From: a virus
Lineage: Duplodnaviria > Heunggongvirae > Uroviricota > Caudoviricetes
DNA: 7,410 nucleotides
Reading direction: 5' to 3' (one strand)
IMG/VR virus record: IMGVR_UViG_2600254985_000002
Coordinates: 1 to 7,410 of that record
Made by a program: the position numbers and the translations under genes. This document shows, piece by piece, positions 1 through 7,410 of the stretch. Numbering within the stretch: position 1 is the first letter of the stretch; each line of letters opens with the position of its first letter. The notes under the pieces were generated by a model. It did not search any database and was not told the origin of the DNA. It saw only the letters and a list, made by a program, of their open reading frames with translations.

Positions 1-255
1 AAAGATGACGCTATAAGAGAAAAATTAAATAACGAACAACCCAAAACAACGGATGAAATAGAAAAACTTCGTCTTAAACAAGAACAAGTTTCTAAAAATA
101 TTATTAGAACTCAATCATTAGAAGAAGCGATTGTAACAGCTAATGAAATCGAACGCAAACTTAAAGAATGTGATTTAAAAAGCATGACAGACGAAGAAGC
201 CTTGAAAGAAATTGCTGATTTAGCTAATGAAATTGATTTATCTTGGTTCAAATAA
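1..255 (+). CDS. 3' end of a hypothetical protein (5'-truncated by window edge)
   Basis: Frame 1 is open from base 1 to TAA at 253..255 (…ADLANEIDLSWFK*). Charged, helical-looking C-terminus. Absent from the ORF track because it has no start codon in the window. No recognisable motif. Confidence 0.45.
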   Translation, partial: KDDAIREKLNNEQPKTTDEIEKLRLKQEQVSKNIIRTQSLEEAIVTANEIERKLKECDLKSMTDEEALKEIADLANEIDLSWFK

Positions 256-319
256 TATCTAAACGATTAAATCAAGATAGTATAAACAAATTCATAAAAG
301 AAAAAAATGGAATTAAGTA

Positions 320-348
320 TTGACAAATATAAAATAATTTGATATCAT
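320..348 (+). promoter_or_regulatory. sigma-A type promoter: TTGACA (320..325), 17-bp spacer, TGaTATCAT extended -10 (340..348)
   Basis: Read directly: consensus -35, 17-bp spacer, TG-extended -10, then GGAG RBS (361..364) and ATG at 371. Nearly identical to the promoter at 7045..7073. Confidence 0.6.
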
Positions 349-370
349 GATATAAGAAAAGGAGAAATAA

Positions 371-592
371 ATGAAAATTTACTATGTGGCACTAACAACT
401 GATAAAGACACAGTGGCTAAAAATTATAGCGGAAAACGATTATCTCTTTATACAAAAAAACACGAAGCTATTAAGACTTGTGTTTTATTAAATTATCAAT
501 GGGAGCTATTTTTCGGAAATGGAGCAAAAGAAGAAAAACCGTTCAAAGTTTATTGCGTAGAATCAGAGCCAATGGAGGTAACTAGTGACTAA
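371..592 (+). CDS. hypothetical small protein (73 aa)
   Basis: ATG start with GGAG RBS 7 nt upstream, immediately downstream of a consensus promoter. No recognisable motif. Confidence 0.6.
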   Translation: MKIYYVALTTDKDTVAKNYSGKRLSLYTKKHEAIKTCVLLNYQWELFFGNGAKEEKPFKVYCVESEPMEVTSD

Positions 593-660
593 ATTGAGAA
601 AAAACCAGGTGGCATTAGTCGTAGGATTAAAAAAAGATTATAAATTGAGAGGCATGAAAA

Positions 661-1554
661 TTGAATTTATTTGATAAAGTACAGACAGCTAAGCACTTAA
701 AAGAGCGTGAAGACTTAATAAATTTAAAAGATGACTGGCTTATTGATACGTTAATGCCAAGTTCACAAGCTGGAATACTTGTAGCTCCATTTAAGTCATT
801 TAAAAGCTCTCTAGCAATGCACATGGCTTTAATGGTATCGCAAGGGTTACCTTTTTTTGGTTATGATACAAAGCGAAGCAAGACACTATACATAGACAAT
901 GAAGATACTGACAGAGAGTTAAACAAAAGGCTTAGAAATAAAGATAATGCACCAGAAGACTTACATTTTTTGACAGGTGGAGAGTTTATGCTTGATGATT
1001 CGCACCACATGAACTTATTATATGAATACATTAAAGAAAATGATATAAAATTCGTGATCTTGGATAATTTAATGACAATGCTAAGAAATGGAGACATTAT
1101 CTACGGTAAAGACTTTGAACCAATGCTTAGGAGAATTACACGCTTAAAGTTACTTTTCCAAGACGTTACTTTCTTGTTAGTAGCTCATGCAAACAAATCA
1201 GCTTATGCAAACTCAATGGACGATAAAGCATATATGGTAAAGCCTAGTGACGCCTTGGGTGGTTCTACTCTAACAGCATGGGCAGAATTTATGTTAATGT
1301 TAAGCCCTAAACGTGGCAAGCATAACGACTTCTCTAAGTTATCAGTCAAAGCGCGTGGATATCAGTTTGACGATGATTTAAACTTTTCATACGTTGATTC
1401 AGTATTCACTTGCGTCAATAAATCAAAAAAAGAACCAGATAGCGAACTAGTGGAAAAAGTAAAGGCTGAAACTCCAATCGAAACGACGAAAGAATCGGCA
1501 CAGGCTTTCTTAGACTTAGCTAAAGAGAAAGGAAAAGTAACAGAAAATGAGTGA
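661..1554 (+). CDS. RecA-like P-loop NTPase (AAA_25 / DnaB-C-terminal-like); putative replication or recombination ATPase
   Basis: 297-aa ORF with TTG start and GAGAGG RBS (646..651). P-loop-like VAPFKSFKSS, Walker B-like KFVILDNL, and FLLVAHANK motif, in the spacing typical of RecA-fold helicase/recombinase cores. Family call is from motif layout by eye, not a search. Confidence 0.6.
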   Translation: MNLFDKVQTAKHLKEREDLINLKDDWLIDTLMPSSQAGILVAPFKSFKSSLAMHMALMVSQGLPFFGYDTKRSKTLYIDNEDTDRELNKRLRNKDNAPEDLHFLTGGEFMLDDSHHMNLLYEYIKENDIKFVILDNLMTMLRNGDIIYGKDFEPMLRRITRLKLLFQDVTFLLVAHANKSAYANSMDDKAYMVKPSDALGGSTLTAWAEFMLMLSPKRGKHNDFSKLSVKARGYQFDDDLNFSYVDSVFTCVNKSKKEPDSELVEKVKAETPIETTKESAQAFLDLAKEKGKVTENE

Positions 1555-1741
1555 TAAAAAATACGTTGTTTATTACCATGAAAAAGTAAATGAATACTTC
1601 TATGACTATTATTCAAGGTTTAACATGAATGAACAATATTCAAAACCTGTTTTATACAGTGATGACTTTAAATTAATAGAGAGAGCAAAAAATGAACTCA
1701 ATGAACGACTACAAGAACAAAGCTATTATTTTACACGCTGA
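1547..1741 (+). CDS. hypothetical small protein (64 aa)
   Basis: ATG overlaps the stop of the upstream gene (ATGAGTGA). Tyr-rich sequence, weak RBS. Shares 50 nt with the next ORF. Confidence 0.4.
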   Translation: MSDKKYVVYYHEKVNEYFYDYYSRFNMNEQYSKPVLYSDDFKLIERAKNELNERLQEQSYYFTR

Positions 1742-1958
1742 AGTGTACGGTTGGTTATATCGTGCATTAGATGAAATGGTAAAAGCAGAATGGCATAATG
1801 ACGAACTTTTCAAAGTATGGCTTGGACGTGCTGAATTTCTAGTCAGACAGTCGAAAAAATTGCATGCAGCTTGCGAAAATGATTATTCTAAGCGTGCATT
1901 GATTAGGGCATTACAATTAAAAGTAGAAATAAATAAAAAAATATCATCTAATATTTGA
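1692..1958 (+). CDS. hypothetical protein (88 aa; start may be the ATG at 1701)
   Basis: ORF with GAGAG-like RBS; protein-like composition (…AEVYGWLYRALDEMVKAEW…). Its stop TGA (1956..1958) sits inside the -35 of the next promoter. Confidence 0.5.
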   Translation: MNSMNDYKNKAIILHAEVYGWLYRALDEMVKAEWHNDELFKVWLGRAEFLVRQSKKLHAACENDYSKRALIRALQLKVEINKKISSNI

Positions 1959-1983
1959 CAACGATAATTAATTTTGGTATAAT
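1955..1983 (+). promoter_or_regulatory. sigma-A type promoter: TTGACA (1955..1960), 17 bp, TGgTATAAT (1975..1983)
   Basis: Perfect consensus -35 and -10 with TG extension, followed by a TATAGAAA element and AAGGAGAA RBS before ATG 2015. Confidence 0.65.
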
Positions 1984-2014
1984 AGTATATATAGAAATAA
2001 AGGAGAACTAACAA

Positions 2015-2401
2015 ATGGTAGTCAAATTAACGCAAAAACAAGCTGATTATCTTGAAACTTTTGGAAACCTTGAAGATGAAATAAACAAAAAACGAGCGCT
2101 TTGTCACATCACTCGTTTTGGTTATGGATACAATTGGATAGGCGGCGATAAATGTCCAAGTAGTGCTTTTGAGTGTTACGAGCAATTGAAAATGGTTGAA
2201 GCTGTCATTAACGGTTATGAAGTTATTGAACCTAAATTTAAGTTTTATAACTTTTCTGATAGTAGCGGAGGAACTGCATTATATTATGCTGGACAGTCTA
2301 AACAATTAACAAAATTCGAGCAAGATGCTCTTGAAGTTAAAGAGGGGAGCGAGGAATATAAAGCTTTGTTAGCTTTAGGTTTCGTTGAAGAAGAAGTATG
2401 A
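2015..2401 (+). CDS. hypothetical protein (128 aa)
   Basis: ATG with strong RBS downstream of a consensus promoter; acidic C-terminus. Stop overlaps the next start (ATGA at 2398..2401). Confidence 0.7.
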   Translation: MVVKLTQKQADYLETFGNLEDEINKKRALCHITRFGYGYNWIGGDKCPSSAFECYEQLKMVEAVINGYEVIEPKFKFYNFSDSSGGTALYYAGQSKQLTKFEQDALEVKEGSEEYKALLALGFVEEEV

Positions 2402-2685
2402 TAACATCTTTTGAATCACTAGCTGAAAGACGATCGATAACTCTTAATTATCACAAAAAGGATAGTCAGCAGTACATCAACAGCTTAAATTACTTTGAAT
2501 ATGCTAGAATGTACTTTGAAAAAAATGGCTTTCCTGATGATAACAGACGAGTTTATCAAAGTGGCAAGCGAAAAGGCCAAAAAGTTAGTTGGTCTGATAA
2601 AGAGGAAAAACAGCAGAAAGACGATATTAGAAAGTTCATATATGAAAAGCAACTACAAAAGTTTAAGGGCAGAAGAAAAAGCTAG
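2398..2685 (+). CDS. hypothetical protein (95 aa)
   Basis: ATGA coupling to the upstream gene supports the start. C-terminal half is Lys/Arg-rich and low-complexity, and it overlaps ORF 2495..2908 in another frame. Confidence 0.45.
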   Translation: MITSFESLAERRSITLNYHKKDSQQYINSLNYFEYARMYFEKNGFPDDNRRVYQSGKRKGQKVSWSDKEEKQQKDDIRKFIYEKQLQKFKGRRKS

Positions 2686-2908
2686 TAAACATTACGCTAG
2701 AGGTGTCAGAAAGCTATCTAAAGAGCTTGAGGAAATGAACGAAACAAAGTATAGGGCAGAGCCTAACGAGTGCTTATATGGCTTGATAAGCGAATTATGG
2801 AGCTATTGGGGTAAAGGTTGGATCCTGCCTATGCTTAAATATAATATTGAAATTACAAGACAAGGCGACGTCTTCATTGTAGAAAGAGGAGTAAATGGAA
2901 ACAATTAA
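2495..2908 (+). CDS. hypothetical protein (true start uncertain: TTG 2495, ATG 2642 or ATG 2735)
   Basis: The 3' part (…ECLYGLISELWSYWGKGWILPMLKYNIEITRQGDVFIVERG…) looks protein-like and its end is coupled to the next gene (ATG 2895 inside the last codons). The 5' part overlaps 2398..2685 by up to 190 nt. Confidence 0.4.
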   Translation: MNMLECTLKKMAFLMITDEFIKVASEKAKKLVGLIKRKNSRKTILESSYMKSNYKSLRAEEKASKHYARGVRKLSKELEEMNETKYRAEPNECLYGLISELWSYWGKGWILPMLKYNIEITRQGDVFIVERGVNGNN

Positions 2909-3191
2909 TATTAAATTTGATGAAAAACAGCTAGAAGAAGTTGTGAAAAAAGTTACTGAAAAACTTAAAAAAGAGAAAGATTCAGATACAGCAAAGGAAA
3001 AAGTGTCAGTAATGTATTTAGAATTTAATGAAGCAAATCATGCAAGCGAGAAAGGTAAACTTTACTTTGGGCATGCTTTTCACACTTTGTCAAAAAAGTA
3101 TGCTTCGGAGTTTTATTTATCTAGTGAATCTGATTTGACAAAAGCCTCAGAGCTTAAAAGCCAAGGTTGGAGAGAAGAGGTTATCGAATGA
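2895..3191 (+). CDS. hypothetical protein (98 aa)
   Basis: ATG with GAGGAG RBS (about 2884..2889). Stop TGA (3189..3191) overlaps the next ATG (3188). No recognisable motif. Confidence 0.6.
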   Translation: METINIKFDEKQLEEVVKKVTEKLKKEKDSDTAKEKVSVMYLEFNEANHASEKGKLYFGHAFHTLSKKYASEFYLSSESDLTKASELKSQGWREEVIE

Positions 3192-3754
3192 GTGTATTTG
3201 AAGAACTAAGCGTTATTAATGTAAATGATAAGAAAAGCAAAAAGAATAATTTAGATTATCTTAGTTGGGCATATGCATGGTCTGAAGTTAAAAAAGTATA
3301 TCCTGAAGCTAACAGTAAAGTTTATGAAAATGAACAAGGGTTAAATTATCACACAGACGGTCGCACAGCATGGGTTAAGGTTGGTATGACTATTGAGGGC
3401 TTGGAGCACATTGAATACTTGCCTGTAATGGACTATCGTAACCAATCTATCCCAGTTGAAAAACTGACTTCTATGGACGTAAATAAAGCCATTCAGCGTG
3501 GACTAGTTAAGGCAATTGCTCGTCATGGTTTAGGGCTATATATTTATGCAAATGAAGATTTACCAGTTCTAACAGAAGAACAAAAAGAGCTTGAAGCAGA
3601 AAAACAACGACTTAGAGAGATTCAGCCACTTATAAAACGAGCTGAACAACTAGGATACCAAAATATTGACAGCTTGAAAAATAAGACTAAAAAAGAAATT
3701 ACCGACATCATGAAGATTTGGTTAGCACAGCAAGAAACAGAAAAAGGGGAATAA
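3188..3754 (+). CDS. putative phage single-strand annealing / recombination protein (Sak3/DUF1071-like)
   Basis: Track ORF begins at 3167, but ATG 3188 has RBS GGAGAGAAGAGG and an ATGA overlap with the upstream stop. Motifs LDYLSWAYAWSEV and AIARHGLGLYIYANEDLP recalled as typical of this SSAP family; position immediately upstream of an SSB-like gene is the classic sak-ssb arrangement. Family assignment is from memory. Confidence 0.5.
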   Translation: MSVFEELSVINVNDKKSKKNNLDYLSWAYAWSEVKKVYPEANSKVYENEQGLNYHTDGRTAWVKVGMTIEGLEHIEYLPVMDYRNQSIPVEKLTSMDVNKAIQRGLVKAIARHGLGLYIYANEDLPVLTEEQKELEAEKQRLREIQPLIKRAEQLGYQNIDSLKNKTKKEITDIMKIWLAQQETEKGE

Positions 3755-3758
3755 TTAA

Positions 3759-4118
3759 ATGGCAATCATCACAGTAACAGCACAAGCGAATGAAAAAAAT
3801 ACACGTACAGTAAGTACAGCAAAAGGCGATAAGAAAATTATTTCAGTCCCATTATTTGAAAAAGAAAAGGGATCTAACGTAAAAGTTGCGTACGGTTCGG
3901 CTTTCTTGCCTGATTTCATTCAATTAGGTGACACAGTAACGGTCAGCGGTCGTGTACAAGCCAAGGAATCAGGAGAATACGTAAATTATAACTTTGTTTT
4001 CCCTACGGTTGAAAAAGTATTTATCACTGATGATAATAGTAGTCAATCACAAGCTAAACAAGACTTATTTGGTGGTTCTGAACCTGTTGAAGTTGATGAA
4101 TCAGAACTTCCTTTCTAG
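3759..4118 (+). CDS. ssb: single-stranded DNA-binding protein (phage SSB-like)
   Basis: 119 aa with strong RBS (AAAGGGGA). Gly/Gln-rich flexible region followed by acidic tail ending DESELPF, matching the SSB C-terminal acidic-tip pattern (D-D-D-I-P-F type). Sits directly after the putative annealing protein. Confidence 0.55.
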   Translation: MAIITVTAQANEKNTRTVSTAKGDKKIISVPLFEKEKGSNVKVAYGSAFLPDFIQLGDTVTVSGRVQAKESGEYVNYNFVFPTVEKVFITDDNSSQSQAKQDLFGGSEPVEVDESELPF

Positions 4119-4130
4119 AAAGGTGGTTAC

Positions 4131-4346
4131 ATGTACACAGAAGAAGAGAGAGAGCAAATTATCGACATCGTGGATAAAATGAGCTTATTAAGACAAGACT
4201 TTGACGGAGCTTTCGCTTGGATCAAGGAAAACGTATCAATGCCATTTGACTTTGACGGAGAACAGCAATTTATATCAGAATTGAAGCAGTTAGTTAAAAT
4301 TAACGCTTTAAAGTTTGGTAAAATATATGAGGGAGTATTAAATTGA
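4131..4346 (+). CDS. hypothetical acidic small protein (71 aa)
   Basis: ATG with AAGGTGG RBS. Stop overlaps the next start. Confidence 0.6.
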   Translation: MYTEEEREQIIDIVDKMSLLRQDFDGAFAWIKENVSMPFDFDGEQQFISELKQLVKINALKFGKIYEGVLN

Positions 4347-4852
4347 CAACATTAAGAGAGCTACACAAAAAACTTAAAATTAAACAAACGCTTGACAACT
4401 ATGTACGCAACACAAATAAAAAATATAAACATAACTTTGTGGCTGATGAAATTCTTGGCGAGGGAATGGCTAAACTGATCGAGCTTAATACACAAGGCAA
4501 ACTTGGACGACATGCACAGCAAATTGCTTATATTAACCATAATTTGAGCTTACAGCGACAAAAGGAACAACTGGAACAAGTTAACGAACGACTTGCTAAA
4601 CGTGCTGAGAAAGCCCAAAAATTGCTTGACACGGAACTTCTGAAAGATAGCTACATCGAAACGCTTGAAATGTTTAGTAAATACCATTCAGCAAAATATA
4701 ATATGTGGGACGAACCAGAAACTCCAACTAAAGTGATTGAGTTCATGGAAAAGAATGGAGTTAAACAAGGTAAATGGCTACGTCCTGAAGGAGTTGACGC
4801 TTGGTTCAAAGAACGAATCATTTGGTTCAAGAATAAATTGAAAGAACAATAA
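4343..4852 (+). CDS. hypothetical protein (169 aa)
   Basis: TTG start with GAGGGAG RBS (4329..4335), overlapping the upstream stop. Protein-like composition with a predicted helical, charged middle region. No diagnostic motif. Confidence 0.6.
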   Translation: MTTLRELHKKLKIKQTLDNYVRNTNKKYKHNFVADEILGEGMAKLIELNTQGKLGRHAQQIAYINHNLSLQRQKEQLEQVNERLAKRAEKAQKLLDTELLKDSYIETLEMFSKYHSAKYNMWDEPETPTKVIEFMEKNGVKQGKWLRPEGVDAWFKERIIWFKNKLKEQ

Positions 4853-4875
4853 TATTAAGAATAAAAACTTTAGGC

Positions 4876-4904
4876 TTGACAGCTTAGAGCTTTTTTGATA
4901 TAAT
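4876..4904 (+). promoter_or_regulatory. sigma-A type promoter: TTGACA (4876..4881), 17 bp, TGaTATAAT (4896..4904)
   Basis: Perfect consensus hexamers with TG extension, then a TATAG element and AAAGGAGG RBS before ATG 4937. Confidence 0.65.
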
Positions 4905-4936
4905 AATACATATAGTTAAAGAAAGGAGGTAATAAA

Positions 4937-5251
4937 ATGATTTTAATACAATGCGTAACCTGTGGGTCTTCAAGTTTCACTAATGGTAAATGTGATTATT
5001 GCGGTAACAAGTACGAAGTAAATGAAGACAAAATATTTTACGGCAATTCGAAAGAAGATGATTCATCATTAGATGAGGATATAACCTTTCAAGAAACTCC
5101 TGCTGGTAAATTAATACTAAAAATCATGATCTATACTTTAATATCTATTGTTTGGTTTGCGATAACTGTATTCATTCCACCGCTATTTATAATAACAATT
5201 ATTTTATTAGTAGTCTATGGGACTTATCGCTTGATAAATAAAAAGAAATAG
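4937..5251 (+). CDS. zinc-ribbon membrane protein (N-terminal CxxC…CxxC, two predicted TM helices)
   Basis: Translation has C-V-T-C … C-D-Y-C near the N-terminus, an acidic linker, two hydrophobic stretches (LILKIMIYTLISIVWFAITVF; PPLFIITIILLVVYGTY), then basic RLINKKK. Own consensus promoter and strong RBS. Confidence 0.7.
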   Translation: MILIQCVTCGSSSFTNGKCDYCGNKYEVNEDKIFYGNSKEDDSSLDEDITFQETPAGKLILKIMIYTLISIVWFAITVFIPPLFIITIILLVVYGTYRLINKKK

Positions 5252-5259
5252 CTTATAAT
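5231..5259 (+). promoter_or_regulatory. sigma-A type promoter: TTGATA (5231..5236), 17 bp, TATAAT (5254..5259)
   Basis: The -35 lies in the last codons of the upstream gene and the -10 just after its stop. Followed by TATAGAATAAA and AGAAAGG RBS before ATG 5289. Confidence 0.55.
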
Positions 5260-5288
5260 AAGGTATAGAATAAACTAGAAAGGTAACA

Positions 5289-5537
5289 ATGAAACAAAAA
5301 TACTTTAATGACAAAAGATATTGCCACTGCTTCGATATACCAATGAGTAATGGTTTAGGAGTTTGCAAAGATTGTAGAGGATACGTGAACATCTGTTATA
5401 GTTGCGATCGCTGTCTACACTGCTGGTTTACATCACAGGTTGAACTATTTACCGAATATGATGAACCTAAGTTGCTGGAACTTATAGAAAACTGGAATAA
5501 ATTTTACCAAACTAGAAAGACAATAAATAATGCTTAG
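5289..5537 (+). CDS. Cys-rich putative zinc-binding small protein (82 aa)
   Basis: Cys/His pattern C-H-C … CKDC … CYSC-x2-C-x-H-C within about 35 residues. Stop overlaps the methyltransferase start (ATGCTTAG). Confidence 0.6.
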   Translation: MKQKYFNDKRYCHCFDIPMSNGLGVCKDCRGYVNICYSCDRCLHCWFTSQVELFTEYDEPKLLELIENWNKFYQTRKTINNA

Positions 5538-6417
5538 TTTAGACGAGAAGAAAATCAGAAAAGGTAAACCTATTGGATTACCATACCAAGGAAGCAAGAA
5601 AAAGATAAGCAAGAAAATAGTTGAGATTATCAAACAGAACTTTGGCACAGACAAGCCGATATACGACATCTTCGGAGGAGGCGGAGCAATTACATCCGAA
5701 TGTATTTTAAATGGCTTAGAAGTATATTATAACGACTTAGACAAGGATATAACCAACGCTTTTGAACGAGTTATCTCTCAAGACCGTGAGTGGATTAAAA
5801 GCCTTATTGTTTCACGTACAGAGTTTACCGAGATTAAGGAGAAAGAAAACAAGACAACAGATGACTTTTTGAAGTTGCTGATTAACTCTTTCGGTAATAA
5901 AAAGAGAGATTATTTATATTCTAAAGAAATTTCAGATTTAAAATATAATCTAGCTAAAGAAATAATTGAAAAGCATGACGTTTTTAGTGGTTATAAACAG
6001 ACCAAAACATATAAGAGATCGATTGAAAAGTACAAACAACTTCAACAACTTCAACGACTTCAACAACTTGAACGACTTGAACAACTTCAACGAATTCAAC
6101 AACTTCAAAAATTAAATAAAATAAAAGCTACAAGCAAAAGTTATCATGCTTTTAGTGATGTTTCTGGAGCTATTCTATATCTTGACCCCCCTTATGAAGG
6201 AAGTCACCAAAAAGGTTATATTAATCAATTCGATAGTCAAGAGTTTTATGACTGGGCATTTGTAATGGCTAAAAATAACATCGTGATAATTTCAAGTTAT
6301 TCAATTTCAGATGAACGCTTTGAAGCTGTATATTCTTTTGACAAAGCGCGCAGCACTCTCCAAAGTGGAAGAAGCAAAAAAGAAAATGAGAAATTATTTA
6401 TGGTTAAAAACAGTTAA
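5530..6417 (+). CDS. N6-adenine DNA methyltransferase, D12/Dam-like (alpha-class motif order)
   Basis: N-terminal G-S-K-K-K-I region, FGGGGA AdoMet-binding motif (5671..5688), NDLDKDI block, and catalytic DPPY (6184..6195) in the order motif I … DPPY. Well-established family hallmarks. Confidence 0.85.
   Translation: MLSLDEKKIRKGKPIGLPYQGSKKKISKKIVEIIKQNFGTDKPIYDIFGGGGAITSECILNGLEVYYNDLDKDITNAFERVISQDREWIKSLIVSRTEFTEIKEKENKTTDDFLKLLINSFGNKKRDYLYSKEISDLKYNLAKEIIEKHDVFSGYKQTKTYKRSIEKYKQLQQLQRLQQLERLEQLQRIQQLQKLNKIKATSKSYHAFSDVSGAILYLDPPYEGSHQKGYINQFDSQEFYDWAFVMAKNNIVIISSYSISDERFEAVYSFDKARSTLQSGRSKKENEKLFMVKNS
6034..6114 (+). repeat. imperfect 9-bp tandem repeat (consensus CAACAACTT, about 9 units) inside the methyltransferase ORF
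   Basis: Units in order: aaacaactt, caacaactt, caacgactt, caacaactt, gaacgactt, gaacaactt, caacgaatt, caacaactt, caaaaatta. In frame, encoding KQL-QQL-QRL-QQL-ERL-EQL-QRI-QQL-QKL. Confidence 0.85.
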
Positions 6418-6420
6418 TAT

Positions 6421-6449
6421 TTGATAAAGTAAAAGCAATTTGATAGAAT
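6421..6449 (+). promoter_or_regulatory. sigma-A type promoter: TTGATA (6421..6426), 17 bp, TGaTAGAAT (6441..6449)
   Basis: Near-consensus hexamers with TG extension, followed by AGAGGAG RBS and ATG 6475. Confidence 0.55.
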
Positions 6450-6474
6450 AGAGTTATAAATAGAGGAGAACAAA

Positions 6475-6594
6475 ATGAAAGATACAGTAAAAACTTTAAT
6501 GATGGTTGCAGGTGTCGGCCTTACACTTATCGCTATCACTTGGATAGGTATGCTTGCGACGTTGCTTATTGCATGGATTGGGGGTAACATCTAA
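6475..6594 (+). CDS. small hydrophobic peptide (39 aa, single predicted TM helix), not in the supplied ORF track
   Basis: ATG 6475 with AGGAG RBS 7 nt upstream and its own promoter. Translation MKDTVKTLMMVAGVGLTLIAITWIGMLATLLIAWIGGNI. Stop TAA (6592..6594) overlaps the next ATG (TAATG). Confidence 0.5.
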   Translation: MKDTVKTLMMVAGVGLTLIAITWIGMLATLLIAWIGGNI

Positions 6595-6902
6595 TGAATT
6601 ATGGTACAAATAAGCACTATGCCAATGAATACGGTATGGAACTTAACGAATACTTTAAACATCATTTTAACTATGAAGAGCTTGCAGGCTGGTATACAAT
6701 GCAGGTATTAAAGTATCTAGTGAGAGCTGGCAAGAAAGAGGGTGAAAGCTACGACAAAGACCGTAACAAGGCTTTAGACTATGCAGGAGAACTTGCTAAC
6801 TTAAGTAACGAGAATAAGCTTACAGAATACACTGCTGACGACATTATGAGCTTTGCACAAGATATAGCTGATGATTTCAAACAATGGAAAGGCGAAGAAT
6901 AA
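6594..6902 (+). CDS. hypothetical phage protein, possibly DUF3310-like
   Basis: 102 aa, translationally coupled to the small peptide gene. Pattern NKHY … VLKYLVRAGKK … DKDRNKALDYAGEL resembles what I recall of DUF3310 phage proteins; family name is from memory. Confidence 0.55.
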   Translation: MNYGTNKHYANEYGMELNEYFKHHFNYEELAGWYTMQVLKYLVRAGKKEGESYDKDRNKALDYAGELANLSNENKLTEYTADDIMSFAQDIADDFKQWKGEE

Positions 6903-6921
6903 TTGAAAATAAAGTTTATGC

Positions 6922-6950
6922 TTGACAGTGTGAACTTTTTTTGATATTAT
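6922..6950 (+). promoter_or_regulatory. sigma-A type promoter: TTGACA (6922..6927), 17 bp, TGaTATTAT (6942..6950)
   Basis: Consensus -35, TG-extended -10, then TATAGAAATTAAGGAG. The ATG at 6978 opens only a 7-codon ORF (MENTMLN*). Confidence 0.5.
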
Positions 6951-7044
6951 AGTCTTATAGAAATTAAGGAGATACAAATGGAAAACACAATGTTAAATTG
7001 ATGAAAGATACTTGGAATTTATTGAAGAGGTCTAAAGTTAATTC

Positions 7045-7073
7045 TTGACAAATATAAAGTAATTTGATAATAT
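7045..7073 (+). promoter_or_regulatory. sigma-A type promoter: TTGACA (7045..7050), 17 bp, TGaTAATAT (7065..7073)
   Basis: Near-identical to 320..348 over the 29 bp from -35 to -10. Followed by TATAGAAAGGGG RBS and ATG 7099. Confidence 0.6.
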
Positions 7074-7098
7074 TGTTTTATAGAAAGGGGATTAAACA

Positions 7099-7353
7099 AT
7101 GGCAACACAAAAAGCTATAAAGGTCGTAGCTTATAACCCTACAACGGAAGAAGAACTACACTTCAGCAGTAAGGCTCAATGTGCTAAGTATTTTGGTCTT
7201 AAAACTAATACAGTCATCAGGTGGCTTGATAATGGTAGACCTGTAATTGAACTGCTGATAGACCTAGATAGAAATCAAGTAGAAATTGAAAAACAAAGCA
7301 AACTAAATGGCTTTGAATTATTTACGATTAAGGAGTGGTTAGATTATGTGTAA
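7099..7353 (+). CDS. hypothetical small protein, possible NUMOD1-like helix-turn-helix DNA-binding module
   Basis: 84 aa. Segment KVVAYNPTTEEELHFSSKAQCAKYFGLKTNTVIRWLDNGRP resembles the short DNA-binding modules found at the C-termini of homing endonucleases. No nuclease motif (GIY-YIG or HNH) seen. Motif call from memory. Confidence 0.55.
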   Translation: MATQKAIKVVAYNPTTEEELHFSSKAQCAKYFGLKTNTVIRWLDNGRPVIELLIDLDRNQVEIEKQSKLNGFELFTIKEWLDYV

Positions 7354-7410
7354 GAAACGCAAATACACAAAAATGGGTGCTTTATATTCAATAGCAAATG
7401 CACGGGATCG
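7346..7410 (+). CDS. 5' end of a hypothetical protein (3'-truncated by window edge)
   Basis: ATG 7346 with AGGAG RBS (7331..7335) about 10 nt upstream, overlapping the upstream stop (ATGTGTAA). Frame open to the window end (MCKKRKYTKMGALYSIANARD…). Confidence 0.35.
   Translation, partial: MCKKRKYTKMGALYSIANARD

Follow-up and report, generated by a model that had tools for sequence, protein, structure and literature searches.

The window, that is, the whole stretch of 7,410 nt analysed here, is the early-gene region of a 936-group phage (Lactococcus Skunavirus); it shares 98.7% identity with phage BM22, and 381 Skunavirus records match it. The original prediction had placed seven near-consensus promoters at 320, 1955, 4876, 5231, 6421, 6922 and 7045, and a consensus scan confirmed all of them at these coordinates, on the plus (coding) strand and with a spacer of 17 nt. 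All seven sites are located at gene boundaries, and each is followed by a ribosome-binding site. Seven early promoters, E1 to E7, are annotated in the record of phage sk1 (NC_001835). The features are listed below; promoters are given as −35 hexamer, spacer length and −10 hexamer, SD is the Shine-Dalgarno sequence, and the early timing and the use of unmodified host RNA polymerase are predicted from the consensus sequence and the sk1 annotation.

320–348, plus strand: predicted early promoter, TTGACA-17-TATCAT with TG, at the position of sk1 E2 and in sequence a paralogue of the promoter at 7045
Downstream of 320, plus strand: TATAAGAAA at 351–359, no exact TATAG; SD AGGAG at 360–364; ATG at 371 (73-aa ORF, phrog_2541)
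1955–1983, plus strand: predicted early promoter, TTGACA-17-TATAAT with TG, 12/12 hexamer positions, identical to sk1 E5; the −35 contains the stop codon (1956–1958) of the preceding ORF
1990–2014, plus strand: TATAG (1990–1994) and A-rich leader; SD AGGAG at 2001–2005; ATG at 2015 (128-aa ORF, phrog_2228)
4868–4896, plus strand: intrinsic-terminator-like hairpin over the promoter, beginning 16 nt past the stop codon at 4852; arms 4868–4876 and 4881–4889, loop formed by TGAC of the −35, six Ts (4891–4896) in the promoter spacer
4876–4904, plus strand: predicted early promoter, TTGACA-17-TATAAT with TG, 12/12, orthologue of sk1 E3
4911–4936, plus strand: TATAG (4911–4915) and leader, CATATAG where sk1 E3 has CATCGAG; SD AGGAGG at 4924–4929; ATG at 4937 (104-aa ORF, phrog_1919)
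5231–5259, plus strand: predicted early promoter, TTGATA-17-TATAAT without TG, overlapping the end of the upstream ORF (stop 5251)
5264–5288, plus strand: TATAG (5264–5268) and leader; weak SD AAAGG at 5279–5283; ATG at 5289 (82-aa ORF, phrog_1825)
6421–6449, plus strand: predicted early promoter, TTGATA-17-TAGAAT with TG; TTATAAATAG, no exact TATAG
Downstream of 6421, plus strand: SD GAGGAG at 6463–6468; ATG at 6475 (39-aa ORF, phrog_1508)
6913–6942, plus strand: intrinsic-terminator-like hairpin over the promoter, beginning 11 nt past the stop codon at 6902; arms 6913–6922 and 6927–6936, loop formed by TGAC of the −35, seven Ts (6936–6942) in the spacer
6922–6950, plus strand: predicted early promoter, TTGACA-17-TATTAT with TG
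6956–7038, plus strand: TATAG (6956–6960), leader and gene remnant; SD AGGAG at 6967–6971; 7-codon ORF at 6978–7001
7045–7073, plus strand: predicted early promoter, TTGACA-17-TAATAT with TG, identical to sk1 E6
7079–7098, plus strand: TATAG (7079–7083) and leader; SD AGGGG at 7086–7090; ATG at 7099 (84-aa ORF, phrog_1509)

The seven sites matched the hexamers (−35 near TTGACA, −10 near TATAAT) at 10–12 of 12 positions in the scan, and a TG precedes the −10 by one base in six of them, the exception being 5231. An SD and a start codon are present 22–32 nt after the −10 at six of the seven sites; the exception is 6922, which has just the 7-codon gene remnant downstream. Hexamers, the 17-nt spacer (17 ± 1 nt in this class), TG (6/7) and position at gene boundaries are those of sigma-A (sigma-70-type) extended −10 promoters. 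The suggestion that the region consists of individually expressed gene units is strengthened by sk1, in which seven early promoters are annotated in the same region, three of them identical or orthologous to sites of the window. As for the resemblance between individual copies, 320–348 and 7045–7073 agree at 26 of 29 positions, rather than at 27 as previously counted, and the sequence thought to be common to 4876 and 6922 was found in both as far as GCTTGACAG is concerned, but the T-run differs in length, with 6 and 7 residues, respectively.

A TATAG(A/T)A element had been described downstream of all seven −10 hexamers, at a distance of 8–15 bp. Exact TATAG(A/T)(A/T) was observed at five of the seven (1990, 4911, 5264, 6956 and 7079), but site 320 reads TATAAGAAA and site 6421 TTATAAATAG; moreover, the motif is closer than reported, starting 4–6 nt beyond the final base of the −10 (10–12 nt after its first one). 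The original prediction would have failed if the element were no commoner than expected and, on mere counts, TATAGWW is indeed not over-represented in the window (9 found, 8.0 expected), but its position is highly non-random. Five hits at offsets 3–6 were never obtained, whether seven sites were placed at random (200,000 runs) or the 25 nt downstream of each −10 were shuffled locally (200,000 runs); the maximum was 3. In 80 related phage contigs, 163 of the 522 unique promoter-like sites on the early strand carry TATAG at an offset of 3–6 nt from the −10, compared to 2 of 206 on the opposite strand, and the same offsets accounted for 163 of the 172 TATAG occurrences within 20 nt of a −10.

Of the roughly eight promoter lineages, five, with spacers unrelated to one another, carry the motif, and three (E1, E2 and the 320/6421 subtypes) lack it. 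In the commonest lineage, the E5-type (AGTATATATAG), it starts 6 nt after the −10, with A residues on the 8th and 10th base. Within families defined by their genes, flanking bases and even the −10 hexamer vary while T-A-T-A is fixed, and the final G varies to A; entropy within families was 0.03–0.19 at the T-A-T-A bases and 0.45–0.63 just upstream, in an analysis which took only sequences with at least 3/5 matches to TATAG and is therefore biased towards conservation. TATAG lies −1 to 11 nt from the SD and 9–22 nt from the start codon and, because of this wide variation, we consider the motif tied to the −10 and not to the translation signals. TATAG is also present in WRP3, an unrelated phage of the genus Audreyjarvisvirus, in 8 of about 37 strong promoters of the first 50 kb. 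In bacteria, the composite pattern, including TATAGAAA, gave at least 123 matches; among the matches listed, which come from many genomes of Clostridia, Bacilli and Mollicutes, the offsets were 3 (66), 4 (15), 5 (36) and 6 (6), and the favoured phases place T-A on the 6th–7th base after the −10, a scan run with no control pattern and hence informative on phase and not on enrichment.

Most likely, TATAG is the start-site (initiation) region and not an operator, since it is general, being found in WRP3 and in diverse bacteria, and has a phase that puts T-A where transcription usually starts. The motif would be easily melted and would offer pyrimidine-purine steps at the 6th–8th base after the −10; transcripts would begin AUAGAAA.... 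Accordingly worded, the earlier option of a shared 5′ leader was roughly right, as a short A-rich leader is predicted to begin with the motif. On the other hand, an offset of 3–6 nt is looser than a strict start-site determinant needs, the A residues of the E5-type come later than the optimum, and three lineages work without TATAG, while the c2 promoters and sk1 E1, E3 and PM use another recurrent motif, ATCAAGTTAAG.

Three other explanations were weighed. TATAG could be functionless in itself and merely carried along, the promoters having arisen as copies of a small number of ancestral promoter-leader cassettes which recombination has spread. The paralogous pairs 320/7045 and 4876/6922 are what this would produce, the likeness often runs through the leader in three lineages (TATAGAAATAAAGGAGAA), and the same cassettes precede many different genes. 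We regard it as unlikely, however, in view of the five TATAG-bearing lineages with unrelated spacers and upstream sequences, of the TATA that stays fixed within families in which flanks and −10 do not, and of the extreme strand and position specificity reported above. A role in RNA appears quite improbable: TATAG could be a processing site equalizing read-through and new 5′ ends, or an element for 5′-end stability or translation. RNase Y prefers to cleave after a G in A/U-rich context in staphylococci and streptococci, read-through transcripts from upstream promoters would carry the motif, and TATAG lies directly 5′ of the A-rich leader and SD; nevertheless, its distances to SD and start codon are far more variable than that to the −10, and a search for structure or known RNA families gave none. 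Finally, the binding site of a phage or host regulator, switching all early promoters off (or on) together from the start site, which had been the other option proposed, would agree with a conserved motif common to lineages with otherwise unrelated spacers and placed where repressors commonly bind, but is very unlikely for an element of only 5–7 bp which, in the aligned promoters, shows neither a dyad or direct-repeat partner nor a fixed spacing from the −10 (3–6 nt), varies from G to A, is dispensed with by three early promoter lineages and, far from being restricted to genomes encoding one regulator, takes the same position, in phase with the start site, in the unrelated WRP3 and in many unrelated bacteria.

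The likeness between 4876 and 6922 lies in a conserved RNA hairpin carrying the −35 in its loop and followed by a U-tract. A terminator scan picked out 4868–4896. The folding energy was −10 kcal/mol (z −2.8) for 4868–4896 and −10.4 kcal/mol (z −3.6; none of 200 shuffles as stable) for 6913–6942, whose opposite strand gave only −2.5 kcal/mol, indicating strand specificity. In an alignment of 47 distinct variants, chosen by the −35 and the T-run only and not by pairing, 97.7% of the cells were paired and 6 of 10 pairs had changed on both sides; none of 500 shuffles reached this covariation score, and controls with a slid register paired at 29–55%. Both elements therefore combine the sequence traits of intrinsic terminators, namely a stem-loop, U6 or U7, location on the transcribed strand after a stop codon and compensatory changes, and we predict, with the support of covariation, that 4868–4896 and 6913–6942 are intrinsic-terminator-like elements overlapping promoters. 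Many pairs are G-U in both hairpins and their stability is moderate, so that termination may be weak.

Such embedded terminators would stop, probably in part, read-through from the upstream unit right before the new start; at these two promoters the upstream unit would thus be brought to an end, again in agreement with individually expressed units. The same terminator-in-promoter layout, with an unrelated stem, was found in WRP3, in the promoter at record position 25658. Tentatively, lactococcal phages may possess a compact, reusable module in which the −35 sits in the terminator loop, the U-tract serves as the spacer and a TATAR start motif and a minimal A-rich leader follow, insulating small early units and offering homologous junctions at which genes could be shuffled among Skunaviruses as well as across genera. 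The two signals may be functionally coupled, provided that read-through RNA folds into the hairpin and is terminated by it at the very promoter where transcription restarts. No description of this module was found in the literature searched, a set outside which key older papers fall.

The genes behind the promoters are less stable than the promoters themselves. Across Skunaviruses, the same types of promoter plus leader precede up to 10–12 different gene families, and genes are present, absent or replaced between conserved flanks in related genomes. The remnant behind 6922 (6956–7038), whose leader is the same as in family 8, derives from a 62-aa gene which pairwise alignment showed to be intact in locus L084; the copy in the window has suffered an internal deletion of ~124 nt and a 1-nt frameshift, and the promoter has been kept. 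Between genera, identity to WRP3 is ~90% over the 1955 promoter, the leader (itself 100% identical) and the first ~17 codons, compared to 45% for the whole protein; the patch in common runs from the end of the upstream gene through promoter and leader and takes in only these codons of the gene. Within the genus, the promoter stays and the gene changes. The idea of promoter-gene cassettes moved between genomes is supported in part, by the same promoter types found before different genes, by the gene lost behind 6922 and by the WRP3 patch; a set of conserved promoter/leader junctions with genes being swapped between them describes the data better than joint movement of promoter and gene. Since the modules are conserved and the small genes between them are not, we suggest that they act as junctions for the gain, loss and exchange of early genes. 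Each module would read, in order, hairpin (in two cases), TTGACA-17-TGnTATAAT, T-A-T-A-R 3–6 nt after the −10, and an A-rich leader of 10–20 nt with the SD.

Taken together, we estimate a probability of about 0.7 that the seven sites serve a virulent Lactococcus Skunavirus as early promoters of the host sigma-A class (sigma-70-type, extended −10), belonging to the same set as sk1 E1–E7, with TATAG as the most likely initiation region, with embedded terminators and with promoter modules as gene-exchange junctions. The features, their conservation and covariation and the link to annotated promoters were observed directly; start position, termination and timing are predictions from the sequence. 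As early promoters of a dairy phage of Lactococcus (936/Skunavirus group), the seven repeats are ordinary and already catalogued. The sk1 early promoters were reportedly described along with the sk1 genome in 1997, and the main claim adds little, as it has been on record since that genome that 936-group phages possess several host-type early promoters. A start-region consensus for lactococcal phage promoters is nonetheless of some practical use, in expression vectors and in the annotation of the hundreds of Skunavirus genomes recorded with no promoters. Moreover, promoter/leader modules, some fused to terminators, would represent fixed points for the exchange of highly variable early genes, which include targets of abortive-infection systems.

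The closest known system is sk1, whose E1–E7 share genus, genome region, strand and architecture with the promoters of the window. E5 and E6 correspond to 1955 and 7045 base for base through the start codon, and E3 is orthologous to 4876. The differences are that the consensus sites 5231 and 6421 have unannotated counterparts in sk1 (12/12 with −35 at 19020–19025, and −35 at 18608–18613, respectively), which adds two consensus promoters to this reference, that no sk1 counterpart was found for 6922, and that 320, at the position of E2, has a sequence of a different type; in addition, neither the TATAG motif nor the hairpins overlapping E3-type promoters are annotated in the sk1 record. Phage c2 (EP1–EP6, NC_001706), also a virulent lactococcal phage, similarly has a series of consensus host-type promoters along a co-directional early block, each with a short leader and SD; however, it belongs to another genus and shows TATAG at the start region in none of the six, EP4–EP6 carrying instead ATCAAGTTAAG or ATCAAATAAAG, a motif also present in sk1 E1, E3 and PM and in WRP3.

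In low-GC Gram-positive bacteria, extended −10 (TGn) sigma-A promoters show the same TTGACA, 17-nt spacer, TGnTATAAT and A/T-rich start region, and nothing fundamental separates them from those of the phage, apart from the unusually many near-perfect copies in 7 kb. The hairpins resemble Rho-independent terminators in their 9–10-bp stem, 4-nt loop, U6–7 tract, distance of 11–16 nt past the stop codon, strand specificity and compensatory changes, but differ from ordinary ones in that terminator and next promoter use the same bases, the loop lying in the −35 hexamer and the U-tract being the spacer. Morons, the promoter-gene-terminator cassettes of lambdoid and other tailed phages, bring a small accessory gene together with a promoter, and in some cases a terminator, of its own, and vary in presence between conserved neighbours. 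The same holds for the units of the window when related phages are compared; unlike morons, they are arranged in series in the early operon of a virulent phage, several contain more than one gene, and the conserved part is the promoter/leader junction and not the gene.

The whole window belongs to the early-gene region of the 936-group Lactococcus phages, genus Skunavirus: by megablast it is 98.7% identical to phage BM22 over 100% of its length, and the 381 records matched were Skunaviruses except one. The early transcription strand is the + strand of the window, and the annotated genes include an AAA-ATPase/'DNA polymerase subunit', Sak, SSB, two methylase genes and SaV. The 295-aa DNA methylase ORF (5530–6417) contains a tandem 9-nt repeat, AACAACTTC (6035–6108; 8.2 copies, 84% matches), coding for a QQL/QRL/ERL repeat that could be a length-variable linker. 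Two other ORFs, 2398–2685 and 2495–2908, lie in different frames with an overlap of about 190 nt, and the annotations of BM22 and sk1 list both as CDS (ORF38/ORF39); an alternative start, a frameshift or over-annotation could explain this overlap. Rfam gave no family match anywhere in the window. One contig assigned to a bacterial genome (L180) is actually Skunavirus DNA, with 80–95% identity to sk1 and to the window across the greater part of 8 kb; it comes from a phage and ended up in a genome bin.

The seven promoter sites observed in this block are real, with small corrections. A consensus scan recovered all of them on the + strand with a 17-nt spacer, as listed below by the start of the −35 together with two overlapping hairpins.

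Promoter sites and terminator-like hairpins of the window
320, + strand: promoter, hexamer match 11/12
1955, + strand: promoter, hexamer match 12/12
4868–4896, + strand: terminator-like hairpin, overlapping promoter 4876
4876, + strand: promoter, hexamer match 12/12
5231, + strand: promoter, hexamer match 11/12
6421, + strand: promoter, hexamer match 10/12
6913–6942, + strand: terminator-like hairpin, overlapping promoter 6922
6922, + strand: promoter, hexamer match 11/12
7045, + strand: promoter, hexamer match 10/12

TG is present ahead of the −10 in six of the seven sites, the exception being 5231. The sites are found at gene boundaries and, except for 6922, are followed by a Shine-Dalgarno sequence (SD) and the start codon of a gene 22–32 nt past the −10. 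The two most similar copies, described in the original prediction as identical at 27 of 29 positions, actually match at 26 of 29.

The most interesting detail of the block is that two of the promoters, 4876 and 6922, are overlapped by predicted terminator hairpins. The GCTTGACAG...CTTTTTTGATAT that had been noticed in both copies has a structural cause, in that the sequences to the left and right of the −35 form a stem around a TGAC loop (from TTGACA); next comes a run of T6 or T7 that doubles as the promoter spacer. The hairpins lie 16 and 11 nt past the stops at 4852 and 6902, respectively; a terminator scan flagged 4868–4889, and RNA folding gave −10.0 kcal/mol (z −2.8) for the 4876 region and −10.4 kcal/mol (z −3.6) for the 6922 region, with no structure in the other five promoters of the window. 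By the sequence criteria in use for intrinsic terminators, both hairpins would qualify as such. No description of a terminator/promoter overlap was found in a literature search that did not reach key older papers, and we do not claim it as new.

Pairing was evaluated in a comparison set of 80 Skunavirus early regions, retrieved from IMG/VR via the SSB gene and scanned for promoter-like sites, by taking every TTGAC(A/G)-N9-T5 site regardless of pairing (47 distinct sequences). Standard pairs occupied 97.7% of the cells of these hairpin variants, 6 of the 10 pairs had changes on both sides, and the covariation score was reached by none of 500 shuffles; when the partner was slid by 1–3 columns, pairing fell to 29–55%. 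About a quarter of the hairpin pairs are G-U, a feature that favours a structure formed in the early RNA over a protein-binding palindrome in the DNA. Since G-U pairs would be mismatched in DNA, and since the 6922 sequence folds on just one of its strands (−2.5 kcal/mol on the opposite one), the reading of the hairpin as a DNA operator around the −35 was rejected.

The proposal that the seven sites share a TATAG element downstream of the −10 holds for five of them, in which an exact copy lies 4–6 nt past the last −10 base, but not for 320 and 6421, which have TATAAGAAA and TTATAAATAG, respectively, in its place. The element was to be judged by its frequency relative to base composition, and this comparison, taken literally, goes against it, as TATAGWW was found 9 times in the whole window against 8.0 expected. 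TATAG is informative by its position only, and this position is far from random: neither placing seven sites at random nor shuffling locally the 25 nt past each −10 gave five matches at offsets 3–6 (nt after the last −10 base) in any of 200,000 trials each, the maximum in these randomizations being 3 matches. Moreover, on the early strand of the 80 Skunavirus regions, TATAG was found at offset 3–6 in 163 of 522 unique sites, and elsewhere within 20 nt in just 9; the opposite strand had it at that offset in 2 of 206 sites.

Sorting the sites by downstream gene and spacer sequence, with spacers clustered by average linkage, gave about 8 true promoter lineages, here named after the early promoters annotated in phage sk1. 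TATAG is found in five of them (the E5-type, the E6-type, the E4/5231-type, the E7-type and the hairpin type of 4876/6922), whose spacers are unrelated among them; E1, E2 and the 320/6421 subtypes are without it. The motif of the E7-type reads TATAGGAGG and overlaps the SD. An entropy analysis, somewhat biased towards conservation because it was limited to sequences agreeing with TATAG at three or more of its 5 positions, revealed that in gene-defined families T-A-T-A is constant and the G is sometimes A, while the bases from the −10 to the motif, those past the motif and even the −10 hexamer vary. TATAG is tied to the −10 (offsets 3–6) and not to the SD (−1 to 11 nt) or the start codon (9–22 nt). 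It is a genuine, position-specific motif.

The same motif was observed outside Skunavirus. In the first 50 kb of phage WRP3 (genus Audreyjarvisvirus), TATAG lies 5–8 nt past the −10 in 8 of about 37 strong promoters. A scan of bacterial genomes with the exact pattern TTGACA-N14-TGnTATAAT-N3-6-TATAGAAA, run without a control pattern and thus informative on offset phase and taxonomic spread rather than enrichment, gave at least 120 loci, including Clostridia, Bacilli, Mollicutes and Saccharibacteria among the matches listed. Offsets 3, 4, 5 and 6 occurred 66, 15, 36 and 6 times, respectively, among the matches listed, and the two favoured phases put T-A on the 6th–7th base past the −10. Bacterial transcription usually starts at the 6th–7th base past the −10, with a pyrimidine at −1 and a purine at +1. 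We infer that TATAG most likely corresponds to the region of transcription initiation plus the opening bases of a short, A-rich leader, and that it is, most likely, a general feature of strong sigma-A promoters heavily used by these phages. The binding site for a shared regulator that had been suggested instead is unlikely, because TATAG is a lone 5–7-bp element with no partner site, lies at a variable spacing, and occurs in more than one phage group. A second −10, belonging to a tandem promoter, was ruled out by eye, as no −35-like hexamer lies 16–18 nt upstream.

Lactococcal phages from three genera share a second recurrent motif of the start region or leader, (T)ATCAAGTTAAG or ATCAAATAAAG, located 3–6 nt past the −10 at E1, E3 and PM of sk1, at EP4–EP6 of c2 and at several WRP3 promoters; it is apparently used as an alternative to TATAGAAATAAAG. 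Our search of the readable literature found no 5'-end mapping of Skunavirus early promoters and no discussion of TATAG; a comparative genomics paper on the 936 group does not mention promoters, and the sk1 ribosome-profiling paper gives start sites for the host only.

As for the 'promoter-gene cassettes' of the original prediction, the evidence supports exchange at promoter/leader junctions, which comes near that idea without being identical to it. Promoter-plus-leader types precede different genes in different phages: 10 protein families for the hairpin type, 12 for the E6/320/6421 type, 6 each for the E4 and E2 types, and one each for E1 and E7. Promoter 6922 and its leader are intact in the window, and the 62-aa gene that it drives is intact in another Skunavirus locus (L084); the remnant of this gene in the window (6978–7038) lacks about 124 internal nt, has a 1-nt frameshift and is reduced to a 7-codon ORF extending into promoter 7045, so that promoter 6922 is left without a gene. 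The sole non-Skunavirus match of the window is to WRP3, at 1914–2066 (locus L004, 2501–2652; WRP3 27237–27388). This patch, about 90% identical, extends from the last part of the upstream gene through promoter 1955 and the leader (100%) to codon ~17 of the next gene, whereas the 128-aa proteins of the window and WRP3 share an overall identity of just 45%, a pattern suggestive of a recombination junction.

That these phages carry several host-type promoters in their early block is established and already known, given that the sk1 RefSeq record contains seven 'early promoter' features, E1–E7, besides one middle promoter, and that these match sites of the window. E5 is identical to 1955 from the −35 through the start codon, and E6 is identical to 7045; E3 is the orthologue of 4876, with CATCGAG in sk1 and CATATAG in the window, and 320 occupies the position of E2 with an E6-like sequence. 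Scanning sk1 (locus L002, minus strand) also located the counterparts of 5231 (−35 at 19020–19025, 12/12; 18990–19025) and 6421 (−35 at 18608–18613, 11/12 with TG; 18580–18613), which are consensus promoters outside the annotated E1–E7; the annotated E4 (18936–18963) matches the consensus much less than these two unannotated sites. Phage c2, which belongs to a different genus, is annotated with the same kind of arrangement (EP1–EP6). The hairpins also have counterparts: sk1 E3 folds alike (−9.5 kcal/mol, z −3.4), and an E2-type variant, with the −35 within the 5' arm, is suggested as a sequence pattern, to which we limit the claim because sk1 E2 itself folds weakly (−3.5 kcal/mol). Finally, at the WRP3 promoter at 25658 (locus L091, 25642–25682), a 10-bp hairpin presents TTGACA in its loop and precedes a T6 run (−12.4 kcal/mol, z −3.35), the same terminator-in-promoter layout as in 4876 and 6922, with an unrelated stem sequence.

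Follow-up and report, generated by a model that had tools for sequence, protein, structure and literature searches.

A Skunavirus early helicase with an aromatic residue in place of the Walker A glycine

A 7,410-nucleotide stretch of phage DNA was analysed as a whole and is referred to here as the window. We conclude that the open reading frame at 661-1554 encodes the known, characterised early-gene helicase of Skunavirus, and not a recombinase. With good confidence we regard its product as a minimal NTPase of the RepA (RSF1010)/DnaB type, built around an AAA_25 domain with a working variant of the P-loop, and serving most likely as a fork helicase. The gene and its function were already known; the only new element is an unremarked and widespread form of the Walker A motif, in which an aromatic residue stands in place of glycine.

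The window corresponds to the early-gene region of Lactococcus lactis Skunavirus (936-group) and is 98-99% identical to many phages, with BM22 being the closest match (98.7% identity over the full length). All of its ORFs of sizeable length are on the + strand (Table 1). The frame of the helicase gene is closed upstream by an in-frame TGA at 655-657, and the N-terminus of the protein agrees with the N-termini of its homologues. A Pfam search revealed an AAA_25 (PF13481) match over residues 25-180 (E=3e-22; 79.6 bits versus a cut-off of 27), and a match to phrog_1284 covered the whole profile (E=1.3e-146). The protein is the orthologue of GP46 (ATW69819.1) of Lactococcus phage vB_Llc_bIBBF13 (F13, sk1-like; genome MG253653), with 287 of 296 residues identical (97%, full length), the same APFKSFKSS loop and identical catalytic residues; the two differ by nine substitutions and one residue fewer N-terminally. 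Gene order in the window follows that of F13 gp46...gp41/gp40, and in both phages the gene precedes ssap and ssb at the same place in the early operon. The gene was found in 89 of the 90 936-group phages compared. In relatives (phages 63302, BM22 and others), it is annotated as 'DNA polymerase subunit', 'DNA polymerase' or 'AAA family ATPase'. The label 'DNA polymerase subunit', which persists in many GenBank records, is wrong and should read helicase; judging from the sequences, it probably arose from likeness to the helicase domains of polymerase fusions such as P0072 (see below). For the phage, little changes, as the window adds one more near-identical copy.

Table 1. Features of the window and of the helicase encoded in it.
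Feature	Position	Strand	Remarks
Putative sigma-70-like early promoter: TTGACA, 17 nt spacer, TG-n-TATCAT	320..348	+	11/12 consensus positions, TG extension
ORF	371..592	+	behind the promoter-like site 320-348
Small ORF, 29 codons	585..674	+	annotated in BM22; its end overlaps the helicase start
Ribosome-binding site GAGAGG	647..652	+	8 nt before the TTG start; read from the sequence
Helicase gene, 297 aa, TTG start	661..1554	+	orthologue of GP46 of phage F13
AAA_25 (RepA-like, RecA-fold) NTPase core, residues 25-180	733..1200	+	
Non-canonical Walker A/P-loop, A42-P-F-K45-S-F47-K48-S49-S50	784..810	+	F47 in place of Gly; K48 is the Walker lysine
Glu81, helicase motif H1a	901..903	+	invariant; aligned to RepA ...PAED and Rho ...IDER; in 137 relatives, E 129, D 8
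Walker B, F-V-I-L-D135 (residues 131-135)	1051..1065	+	D135 invariant; D in 136/137 relatives
Motif H3, H176-A-N-K179	1186..1197	+	relatives: H in 130/130 aligned, K in 125/129
Arg232, proposed arginine finger	1354..1356	+	invariant in the family; Arg233 of PMC8965321
C-terminal tail, residues 258-297: flexible acidic linker, then helix	1432..1551	+	
Sak-type single-strand annealing protein (context)	3188..3754	+	PF06378, 1.4e-37
Phage single-stranded DNA binding protein (context)	3759..4118	+	PF16773, 1e-60
gp38-like protein	4131..4346	+	family assignment
D12-class adenine methylase	5530..6417	+	family assignment
DUF3310 protein, SaV in the BM22 annotation (context)	6594..6902	+	PF11753

The helicase is the one early Skunavirus protein for which biochemistry has been published. 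GP46 was purified by Chmielewska-Jeznach et al. (2022; PMC8965321), and was reported to bind DNA, to form oligomers in SEC-MALS (the stoichiometry being left open in the paper), and to unwind 5'-tailed and forked duplexes in the 5'-3' direction, with a strict need for ATP and Mg, dATP and dTTP being partly effective, and with the highest activity on branched substrates. Host SSB, topoisomerase I and DnaK/DnaJ, as well as phage GP23, GP28 and GP32 (DUF3310), were recovered with GP46 in a pull-down (PMC8965321). The protein was assigned to the RepA cluster with a catalytic set of Lys49, Glu82, Asp136, His177 and Arg233 (PMC8965321), which correspond to K48, E81, D135, H176 and R232 of the window protein. 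The catalytic site was called complete; the missing Walker A glycine goes unmentioned, and the words 'glycine', 'mutant' and 'ATPase activity' have no occurrence in the text (PMC8965321). Unwinding was assayed with 0.1-2 uM protein versus 1.5 nM DNA for 30 min, with an optimum at 5 mM ATP (PMC8965321); because of this large excess of protein and the 5 mM optimum, the specific activity of GP46 looks low. A literature search found no follow-up work on GP46, and the helicase is absent from a 2026 review of lactococcal Abi systems. A first-pass annotation of the window, made from the sequence, had offered a divergent but active ATPase as one of two readings, and this reading is backed by the published data on GP46, a 97%-identical protein with the same loop.

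A glycine preceding the Walker lysine is normally required for P-loop geometry. The first-pass annotation had described a P-loop lacking this glycine, and such a loop is indeed present at residues 42-50 (APFKSFKSS). No canonical Walker A was found: the pattern [AG]x4GK[ST] had no match in the protein, nor in a six-frame translation of the window, and the three GK dipeptides of the helicase are followed by D, H and V, respectively. A profile of 26 homologues, reading 'GlvvaPsKsFKSs' in this region, was aligned to Rho GLIVAPPKAGKT and to RepA GALVSPGGAGKS. These alignments place F47 on the Gly of GK[ST], and K48 and S49 on the Walker Lys and Ser/Thr. The Rho and RepA matches are individually weak (E about 0.05-0.07), and reaching these two proteins in the PDB required the family profile; a single-sequence phmmer search against the PDB returned spurious ubiquitin-like matches only. 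Since the direct PDB matches are weak, the P-loop register rests mainly on the AAA_25 match, on the pattern of invariance, and on the link of a relative, P0057, to RepA (direct match, E=3e-8). The Rho loop, APPKAGKT, shows that neither Ala at loop position 1 nor Lys at position 4 is out of the ordinary. The sole true departure from the canonical motif is thus the change of Gly to Phe directly before Lys. Conservation in homologues rules out chance as the source of the motif. Motif H1 of SF4-like helicases was not found in its canonical form (Gly before Lys-Ser/Thr), Phe being present there. Glycine at this position is a general feature of P-loops and does not set SF4 apart from other families; its loss is taken here as a variant within the RepA/DnaB-type family, and not as an exclusion from it. 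A literature search on AAA_25 helicases and Walker A yielded the F13 paper and one unrelated review, with no discussion of a loop missing the glycine, and the copy of the PDB searched held no solved structure with an aromatic-K-[ST] loop, the nearest being the G-type RepA.

The remaining motifs of the helicase are retained. Among 26 aligned homologues, down to 37% identity, K45, K48, S49, S50, E81, D135, H176, K179 and R232 are invariant. The glutamate of motif H1a is the catalytic glutamate of RecA-fold helicases. The H1a (Glu), H2 (Asp) and H3 (His) residues of SF4-like ring helicases are present as E81, D135 and H176, and the Walker B-like FVILD and the H-x-x-K motif pointed out in the first-pass annotation were recovered at residues 131-135 and 176-179, with D135, H176 and K179 invariant. 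The H1a Glu was aligned with both RepA and Rho, while the Walker B and H3 stretch was aligned to RepA only in a non-significant second domain. The H3 His of RepA is a sensor of the gamma-phosphate, a role carried over to H176 by inference, and the proposed arginine finger is placed on a different strand than that of RepA (PMC8965321). The R232 region has pLDDT below 50 in the AF2 model, and the majority of the distant relatives have no aligned residue at this point.

The residue before the Walker lysine was tabulated in 49 family sequences, a set with 42 clusters from a search of 5.8 billion proteins, several of which stand for hundreds to thousands of sequences. It was F in 27, M in 18, Y in three, L in one, and G in none; K45, K48 and S49 were invariant, and S50 was present in 48 of the 49. 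The family includes two very different Skunavirus alleles (ca. 44% identity) and a Ceduovirus (c2-like) homologue (ca. 46%); the change, which the first-pass annotation had proposed to follow through the homologues, extends across the lineage. A profile search run exhaustively over 1.84 billion representatives yielded 20,727 matches at E<=1e-3, and the best 150 were tabulated. In the 137 non-family proteins among these 150, the residue before Lys was F in 53, Y in 41, G in 22, M in five, H in four and K in four, and never V, I, T or P; the best 150 are biased towards the loop of the query itself, and these shares should not be read as values for the whole of AAA_25. The same 137 proteins have Lys, Ser/Thr and Glu/Asp in 137/137, the Walker B Asp in 136/137, and the H3 His in 130/130 aligned. 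Glycine loss is lineage-wide and extends to many AAA_25 relatives. In the P-loop 'nest', the position before Lys is in a left-handed backbone conformation, and the lack of beta-branched residues or Pro before Lys fits this.

Aromatic-loop AAA_25 domains occur in several replication architectures: they are fused to Prim-Pol and PriCT_1 (P0051, P0057), to Toprim and a DnaG zinc ribbon (P0054), or to a RepB-type primase (P0059, P0066). Two metagenomic proteins, P0072 and P0076, combine in single polypeptides a RepB-primase, an AAA_25 domain with an APPKSYKS loop, a 3'-5' exonuclease and a family-A polymerase, a layout that parallels the apicoplast PREX enzyme. P0057 has the loop APPKSFKT and an N-terminus resembling the pRN1 ORF904 prim-pol, and a protein of a cultured Clostridium perfringens phage (P21) has the loop GQPKVFKS. 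Because of these fusions, a working motor is expected in the aromatic-loop domains. G-type and aromatic-type loops interleave: the core of the G-type P0147 is 51% identical to that of the Y-type P0090, and a rough neighbour-joining tree of 181 sequences, 21 of them G-type tips, requires 13 changes between G and non-G. This interleaving, together with the strict conservation of catalytic residues, argues that the loop types are functional and interchangeable, and that the glycine was not lost by decay. The broader proposal, to which we give about an even chance, is that aromatic-K-[ST] is a fully functional alternative Walker A of a large clade of RepA-like helicases and primase-helicase fusions, repeatedly interconverted with GK[ST]. 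The glycine of GK[ST] is taken to be almost invariant, yet an experimentally active helicase and many related replication proteins have Phe, Tyr or Met there while keeping every catalytic residue. If the proposal is correct, the 'invariant' glycine would be dispensable in a RepA-like RecA-fold context, and the bulky residue might tune nucleotide affinity (the GP46 optimum being 5 mM ATP) or couple the P-loop to the subunit interface.

The helicase family profile also matches about 147 Microbacterium phage genes labelled 'RecA-like DNA recombinase'. The loop was read in one of them, gp34 of phage Endor (L006; 565 aa, E=1e-21), where it is the Rho-like APPKVGKT. The label of these genes may be a mis-annotation of an AAA_25 helicase.

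An AF2 model based on 26 sequences had a mean pLDDT of 67, with 72-94 over core blocks 51-180; the P-loop (residues 41-50) had 56, the lowest value within the core. Foldseek matched the model to KaiC, DnaB and RadA at a probability of 1.00, and the best structural match was the plasmid replicative helicase RepA. The RecA-like core fold is closest to ring helicases. No match to a RecA/Rad51/UvsX family profile was found, nor was the fold closest to these recombinases. Thus, of the first-pass description as a RecA-like ATPase and second recombination-type protein, the RecA fold stands, as an AAA_25 ring-helicase core, and the recombination-type assignment does not. The putative annealing protein placed at 3188 by the same annotation is of the Sak type.

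Besides GP46, three systems are closest to the phage helicase. RepA of RSF1010 (PDB 1g8y, hexameric; ca. 15% identity, direct profile E-value 0.07) differs in having a canonical GAGKS loop and in lacking the acidic C-terminal tail. Rho shares the pattern A-P-x-K-x-[G/F]-K-[T/S] after a G-hhh strand and, with Ala first and Lys fourth in its loop, is an active RecA-fold ring motor, but it keeps the Gly before Lys, is an RNA translocase with an OB-fold N-domain, and has marginal overall similarity (E 0.05). The primase-helicase(-polymerase) fusions of phages, plasmids and metagenomes (among them P0051, P0054, P0057, P0059 and P0072) share with the phage helicase its AAA_25 core, its conserved E, D, H and K residues and, in many cases, the aromatic-K-[ST] loop. 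They consist of several domains, while the Lactococcus phage protein is a stand-alone helicase module. No characterised examples of these five were found in a literature search.

The following mechanism would account for helicase function. The protein would assemble into an oligomer, probably a ring, which we infer to be hexameric, and would bind a 5' single-stranded tail. Hydrolysis of ATP in the presence of Mg at the subunit interfaces would then drive movement in the 5'->3' direction and open forked DNA. K48 and S49 would hold the beta/gamma-phosphate and Mg, E81 would activate water, D135 would hold Mg, H176 would sense the gamma-phosphate, and R232 of the neighbouring subunit would act as the finger. 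The P-loop would be a working variant that binds ATP and has, directly ahead of the Walker lysine, a bulky residue without beta-branching (here Phe) instead of Gly. In the phage, the protein would most likely be the replicative fork helicase, opening forks for the host replisome. No polymerase or primase family was matched among the scanned ORFs of the window, and since the module holds no recognisable polymerase or primase, Skunavirus phages probably depend on the replisome of the host. Genes for an annealing protein, an SSB and a Holliday-junction resolvase are present in these phages, whose replication module is described in reviews as a black box.

An alternative role for the protein would be that of a recombination or branch-migration helicase acting with Sak, SSB and the Holliday-junction resolvase in recombination-dependent replication, much as RadA/Sms extends D-loops; we consider it unlikely. 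Its location speaks for such a role, as the gene is in the same early region as the SSAP and SSB genes, which follow ca. 1.6 kb downstream, with a second promoter-like site (see below) in between. RadA is among the top structural matches, GP46 works best on branched substrates (PMC8965321), and the related Microbacterium genes are annotated as recombinases. Against this, RepA, a replicative helicase, is the best structural match, the fusion partners of the nearest non-family relatives are primases and a family-A polymerase, with no recombination domains among them, and Pfam detected no RadA zinc-finger or Lon-like domain in the helicase. The replicative and recombination roles can coexist: once loaded at a D-loop, a 5'-3' ring helicase is itself a replicative one.

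The other reading offered in the first-pass annotation, that of a catalytically impaired paralogue acting as a loader or organiser, conflicts with the invariance of all catalytic residues and with the ATP-dependent unwinding reported for the orthologue. In its fuller form, a RecA-fold protein of this kind would be a nucleotide-gated loader, organiser or origin-binding scaffold for a host DnaC-type helicase, and the published unwinding would be weak or due to a contaminant. The absent Gly of GK[ST], the large protein excess, 5 mM ATP and lack of mutant controls in the GP46 assays, and the recovery of host replication proteins in the pull-down would be in line with it. Pseudo-enzymes usually lose catalytic residues, but K48, S49, E81, D135, H176 and R232 are invariant here, and the catalytic residues also persist in hundreds of relatives that share the loop, including the primase-helicase-polymerase fusions, where a motor is expected. 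Moreover, G-type and aromatic-type loops swap between proteins of ca. 50% identity, and unwinding by GP46 failed when ATP or Mg was omitted. We therefore regard an impaired protein as quite improbable. Contamination of GP46 with an E. coli 5'-3' helicase is likewise given a low probability, and it is the conservation pattern that lowers our rating of both contamination and a loader. Finally, the motif could be misaligned, with K45 as the true phosphate-binding lysine or with a canonical P-loop elsewhere. Lys-Ser occurs twice in the loop (KSFKS), and the family shows no variation at K45 either. However, the protein lacks any [AG]x4GK[ST], and K45 is aligned to Rho K181 or to a RepA Gly, with K48 aligned to the Walker Lys; in the distant relatives the K48 position is always K (137/137), while position 45 varies (K/G/A/S). 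The residue before K45 would be non-Gly as well (F/M/S/Q). K45, with S46, was accordingly rejected as the phosphate-binding lysine on the strength of the Rho/RepA alignments and the K48 invariance, and a misaligned motif has in our estimate hardly any chance of being correct. The preferred reading is thus still that of an active fork helicase with a variant P-loop.

The helicase gene differs sharply between otherwise closely related phages. When the window was compared with phage RMP6 (L004, 1501-2448), the flanks at 311-~690 and ~1440-2093 were 98-100% identical at the DNA level, while ~700-1430, inside the helicase gene, had only about 25-55% DNA identity, and the two helicase proteins were 44% identical. 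The RMP6 allele (316 aa) has the loop GSEKSMKSS, which is likewise without Gly before Lys. From this comparison, the helicase core appears to behave as an exchangeable cassette. The two Skunavirus alleles hardly differ in the acidic tail and terminal helix (ESAQAFLDLAKEKGKVTENE), and G291 and E295 of the tail are near-invariant across the family, the Ceduovirus homologue included. The tail is reminiscent of T7 gp4, which has an acidic tail, and it may serve for the docking of a partner, with SSB and the DUF3310 protein as candidates. The presence of F13 GP32 in the pull-down and of a DUF3310 protein at 6594-6902 is hinting at a link between helicase and SaV, where GP32 and the window protein are connected by the shared domain and by gene position.

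The promoter-like site at 320-348 probably drives, as judged from its sequence and position, an operon of ORF 371-592, the small ORF and the helicase gene. A second strong sigma-70-like match (12/12, with TG extension) was observed at 1955-1983, before ORF 2015-2401, and the two matches suggest several early transcription starts. No intrinsic terminators were found within 1-2100, and an Rfam scan of the window returned no RNA family. A search for origin-like repeats upstream of the helicase gene (1-700) yielded short two-copy matches of 10-16 nt only, none of them convincing.

Two further observations concern other genes of the window. ORFs 2398-2685 and 2495-2908 are in different frames and overlap by ca. 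190 nt, and each has a strong match to its own phage family (phrog_1632 and DUF7413/phrog_1449, respectively); the true start of ORF 2495-2908 may be further downstream, since phrog_1449 spans only residues 50-136. The methylase ORF contains an in-frame tandem repeat at 6035-6108 (9 nt x 8.2 copies, 84% matches), which encodes a QQL/QRL run in the middle of the D12-class adenine methyltransferase, possibly as a variable linker or coiled segment.

Follow-up and report, generated by a model that had tools for sequence, protein, structure and literature searches.

In the Lactococcus phage sk1, a pair of small early genes, ORF39 (NP_044985, 95 aa) and ORF38 (NP_044984, 133 aa), lies on the minus strand (21735-22239) between ORF40 and the sak/ssb genes, behind the early promoter E5, and the same pair occupies the same place in phage p2. 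The sk1 record gives ORF38 a long form that overlaps ORF39 by about 185 nt; the p2 record (PP906166) has a 288-nt gene followed by a 261-nt gene, the latter beginning at the ATG equivalent to position 2642 of the sequence described below. A literature search for Pfam family DUF7413 (PF24185), of which the second gene is a clear member, returned no paper mentioning it, and a search for ORF38 and ORF39 of sk1/p2 gave nothing relevant. The two genes are not listed in the sk1 ribosome-profiling paper or in three of its supplements (PMC10986495), nor are they mentioned in the p2 ORF47 paper.

The sequence analysed here (hereafter the window, the whole stretch of 7,410 nt) belongs to a Lactococcus Skunavirus of the 936/sk1 type, in which it forms the early/replication module, and has 99.8% identity to phage 63302. 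It carries direct orthologues of the sk1/p2 pair, with 92.5% nucleotide identity over the region, which we call genes A and B; the region of both ORFs was found in 377 Skunavirus records. An earlier note on this DNA had drawn attention to two ORFs in different frames (2398 to 2685 and 2495 to 2908) that overlap by about 190 nt at a +1 offset, with a run of seven A residues within the overlap and internal ATGs at 2642 and 2735 in the second frame. All of these coordinates were confirmed, as was the coupling of the first ORF to the gene upstream and of the second to the gene downstream. The first ORF has 95 aa and the second 137 aa if counted from a TTG; the second is in the +1 frame relative to the first, and the two share 191 nt (2495 to 2685). 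The features of the region are as follows.

1955 to 1983, plus strand: early promoter, a consensus sigma-70 site (TTGACA, 17-nt spacer, TATAAT, with a TG extension; 12/12 consensus match).
2015 to 2401, plus strand: upstream early gene, 128 aa, homologue of sk1 ORF40 (phrog_2228); its stop codon TGA and the gene A start codon together form ATGA.
2398 to 2685, plus strand: gene A, a 95-aa basic three-helix protein, homologue of sk1 ORF39 (phrog_1632).
2495 to 2641, plus strand: open +1 frame of 147 nt, very probably a spurious, non-coding 5' extension of the second ORF.
2519 to 2525, plus strand: A7 homopolymer in gene A, codons GAA AAA AAT (E41 K42 N43).
2629 to 2634, plus strand: AGAAAG, a weak Shine-Dalgarno-like sequence located 7 nt 5' of ATG 2642.
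2642 to 2685, plus strand: 44-nt overlap of genes A and B, the latter in the +1 frame.
2642 to 2908, plus strand: gene B, 88 aa, the short form of sk1 ORF38 (phrog_1449; Pfam DUF7413 positions 40-128).
2895 to 3191, plus strand: next early gene downstream (phrog_5462, 98 aa), which has a strong Shine-Dalgarno sequence (AAAGAGGAG); its first 14 nt, from the ATG on, overlap the end of gene B.

The promoter corresponds to early promoter E5 of sk1, whose -35 and -10 signals are placed by the sk1 record at the homologous position, just 5' of ORF40. The plus strand between gene A and gene B contains no promoter-like or terminator-like site, and transcription from 1955-1983 would be expected to yield a single transcript carrying both genes. 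The gene at 2895 is followed by sak (ATG 3188), and genes A and B encode small orphan folds in this replication/recombination module, upstream of sak and ssb. The Pfam profile search gave nothing for protein A and only DUF7413 for protein B, and PHROGs gave only families of unknown function for both. We consider it highly probable that A (2398-2685, 95 aa) and B (2642-2908, 88 aa) are two independent small early genes with a 44-nt overlap, and that no conserved product is translated from the +1 frame 5' of 2642. Gene A would be read in one frame straight through the A7 run to its TAG stop (2683-2685), and gene B would be initiated at ATG 2642 behind a weak AGAAAG Shine-Dalgarno sequence in an unstructured, A-rich stretch. 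Each of the two products, of 95 aa and 88 aa, is modelled with confidence on its own by AlphaFold2.

Gene A matches phrog_1632 over its full length (residues 1-95 on profile positions 1-95 of 95, E 1e-52). Its homologues, of 81-103 aa, are found in Ceduovirus, in the Uwajimavirus PLgY-16 and in metagenome contigs, and an alignment of 30 sequences of this family shows R12, Y18, H19, Y26, L30, F33, E34, R37, Y39, F40 and P46 to be invariant. The last three of these flank the residues that the A7 tract encodes, and K68, Q73, I77 and I81 are conserved further downstream. In the AlphaFold2 model (pLDDT 91.1), the tract-encoded residues fall within the helix 23-43; the protein ends in a basic tail, EKQLQKFKGRRKS.

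The same two families occur together outside Skunavirus, in an arrangement that bears directly on their relationship. Lactococcus garvieae phage PLgY-16 encodes a 100-aa homologue of A with 36.5% identity and a 74-aa homologue of B (hmmsearch E 3e-12) as orf38 and Orf36, in the same order as in the window and upstream of HNH and SAK genes, and two metagenome contigs (L025, L026) have the same order. In all three, however, A and B are apart, without overlap and with one or two small ORFs between them, and this non-adjacency establishes that A and B are independent genes. In Ceduovirus (c2-type), an 81-aa early protein (M6162 gp11, vL_20A CDS0019) is homologous to protein A, with 32-39% identity and a shared NxL(N/T)(Y/F)FEYARxYFxxxGFP core, and is encoded upstream of the gene for an Erf-like annealing protein; it differs in lacking the basic C-terminal tail, the part that in Skunavirus overlaps with B, and no homologue of gene B was found in Ceduovirus. 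Contig L024 likewise has family A without B.

Alignment of the locus with 19 relatives (84-100% identity) established which frame is under selection in each segment. Frame A has a pN/pS of 0.13 over 2398-2493 and 0.07 over 2494-2640. Over 2495-2641, 32 of the 43 variable sites fall at the third codon position of frame A, which is the second position of frame B (binomial P = 4e-8), and the frame-B pN/pS is 1.47, the same as the 1.61 seen over 2399-2494, where stops close that frame. In the overlap (2641-2683), which comprises only 14 codons, pN/pS is 0.20 in frame A (2641-2682) and 0.26 in frame B. Selection passes to frame B after 2686, with pN/pS values of 0.04 over 2687-2734 and 0.17 over 2735-2890.

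A long gene B of 123-137 aa, starting at TTG 2495, ATG 2501, ATG 2525 or ATG 2537 and sharing about 150-190 nt of dual-coding sequence with A, would fit several observations: no stop interrupts the frame-B extension in any of the 19 close relatives or of the 120 best cluster representatives, products of 123-137 aa are given by gene callers and by several curated records, and the Pfam DUF7413 model covers the extension, whose frame-B translation includes MAFLMITDEFIK and LVGLIK. The openness is, however, expected from composition. When the protein A sequence was held fixed and its synonymous codons were redrawn from the codon usage of the window, the +1 frame was open over 2495-2641 in 71% of 20,000 trials (P = 0.71) and the +2 frame in 0.005%; under a harsher null, in which the codons of ORF A were shuffled, the +1 frame stayed open for 63 codons or more in 6% of trials. 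The part of protein A encoded here is rich in K/E/R/Q/D/N/G and has few of the NTA/NTG-type codons able to create +1 stops, and it is because this K/E/R-rich protein offers few chances for such stops that the frame is open upstream of 2642. The synonymous diversity of frame A is not depressed over the extension (pS 0.40, vs 0.32 in the A-only segment), the four candidate starts have no Shine-Dalgarno pairing (-0.4 to -2.1 kcal/mol), Phi43 and Phi4.2 show losses of ATG 2501 and ATG 2525, and the extension is absent from distant homologues and from two divergent contigs (L027, L028), in which in-frame stops stand 0 and 6 codons before the gene B ATG. The database annotations and the Pfam model go back to the same ORF calls and so are not independent evidence. 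Model positions 1-39 correspond to the frame-B reading of 2525-2641, so that about 39 N-terminal positions of the 128-position model are an out-of-frame translation of gene A and the model does not represent translated protein over its whole length; the real DUF7413 domain is about 85-90 aa. The substitution pattern already goes most of the way to refuting the long form of gene B, which we regard as very unlikely. Low-level initiation upstream of 2642 is still conceivable, because the extension is open in relatives and the long form is found in many GenBank/RefSeq records and in Pfam DUF7413.

The boundary of gene B at ATG 2642 was established by several lines of comparison. The match to the 88-position profile phrog_1449 covers residues 50-136 of the long ORF and thus begins at ATG 2642, and distant homologues of protein B (36-49% identity, 72-92 aa), obtained in an exhaustive search of 1.84 billion representative proteins, align only from residue 50-52 of the long ORF and match DUF7413 only at model positions 40-120. 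They conserve the N-terminal YKS..AE.KA motif of protein B, whose N-terminus is MKSNYKSLRAEEKA. ATG 2642 is kept in 19/19 relatives. The 88-aa form scores 193.1 bits against DUF7413 and the 137-aa ORF 270.3 bits, with a gathering threshold of 27 bits, and the AlphaFold2 model of the 88-aa protein has a pLDDT of 87.5 and a pTM of 0.77. The duplex formed upstream of ATG 2642 with the 3' tail of the 16S rRNA is weak (-5.0 kcal/mol, the 22nd percentile of all window positions), but similar to those at the accepted starts 1692 (-5.6) and 5530 (-5.5), and it lies between -4.2 and -5.2 kcal/mol in all 19 relatives. The surrounding stretch is A-rich, and folding of 2596-2705 found no RNA structure masking the start (z = 0.22). 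We infer that ribosomes initiate directly at 2642, possibly aided by those translating or terminating on gene A. Initiation at ATG 2735 instead, which would give a protein of 57 aa and no overlap between A and B, is annotated in two records (Phi4.2 and Phi43) and has a GAGG just upstream in the window (-5.8 kcal/mol); in most relatives, however, this pairing is weaker (-2.1 to -3.2 kcal/mol), and 2687-2734 is the most constrained part of frame B, with 11 of its 16 variable sites at position 3, which places the beginning of the gene B coding sequence upstream of ATG 2735. The residues KHY.R.V.KL encoded by 2687-2734 are moreover conserved in distant homologues and make up a helix modelled with high confidence, and frame B has no other start codon between 2642 and 2735. 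We therefore consider the start at 2735 extremely improbable; the proposal of two separate genes with an internal start at one or other of these ATGs holds for 2642 and fails for 2735.

The two other options of the earlier note, a single gene disrupted by an indel of 1 nt in the homopolymer and programmed frameshifting, are contradicted by the comparison. An ancestral gene of about 170 codons, split at the tract by a sequencing error or as a pseudogene, has in its favor that removal of one A would join residues 1-42 of protein A to frame B, and that one fused ORF of 165 aa is known, on a metagenome scaffold of 1,482 nt (P0183). This fusion is nevertheless a singleton, produced by a 4-nt deletion near 2545-2549, away from the tract, which in that scaffold reads GAGAAAAAT. 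Odd-length matches on other sequences (P0179, P0185, P0186, P0187) show frame hops or run on into unrelated sequence and were treated as assembly or sequencing errors. None of the 19 aligned sequences has an indel anywhere in 2398-2890 or a change of length at the tract, an uninterrupted ORF of about 170 codons spanning both parts was found in 0/19 of them, and none of the 120 best frame-B cluster representatives is longer than 142 aa. A7 is expected to be the true reading in this isolate, since several phages sequenced independently have an identical sequence. In three phage genera, the frame-A conservation of protein A extends to either side of the tract, and A and B form distinct families that differ in distribution, so a split gene has next to no likelihood. 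Relatives show two separate genes with an internal start, the outcome that the earlier note had named as a refutation, and the homopolymer does not vary by insertion or deletion, although the run itself is not invariant, being broken by a G in most of them.

Homopolymer-dependent recoding is well known from the A AAA AAG site of dnaX (-1 frameshift), from the A6G/A7 sites of IS elements and from slippage on long A/T runs; seven A residues are fewer than in the runs known to give efficient transcriptional slippage in bacteria. The present locus has in common with such sites only a short A run in a coding sequence with another frame open downstream, and differs in that the run is not conserved, the -1 geometry is wrong, the downstream frame is unselected and there is no conserved fusion. 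A +1 or -2 frameshift at the tract, or slippage dropping one A, would yield a minor fusion of the N-terminus of A to B beside protein A, and homopolymeric A runs can support slippage, with the +1 frame indeed open 3' of this one. The tract is a minority allele, however: it reads TTTGAAAAAAAT in 8 of the 19 aligned genomes and TTCGAGAAAAA(T/C) in 11, the interrupted form, GAGAAAAAT, being also that of most cluster representatives, and the 11 genomes without A7 read GAGAAAAA(T/C) at the slip site, so that the slippery sequence is not conserved. When the frame-B ORF is clustered at 90% identity, only 5 of its 120 best representatives have the LKKM reading that corresponds to A7. The change between alleles is synonymous in frame A (F-E-K-N) and replaces L-K by S-R in frame B, and the frame entered after the putative shift is under no purifying selection from the tract to 2641. 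A classical -1 slip on A AAA AAT would enter the third frame and meet a TGA four codons later, gene B has its own conserved ATG and Shine-Dalgarno sequence, and a fusion is impossible in relatives in which A and B are apart or stops lie in the extension. Programmed recoding is accordingly barely credible here, and, as far as the aligned genomes can tell, the A7 tract is no recoding signal but an incidental allele that lacks conservation.

The pair is ordinary, already annotated, and correctly delimited in several GenBank records (p2 PP906166, CB20, ASCC337), among which the p2 record has the structure that we conclude for the window. Our comparison indicates that the long ORF38 of the sk1 record, which differs from this structure, is over-extended; the last few codons of B also differ between sk1/p2 and the window because the downstream gene differs. 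Gene B is over-extended in many Skunavirus records (sk1, 712, jm3, 63302, 16802, 38503, 38507), and as a consequence gene A is omitted altogether in several of these. The added value of the present analysis is thus annotation clean-up only, with little biological weight. It illustrates that composition alone leads one to expect a long alternative-frame ORF in a K/E/R-rich gene, and that a short homopolymer in such an ORF is not to be taken for a recoding signal without comparative support.

The short +1 overlap of A and B is conserved beyond the close relatives, measuring 59 nt and 53 nt in the two divergent contigs with stops just before the gene B ATG (L027 and L028, respectively). Its variable sites in the alignment are distributed 4/3/7 over the frame-A codon positions, which is not different from uniform in only 14 codons. 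It is conceivable, if unlikely, that the 44-59 nt overlap of these three divergent lineages is functional and couples the synthesis of B to the translation of A, for example if ribosomes on A were to deliver to, or re-initiate at, the weak start of B; less likely still, a low-frequency +1 shift within 2642-2685 might generate an A-B fusion. Either mechanism would fix the ratio of two proteins acting together in early phage DNA metabolism.

Our analysis showed that gene A, the homologue of sk1 ORF39, is 2398-2685 (95 aa) and that gene B, the homologue of sk1 ORF38, is 2642-2908 (88 aa), the frame of the latter being only accidentally open over 2495-2641. The earlier note had placed the elements of this region correctly: ORF 2398-2685 is ATGA-coupled to ORF 2015-2401, ORF 2495-2908 comes to 137 aa counted from TTG, the two overlap by 191 nt at a +1 offset, and the run of seven A at 2519-2525 (A7), the in-frame ATGs at 2642 and 2735 and the next gene start at 2895 are all as it described. 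The window, 7.4 kb in length, represents the early (replication/recombination) module of a 936/sk1-type Lactococcus Skunavirus; phage 63302 shares 99.8% identity with it over 2015-3191, a region matched in 362 phage records, every one a Lactococcus phage or Skunavirus, and 2398-2908 is present in 377 records at 84-100% identity.

Features of the window
661-1554, AAA-type ATPase
1955-1983, + strand, promoter
2398-2685, + strand, gene A
2642-2908, + strand, gene B
2895-3191, + strand, ORF of 98 aa downstream of gene B
from 3188, Sak
3759-4118, SSB

The promoter, upstream of ORF 2015-2401, is a perfect extended sigma-70 consensus (TTGACA, 17-nt spacer with TG, TATAAT) and corresponds to early promoter E5 as annotated in sk1; no terminator lies between genes A and B, so both belong to one early transcript. 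The record of phage 63302 calls ORF 2895-3191 a 'putative HNH endonuclease'; Pfam gives it no HNH match (best DUF6304, E 0.07), its best PHROG is phrog_5462, of unknown function, and its position in relatives is taken by far longer HNH genes (~500 nt). This name has the look of an annotation carry-over; alternatively, the ORF may be a remnant. In the middle of ORF 5530-6417, at 6035-6108, a 9/18-nt unit is repeated in tandem (~8 or 4 copies with 84-89% matches); the repeat codes for a QQLQRLQQLERLEQLQRIQQLQKL stretch.

For the long overlap the earlier note had offered three options: two separate genes with an internal start for the second, one gene split by a homopolymer indel, or programmed frameshifting. 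These readings were weighed in an alignment of the window with 18 relatives (19 sequences, identity 84-100%), in which selection was followed by frame.

pN/pS in frames A and B of the 19 aligned sequences (+ strand)
2398-2494, frame B closed by stops: A 0.13, B 1.61
2495-2641, disputed extension: A 0.07, B 1.47
2642-2682, true overlap, 14 codons only: A 0.20, B 0.26
2687-2734, upstream of ATG 2735: A 1.21, B 0.04
2735-2890: B 0.17

The split gene is not supported: none of the 19 sequences has a gap in 2398-2890, so that there is neither homopolymer length variation, the A run being invariant in length, nor a single fused ORF. Frameshifting at A7 is contradicted by the frame B ratio over 2495-2641 and by the distribution of the tract, which is present as TTTGAAAAAAAT in only 8/19 sequences and replaced by TTCGAGAAAAA(T/C) in the remaining 11, a change that is silent in frame A (F-E-K-N) and turns L-K into S-R in frame B. 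Of the 120 best representatives of second-ORF clusters (90% identity), only five have LKKM, the reading that goes with A7, and all measure 142 aa or less. Within gene A, the tract amounts to an incidental allele. Over 2495-2641, frame-A codon position 3 takes 32 of the 43 variable sites (binomial P = 4e-8), and frame-A pS is not depressed (0.40 vs 0.32 upstream), which argues against hidden dual coding. With the protein A sequence fixed and synonymous codons redrawn from window codon usage, 71% of trials kept the +1 frame open over 2495-2641; protein A is rich here in K, E, R, Q, D and N, and NTA/NTG codons are almost absent. A long open +1 frame is thus unremarkable.

What stands is the reading of two separate genes, with ATG 2642 and not 2735 as the second start. 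The start at 2735 is ruled out by 2687-2734, where frame B is already under strong constraint, and no other start codon lies between the two ATGs. ATG 2642 is present in 19/19 aligned genomes and is preceded, 7 nt upstream, by AGAAAG, whose pairing with the 16S 3' tail (-4.2 to -5.2 kcal/mol across these genomes) is weak yet on par with accepted starts of the window; the RNA near 2642 is unstructured. At the upstream candidates 2495, 2501, 2525 and 2537 such pairing is essentially nil, and two of the four are mutated in some relatives.

When the 137-aa ORF was searched exhaustively with HMMER against 1.84 billion representative proteins, distant gene B homologues (36-49% identity, 72-92 aa) aligned only from query residue 50-52 and matched DUF7413 at positions 40-120 only. 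Two are encoded on divergent Skunavirus-like contigs, L027 and L028, with the gene order of the window; there the A and B homologues overlap at a +1 offset by 59 nt (2001-2059) and 53 nt (1203-1255), with in-frame stops 0 and 6 codons before the second ATG, so conservation holds for the short overlap and not for the long extension. The B proteins of the three overlap-keeping lineages are only 41-49% identical. The overlap in the window is 44 nt, and its +1 arrangement is conserved in divergent relatives. In the three lineages (44, 59 and 53 nt), the overlap joins the basic C-terminal tail of protein A to the N-terminus of protein B. Unlike these, L. garvieae phage PLgY-16 and contigs L025 and L026 carry the B homologue separately, without overlap, one or two ORFs downstream of the A homologue, and Uwajimavirus-like phages have the genes apart, with the basic tail of protein A nonetheless retained. 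Ceduovirus has protein A homologues (81-103 aa) and no gene B homologue. Across 30 protein A family members, Y39, F40 and G44-F45-P46, which flank the A7-encoded codons, are conserved in frame A, as are K68, Q73, I77 and I81 downstream.

A single 165-aa protein found with protein A, P0183, joins the N-terminal half of protein A to DUF7413; it comes from one 1,482-nt metagenome scaffold and arises from a 4-nt deletion near 2545-2549, and its A tract is GAGAAAAAT. A few other metagenome or draft-genome proteins (P0179, P0185, P0186) switch frames at A runs and then back, a sequencing-error signature. A regular A-B fused product is unsupported by any of these proteins. P0185 (57 aa), filed as 'hypothetical protein MX081_09925 [Streptococcus uberis]', translates the Skunavirus region in frames B, A and B again, which suggests phage DNA with indel errors in a bacterial draft assembly. 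Some metagenome variants of protein A (L023 612-989; P0173, P0175, P0176, P0180) keep the first ~73 residues (to ...KEEKQQKEE), after which another C-terminal module follows (ARFLRSLLELDGTTRINAEL... or EFKSMASNIIDNSG...); this would point to a recombination junction shortly before the usual gene B start.

The window pair corresponds to sk1 ORF39 and ORF38, and annotators dispute its structure.

Annotation of the pair in public records
Both ORFs, long overlap: sk1, BM19
Long second ORF alone, gene A unannotated: 63302, 712, jm3, 16802, 38503, 38507
Gene A and short gene B from the 2642-equivalent ATG: p2 PP906166, LP0903, 4R15L, ASCC337, CB20, PhiF0139, PhiE1127
Gene A and gene B from the 2735-equivalent ATG: Phi4.2, Phi43

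Gene A is unannotated in the GenBank/RefSeq Skunavirus records of the second group and in P4565; omitting loci include L001 (NC_049409) 3387-3487, L005, L010, L014, L016, L017 and L018. In the records that omit it the ORF itself is intact and shows high conservation, and in most of these an over-long ORF38-type call has displaced it. In PHROGs, a 95-position family covers the first ORF over its full length and an 88-position family matches the second at residues 50-136 only. Pfam DUF7413 (PF24185), with 128 positions, spans most of the disputed extension, and ~39 of its N-terminal positions correspond to window 2525-2641, an out-of-frame translation of gene A. The true domain is ~85-90 aa, and the N-terminal third of the model is spurious. 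The gene A/gene B arrangement is itself ordinary and already in public annotation, and the finding serves only to point out ORF38-type calls that are too long, records lacking gene A and the spurious N-terminal third of DUF7413.

Follow-up and report, generated by a model that had tools for sequence, protein, structure and literature searches.

T4 Imm is made early by a virulent phage, and the lactococcal Sie proteins are encoded by prophages and target Skunavirus DNA injection; neither carries a zinc ribbon. In the Bacillus phage phi29, which is virulent and infects a Gram-positive host, the early membrane protein p16.7 is dispensable and organises phage DNA replication; it has a single membrane helix at its N-terminus and, at its C-terminus, a dimeric domain that binds DNA and contains no zinc. 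Class II holins and pinholins, such as S68 of phage 21, are small proteins that form a two-helix hairpin with both termini in the cytoplasm (N-in/C-in) and end in a basic C-terminal tail. Further, bacterial N-terminal zinc-ribbon membrane proteins join a cytoplasm-facing C4 ribbon to membrane helices, usually in the form of just one membrane helix followed by a large extracellular domain, and the small membrane proteins MgrB, SidA and SPO1 Gp56 act through helix-helix contact with larger membrane proteins. We know of no characterised phage protein that combines a zinc ribbon with a two-helix hairpin.

The window, the whole 7,410-nucleotide stretch of DNA that was analysed, is the early region of a Lactococcus Skunavirus (936 group) that is strictly virulent; it is 98.7% identical to phage BM22. 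Its gene at 4937-5251 on the + strand is the homologue of sk1 and p2 ORF31. The named relatives (sk1 ORF31, p2 ORF31, P008 LPPV008_34 and BM3_34, the last annotated as a 'putative membrane protein') belong to the same family, PHROG 1919, which is annotated as of unknown function; they occupy the same slot and, in most phages, follow the same upstream promoter. Like phi29 p16.7, ORF31 is laid out as a cytoplasmic binding domain, a linker and an anchor; in contrast, the two proteins share no homology, and constraint on the membrane segment of ORF31 goes far beyond what an anchor would require. Imm and Sie are likewise small phage membrane proteins that act on the membrane of the infected or lysogenic cell (Sie is cited in PMC13064643); they differ from ORF31 in showing no sequence similarity to it, and ORF31 is predicted to have essentially no extracellular part.

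Gene and protein anatomy

The gene and its surroundings comprise the following features, with residue numbers referring to the ORF31 protein.

4343..4852, + strand: upstream neighbour, homologue of p2/sk1 ORF32 (PHROG 1317, annotated as of unknown function)
4868..4895, + strand: weak hairpin and T-run over the promoter -35 box and spacer, a terminator-like match
4876..4904, + strand: sigma-70-type early promoter that aligns with sk1 E3, 12/12 consensus match
4923..4928, + strand: ribosome-binding site AGGAGG, 8 nt before the ATG, read from the sequence
4937..5251, + strand: ORF31-family gene (PHROG 1919 match, p2/sk1 ORF31 alignment, conservation, dN/dS, AlphaFold2 model)
Residues 1-27: predicted zinc ribbon (C6, C9, C19, C22)
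Residues 28-57: acidic variable linker
Residues 58-97: hydrophobic hairpin with Pro-Pro at its centre, two-helix form predicted
Residues 98-104: basic tail
5231..5259, + strand: second promoter-like site TTGATA-17-TATAAT, 11/12 match
5289..5537, + strand: downstream neighbour, homologue of p2/sk1 ORF30, 82 aa, 8 Cys

In the ORF list, the gene is an intact frame of 104 aa with an ATG start. PHROG 1919 matches the protein along its whole length (E=1.1e-60, residues 1-104 on profile positions 1-105 of 105), and tblastn gives 100% identity to the protein of phage RH13 and 87.6% identity to p2 ORF31. The linker of this allele is of the 'EVNEDK...DDSSLDEDITFQE' type, as opposed to the 'ETETIFEEQKEQ' type found in other members.

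The sequence-only reading had described the product as a zinc ribbon fused to two transmembrane helices. Zinc ribbons are recognised by a pair of CxxC knuckles, separated by about 9-20 residues, whose four cysteines are all conserved, and the protein has this arrangement: its spacing is C6-x2-C9-x9-C19-x2-C22 (CxxC-x9-CxxC), and none of the four Cys varies among 10 Skunavirus sequences or among 16 sequences with identities down to 33%. The Pfam model Zn_ribbon_3 (PF13248) scores the protein at 13.7 bits (E=0.043), below its cutoff of 27; weak zinc-ribbon profile matches occur in 13 of 16 family members with a best E of 0.0052, a sub-threshold similarity to the bacterial zinc-ribbon membrane proteins. 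AlphaFold2 places short strands in the ribbon at residues 4-6 and 27-29 with low confidence (pLDDT 61-72). A match of 'CDYCGN.Y' to the Hsp33 zinc knuckle (E=0.44) was motif-level only and was rejected as evidence.

The marks of a membrane hairpin are some 40 hydrophobic residues, a turn-forming element in the middle and positive charges on either side. In ORF31, a hydrophobic run of 39 residues (59-97, Kyte-Doolittle average up to 2.8) is divided by the essentially invariant P81-P82 and flanked by K58/K62 on one side and by R98/K102-104 on the other; the central Pro is retained in distant homologues, down to 33% identity. The prediction of two transmembrane helices draws on the length of this run, the Pro-Pro at its centre and the positive-inside rule. 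AlphaFold2 instead yields one continuous helix at residues 55-103, not two antiparallel ones, in a monomer, membrane-free model that is weak overall (pLDDT 68.5, pTM 0.31); read in that light, it is weak evidence against the two-helix form. The residues Y66, S70, W73 and T77 are conserved at a spacing that would put all of them on one helical face. Overall, the proposed architecture is borne out by the invariant cysteines and the Pro-Pro-split hydrophobic run, and is qualified by the single AlphaFold2 helix and the sub-threshold Pfam score.

No significant match to a characterised protein came from Pfam, NCBIfam or PADLOC, from a profile search of the PDB or from a fold search of BFVD; the sole PADLOC hit, PDC-S64, was not significant (E=0.018, 12 bits). 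Literature searches found no published function for p2 or sk1 ORF31.

A positional early promoter

The upstream promoter consists of TTGACA at 4876-4881, a 17-nt spacer, the TG of an extended -10 element at 4896-4897 and TATAAT at 4899-4904, and it is the perfect consensus (12/12) that had been noticed from the sequence alone. The sk1 record NC_001835 annotates the -35 and -10 boxes of E3, one of seven early promoters (E1-E7), at the aligned position. The two promoters share their position after ORF32 and their spacing, and differ in the -10 box, which is TATAAT in the window and TATACT in sk1 E3. Within the window, TTGACA-N14-TGnTATAAT with at most one mismatch occurs at 4 sites, all on the + strand, compared with 0.01 expected by chance.

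Related loci were drawn from IMG/VR, where 80 were returned, many from the same metagenomes, and 78 were usable. An E3-type promoter lies 23-27 nt past ORF32 in 68 of these 78 loci, and it is retained in 10 of the 12 loci without ORF31. Because it is kept whether or not ORF31 follows, the promoter goes with the genomic position rather than with ORF31. The idea of a dedicated 'moron' promoter consequently has to be given up: the site aligns with sk1 E3, it is one of a consensus early series, and it persists when the gene is absent. Moreover, another gene, often an HNH endonuclease, stands between the E3-type promoter and ORF31 in 40 of 66 related loci. In the window, sk1 and p2, ORF31 is the first gene directly after the promoter, and to that extent the description of a 'stand-alone' gene under 'its own promoter' holds; it fails in that the promoter is positional and that a scan of the window found no terminator 3' of ORF31. 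Co-transcription of ORF30 with ORF31 is probable.

Other signals surround the gene. A GGAG-type ribosome-binding site is conserved upstream of ORF31 homologues. The hairpin at 4868..4895 has a folding energy of -10 kcal/mol (z-score -2.2) and is possibly a leaky terminator for upstream early transcripts, a role that is doubtful because its stem is broken in sk1, 56301, ASCC531 and 63302; a conserved terminator over the -35 box was rejected for this reason and for the weak stability of the hairpin. The second promoter-like site at 5231..5259 has its -35 box inside the final ORF31 codons and its -10 box just past the stop, bracketing the gene on its 3' side, and its sk1 homologue is a 12/12 match. 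With regard to timing, PMC10986495 places the sk1 early genes ORF21-50 in one Ribo-seq clade, with all but two translated by 2 min; the early timing of ORF31 is thus class-level, as a member of the sk1 early genes.

Selection and distribution

The reading frame is intact in all 66 related loci that carry the gene, and a whole-gene dN/dS of 0.35 indicates purifying selection; ORF31 is a real, selected gene. Selection is distributed unevenly: dN/dS is 0.09 in the hairpin and 0.23 in the zinc ribbon, and it rises to 0.66 in the linker and 0.99 in the tail. Across 56 distinct sequences, LFIITI (residues 83-88), W73, T77 and P81 are invariant. Since its dN/dS is the lowest of all domains, the hairpin appears to be more than a passive anchor.

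A tblastn search detects ORF31 in 309 of about 375-381 Skunavirus records, in 301 of which the hit spans at least 80% of the query, and 66 of the 78 related IMG/VR loci contain the gene. Overall, about 82-85% of Skunavirus genomes carry the gene and about 15-18% do not; the phages without it keep their replication genes. The Skunavirus order Sak-SSB-ORF33-ORF32-(insert)-ORF31, upstream of ORF30, is conserved, with ORF32 as the left border and ORF30 as the right border of a variable slot. In 65 loci ORF31 follows ORF32 on the same strand, and the exception (L060) is apparently rearranged or misassembled. Besides ORF31, the mosaic slot holds HNH endonucleases, a 36-aa membrane peptide and small Cys-rich proteins, and an orphan Dam methylase adjoins it. 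Of the 78 usable loci, 74 contain ORF30, whether or not they carry ORF31; ORF30 was considered as an obligate partner of ORF31 and rejected, as it persists when ORF31 is missing.

In phage sv66901, ORF31 is cleanly deleted, and the junction fuses the two promoters that bracket the gene, at their TATAAT boxes or right beside them. ORF31 is an accessory cassette between two promoters, lost through promoter-to-promoter deletion. In distant relatives, the homologue is again bracketed by consensus promoters, and it lies 1.5-3.7 kb from ERF/SSB, with unrelated small genes around it.

Among 1.84 billion representative proteins, a scan picked up only 19 clusters with ORF31 homologues; the 12 clusters and three contigs that were inspected all belong to the same phage family. 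The bacterial contig scan turned up 100%-identical copies in Paenibacillus, Staphylococcus and Oceanibaculum assemblies, which were rejected as prophages: they are contaminating Skunavirus contigs, 99.8-99.9% identical to the window. Neither the protein scan nor the bacterial contig scan found a prophage or bacterial-gene homologue, and the family is confined to Skunavirus-type phage sequence. The comparison of synteny across prophages that had been suggested has nothing to work on, as no prophage homologues of ORF31 were found; because the phage is strictly virulent, this idea and that of abortive infection do not apply.

Screens published in 2025 for escape from 13 lactococcal defence systems, with sv66901 as a working phage, found mutations in 15 phage genes, ORF31 not among them (PMC12184496); this leaves ORF31 with no link to a known defence. 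The 'sk1_ORF35' reported there for AbiB escape was considered as a possible ORF31 and rejected, since the ORF31 homologue is sk1p30 in the authors' record. The gene sk1p35 lies upstream of sak and corresponds to 2895-3191 of the window; sk1_ORF35 being this other gene, ORF31 has no AbiB link.

Candidate functions

The best explanation, put forward tentatively from sequence patterns, is that ORF31 may be a membrane-embedded adaptor or regulator with a dispensable role in host takeover or phage competition. With no signal peptide, its N-terminal zinc ribbon and acidic linker would remain in the cytoplasm, while the 39-residue hydrophobic run would bend at the Pro-Pro into a helical hairpin and bring the basic tail back to the cytoplasmic side, a topology that would leave almost nothing outside the cell. 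The protein would enter the host membrane within minutes of infection. There, the nearly invariant hairpin could dock onto a conserved membrane-embedded partner, or self-assemble, and the tethered ribbon would serve as a small cytoplasmic binding module, recruiting proteins or nucleic acids to the membrane or holding them there. In such a role ORF31 could, for example, silence a host factor or defence associated with the membrane, or keep out a second phage; it would be neither a core replication protein nor a lysis protein.

Several observations were counted against an adaptor. Homo-oligomerisation into a pore would account equally well for the strong conservation seen in the hairpin, no characterised protein shows significant homology, AlphaFold2 builds a single long helix, and the gene is absent from the escape-screen list (PMC12184496).

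Exclusion of a second phage can also be framed as the whole function. Early ORF31 would alter the membrane site of DNA entry such that later Skunaviruses cannot inject, in the manner of T4 Imm. This is possible and compatible with the data, if rather unlikely. The protein is early, membrane-embedded, dispensable and phage-restricted, many Skunaviruses occur together in dairy samples (many of the 80 loci share a metagenome with others), and the Sie proteins of lactococcal prophages, as cited in PMC13064643, show that such a membrane step exists. However, the bulk of ORF31 would be cytoplasmic, with almost nothing exposed outside in the hairpin topology; no Pfam, NCBIfam or PADLOC family match connects it to a known exclusion protein (Sie, Imm), nor does it resemble any Sie or defence model in Pfam or PADLOC; and the outward-facing turn is invariant, showing no sign of an arms race, whereas the variable residues are cytoplasmic. 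A tether for replication or recombination, in which the ribbon binds DNA or the Sak, SSB or AAA ATPase proteins and the hairpin anchors the complex as in phi29 p16.7, would suit the design of a cytoplasmic domain, flexible linker and anchor, and the conserved gene order downstream of Sak and SSB points the same way. Zinc ribbons also often bind nucleic acids or polymerase-type partners, and the weak profile matches of the ORF31 ribbon include ones to Zn_ribbon_RRN7, RPB9 and LysW. Nevertheless, the tether is unlikely: a simple anchor should accept hydrophobic substitutions, yet the hairpin is the most constrained domain; the phages that lack ORF31 retain replication genes; the homologue stands apart from ERF/SSB in distant relatives; the promoter separates ORF31 from the upstream replication operon; and the acidic linker disfavours DNA binding nearby. 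The same evidence bears on the earlier statement that ORF31 is not a replication function. It holds in that ORF31 is not core, being missing from about 15-18% of phages, deleted in sv66901 and unlinked in distant relatives; it could not be concluded from architecture as it had been, because phi29 p16.7 is itself an early membrane organiser of replication.

The extreme conservation of the membrane segment would also fit self-assembly. Together with small size, an N-in/C-in two-helix hairpin and a basic C-terminal tail, which are holin hallmarks, and with the helical face that Y66, S70, W73 and T77 would share, it raises a role in pore formation or lysis timing, with the hairpin oligomerising like a class II holin or pinholin, or acting as an antiholin, so as to depolarise the membrane or tune lysis. 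Such a role is improbable for a gene of the early region, carried on the early strand and preceded by a consensus early promoter. A holin would be a late gene adjoining the endolysin, whereas in sk1 and p2 the endolysin (ORF20) is beyond the far end of the early region, several kb from ORF31; no holin family in Pfam or PHROG matches; the long cytoplasmic N-terminal domain of 58 residues with its ribbon is atypical of holins; and a pore formed early would kill the host ahead of replication. Finally, the sequence-only reading had named an abortive-infection-like protein or membrane sensor, a defence role that is suggested by architecture alone (a membrane anchor and a small cytoplasmic domain). 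It is very improbable for a protein that a strictly virulent phage encodes early in its own lytic cycle, that has no prophage or bacterial copies and that has no significant PADLOC match.

Extending the adaptor or regulator explanation, it is conceivable, if doubtful, that ORF31 is the founder of a new class of small phage membrane effectors, in which the hairpin would capture a host membrane protein and the ribbon would sequester or recruit a cytoplasmic partner. If so, the captured host protein could be, for example, a component of DNA entry or a membrane-bound defence or stress factor, and the class would give virulent Skunaviruses an early, optional means to exclude competitors or disarm the host.

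Implications for Skunaviruses

Seen as part of the genome, ORF31 is nothing unusual: the sk1 reference genome already has annotations for both the gene and the homologous promoter, and hundreds of sequenced phages carry the gene. What is new here is that the promoter is positional, that the gene forms a promoter-bracketed cassette with promoter-to-promoter loss, that selection is strongest on the hairpin, and that the family is restricted to Skunavirus-type phage sequence. Skunaviruses are the main cause of phage-related cheese fermentation failures, and for most of their early proteins a function is still to be assigned (PMC7472136). Few membrane proteins are predicted among the early products of these phages; ORF31 is one of them and, being highly constrained yet optional, is a reasonable candidate for a host-takeover or phage-competition factor.

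ORF31 and its neighbours in the Skunavirus early region

The window is a Skunavirus early region. All 381 phage records that match it are Lactococcus Skunavirus (936-group), and Lactococcus phage BM22 is 98.7% identical to it throughout. Skunaviruses are strictly virulent dairy phages. The genes of interest are:

661-1554, AAA_25 ATPase
3167-3754, Sak single-strand annealing protein
3759-4118, phage SSB
4131-4346, gp38-like protein
4343-4852, ORF32 homologue (PHROG 1317, function unknown)
4937-5251 (+), ORF31 homologue, the gene under study
5289-5537 (+), Cys-rich 82-aa protein, homologue of p2/sk1 ORF30
5530-6417 (+), orphan Dam-type methylase
6594-6902, DUF3310 protein

The ORF31 gene has 104 codons and an ATG start, preceded by an AGGAGG ribosome-binding site whose last base lies 8 nt upstream; its product is MILIQCVTCGSSSFTNGKCDYCGNKYEVNEDKIFYGNSKEDDSSLDEDITFQETPAGKLILKIMIYTLISIVWFAITVFIPPLFIITIILLVVYGTYRLINKKK. 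The feature is already known: the protein matches the PHROG 1919 profile ("unknown function") from end to end (E = 1.1e-60), the sk1 reference record annotates both ORF31 and its promoter E3, and among the homologues (p2 ORF31, sk1 ORF31, P008 LPPV008_34 and BM3_34) BM3_34 is annotated as a "putative membrane protein", as are related records. In phage 63302 (gp33, L001 6883-7290) and in two further family entries, P0121 and P0123, the homologue is annotated with a 25-residue N-terminal extension, MYNTTFRERPPRTNAPMQPRNGEKK...; at other loci this peptide starts separate short ORFs 5′ of ORF31, and the extension may be a remnant upstream ORF joined in frame rather than a real start.

RefSeq and PHROG 1825 label the ORF30 homologue, with 8 cysteines in 82 aa, 'DNA methyltransferase'. 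Neither Pfam nor NCBIfam gives a match to it, and it occurs in p2 and sk1, both without an annotated Dam methylase in the region. The name is probably a carry-over from the neighbouring methylase, and the protein looks like a small zinc-binding protein with two metal sites. The methylase itself contains a Gln/Leu-rich low-complexity segment (residues about 178-205, KQLQQLQRLQQLERLEQLQRIQQLQKL), which is replaced by other sequence in the methylase of phage sv66901 and appears to be a variable insert. Further upstream, 2895-3191 (+) encodes a 98-aa protein with 88% identity to sk1p35 (record PP906167); RefSeq names its 63302 homologue 'putative HNH endonuclease', and no HNH domain was seen in it in this analysis.

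Promoter E3 and adjacent putative regulatory sites

The sequence-only reading described a zinc-ribbon, two-helix membrane protein expressed from its own consensus promoter. The reading frame and the promoter are both confirmed: TTGACA (4876-4881), a 17-nt spacer with TGa at its end, and TATAAT (4899-4904) match the consensus at 12 of 12 positions, with an extended -10. A search for TTGACA-N14-TGnTATAAT, allowing at most one mismatch, found four sites in the window (320, 1955, 4876 and 6922), all on the + strand, compared with 0.01 expected from shuffles, so that chance is excluded. The promoter and promoter-like sites are:

320-348 (+), corresponding to sk1 E2
1955-1983 (+), corresponding to sk1 E5
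4876-4904 (+), aligned with sk1 E3
5231-5259 (+), TTGATA-17-TATAAT, overlapping the ORF31 3′ end (11 of 12; 12 of 12 at the homologous sk1 site)
6922-6950 (+), corresponding to sk1 E6

The sk1 RefSeq record has seven annotated early promoters, E1 to E7, and its "early promoter E3" lies directly 5′ of ORF31; the E2, E5 and E6 correspondences are drawn through homologous downstream genes and matched on position alone. The early region is composed of short units, each with a consensus promoter. Further coordinates for the 5231-5259 site and for the sv66901 junction are L016 3497-3530 (-) and L019 3311-3389 (-). The annotated sk1 'E4' lies about 65 nt farther downstream than this second site, within a 36-aa ORF absent from the window.

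To what extent E3 belongs to ORF31 was surveyed in 80 IMG/VR loci seeded on ORF32, of which 78 were usable, with at least 10 of 12 matches counted as E3-like. Of the 78 loci, 68 have such a promoter 23-27 nt 3′ of the ORF32 stop; it is kept in 10 of the 12 loci that lack ORF31, and in 32 of 40 loci where an extra gene, often a 140-aa HNH endonuclease, is inserted between promoter and ORF31. At some insertion loci, ORF31 has a GTG start codon or shares bases with the inserted gene, and it lacks a strong promoter of its own. Because E3 is retained without ORF31 and across insertions, it belongs to the genome position; the description as the gene's own promoter holds in the window, sk1 and p2, but not for the gene in general.

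No terminator-like site was found 3′ of ORF31 in the window, and E3 transcripts should therefore run on into ORF30 and the methylase. A 9-bp hairpin with a T-run spans the E3 -35 box and spacer (4868-4895, +); it is weak (-10 kcal/mol, z = -2.2), its stem is broken by two mismatches in sk1, 56301, ASCC531 and 63302, and it could act on upstream early transcripts as a leaky terminator.

An optional gene under selection

ORF31 is dispensable in nature. It is present in 309 phage records by tblastn, compared with about 375 for ORF32 (at Skunavirus-level identity) and 381 for the window, and it is missing from 12 of the 78 IMG/VR loci. It is also absent from sv66901, a working phage of a 2025 study, where ORF31 has been cut out cleanly: after the E3 -35, spacer and TATAAT comes the sequence found in sk1 behind the second promoter's TATAAT, and next the ORF30 leader. 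This promoter-to-promoter junction indicates that ORF31 behaves as a cassette between two promoters, which recombination between the two can remove. Five of the 12 loci lacking ORF31 share the short gap (82-98 nt) between ORF32 and ORF30 seen in sv66901.

Across the related IMG/VR loci (L020-L099), the ORF32-ORF30 slot is a mosaic, with 140-aa HNH endonucleases among its alternative or additional cassettes. It also holds a 36-aa single-helix membrane peptide, which is the novel translated sk1 ORF of a Ribo-seq study (PMC10986495), an acidic protein of 81-88 aa, and small Cys-rich (zinc-finger-like) proteins of at least five different kinds.

Where ORF31 is present, it is a real gene under selection, with its tightest constraint in the membrane segment. 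The frame is intact in all 66 loci carrying it, which encode 54 distinct proteins, and its overall dN/dS is 0.35 (pooled Nei-Gojobori, 56 distinct sequences).

Table. dN/dS by segment of ORF31
Segment; residues; dN/dS
Zinc ribbon; 2-27; 0.23
Linker; 28-57; 0.66
Hydrophobic hairpin; 58-93; 0.09
Juxtamembrane residues and tail; 94-104; 0.99

In particular, C6, C9, C19 and C22, the knuckle G17-K-C-D-Y-C22, and W73, T77, P81 and LFIITI (residues 83-88) are essentially invariant; the acidic linker has two forms, unrelated to each other and varying in length.

Predicted structure and topology

The four invariant cysteines (CxxC-x9-CxxC) would most obviously be read as a C4 zinc ribbon. Pfam Zn_ribbon_3 scores 13.7 bits against the target, below the cutoff of 27, and weakly matches 13 of 16 family members. 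An AlphaFold2 model from a 16-sequence alignment (pLDDT 68.5, pTM 0.31) has short strands in the ribbon, disorder at 31-53, and a single long helix at 55-103 (pLDDT around 90). This single helix is not trusted, because the hydrophobic run of 39 residues is twice membrane-spanning length, has an invariant Pro-Pro at its middle, and is flanked by Lys/Arg at either end. Under the positive-inside rule, this pattern in a hydrophobic stretch of about 40 residues marks an N-in/C-in helical hairpin, and proline-induced hairpins in such stretches have reportedly been described by the von Heijne laboratory. We infer that ORF31 is a membrane hairpin whose zinc ribbon, linker and tail are cytoplasmic. Searches for relatives by sequence in the PDB, by fold in BFVD, and in NCBIfam and PADLOC gave nothing significant.

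Distribution

The searches covered 5.8 billion protein clusters, all 1.84 billion representative proteins and, by tblastn, 50,697 phage records; in the last set, all matches are to Lactococcus or Skunavirus phages. Among the representative proteins there were 19 clusters, with the same build in all 12 examined. Three distant members (P0135, P0138 and P0139; 33-42% identity) keep the entire design: MExxEC.TCG..F.N.KC.YCGN.Y, an acidic linker, about 40 hydrophobic residues with a Pro in the middle, and a basic tail. One of them lies on a 1.3-kb contig; the other two are on longer contigs whose AAA_25, ERF, Phage_SSB and gp38-like genes identify them as Skunavirus-like phages. There, 1.5-3.7 kb separate the recombination genes from the ORF31-like gene downstream, which is surrounded by unrelated small ORFs. 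Directly 5′ of it is a 65-aa acidic protein, with 49% identity between the two contigs (gene pair at L011 5793-6315 and L013 5788-6321). In L011, perfect TTGACA-17-TATAAT promoters flank the ORF31-like gene on both sides and bracket the gene pair, which this lineage may conserve as a two-gene cassette.

Scanning 185,579 bacterial and archaeal genomes produced eight matches. Four are 100% identical in protein, in assemblies of Paenibacillus kribbensis, Staphylococcus pseudoxylosus, Staphylococcus caeli and Oceanibaculum pacificum (L100-L103); at the DNA level they are 99.8-99.9% identical to window positions 386-7403, and the S. caeli contig, at 31.5 kb, is the size of a whole phage genome. A prophage reading of these copies was rejected in favour of Skunavirus contamination. 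The search of the protein clusters also gave one cluster labelled Streptococcus pneumoniae (P0002), which looks like a further case, and the window may itself derive from a contaminated record of this kind. Two further matches (77-78% protein identity) also have DNA alignable to the window, and two match in the motif only. With no prophage copy found, a comparison of synteny in related prophages has no object; the homologues found are not housekeeping membrane proteins.

Possible roles of ORF31

No functional study of ORF31 was found in the literature, and most non-structural Skunavirus proteins are uncharacterised (PMC7472136). In ribosome profiling of sk1, the early genes ORF21-50 form one expression clade, and all but two are translated by 2 min post infection; ORF31 is not singled out in the text consulted (PMC10986495). 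A 2025 screen of 66 mutants escaping 13 lactococcal defence systems identified 15 mutated phage genes, ORF31 not among them (PMC12184496). The ORF31 homologue is sk1p30 in those authors' sk1 record; their "sk1_ORF35", mutated in AbiB escape mutants, was considered and is most probably sk1p35, a hypothetical protein gene upstream of sak.

We tentatively propose that ORF31 serves a dispensable task in host takeover or phage competition, as a small membrane adaptor or regulator. It would insert as a hairpin with ribbon, linker and tail on the cytoplasmic side; the hairpin would make a specific intramembrane contact, with a conserved partner or with itself, and the flexible, variable-length linker would bear a small conserved binding module. 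A passive anchor is disfavoured, since any hydrophobic hairpin would do, yet the membrane segment is constrained. The same constraint, together with dispensability and a linkage that is lost in distant relatives, makes a replication tether like phi29 p16.7 quite unlikely, although synteny within Skunavirus fits it.

The data are consistent with superinfection exclusion, one of the roles suggested by the sequence-only reading. Hardly any of the protein would face the outside of the cell, however, and we consider this role somewhat unlikely. The hairpin and basic tail would suit a protein that forms pores or times lysis, but early expression and location do not, which leaves this role improbable. 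A defence or Abi-like sensor, also suggested, is very improbable for a gene of a virulent phage with no prophage or host copies. Overall, the initial observation stands and its interpretation is supported in part; the function of ORF31 is moderately interesting, chiefly to lactococcal phage biology.

Follow-up and report, generated by a model that had tools for sequence, protein, structure and literature searches.

The window, a 7,410-nt stretch of phage DNA, is the early (replication) region of a virulent Lactococcus Skunavirus (936 group), a dairy phage: all 374 records that match it are Lactococcus or Skunavirus, and Lactococcus phage BM1 is 99.7% identical to it over 1.7 kb. Here an 82-aa Cys-rich ORF, a homologue of sk1 ORF30 (hereafter ORF30), is followed by the ORF of an adenine methyltransferase (Table 1). 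The ATG of the methyltransferase (5530-5532) lies upstream of the TAG of the small ORF (5535-5537), giving an 8-nt overlap, ATGCTTAG. Both ORFs are real genes, beyond chance; ORFs on the minus strand beneath them had no family match, and an Rfam scan of the window found none either. Upstream of its ORF30, sk1 has an ORF for a 36-aa membrane peptide that the window lacks. The original prediction had seen this overlap correctly, and had proposed a module in which the Cys-rich protein serves the methyltransferase as controller, specificity factor or co-factor.

The pair does lie behind a promoter of its own, as had been predicted. This promoter aligns with the annotated -35 and -10 elements of the sk1 early promoter E4 (CTTGACAATTAAAAGAAAATAGCTTATAAT), and phage p2, which lacks the methyltransferase, has an identical promoter sequence. 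Our promoter scan found no promoter specific to the methyltransferase and no terminator between it and ORF30; lacking its own promoter, the methyltransferase is thus expected to be transcribed early, from E4 and promoters further upstream, jointly with ORF30. The promoter located 3' of ORF30 is conserved in p2 and sk1. The methyltransferase would be translated from its own ATG or GTG via an AGAAAG Shine-Dalgarno-like element within ORF30, part of an 11-mer (AAACTAGAAAG) identical to the copy preceding the Cys-rich ORF, and such initiation could proceed without translation of ORF30.

Table 1 Features of the ORF30-methyltransferase locus (coordinates in the window; MT+, methyltransferase-bearing)
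Feature	Position	Strand	Basis and remarks
Early promoter TTGATA-17-TATAAT, orthologue of sk1 E4	5231..5259	+	Promoter scan, 11/12; drives Cys-rich ORF and methyltransferase
Shine-Dalgarno AGAAAGG of Cys-rich ORF	5277..5283	+	From sequence; 5 nt ahead of ATG at 5289
Cys-rich early protein, 82 aa; homologue of sk1 ORF30 / p2 FDI51_28	5289..5537	+	ORF list, PHROG 1825
SD-like AGAAAG in ORF30 codons R-K; probable methyltransferase ribosome binding site	5514..5519	+	10 nt 5' of ATG
Left cassette junction and 8-nt overlap; new ORF30 tail I-N-N-A-stop	5523..5537	+	38/38 MT+ loci
Orphan alpha-class (D12) N6-adenine DNA methyltransferase, 295 aa; predicted target CCAG or CYAG	5530..6417	+	PF02086, PADLOC
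Motif X-like LPYQGSKKK	5578-5604	+	Precedes motif I; invariant, 31 homologues
AdoMet-binding motif I DIFGGGGA, aa 46-53 (FGGGG aa 48-52)	5665..5688	+	Invariant, 31-homologue alignment
Motif II NDLD, aa 68-71	5731-5742	+	Follows motif I; invariant, 31 homologues
9-bp tandem repeat, 8.2 copies, (Q/E/R)(Q/R/E)L triplets	6035..6108	+	Tandem Repeats Finder; between N-terminal half and motif IV
Catalytic motif IV DPPY, aa 219-222	6184..6195	+	Invariant, 31-homologue alignment
Right junction AAC AGT TAA (N-S-stop); original last codons of ORF30, reused by methyltransferase	6409..6417	+	Comparison with p2
Next early promoter TTGATA-17-TAGAAT with upstream TG	6421..6449	+	Promoter scan, 10/12 with TG; directly after ORF30 in methyltransferase-free phages

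The methyltransferase is a member of a known orphan family

The product of the downstream gene matches Pfam PF02086 (E=3.4e-14; 53.6 bits against a cut-off of 22; residues 19-234) and PADLOC MTase_II PDLC03289 (4.8e-167), and it has the motif order of the alpha group, with FxGxG N-terminal to DPPY and a variable region between them. It is a member of the already-known M.Phi15I / M.Phi145II / M.Phi93II family, with 81% identity to M.Phi15I across 294 of 295 residues and, for the first 163 aa, 90% identity to M.Phi145II; where it starts and ends is consistent with the primers that Murphy et al. 2014 (PMC4190342) used for cloning. The family members share with it the start MLxLDEKK, the end LFMVKNS, the alpha-class motif order and a QxL repeat region, and they occupy the same slot in the same genus, after ORF30 sequence and before ORF27/SaV homologues. 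M.Phi15I has the very flanks found in the window, with the ORF30 3' end upstream and a 39-aa membrane peptide and SaV homologue downstream. By identity and by position, the window enzyme is thus an orphan methyltransferase of the Skunavirus replication module. The gene was reported in 41 of 90 phages of the 936 group (Murphy et al. 2016, PMC4759559). No solved structure matched the methyltransferase by sequence at E<0.01, and an AlphaFold2 model built from a 31-sequence alignment reached a pLDDT of 40.

The enzyme had been described as Dam-class, which holds for its D12 class (PF02086) but probably not for recognition of GATC. T4 Dam, E. coli Dam and DpnM also belong to PF02086 and share the order of an X-like motif, motif I (FGGGG), motif II (NDLD), a variable region and motif IV (DPPY); the orthologues of the window enzyme, by contrast, were assigned CC(6mA)G (M.Phi15I) and CY(6mA)G (M.Phi145II) from SMRT data (Murphy et al. 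2014, PMC4190342). The CCAG assignment in Phi15 was made by elimination, for which the authors' own word is 'tempting', and GATC methylation in Phi93 comes from a separate enzyme, M.Phi93DAM (PMC4190342). The gene mtPhi145-2 was cloned by Murphy et al. and assayed against HphI only, which is irrelevant to CYAG.

That the methyltransferase is an orphan, as originally predicted, is supported. Pfam and PHROG profile searches found no nuclease or restriction-enzyme domain in any ORF of the window, and the window thus lacks the cognate endonuclease that adjoins the methyltransferase in a Type II restriction-modification system. No restriction endonuclease is annotated across a 13.7-kb stretch of BM1 or, HNH homing endonucleases excepted, in the whole Phi15 genome, and when bacterial genomes were searched for methyltransferase homologues with a linked restriction enzyme, the only finds were orphans carried by prophages and contigs that are contaminants. 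Published work treats the orthologues as protection against host restriction (PMC4190342, PMC4759559), the role that had also been anticipated for this gene. The methyltransferase would accordingly methylate adenine in CCAG/CYAG-type sites on replicating phage DNA, a motif that comes from the literature on orthologues rather than from the window allele, and would thereby shield the progeny from those host restriction systems that may read such sites. A 2025 paper on the lactococcal defensome makes no mention of a phage methyltransferase or a CCAG/CYAG motif.

A feature that sets the enzyme apart from classical Dam enzymes is a variable-number triplet repeat. The repeat segment spans 58-97 aa in the 96 homologues measured, nearly always in 3-aa steps, and its length accounts for the variation in methyltransferase length (r=0.99; 96 homologues). 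Phage DM7, 99% identical, differs from the window by an indel of one repeat unit. The longest run of triplets is 10 in the window, against about 7 in Phi15 and more than 20 in Phi145 (counted by eye), and the 10-20 residues ahead of the repeat also differ, with KRSIEKYKQ in the window allele and KKVISGAEWNWFNKKK in Phi15 and Phi145. Phi15, with few repeats, was assigned CCAG, and Phi145 and Phi93, with many, were assigned CYAG; this is the sole hint of a link between the repeat and specificity.

ORF30 is a conserved backbone gene

The Cys-rich protein belongs to the family of sk1 ORF30, p2 FDI51_28 and PHROG 1825 (profile match 1.2e-54, 80 of 81 positions), with 82-88% identity to its members and the same position downstream of E4. 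Its C12, H13, C14, C26, C29, C36, C39, C42, H44 and C45 make up eight Cys and two His, in agreement with the 'about 10 Cys/His' of the original prediction, in the pattern CxC-x11-CxxC-x6-CxxCxxCxxC, with a helical part C-terminal to it. Across 81 orthologues neither H44 nor any of the eight Cys varies, the Cys forming four invariant pairs (12/14, 26/29, 36/39 and 42/45), and a dN/dS of 0.106 overall points to strong purifying selection. On this pattern, the protein is probably zinc-binding and most likely folds around two zinc ions, and its C-terminal helices may serve as an interaction surface. The spacing of the Cys is compatible with two Zn(Cys)4 sites. Like the DnaJ cysteine-rich domain (CxxCxGxG) and zinc ribbons, ORF30 has four Cys pairs, one of them CxxCxG-like (C26-K-D-C29-R-G31), but the likeness is one of pattern only, as ORF30 matches no zinc-finger family profile.

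The search for relatives in zinc-ribbon and anti-defence families that the original prediction had called for returned no match. At E<=10, Pfam had nothing for the window protein and nothing relevant for 19 family members; Pfam and PDB profile searches found no zinc-ribbon or zinc-finger family, and profile searches including PHROG found no similarity to a described anti-restriction or anti-defence family. PADLOC had no match. A word search of 5.8 billion proteins found no remote homologue, and an exhaustive profile search of 1.84 billion representative proteins recovered the ORF30 family itself and two fragments. The best PDB profile match, HdrC, was rejected, as its E of 1.7 is at chance level and it shares only a CxxCxxC string. 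An AlphaFold2 model from a 19-sequence alignment had a pLDDT of 54, falling below 50 over residues 12-45, the whole Cys region. Literature searches on the function of sk1 ORF30 returned nothing specific.

Database entries for this family need care. PHROG 1825 and RefSeq (sk1p31 and others) name the 80-82-aa protein 'DNA methyltransferase', a label that appears to be wrong or unsupported and copied from the neighbouring gene; beyond it, PHROG assigns the family no functional category. We also considered metagenome 'fusions' of 118-119 aa (P0003, P0004, P0007, P0010 and P0016) as a Rosetta-stone link between ORF30 and the 36-aa transmembrane peptide and rejected them: in the P0004 contig, a TAG stop separates the two ORFs, and translating the called gene gives something other than the listed protein. 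In this contig, the one checked, the fusion looks like a gene-calling artefact in which TAG was apparently taken as Gln.

ORF30 and the methyltransferase are distributed independently

We compared a set of 80 IMG/VR loci together with the window, p2 and sk1, in which 38 loci carried the methyltransferase (MT+) and 41 did not (MT-). ORF30 stands without the methyltransferase in 41/79 loci and in about 145 database phages: a 201-nt junction probe was fully covered in 222 records and on its ORF30 side only in those ~145. Separate searches gave 366 phage records for the Cys-rich protein and 224, all from Lactococcus/Skunavirus phages, for the methyltransferase. ORF30 is under similar constraint in both settings, with a dN/dS of 0.116 in MT+ and 0.098 in MT- genomes. 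A dedicated partner would occur with the methyltransferase and be absent without it, which is not how ORF30 behaves; it is a conserved, lineage-restricted early gene of the Skunavirus backbone.

The converse also occurs. Absence of the Cys-rich ORF from relatives that carry the methyltransferase, which had been named beforehand as fatal to the proposed module, is seen in Phi15 and Phi44: both keep the methyltransferase, but an HNH endonuclease gene has displaced the Cys-rich part. Searching the complete Phi15 genome by tblastn, we recovered only residues 48-80 of ORF30, as a stub behind the HNH gene, with no in-frame ATG, GTG or TTG and with the HNH stop ~100 nt upstream. As this stub has no start codon, initiation of the methyltransferase must be independent there. 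Phi15 DNA from two hosts showed CC(6mA)G and no further motif, and the phage encodes no second methyltransferase (PMC4190342), so the enzyme is evidently expressed in Phi15 despite the loss of the Cys-rich part. Outside the genus, homologues with 43-66% identity occur in phages or prophages of Streptococcus, Leuconostoc, Eremococcus and Bergeriella, in unrelated contexts; in none of these four genera did we find an upstream Cys-rich ORF or a restriction enzyme beside them.

The overlap is the junction of an inserted cassette

Comparison of MT+ and MT- phages shows how the two genes came to overlap. Similarity between the window and methyltransferase-free phages breaks off at about 5523-5531. 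In MT- phages, ORF30 ends in ...KNS-stop and is followed by a TTGACA promoter; in MT+ phages, ORF30 ends in ...NNA or ...NFNA, and it is the methyltransferase that ends in ...FMVKNS-stop, followed by the same promoter. At the sequence level, ORF30 of p2 ends ...AAAGAACAGTTAA and continues with TGTTTGACAAAGTAAAAGCAATTTGATAGAAT, and the methyltransferase of the window ends ...AAAAACAGTTAA and continues with TATTTGATAAAGTAAAAGCAATTTGATAGAAT. The methyltransferase homologues in other genera, by comparison, end in ...KLFMV(K/V), with no NS. The left junction reads ATG or GTG, then CTT, then TAG or TAA in 38/38 MT+ loci, all of which have the 8-nt overlap, and the last four residues of the window ORF30 (INNA) were supplied by the cassette and replace the ancestral KNS of the sk1 ORF30 / p2 FDI51_28 / PHROG 1825 family. 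In two loci (L012 and L058), the 5' end of the methyltransferase gene survives as a stub, the scar of a deletion.

These comparisons point to the methyltransferase as an accessory cassette, present in roughly half of Skunaviruses, that was inserted just ahead of the last two codons of ORF30. Its left edge gave ORF30 a new tail of four or five residues and a new stop, and the methyltransferase took over the N-S-stop of ORF30 along with the promoter downstream. The overlap thus exists because the cassette was inserted into the last codons of ORF30, and not because the genes cooperate. We conclude that ORF30 and the methyltransferase are very probably functionally independent, the cassette having been grafted into the end of ORF30 with the overlap as its junction; the identities of the genes, the architecture of the insertion, the independent distribution and the equal constraint on ORF30 were all obtained here.

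Alternative relationships between the two genes

Functional independence leaves room for some coupling at the level of expression where ORF30 is intact, as the overlap is kept in every MT+ locus examined. In the pure form of this idea the proteins do not interact, but ribosomes that finish ORF30 re-initiate at the overlapping ATG and thereby set methyltransferase output. The strict conservation of the overlap, as ATGCTTAG or GTGCTTAA, is consistent with this, as are the rather long 10-nt spacing of the AGAAAG element and the lack of a methyltransferase promoter. Phi15, however, evidently expresses its methyltransferase behind a stub with no in-frame start and an HNH stop ~100 nt away, and a single ancestral insertion, together with the coding constraints of both ORFs, may be all that lies behind the conserved overlap. 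We regard re-initiation as a possible but somewhat doubtful explanation.

A different proposal is that the Cys-rich protein is an anti-defence or host-takeover factor in its own right, for example an inhibitor of a lactococcal defence, that merely adjoins the methyltransferase. It is a small early protein with invariant Cys under strong purifying selection, it is confined to one phage genus, and its locus lies in the variable early region that is home to Skunavirus genes triggering abortive-infection (Abi) systems. A few phages (bIL170, Phi15 and Phi44) are also viable despite loss of the Cys-rich part, which marks that part as accessory rather than essential. Against this, nothing outside the ORF30 family resembles it, and the text of the paper on escapers of 13 lactococcal defence systems does not name ORF30 among the mutated genes. 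Such a role seems unlikely. A bolder idea, and slightly less likely still, is that the locus holds novelty in one of two forms: either the Cys8 protein has a novel zinc-binding fold that only Skunavirus possesses, and acts as a host-takeover or anti-defence factor independent of the methyltransferase, or the 9-bp repeat (4-20 QxL triplets) is a fast-evolving modifier of specificity or processivity.

The functional module of the original prediction, in which the Cys-rich protein is co-translated with the methyltransferase against restriction as its controller, specificity factor or zinc co-factor, is now highly improbable. It draws on the 8-nt start/stop overlap in 38/38 MT+ loci, the common promoter with no terminator between the genes, and the weakness of the SD-like element of the methyltransferase. 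But the insertion junction accounts for the overlap, and ORF30 is a backbone gene that stays intact, under equal constraint, where the methyltransferase is missing; Phi15 and Phi44 do without the Cys-rich part, yet methylation of Phi15 DNA persists, and homologues in other genera never have such a partner. Nor does the enzyme class call for one, as alpha-class D12 enzymes (T4 Dam, EcoDam, DpnM) carry their own target-recognition region. The closest precedent would be the controller (C) proteins of restriction-modification systems, whose small ORF likewise sits directly ahead of a modification or restriction gene and overlaps it. Known C proteins, however, are helix-turn-helix DNA binders found only with their system, whereas ORF30 is Cys-rich, has no helix-turn-helix domain that Pfam could detect, and occurs also in methyltransferase-free phages.

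That the two ORFs are a single gene, the Cys-rich part being an N-terminal domain of the methyltransferase split by frameshifting or sequencing error, would account for the 'DNA methyltransferase' label (PHROG 1825, RefSeq sk1p31 and others) but can be dismissed with near certainty: in each of the 79 loci, the 41 methyltransferase-free ones among them, the small ORF is closed by a stop of its own, the frame offset is identical in all MT+ loci, methyltransferase homologues in other genera begin at the same Met (MLKLDEKKIRKG), and the small protein has no methyltransferase motif or Pfam match.

Implications for Skunavirus biology

When a cheese fermentation fails because of phages, Skunaviruses are the main culprits, and their orphan methyltransferases are a known means of evading the restriction systems with which starter strains are stocked. 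To this picture our analysis adds no new system, and it removes a 'methylase plus zinc-finger partner' module as a false lead. What it does add is an account of how the cassette came to sit within the last codons of a backbone gene, and a warning that the widespread 'DNA methyltransferase' label of the sk1 ORF30 family is wrong. Two features of the locus may be worth bench work: the orphan protein with its eight invariant Cys, and the hypervariable triplet repeat within the methyltransferase.

Insertion of a methyltransferase gene at the end of ORF30

The original prediction coupled an orphan adenine methyltransferase to a small Cys-rich protein as a candidate anti-restriction module; that protein proves to be the homologue of sk1 ORF30. 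The features that it described were borne out: the first 8 nt of the methyltransferase gene, from its ATG on, are also the last 8 nt of the Cys-rich ORF (ATGCTTAG), the Cys-rich protein contains eight Cys and two His, a near-consensus promoter serves the pair, and domain and profile searches found no nuclease domain, and thus no restriction partner, in any window ORF. Minus-strand ORFs beneath the gene pair matched no family, and Rfam gave no match anywhere in the window. The region shares 99.7% identity with Lactococcus phage BM1, and all of the 374 phage records that it matches are Lactococcus or Skunavirus; around the pair lie early genes of the Skunavirus type (an AAA_25 'DNA polymerase subunit', Sak, the lactococcal phage SSB and a SaV homologue).

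Features of the gene pair and of the ORF30 replacement in related phages (window numbering unless a locus is named)
Feature	Position	Strand	Remarks
Cys-rich ORF (ORF30 homologue), 82 aa	5289-5537	+	ORF listing
Methyltransferase ORF, 295 aa	5530-6417	+	ORF listing
Promoter TTGATA-17-TATAAT	5231-5259		Near-consensus; aligns with annotated sk1 early promoter E4
AGAAAG	5514-5519		10 nt 5' of methyltransferase start; within 11-mer AAACTAGAAAG
9-bp tandem repeat, 8.2 copies	6035-6108		Within methyltransferase gene; encodes (Q/E/R)(Q/R/E)L triplets
HNH homing-endonuclease replacement of ORF30 codons 1-47	L008 (bIL170) 1950-2595; L094 (Phi15) 23811-24450

Comparison of loci with (MT+) and without (MT-) the methyltransferase gene points to the origin of the overlap. 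ORF30 of MT- phages ends in R-K-T-K/R-N-S-stop (AACAGTTAA), with a conserved promoter, TTGACAAAGTAAAAGCAATTTGATAGAAT, directly 3' of it. In the window and all 38 MT+ loci, ORF30 ends in R-K-T-(I/R)-N-(F)-N-A-stop, and it is the methyltransferase that ends in L-F-M-V-K-N-S-stop, followed by the promoter found downstream of ORF30 in MT- phages (window 6409-6449). Methyltransferase homologues from other genera end in KLFMV(K/V), without N-S. Since the gene ends are swapped and N-S is missing in other genera, a cassette carrying the methyltransferase gene was inserted just 5' of the last two codons of ORF30. Its left edge gave ORF30 a short new tail and stop, and the methyltransferase acquired ORF30's former tail, stop and downstream promoter. 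The overlap is the left junction of the cassette, and its strict conservation is compatible with a single ancestral insertion. The methyltransferase starts with GTG instead of ATG in four loci, and in L012 and L058 a 5' methyltransferase stub alone remains, recording later deletions there.

The promoter in front of the pair is also present in the MT- phage p2; it is therefore ORF30's own, borrowed by the cassette. The early genes of sk1 all lie within one early-expressed cluster, as seen by ribosome profiling and RNA-seq (PMC10986495).

Independence of the methyltransferase from the Cys-rich protein

In phage Phi15, the first 47 codons of ORF30 have given way to an HNH endonuclease gene, and a whole-genome tblastn search recovered ORF30 residues 48-80 alone, in a stub without an in-frame ATG, GTG or TTG. 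Phi44 and bIL170 are truncated in the same way, the replacement leaving a 33-aa C-terminal stub (bIL170 e21; PHROG 36450). The Cys-rich part is thus dispensable for viability. Phi15 DNA is nevertheless methylated at CC(6mA)G, its sole motif, and M.Phi15I is its sole methyltransferase (PMC4190342), so methylation proceeds in vivo without the Cys-rich protein or translational coupling to it. AGAAAG is the putative ribosome binding site of the methyltransferase, and the 11-mer around it stands also before ORF30's own start. Translation of the methyltransferase might still be coupled to that of ORF30 by re-initiation in phages with an intact ORF30; we consider this rather unlikely, and Phi15 shows that such coupling is not required.

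Outside Lactococcus, homologues with 43-66% identity occur in phages of S. thermophilus, S. agalactiae and Leuconostoc and in prophage regions of Eremococcus, Streptococcus and Bergeriella. They lie between terminase and portal genes, beside HNH or terminase genes, or downstream of a gene for a DUF2628 membrane protein, and none of the sites examined in these genera had a Cys-rich upstream ORF or an adjoining restriction enzyme. With the overlap explained as an insertion junction, and the methyltransferase carried without the Cys-rich part in Phi15 and Phi44, the reading of the two genes as a coupled module is not supported. ORF30 is instead an unrelated conserved early gene whose end received the cassette.

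Conservation of the Cys-rich protein

The two genes are also distributed independently. By tblastn against the phage collection, the Cys-rich ORF is found in 366 records (352 near full length), and the methyltransferase in 224 Lactococcus or Skunavirus records. A 201-nt probe across the junction was fully covered in 222 records, and about 145 more, which have ORF30 without the methyltransferase, matched the ORF30 side alone, their similarity ending at window 5523-5531. Among 80 IMG/VR loci plus the window, p2 and sk1, 38 were MT+, 41 MT- and four too short to tell. The eight Cys and H44 are invariant across 81 orthologues (Cys and His at C12, H13, C14, C26, C29, C36, C39, C42, H44 and C45). 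The dN/dS of ORF30 is 0.106 overall, 0.116 in MT+ and 0.098 in MT- genomes, so purifying selection is equally strong with or without the methyltransferase. The Cys-rich ORF belongs to the phage backbone and is no partner of the methyltransferase; the protein is accessory, because its Cys-rich part is missing from a few viable phages.

The protein belongs to PHROG 1825 (1e-54; equivalents sk1 ORF30 and p2 FDI51_28). Pfam, PDB and PADLOC gave no match, and when 1.84 billion representative proteins were searched exhaustively with a profile, the matches were members of the family and two fragments, and nothing else; these searches gave no zinc-ribbon or anti-defence family. In the AlphaFold model, the Cys region cannot be relied on, and two C-terminal helices are predicted with modest confidence. 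The pattern of four invariant Cys pairs, one of them in a CxxCxG context, is compatible with two Zn(Cys)4 sites. Our preferred guess is that the protein is a small adaptor, stabilised by zinc, whose binding partner early in infection is a macromolecule of the host or of the phage; an anti-defence role seems improbable.

PHROG 1825 and many RefSeq phage records (e.g. NC_001835 sk1p31) name this 80-82-aa family 'DNA methyltransferase'. The sequence does not bear this name out, as neither a motif nor a domain of methyltransferases is present; the label probably spread from the adjoining gene. A 36-aa membrane peptide, translated according to ribosome profiling (PMC10986495), is encoded between E4 and ORF30 in sk1 (L007 2861-2971), bIL170 and many other Skunaviruses, and is absent from the window (5251-5289). 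Metagenome proteins in which this peptide seems fused to ORF30 apparently arose as artefacts of gene calling, with TAG read as Gln. The 68-aa database protein P0026, from a 624-nt metagenome contig, is a chimeric ORF joining the N-terminal 35 residues of SaV/DUF3310 to the ORF30 C-terminal helix at WYTMQV, a string common to both proteins; it arose either by true recombination at a microhomology or as a chimera during assembly.

Other observations on the window

At 6594-6902, the homologue of SaV (DUF3310; sensitivity to AbiV) has 102 aa, as against 128 in sk1 and p2, and lacks about 26 C-terminal residues. Upstream, a 104-aa homologue of sk1 ORF31 (4937-5251; PHROG 1919) is another small early protein that contains Cys, with an N-terminal CxxC-x10-CxxC zinc-ribbon-like motif, a hydrophobic C-terminal part and its own consensus promoter (4876-4904; 12/12; equivalent to sk1 E3). 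Plus-strand ORFs 2398-2685 and 2495-2908, annotated in BM1 as BM1_41 and BM1_40, overlap by ~190 nt in different frames; the latter is a confident DUF7413 protein, and the former, with no family, may be a mis-call.

A methyltransferase protein identical to that of the window (KV39_03425; P0029) is recorded on a 7410-nt contig labelled Escherichia coli, to which the window itself is identical. Skunavirus DNA of 98-100% identity occurs in assemblies labelled Porphyromonas macacae, Paenibacillus kribbensis, Staphylococcus caeli (a 31.5-kb contig, close in length to a complete phage genome), S. pseudoxylosus and Oceanibaculum pacificum (loci L097, L098, L104 and L105). Given phage sequence under bacterial labels, the window is a phage contaminant of a bacterial assembly, and contamination by lactococcal phage DNA seems to recur among bacterial assemblies.

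Identity and target of the methyltransferase

The methyltransferase matches Pfam PF02086, D12-class N6-adenine (53.6 bits; cut-off 22), and PADLOC type II methyltransferase model PDLC03289 (4.8e-167), with DIFGGGGA, NDLD and DPPY in alpha-group order. It is 81% identical over its full length to M.Phi15I and 90% identical over the first 163 residues to M.Phi145II. Along with M.Phi93II, these are orphan group-alpha type II N6-adenine enzymes from the replication modules of 936-type phages Phi15, Phi93 and Phi145 (Murphy et al. 2014, PMC4190342); the cloning primers specify an MLKLDE start and an FMVKNS end, with which the window gene agrees. By SMRT sequencing, Phi15 DNA from two different hosts carried the single motif CC(6mA)G, and Phi93 and Phi145 DNA carried CY(6mA)G, which the authors assigned to M.Phi15I-type enzymes; cloned mtPhi145-2 was tried against HphI only, an uninformative assay (PMC4190342). 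The label 'Dam-class' therefore stands for the D12 adenine class but not for the GATC target that it implied: the predicted target is that of the M.Phi15I family. The window has 10 GATC sites per strand (~21 expected from base composition) and 25 and 31 CYAG sites (~32 expected, near expectation); in this one 7.4-kb sample the counts fit avoidance of GATC and no avoidance of CYAG, the sites that the enzyme presumably protects.

Of 90 phages in the 936 group, 41 were found to have the gene, which was classed as non-core (Murphy et al. 2016, PMC4759559). The orphan methyltransferase is thus already published and not new, and a shield against host restriction, as originally proposed, is the published view of it (PMC4190342, PMC4759559). 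Some Skunaviruses carry two tandem copies 3' of the ORF30 homologue (IMG/VR loci L013, L027, L029, L030, L044 and L047), ~80% identical to one another and ~30 nt apart, which may differ in specificity.

A variable triplet repeat within the methyltransferase

Lengths were measured in 96 close homologues: the N-terminal part has a constant 151 residues, and the C-terminal part changes little (76-80 residues). The FSGYK-to-DPPY segment ranges from 58 to 97 residues, nearly always in 3-residue steps, and explains almost all of the length variation (r=0.99). The longest triplet run is 4-20 among close homologues, and the window and phage DM7, which are 99% identical, are exactly one repeat unit apart. 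The 9-bp repeat thus behaves as a variable-number repeat; it is found too in Streptococcus and Leuconostoc homologues. Phi15, assigned CCAG, has few repeats, and Phi145, assigned CYAG, has many. What remains of interest in this locus is the orphan Cys8 protein and the variable repeat inside the methyltransferase.

Follow-up and report, generated by a model that had tools for sequence, protein, structure and literature searches.

Why should a phage DNA methyltransferase carry a 9-bp tandem repeat inside its reading frame, and does the number of units matter to the enzyme? The question was raised by 7,410 nucleotides of viral DNA (IMGVR_UViG_2600254985_000002:1-7410; the whole stretch is called the window here). 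A first-pass annotation had noticed in it about nine imperfect units between the AdoMet-binding motif and the catalytic motif of an orphan Dam-class methyltransferase. The window proved to be the early (replication) region of a 936-type phage, a Lactococcus skunavirus. Along its whole 7.4 kb, it shares 98.4-98.7% identity with phages BM22, BM9, and BM1. These three phages came from a Canadian cheese plant. A public record with an identical protein is labelled E. coli, and a comparison of the window with 5,426 complete E. coli genomes gave no match.

The repeat lies in the methyltransferase gene listed first in Table 1. The protein matches the PF02086 (D12) profile over residues 19-234 with 53.6 bits (E 3.4e-14). 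This is above the curated Pfam cut-off of 22 bits, which places the protein in the D12 class, and it also matches phrog_56 'DNA methyltransferase' (E 3e-66). Its parts follow the order of the alpha group, with FGGGGA at residues 48-53, a recognition insertion, and DPPY at residues 219-222. In 145 homologues, F48, G49-G52, and A53 of motif I are invariant or nearly so, and DPPY is invariant. The neighbours of the gene encode Sak, SSB, small membrane proteins, and SaV, and the gene is present at 80% identity or more in 230 Lactococcus phage records. It is an orthologue of M.Phi15I, M.Phi93II, and M.Phi145II (84-85% identity outside the array), with which it shares the gene family, the position in the replication module, the alpha motif order, and the array itself. 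The published reverse primer Phi145.M2R matches window positions 6398-6417. These three enzymes are orphan methyltransferases of 936-type phages (PMC4190342, PMC4759559), and a methyltransferase gene of this kind is carried by 41 of 90 phages of this type (PMC4759559). Since no restriction endonuclease gene was found within the window, the name orphan suits the present enzyme as well. The name Dam-class suits it in part. The protein has the D12 class and a predicted Dam-like fold (see below), but it scores 44.4 bits against a cut-off of 114.85 with TIGR00571 'dam' (NCBIfam, GATC-specific) and thus falls outside the Dam family proper.

Table 1. The methyltransferase gene and its features, with positions counted from the first letter of the window.
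Feature	Position	Strand	Basis or remark
Orphan alpha-class D12 N6-adenine DNA methyltransferase gene (295 aa)	5530..6417	+	ORF, Pfam, PHROG
Motif I FGGGGA, AdoMet binding (residues 48-53)	5671..5688	+	Sequence; after model strand 44-46
FSGYKQTKTYK loop (residues 152-162), final conserved element of the TRD ahead of the variable region	5983..6015	+	
Variable lead-in RSIEKY (residues 163-168)	6016..6033	+	Alignments
Nine in-frame 9-bp units, (Q/E/K)-(Q/R/K)-(L/I) (residues 169-195), slippage-prone array	6034..6114	+	TRF, lag-9
Degenerate tenth triplet NKI (residues 196-198), array end	6115..6123	+	Hydrophobic third position kept
KATSKSY (residues 199-205), strand beta3 / motif III, return of the chain to the catalytic domain	6124..6144	+	
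Motif IV DPPY, catalytic (residues 219-222)	6184..6195	+	Sequence reading

Position 6034 is the first base of codon 169 in the ORF at 5530-6417. Thus, positions 6034-6114 make up exactly 27 codons, which read KQL QQL QRL QQL ERL EQL QRI QQL QKL. Because the middle residue of the triplets alternates Q with R or K, the array also has an 18-bp super-period. Both periods were detected by TRF, period 9 at 6035-6108 (8.2 copies, 84% matches, score 106) and period 18 with 4.1 copies, 89% matches, and a score of 120. In the best 72-nucleotide segment, 53 of 63 comparisons at lag 9 are self-matches. Shuffling the codons of the gene gave 27.8 +/- 2.2 with a maximum of 39 in 5000 shuffles (z of about 11), and the highest value elsewhere in the window is 32. 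These results confirm a head-to-tail in-frame repeat far beyond chance, with the unit number and the place between FGGGGA and DPPY that the first-pass annotation had given. The surroundings of the array are unequally conserved. F152, G154, Y155, and T158 of the preceding loop are kept across the family, while the RSIEKY site is occupied in relatives by other lead-ins, e.g., VTSGxxWNWFNxK or ATYNAKQENDK. The tenth-triplet site reads NKI, DEV, NEV, or DKV in relatives. Immediately downstream, K199, A200, T201, K203, S204, and Y205 are invariant in a four-sequence alignment, and Y205 is nearly invariant across the 145 homologues.

Is the number of units fixed? Whole units are gained and lost between near-identical phages. 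BM22 and BM9 are 99.6% identical over 7.4 kb, with 31 substitutions, four of which lie within the 81-bp array; the sole indel between them is one 9-bp unit of the array. At the DNA level, DM7 lacks exactly one 9-bp unit and 63302 lacks exactly two, each with identical flanks. In a distant cluster of the Oscillibacter type, three otherwise identical proteins have 9, 12, and 18 triplets. In all these cases (BM22/BM9, DM7, 63302, and the Oscillibacter-type cluster), the array shows the copy-number polymorphism between near-identical genomes that characterizes a VNTR. In the 120 protein clusters nearest to the window protein (at least 76% identity), arrays of 6 to 20 triplets occur, and the proteins measure 287-325 aa. 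Neither even nor odd triplet counts were favoured among the close lactococcal homologues. The length of the variable region differs in 26% of the protein pairs whose flanks are at least 99% identical, in 42% of those at 97-99% flank identity, and in 79% of those at 94-97%.

In pairs with at least 94% flank identity, every length difference (269/269) is a multiple of 3 aa (9 bp). Since the reading frame would be kept by any multiple of one residue, the changes occur in register with the unit, as expected from slippage or unequal exchange. The copy-number change in 3-aa steps that had been foreseen from the sequence of the window was thus recovered in the alignments of homologues. In Type III mod genes and in other phasevarion repeats, the units are not multiples of 3 nt and cause ON/OFF frameshifts. 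The present array resembles them as a slippage-prone repeat inside a methyltransferase gene and in the heterogeneity of populations, but its 9-bp unit is always in frame. Frameshift phase variation was rejected on the length of the unit and on the 269 multiples.

The codon usage of the array differs from that of the rest of the gene. The Leu codon is CTT in all seven CAA/GAA-type units of the window array and in only 3 of 17 cases elsewhere in the gene, and the Arg codon is CGA in 3 of 3 cases against 1 of 9. Homologues at 43-66% identity have the same polar-polar-Leu array written with other, equally uniform Leu codons. The codon is CTT in lactococcal phages, CTA in the S. thermophilus phage VA460, TTA in a group B Streptococcus prophage, Leuconostoc phage LDG, and Weissella, and CTG in Ligilactobacillus. 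As judged by the Leu codons, the units of one array resemble each other more than they resemble those of other lineages, which is the pattern of concerted evolution. This uniformity, together with the preserved amino-acid pattern, indicates that concerted turnover of the DNA has been combined with selection on the protein.

It could be asked whether the repeat acts instead at the level of DNA or RNA (e.g., as protein-binding iterons, an origin, or a regulatory RNA) and lies within the coding region incidentally. A regular direct repeat at the DNA level would suit such an element. However, the Leu codons differ by lineage (CTT, CTA, TTA, or CTG), which means that the DNA unit is not conserved, and the array occupies the same protein site in phages and bacteria of unrelated contexts. 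Moreover, many skunaviruses do without the gene, which 41 of 90 carry (PMC4759559). This explanation is extremely improbable. In its strict form, a purely DNA-level function is ruled out, because the DNA unit has been renewed in each lineage, with different codons, while the amino-acid pattern has been kept.

Is the array common outside the lactococcal phages? I searched 1.84 billion cluster representatives by HMMER and obtained 2344 relatives at E <= 0.001. The array was then surveyed in the 85 full-length representatives (31-60% identity) found among the best 150 of these 2344. Four or more consecutive polar-polar-[LIVMF] triplets just upstream of beta3/DPPY are present in 74 of the 85, and the longest arrays in this set reach 23 triplets. 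The clade is one of Firmicutes phages and prophages. Thus, the array is a hallmark of a large D12 clade and occupies one fixed site right before strand beta3. The gene family and in-frame coding repeats as such are already known. In the literature on repeat peptide strings and on repeats in D12 methyltransferases, a description of the array was not found.

Which part of the enzyme would the array form? An AlphaFold2 model was built from the 145 homologues (mean pLDDT 77, pTM 0.76). Its order is strand 44-46 with motif I, strand 65-68, a helical insertion at 72-149, helices 159-168 and 174-192, strand 199-201 (beta3), strand 215-218, and then DPPY. Overall, the predicted helical insertion thus extends over residues 72-192, between strands 65-68 and 199-201. 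The array helix (174-192) has a pLDDT of 43-56 in this model, and residues 201-210 average 92. Foldseek matched the model to EcoDam, T4Dam, DpnM, and 7m6b (E 6e-6 to 6e-4; TM 0.43-0.64; 12-16% identity), and the predicted fold is thus Dam-like. EcoDam (2g1p), T4Dam (1yfl), and DpnM (2dpm) share with the window protein this fold and the order of AdoMet region, recognition insertion, and catalytic region. They are unlike it in sequence, at 12-16% identity. HMMER searches with the protein and with the 145-sequence profile against all PDB sequences found no methyltransferase, and the score of the protein lies below the TIGR00571 cut-off. The target reported for the orthologues is not GATC, unlike that of Dam proper.

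An hhalign comparison with EcoDam gave a coherent though weak alignment (probability 21%, E 0.001). In it, NSFGN is matched to NRYGYNG, DVFSGYKQT to NVPFGRYKKP, the start of the array to EcoDam residues 144-157 (PEAELYHFAEKAQN), and IKATSKSY to AFFYCESY. The elements that can be equated between the two enzymes on this weak alignment are NSFGN, F-G-Y-K, and DPPY. Most of the array is an insertion relative to EcoDam in the same weak alignment, and EcoDam has a non-repetitive 14-residue stretch where the D12 clade has the triplets. The shortest arrays of the family (4-6 triplets) are about as long as this EcoDam segment (144-157). From this similarity in length and from the hhalign placement, I infer that the array is an expanded connector helix. 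The array starts seven residues after the conserved loop paired with EcoDam FGRYKKP. It had been placed in the region that carries target recognition. It lies at the C-terminal edge of the TRD insertion and not inside the recognition elements, and the weak EcoDam alignment puts it on the short EcoDam helix (residues about 144-157) that follows the FGRYKKP loop and precedes strand beta3.

A coiled-coil dimerisation insert had also been suggested for the array. The hydrophobic moment of the array peaks at 120 degrees (2.55) and is 0.48-0.62 at 100-103 degrees, where the GCN4 control gives 1.22-1.38. The hydrophobic periodicity is thus 3.0 residues, with no heptad. A Leu at every third residue winds once round the helix axis per 18 residues and leaves no seam; a canonical coiled coil is therefore unsupported. 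The canonical heptad form, with its periodicity of about 3.5 residues (100-103 degrees), was rejected. A 20-unit variant was modelled by AlphaFold from its single sequence as one unbroken helix from 159 to 231 (pLDDT 93-97). The rest of that model is poor. What it shows is a predicted intrinsic helical propensity of the array and nothing beyond. If a helix of 60-70 residues were single and rigid, it could not start from one domain and also end in it; a long array has to bend, fold back, or undergo domain swapping. The first-pass annotation had taken a fixed structural helix shared across the family as an outcome that would speak against its proposal. A helix does seem to be shared across the family, but its length is variable rather than fixed.

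Could the helix serve as a protein-protein interface in some other way? The array might mediate a dimer or oligomer, a domain-swapped dimer through a long helix, or the binding of a phage or host partner. Leu and Gln abound in the array, whose sequence is strongly helical. Domain swapping would be promoted if a long rigid helix joined the N-terminal half to beta3, and the tandem paralogues of some phages could heterodimerise. However, neither a heptad nor an amphipathic signal is present (moment 2.55 at 120 degrees against 0.5-0.6 at 100-103 degrees), and the Leu residues spread round the helix without forming a seam. Dam-type enzymes, the closest solved folds, are generally described as monomeric, which also argues against an interface. 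Free variation in length would, in addition, throw the partners out of register. An interface is therefore very unlikely.

On balance, the array is probably a slippage-driven, length-tolerant helical arm, i.e., a coding minisatellite with an 18-bp hexad super-period. I infer that it is an enlarged form of the short Dam-type helix which runs from the last DNA-contact loop of the recognition domain to the Rossmann sheet. The four or five triplets nearest its C-terminus probably make the core helix, while the other units would stick out into the solvent as a helical arm. With Leu at every third position, packing contacts would be available whichever unit adjoins beta3, and this ability of any unit to pack there may explain how slippage that keeps the register can be tolerated. 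The array would be continually renewed by replication slippage or unequal recombination. Selection would hold a helix-compatible composition and a minimum length and would constrain the total length loosely. If so, most of the length variation would be tolerated rather than instructive.

The range of 6-20 triplets tolerated among close lactococcal homologues supports the reading as an arm. Some constraint on length may nevertheless exist. In a sampling that is not independent, the modal length of the variable region is 36 aa with the RSIEKYK lead-in and 39 aa with the VTSG..WNWF lead-in, while the two architectures have 12 and 7 triplets, respectively, by the same count method. Such similar modes despite different arrays hint at a limit on total length. 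Other observations stand against the arm. The geometry of the array in the model is of low confidence (pLDDT 43-56) and the EcoDam alignment is weak. The array persists down to 31% identity, and repetitiveness itself may therefore be useful. Orthologues with short and long arrays are reported to have slightly different motifs (PMC4190342).

How do the changes in length arise? Another explanation takes the array as a recombination junction, a patch of homology at which co-infecting phages or tandem paralogues swap the N-terminal (recognition) and the C-terminal (catalytic, loop) halves, with the change in length as a by-product of unequal exchange. Mosaic pairs do exist. Identity between P0072 and P0116 drops from 100% ahead of the array to 86% beyond it. 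Between P0001 and P0022, it rises from 89.5% to 99%, and the switch falls within the array. The identities of the N-terminal and C-terminal halves correlate only at r = 0.41. Breakpoints of mosaics cluster at residues 160-179, which is suggestive in a scan confounded by uneven conservation; another cluster (residues 90-109) falls where the conservation changes and weakens the argument. Clearly discordant pairs number only 18 of 6105, and one-unit changes between 99.6%-identical phages need no exchange. A junction thus has little chance of being the main explanation, and it would add to the arm rather than replace it. Tandem and decayed paralogues, between which such swaps could occur, are on record. 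Several skunaviruses have tandem copies (P4565 gp37 and gp36 are 81% identical), and some have a decayed second methyltransferase copy. Together with the mosaic pairs, the tandem paralogues make unequal exchange between arrays a plausible extra source of length change.

Does the length matter for the specificity of the enzyme? The array might reposition the adjoining DNA-contact loop FSGYKQT and thereby alter specificity, stringency, or activity, so that methylation could be adjusted quickly and reversibly against restriction. The array begins only seven residues after the loop that hhalign pairs with EcoDam FGRYKKP, and its length changes are among the fastest changes of the gene. The array also persists over deep divergence, and two paralogues with different arrays are retained in some phages. 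From SMRT data, CC(m6A)G was assigned to M.Phi15I and CY(m6A)G to M.Phi145II and M.Phi93II (PMC4190342). The motif would thus differ between the short array of M.Phi15I and the arrays of about 19 units of M.Phi145II and M.Phi93II (PMC4190342). However, the comparison of Phi15 with Phi145 is confounded, as the hairpin loop (DKKSYM against KKINYL) and other sites differ as well, and the motifs were assigned by SMRT on small genomes, without validation by cloning (PMC4190342). Furthermore, any number of units seems to be tolerated, and a rigid helix would turn by 60 degrees with every added unit, which fits poorly with precise positioning. Other loops vary independently and are the more usual determinants of specificity. 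In the lactococcal proteins, variability peaks at the array (168-198), the hairpin loop (124-130), the post-DPPY loop (226-229), and the C-terminal loop (278-286), and the last three are more conventional candidates for specificity than the array. Repositioning of the loop by array length is therefore rather unlikely. The broader proposal is distinctly doubtful, namely that the polar-polar-Leu array is a family-wide in-frame contingency locus that shifts the DNA-contact loop and so changes the motif, the stringency (e.g., from CCAG to CYAG), or the level of methylation of the orphan methyltransferases of phages and prophages.

The arrays of the characterized orthologues differ from that of the window in length. 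The window protein has 9-10 triplets, M.Phi15I has a short array of seven uniform units plus end triplets, and M.Phi145II and M.Phi93II have about 19 units. These three enzymes have the VTSGxxWNWFNxK lead-in, which is absent from the window protein. Their motifs, CCAG and CYAG, are tentative assignments (PMC4190342). The legend of Figure 3 in that study records that unequal numbers of residues (55 against 15) were cut from the alignment, and the repeat itself is unmentioned there (PMC4190342).

A spacer such as that of Type I HsdS subunits had been offered as an analogy. The window protein does resemble HsdS in having a short in-frame repeat in a helical part of a specificity-related protein, with a copy number that varies between close relatives. 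In HsdS, a coiled coil separates the two recognition domains, and the number of repeats sets the spacer of its bipartite target. EcoR124I and EcoR124II reportedly differ by such a change of repeat number in the central conserved region of HsdS. In contrast, the window protein is a single chain with one recognition domain and no heptad, and the targets reported for its orthologues are contiguous 4-mers (PMC4190342). The window protein thus has no coiled-coil spacer joining two domains for the halves of a bipartite target, and the analogy fails on structural grounds.

Orphan methyltransferases of phages help decide which restriction-bearing starter strains a dairy phage infects. This makes a hypermutable segment beside the recognition domain an obvious candidate for a means of rapid adaptation, and the D12 clade marked by the array is large and poorly characterised. 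If the length of the array is neutral, it would be a clean natural example of the expandability of a connector helix in a Rossmann fold, as well as a practical typing marker of high resolution for near-identical factory phages. If, on the other hand, the length alters specificity or activity, the array would provide a third route to methylome variation besides frameshift phase variation and HsdS recombination. Should it act as a contingency locus, its mode would be distinct from frameshift phase variation and from the shuffling of HsdS domains, and mobile elements would be able to respond quickly and reversibly to the restriction systems that they encounter in their hosts.

Over its full length (positions 1-7410), the window is 98.7% identical to Lactococcus phage BM22, and the whole window is Lactococcus phage DNA. 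When 5,426 complete E. coli genomes were compared with the window, no match was found. A protein with the same sequence as the window's methyltransferase is filed on a 7410-bp contig under the name 'hypothetical protein KV39_03425 [Escherichia coli]', and copies that are nearly identical carry the organism names Porphyromonas macacae and Paenibacillus kribbensis. The bacterial-labelled records of this methyltransferase look like phage contaminant contigs within bacterial assemblies.

Of the 31 substitutions separating BM22 from its close relative BM9 over 7.4 kb, 4 lie in the array, against an expected number of about 0.3 for its 81 bp. Thus, base changes or inter-unit conversion also have a hot spot in the array. 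The A-rich repeat that follows it encodes KLNKIK, the junction between the array and strand beta3. A second indel hot spot of the methyltransferase lies immediately 3' of DPPYE, at the equivalent of window positions ~6196-6230; here an insertion of about 55 residues (KGKxQKRxVKxEVYKEMRDKLLKL...) is present in some of the relatives, among them Weissella and a Streptococcus.

Features at and around the methyltransferase gene, in the window and in loci of related phages or relatives (L-numbers)
Feature	Location	Strand	Remark
BM22/BM9 substitutions within the array	window 6038, 6043, 6049, 6053		
A-rich AAAAT-like repeat	window 6108-6126		3.8 copies; directly 3' of the array
Post-DPPYE indel hot spot, relatives	L039, L078-L080, L092, L093		
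Cys-rich ORF	window 5289-5537	+	82 aa; several CxxC-type pairs
sak and sav	window 3167-3754 and 6594-6902		flank the methyltransferase gene on either side; annotated SaK and SaV in matching phage records
Tandem paralogues gp37 and gp36, phage P4565	L099:2501-4374		
Decayed second methyltransferase copy, PhiS0139	L104:3440-4446		
Decayed second methyltransferase copy, 3R16S	L103:2157-2483		

The Cys-rich ORF overlaps the start of the methyltransferase gene by 8 nt and is missing 5' of that gene in Phi15 and P4565. It belongs to phrog_1825 and is far too small for a DNA methyltransferase, despite the PHROG label 'DNA methyltransferase'. The ORF might encode a zinc-binding partner, or the label could merely have been inherited by adjacency. 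Mutations in sak and sav allow phages to evade abortive infection by the AbiK and AbiV systems. Since these genes surround the methyltransferase gene, this early-region stretch is rich in host-defence interaction genes.

Some skunaviruses have two methyltransferase paralogues in tandem, which are about 81% identical; besides P4565, they were found at L005, L006, L008, L009, L021, L025, L029, L033, L039, L046, and L089. Second copies also occur in a decayed state. That of PhiS0139 has many frameshifts in its N-terminal half, the surviving ORF beginning just before the array, while that of 3R16S is reduced to a C-terminal fragment starting near the array end. The differences between the tandem paralogues are concentrated in the array and its lead-in, the hairpin loop, the loop that follows DPPY, and one C-terminal loop. 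These differences suggest two methyltransferase specificities within a single phage.

Follow-up and report, generated by a model that had tools for sequence, protein, structure and literature searches.

The DNA analysed here, called the window throughout, is a stretch of 7410 bases that is the early gene block of a 936-group Lactococcus phage (genus Skunavirus). It was matched by 381 phage records, the best match being phage BM22, with 98.7% identity across 100% of the window. The annotated genes include those for Sak, SSB, a D12-class DNA methylase and SaV. All of the annotated genes of the early block lie on the plus strand, and overlaps of 1-8 nt are the rule between neighboring genes. Between the DNA methylase gene and sav lies a small open reading frame (ORF), 6475-6594, which is the subject of this study. 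This position agrees with the original prediction, which had placed the ORF in an early region and outside a lysis cassette. The lysin of phage sk1 is ORF20, past a bidirectional terminator. The features at the locus are as follows.

6421-6449, plus strand: early promoter-like element, with a -35 TTGATA (6421-6426), a 17-nt spacer, TG (6441-6442) and a -10 TAGAAT (6444-6449)
6464-6468, plus strand: Shine-Dalgarno sequence AGGAG of the small ORF, 6 nt 5′ of its ATG
6475-6594, plus strand: 39-codon gene for a putative single-pass membrane micropeptide, with an ATG start, matches to DUF7186 and phrog_1508, and a helix prediction
6580-6584, plus strand: GGGGG within the Gly36-Gly37 codons, Shine-Dalgarno sequence of sav, 9 nt 5′ of the sav ATG
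6592-6596, plus strand: TAATG stop/start overlap of the small ORF and sav, the last A of the TAA (6592-6594) being also the first letter of the ATG at 6594
6594-6902, plus strand: sav, the second cistron, 102 aa, DUF3310 (PF11753, E = 6.4e-9; annotated as SaV in BM22)
6625 to 6598, minus strand: promoter-like site TTGGCA-16-CATAAT, scoring 10/12, inside the first sav codons

Mutation of sav makes the phage insensitive to AbiV (PMC4759559; bioRxiv 10.1101/2024.05.05.592566; PMC13064643).

Some other features of the window were also recorded. The D12-class DNA methylase gene (5530-6417) contains a tandem repeat at 6035-6108, in which the 9-nt unit AACAACTTC is present in 8.2 copies and encodes a low-complexity insert, QQLQRLQQLERLEQLQRIQQLQKL. 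Another early membrane protein is encoded at 4937-5251 (104 aa, phrog_1919, the equivalent of sk1 ORF31). Its N-terminal part carries a zinc-ribbon-like motif, CxxC...CxxC, its C-terminal half is hydrophobic, and BM22 labels it 'putative membrane protein'.

The small ORF and its predicted product

The ORF was found where it had been predicted, with 39 codons and a hydrophobic product, MKDTVKTLMMVAGVGLTLIAITWIGMLATLLIAWIGGNI (39 aa). The ribosome-binding site claimed for it, AGGAG, was also present at 6464-6468 with a spacing of 6 nt. The hydrophobic core extends from L8 to G37; its best 19-residue Kyte-Doolittle mean was 2.26 and its Hessa sum was -2.07 kcal/mol. AlphaFold2, run with a 32-sequence alignment, modelled one helix over residues 2-38, with a mean pLDDT of 95.7. 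The peptide starts with a short basic stretch (K2, K6) and ends in GGNI or GGII; past K6 it carries no charge, and there is no hydrophilic tail. A single-pass membrane peptide is thus predicted from the length of the helix and from its hydrophobicity, the latter being conserved among the homologues, and the single transmembrane helix of the original prediction was recovered by both the Kyte-Doolittle and the AlphaFold2 predictions. Its 'Gly/Ala-rich faces' were not, as the positions of Gly, Ala, Ser and Thr around the helix showed no significant clustering to one side (resultant 0.16-0.39, P = 0.2-0.7). As a hydrophobic stretch of 30 residues exceeds the need of a bilayer, a tilted or interfacial arrangement is possible. 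Digestion with trypsin would give one hydrophobic fragment of 33 residues, so the peptide is unlikely to be seen by shotgun proteomics.

Only two lengths of the peptide were found among relatives, 39 aa and 42 aa, and they differ by an in-frame 9 nt (three additional codons). The 42-aa variant (loci L021, L022, L067, L071, L086 and L090) begins with MKLDLETAKTL..., which is more acidic (net charge of about -1 versus +1), and carries AWLAMLAILS as a core variant. This acidic N-terminus would be of interest if the positive-inside rule matters for the topology.

Judged by its sequence matches, the small ORF is an already catalogued gene of a known family, and its membrane prediction is already public. 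The peptide scored 74.2 bits with Pfam DUF7186 (PF23815), for which the curated gathering cut-off is 27, its residues 1-39 falling on model positions 1-39, and it matched phrog_1508 along 1-39 of 39 residues (E = 2.2e-24). The gene is ORF27 of phages p2 (ACI94898.1) and sk1 (AAB70067.1), in both of which it is a 120-nt CDS just 5′ of ORF26/sav; this annotation dates from 1997. Identity to the peptide was 79.5% for p2 ORF27 and 100% for the 'putative membrane protein' genes of the OP4519xx phages (tblastn). In BM22 the small ORF is BM22_31, labelled 'putative membrane protein', and it is labelled likewise in the relatives of BM22. The word 'unlisted' therefore held for the first-stage ORF track only, because GenBank records of near-identical phages annotate the gene. 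Given ORF27 of sk1 and p2, the BM22 annotation, DUF7186 and phrog_1508, we regard the small ORF as ordinary and already known, and as a find of a genome scan it adds little. What is added here is the selection for a hydrophobic helix, the sav ribosome-binding site inside the ORF, and the RefSeq records that omit the ORF or let sav overrun it.

The family is narrowly distributed. A tblastn search of 50,697 phage records found the peptide in 374, of which 373 were skunaviruses. The sole exception was an unrelated 133-kb phage, AM4, whose match was at chance level (E = 0.04). Of the roughly 381 skunaviruses that have been sequenced, about 374 have the peptide. An hmmsearch of 1.84 billion representative proteins returned 12 clusters, all of one narrow family, and searches of PDB sequences and of NCBIfam with the peptide gave no match. 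One of the protein searches used a 40-residue translation, begun one codon upstream of the ATG. Our literature search found no paper on DUF7186, and the papers on p2 ORF47 proteomics, on 936-group comparative genomics and on phage escape, as well as the Abi review, do not mention ORF27.

The annotation of the small ORF is inconsistent among the RefSeq records NC_049409 (63302), NC_049415 (96603), NC_049414 (96403), NC_049411 (79201) and NC_049407 (62601) and at our loci L003, L084 and L086. Several RefSeq skunavirus records contain an intact small ORF that is not annotated. In 79201 and 62601, sav has been given an upstream start (MAWRN...) and overruns the small ORF in another frame.

Conservation and selection of the reading frame

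We compared two sets of related loci. The first consisted of 87 loci gathered through sav or GenBank matches. For the second, the first 20 nt of the small ORF were used as the query, which gave 120 further loci, 107 of them usable; as it was found through the ORF's own sequence, this set is independent of sav. The frame was intact and closed by a TAA stop in every locus of both sets (87/87 and 107/107). AGGAG or AGGAGG lay within 16 nt 5′ of the start in 79 of the 87 sav-linked loci, and a weaker GAGG or AGGA was present in seven more.

Conventional substitution rates were of little help. Nei-Gojobori pairwise dN/dS was 0.53-0.57 for the small ORF versus 0.25 for sav, and two other frames gave values similar to that of the small ORF, so this ratio is weak evidence for a short hydrophobic ORF. 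As dN/dS did not discriminate, a column-permutation test on physico-chemical character, which is better adapted to a transmembrane peptide, was used instead and proved decisive. Among the 102 aligned columns, 58 were variable, and pairwise identity fell as low as 71%. In the 72 distinct sequences, the residues D, E, K, R, H, Q, N and P were all absent from the 30-residue core. In the permutation null, the variable columns were shifted to random columns of the same consensus base. The permuted sets contained a mean of 82.6 polar, charged or Pro residues, and none of the 5000 permutations reached zero, which indicates selection for hydrophobic character in the sense frame. A larger collection of 171 distinct peptides showed the same core pattern as the 72 nucleotide variants; L8, I32 and W34 were invariant, and W23, L30 and G36 departed from the consensus in one peptide each.

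ORF 6475-6594 is a conserved protein-coding gene selected for hydrophobicity. The intact frame in both sets of loci and the permutation test (0/5000) therefore bear out the claim of a genuine coding ORF. The ORF withstood the conservation check that had accompanied this claim, as the frame was kept in all relatives; the comparison of synonymous and non-synonymous changes was weak.

The possibility of a non-coding RNA was also considered. Rfam gave no match for either strand, and the predicted fold of the region was no better than those of shuffled sequences (z = +0.64). This candidate was rejected.

Transcription and the junction with sav

The near-consensus promoter of the original prediction corresponds to the promoter-like element at 6421-6449, which scores 10/12, includes the TG and has its -10 end 25 nt 5′ of the ATG. 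The early promoters at 320, 1955, 4876 and 6922 of the window are stronger (11-12/12). The same element with the same spacing is found directly 5′ of the small ORF in about 39 of the 87 loci. In 44 others, a different gene ends at most 15 nt 5′ of the small ORF and there is no adjacent promoter; the upstream neighbor codes for a DUF1140 protein or a methyltransferase, or is of the ORF28 type and joined by an ATGA overlap. The element in the window also aligns with the promoter 5′ of ORF29 in sk1 and p2. Because of this homology and of the 44 loci with an intervening gene, the putative promoter is that of the operon, and the idea that the small ORF has a promoter of its own was abandoned. Ribosome profiling of sk1 identified ORF21-ORF50 as one early-expressed cluster (PMC10986495).

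A series of early promoters was recorded along the window, at 320-348, 1955-1983, 4876-4904, 6922-6950 and 7045-7073, all on the plus strand. They are near-consensus extended -10 promoters of the TTGACA-17-TGnTATAAT type (10-12/12). This series splits the early block into short operons, in agreement with the E3, E4 and E6 promoters annotated in sk1.

At the 3′ end of the small ORF, the codons for Gly36-Gly37 contain GGAGG in 69 of the 87 loci and GGGGG in another 15, 9-10 nt 5′ of the sav ATG. The record of phage bIBB29 has a ribosome-binding site annotated at this position. The C-terminal Gly-Gly is thus both a part of the peptide and the place where sav has its ribosome-binding site, and this layout would suit translational coupling. 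Most of the junctions (69 of the 87 loci) are TAATG, and the other 18 are TAAATG. The overlap claimed in the original prediction is therefore present, but it is nothing special, as overlaps of 1-8 nt are common among the genes of the window. Its conservation in relatives likewise stood only in part, because in some of them the small ORF is coupled to another gene or is uncoupled.

Among the 107 independent loci, every one has a DUF3310 gene 3′ of the small ORF, and in 103 of them the two genes abut. Phage 712, which is known to lack sav (PMC4759559), lacks the peptide gene as well and retains the next downstream gene. As both are missing there, the pair appears to be dispensable and to have been lost together.

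In CHPC958 (L090) and in loci L095, L099 and L149, the sav allele is only 34-36% identical to the usual sav and is more like its counterpart in the L. garvieae phage PLgY-30 (L089). It begins 33-275 nt 3′ of an intact small ORF, and in one case it lies behind another coupled ORF. This looks like replacement of the allele by recombination at the small-ORF/sav position.

Interpretation and comparison with known systems

We consider it very probable that a single hydrophobic helix is encoded here by a conserved gene, which has its own ribosome-binding site, carries that of sav, and has a stop codon that overlaps or abuts the sav start. Early transcription would start from the putative promoter at 6421-6449 and give a small-ORF/sav message whose first cistron is the small ORF, and ribosomes that end on the small ORF would reinitiate on sav. 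The peptide would be inserted in the host cytoplasmic membrane, probably with its N-terminus inside and its C-terminus outside, as the positive-inside rule suggests from K2 and K6 at the N-terminus and the uncharged C-terminus. It would act as an accessory small membrane protein, most likely through packing of its helix against a host membrane protein or against itself, and not as a lethal pore. Judging from phage 712, which has neither the peptide gene nor sav, it is probably dispensable for plaque formation.

A more specific role, as a membrane partner of SaV, is the main alternative but rather unlikely. The peptide and SaV would then form a two-part early module, and SaV would be tethered, tempered or localised at the membrane by the peptide. 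The order of the two genes speaks for such a module: a SaV-type DUF3310 gene follows the small ORF in all of the 107 sav-independent loci (abutting in 103), and the order is kept even with the replacement allele of 34-36% identity. The joint loss in phage 712 points the same way. Haaber et al. (2009) reportedly found that SaV is toxic when overproduced and forms dimers, and this was counted toward the same reading. However, gene order in a recombining phage module is by itself no proof of interaction, and in some skunaviruses the small ORF and sav lie 33 nt apart or have another gene between them. SaV-like DUF3310 proteins also occur in Ceduovirus and Uwajimavirus, at 30-37% identity, but the small ORFs that precede them in Ceduovirus bIL67 and Uwajimavirus PLgY-30 are unrelated to the peptide gene and encode non-hydrophobic, non-membrane products.

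The original prediction had likened the product to a type I toxin or a holin. A membrane-damaging peptide, either a toxin controlled by an antisense RNA or a permeabiliser of the holin/antiholin kind, would agree with the small size and the single predicted transmembrane helix. A transcript from the minus-strand promoter-like site at 6625 to 6598 would run across the small ORF in antisense, and sites scoring 10/12 or more occur at the homologous place in 56 of the 87 loci. This recurrence is confounded, however, as the site sits in conserved AT-rich sav codons, and no minus-strand terminator was found near it. Nor was there an antitoxin RNA from Rfam on either strand. The peptide itself is also of the wrong build. 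Its C-terminus, GGNI or GGII, is not the charged or polar tail that follows the helix in type I toxins of the Fst/Ldr and Hok types, and the two or three uncharged residues past the helix do not make the hydrophilic, highly charged C-terminal domain of a holin. There is no polar face, Thr being the sole polar residue of the core. At E <= 0.1, DUF7186 was the only Pfam match, with no toxin or holin family among the results, and the only PHROG match was phrog_1508, which is of unknown function. In addition, the ORF belongs to the early block, far from the lysin and not in a lysis cassette, and depolarisation of the host within minutes of infection would presumably harm phage replication. We therefore gave up the toxin-like or holin-like assignment, and membrane damage as the function of the peptide is highly doubtful.

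The -10 element of the minus-strand site varies among relatives, the forms found being CATAAT, TAAAAT, TGTAAT and TATAAT.

The pairing with SaV and the antisense-controlled toxin are kept under consideration because the gene order is the same in 107/107 loci, phage 712 has lost both genes and the minus-strand site recurs. Accordingly, we give a small chance to the joint proposal that the peptide is either a tether or moderator of SaV that shapes what AbiV senses, or a toxin-like product under an antisense transcript from the site in the sav codons.

It is very improbable that the ORF is a pure translational leader, of which only the translation matters, to deliver ribosomes to sav or to open its ribosome-binding site. 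Such a leader would explain the sav Shine-Dalgarno sequence within the ORF and the stop that overlaps the sav ATG, and the lower synonymous divergence of the small ORF than of sav (pS 0.19 vs 0.29) hints at some constraint at the nucleotide level. It would not explain why hydrophobicity of the peptide is strongly selected (0/5000), why Trp and Gly positions are invariant or nearly so, or why the ORF stays intact where sav is 33-500 nt away or another gene comes next. The unremarkable RNA structure (z = +0.64) also argues against it.

That there is no gene here at all, the frame being a chance one, a non-coding 5′ leader or the shadow of a real antisense ORF of 58 codons (6414-6590, minus strand), is barely conceivable: the antisense frame is open in 68/68 distinct sequences, with a dN/dS (0.585) near that of the sense frame, but this openness follows from a sense frame without Tyr, His and Gln codons, whereas the start, Shine-Dalgarno sequence, 39-codon length and TAA stop of the sense ORF are conserved, a curated Pfam family exists for its product, and the genes of the block are all on the plus strand. 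The antisense ORF was rejected as a by-product of sense codon usage, because its length (42-65 codons) and its start are unstable and its ATG is missing in seven loci. Selection for hydrophobicity, and the persistence of the small ORF where it is not coupled to sav, also contradict the absence of a gene.

Skunaviruses are the chief cause of phage-related failures of cheese fermentation, and to our knowledge a function is known for only a minority of their early proteins. Insight into the function of the peptide could help to explain how the host is taken over early on, or the circumstances under which AbiV is triggered.

Among known systems, the type I toxins Fst, Hok, TisB and Ldr and the phage holins resemble the predicted peptide in being small, hydrophobic and membrane-bound. 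Unlike them, it has no charged tail, no polar face, no antitoxin RNA family and no lysin neighbor. Another likeness is seen with AcrZ, MgrB, MgtR and SgrT, bacterial small single-pass regulators that bind larger membrane proteins. They share with the peptide a length of 30-50 aa, a single transmembrane helix and nearly no soluble domain, and the helix-helix packing suggested above is a model borrowed from regulators of this type. The likeness is one of kind only, as there is no sequence kinship and the peptide is phage-encoded and early.

The nearest counterpart is ORF27 of sk1 and p2, which has the same family, the same length of 39 aa and the same position directly 5′ of sav/ORF26. The surroundings differ. 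In sk1 and p2, ORF29 (DUF1140) and ORF28 stand between the shared early promoter and ORF27, whose start overlaps the ORF28 stop, whereas the window has neither gene there and its ORF is directly preceded by the promoter-like element. Another counterpart is sk1 ORF30_a, a previously unannotated, predicted membrane peptide of 36 residues for which ribosome profiling showed translation (PMC10986495). Like the peptide in the window, it is a tiny single-helix membrane peptide of the Skunavirus early region; it differs in its unrelated sequence and in its locus 5′ of ORF30, and no homologue of it was found in the window. Together with the 104-aa protein at 4937-5251, ORF30_a (PMC10986495) shows that skunavirus early regions code for several small membrane proteins. 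For the small ORF described here, the example of ORF30_a is of interest because it shows that such micropeptide ORFs of Skunavirus are translated early (PMC10986495).
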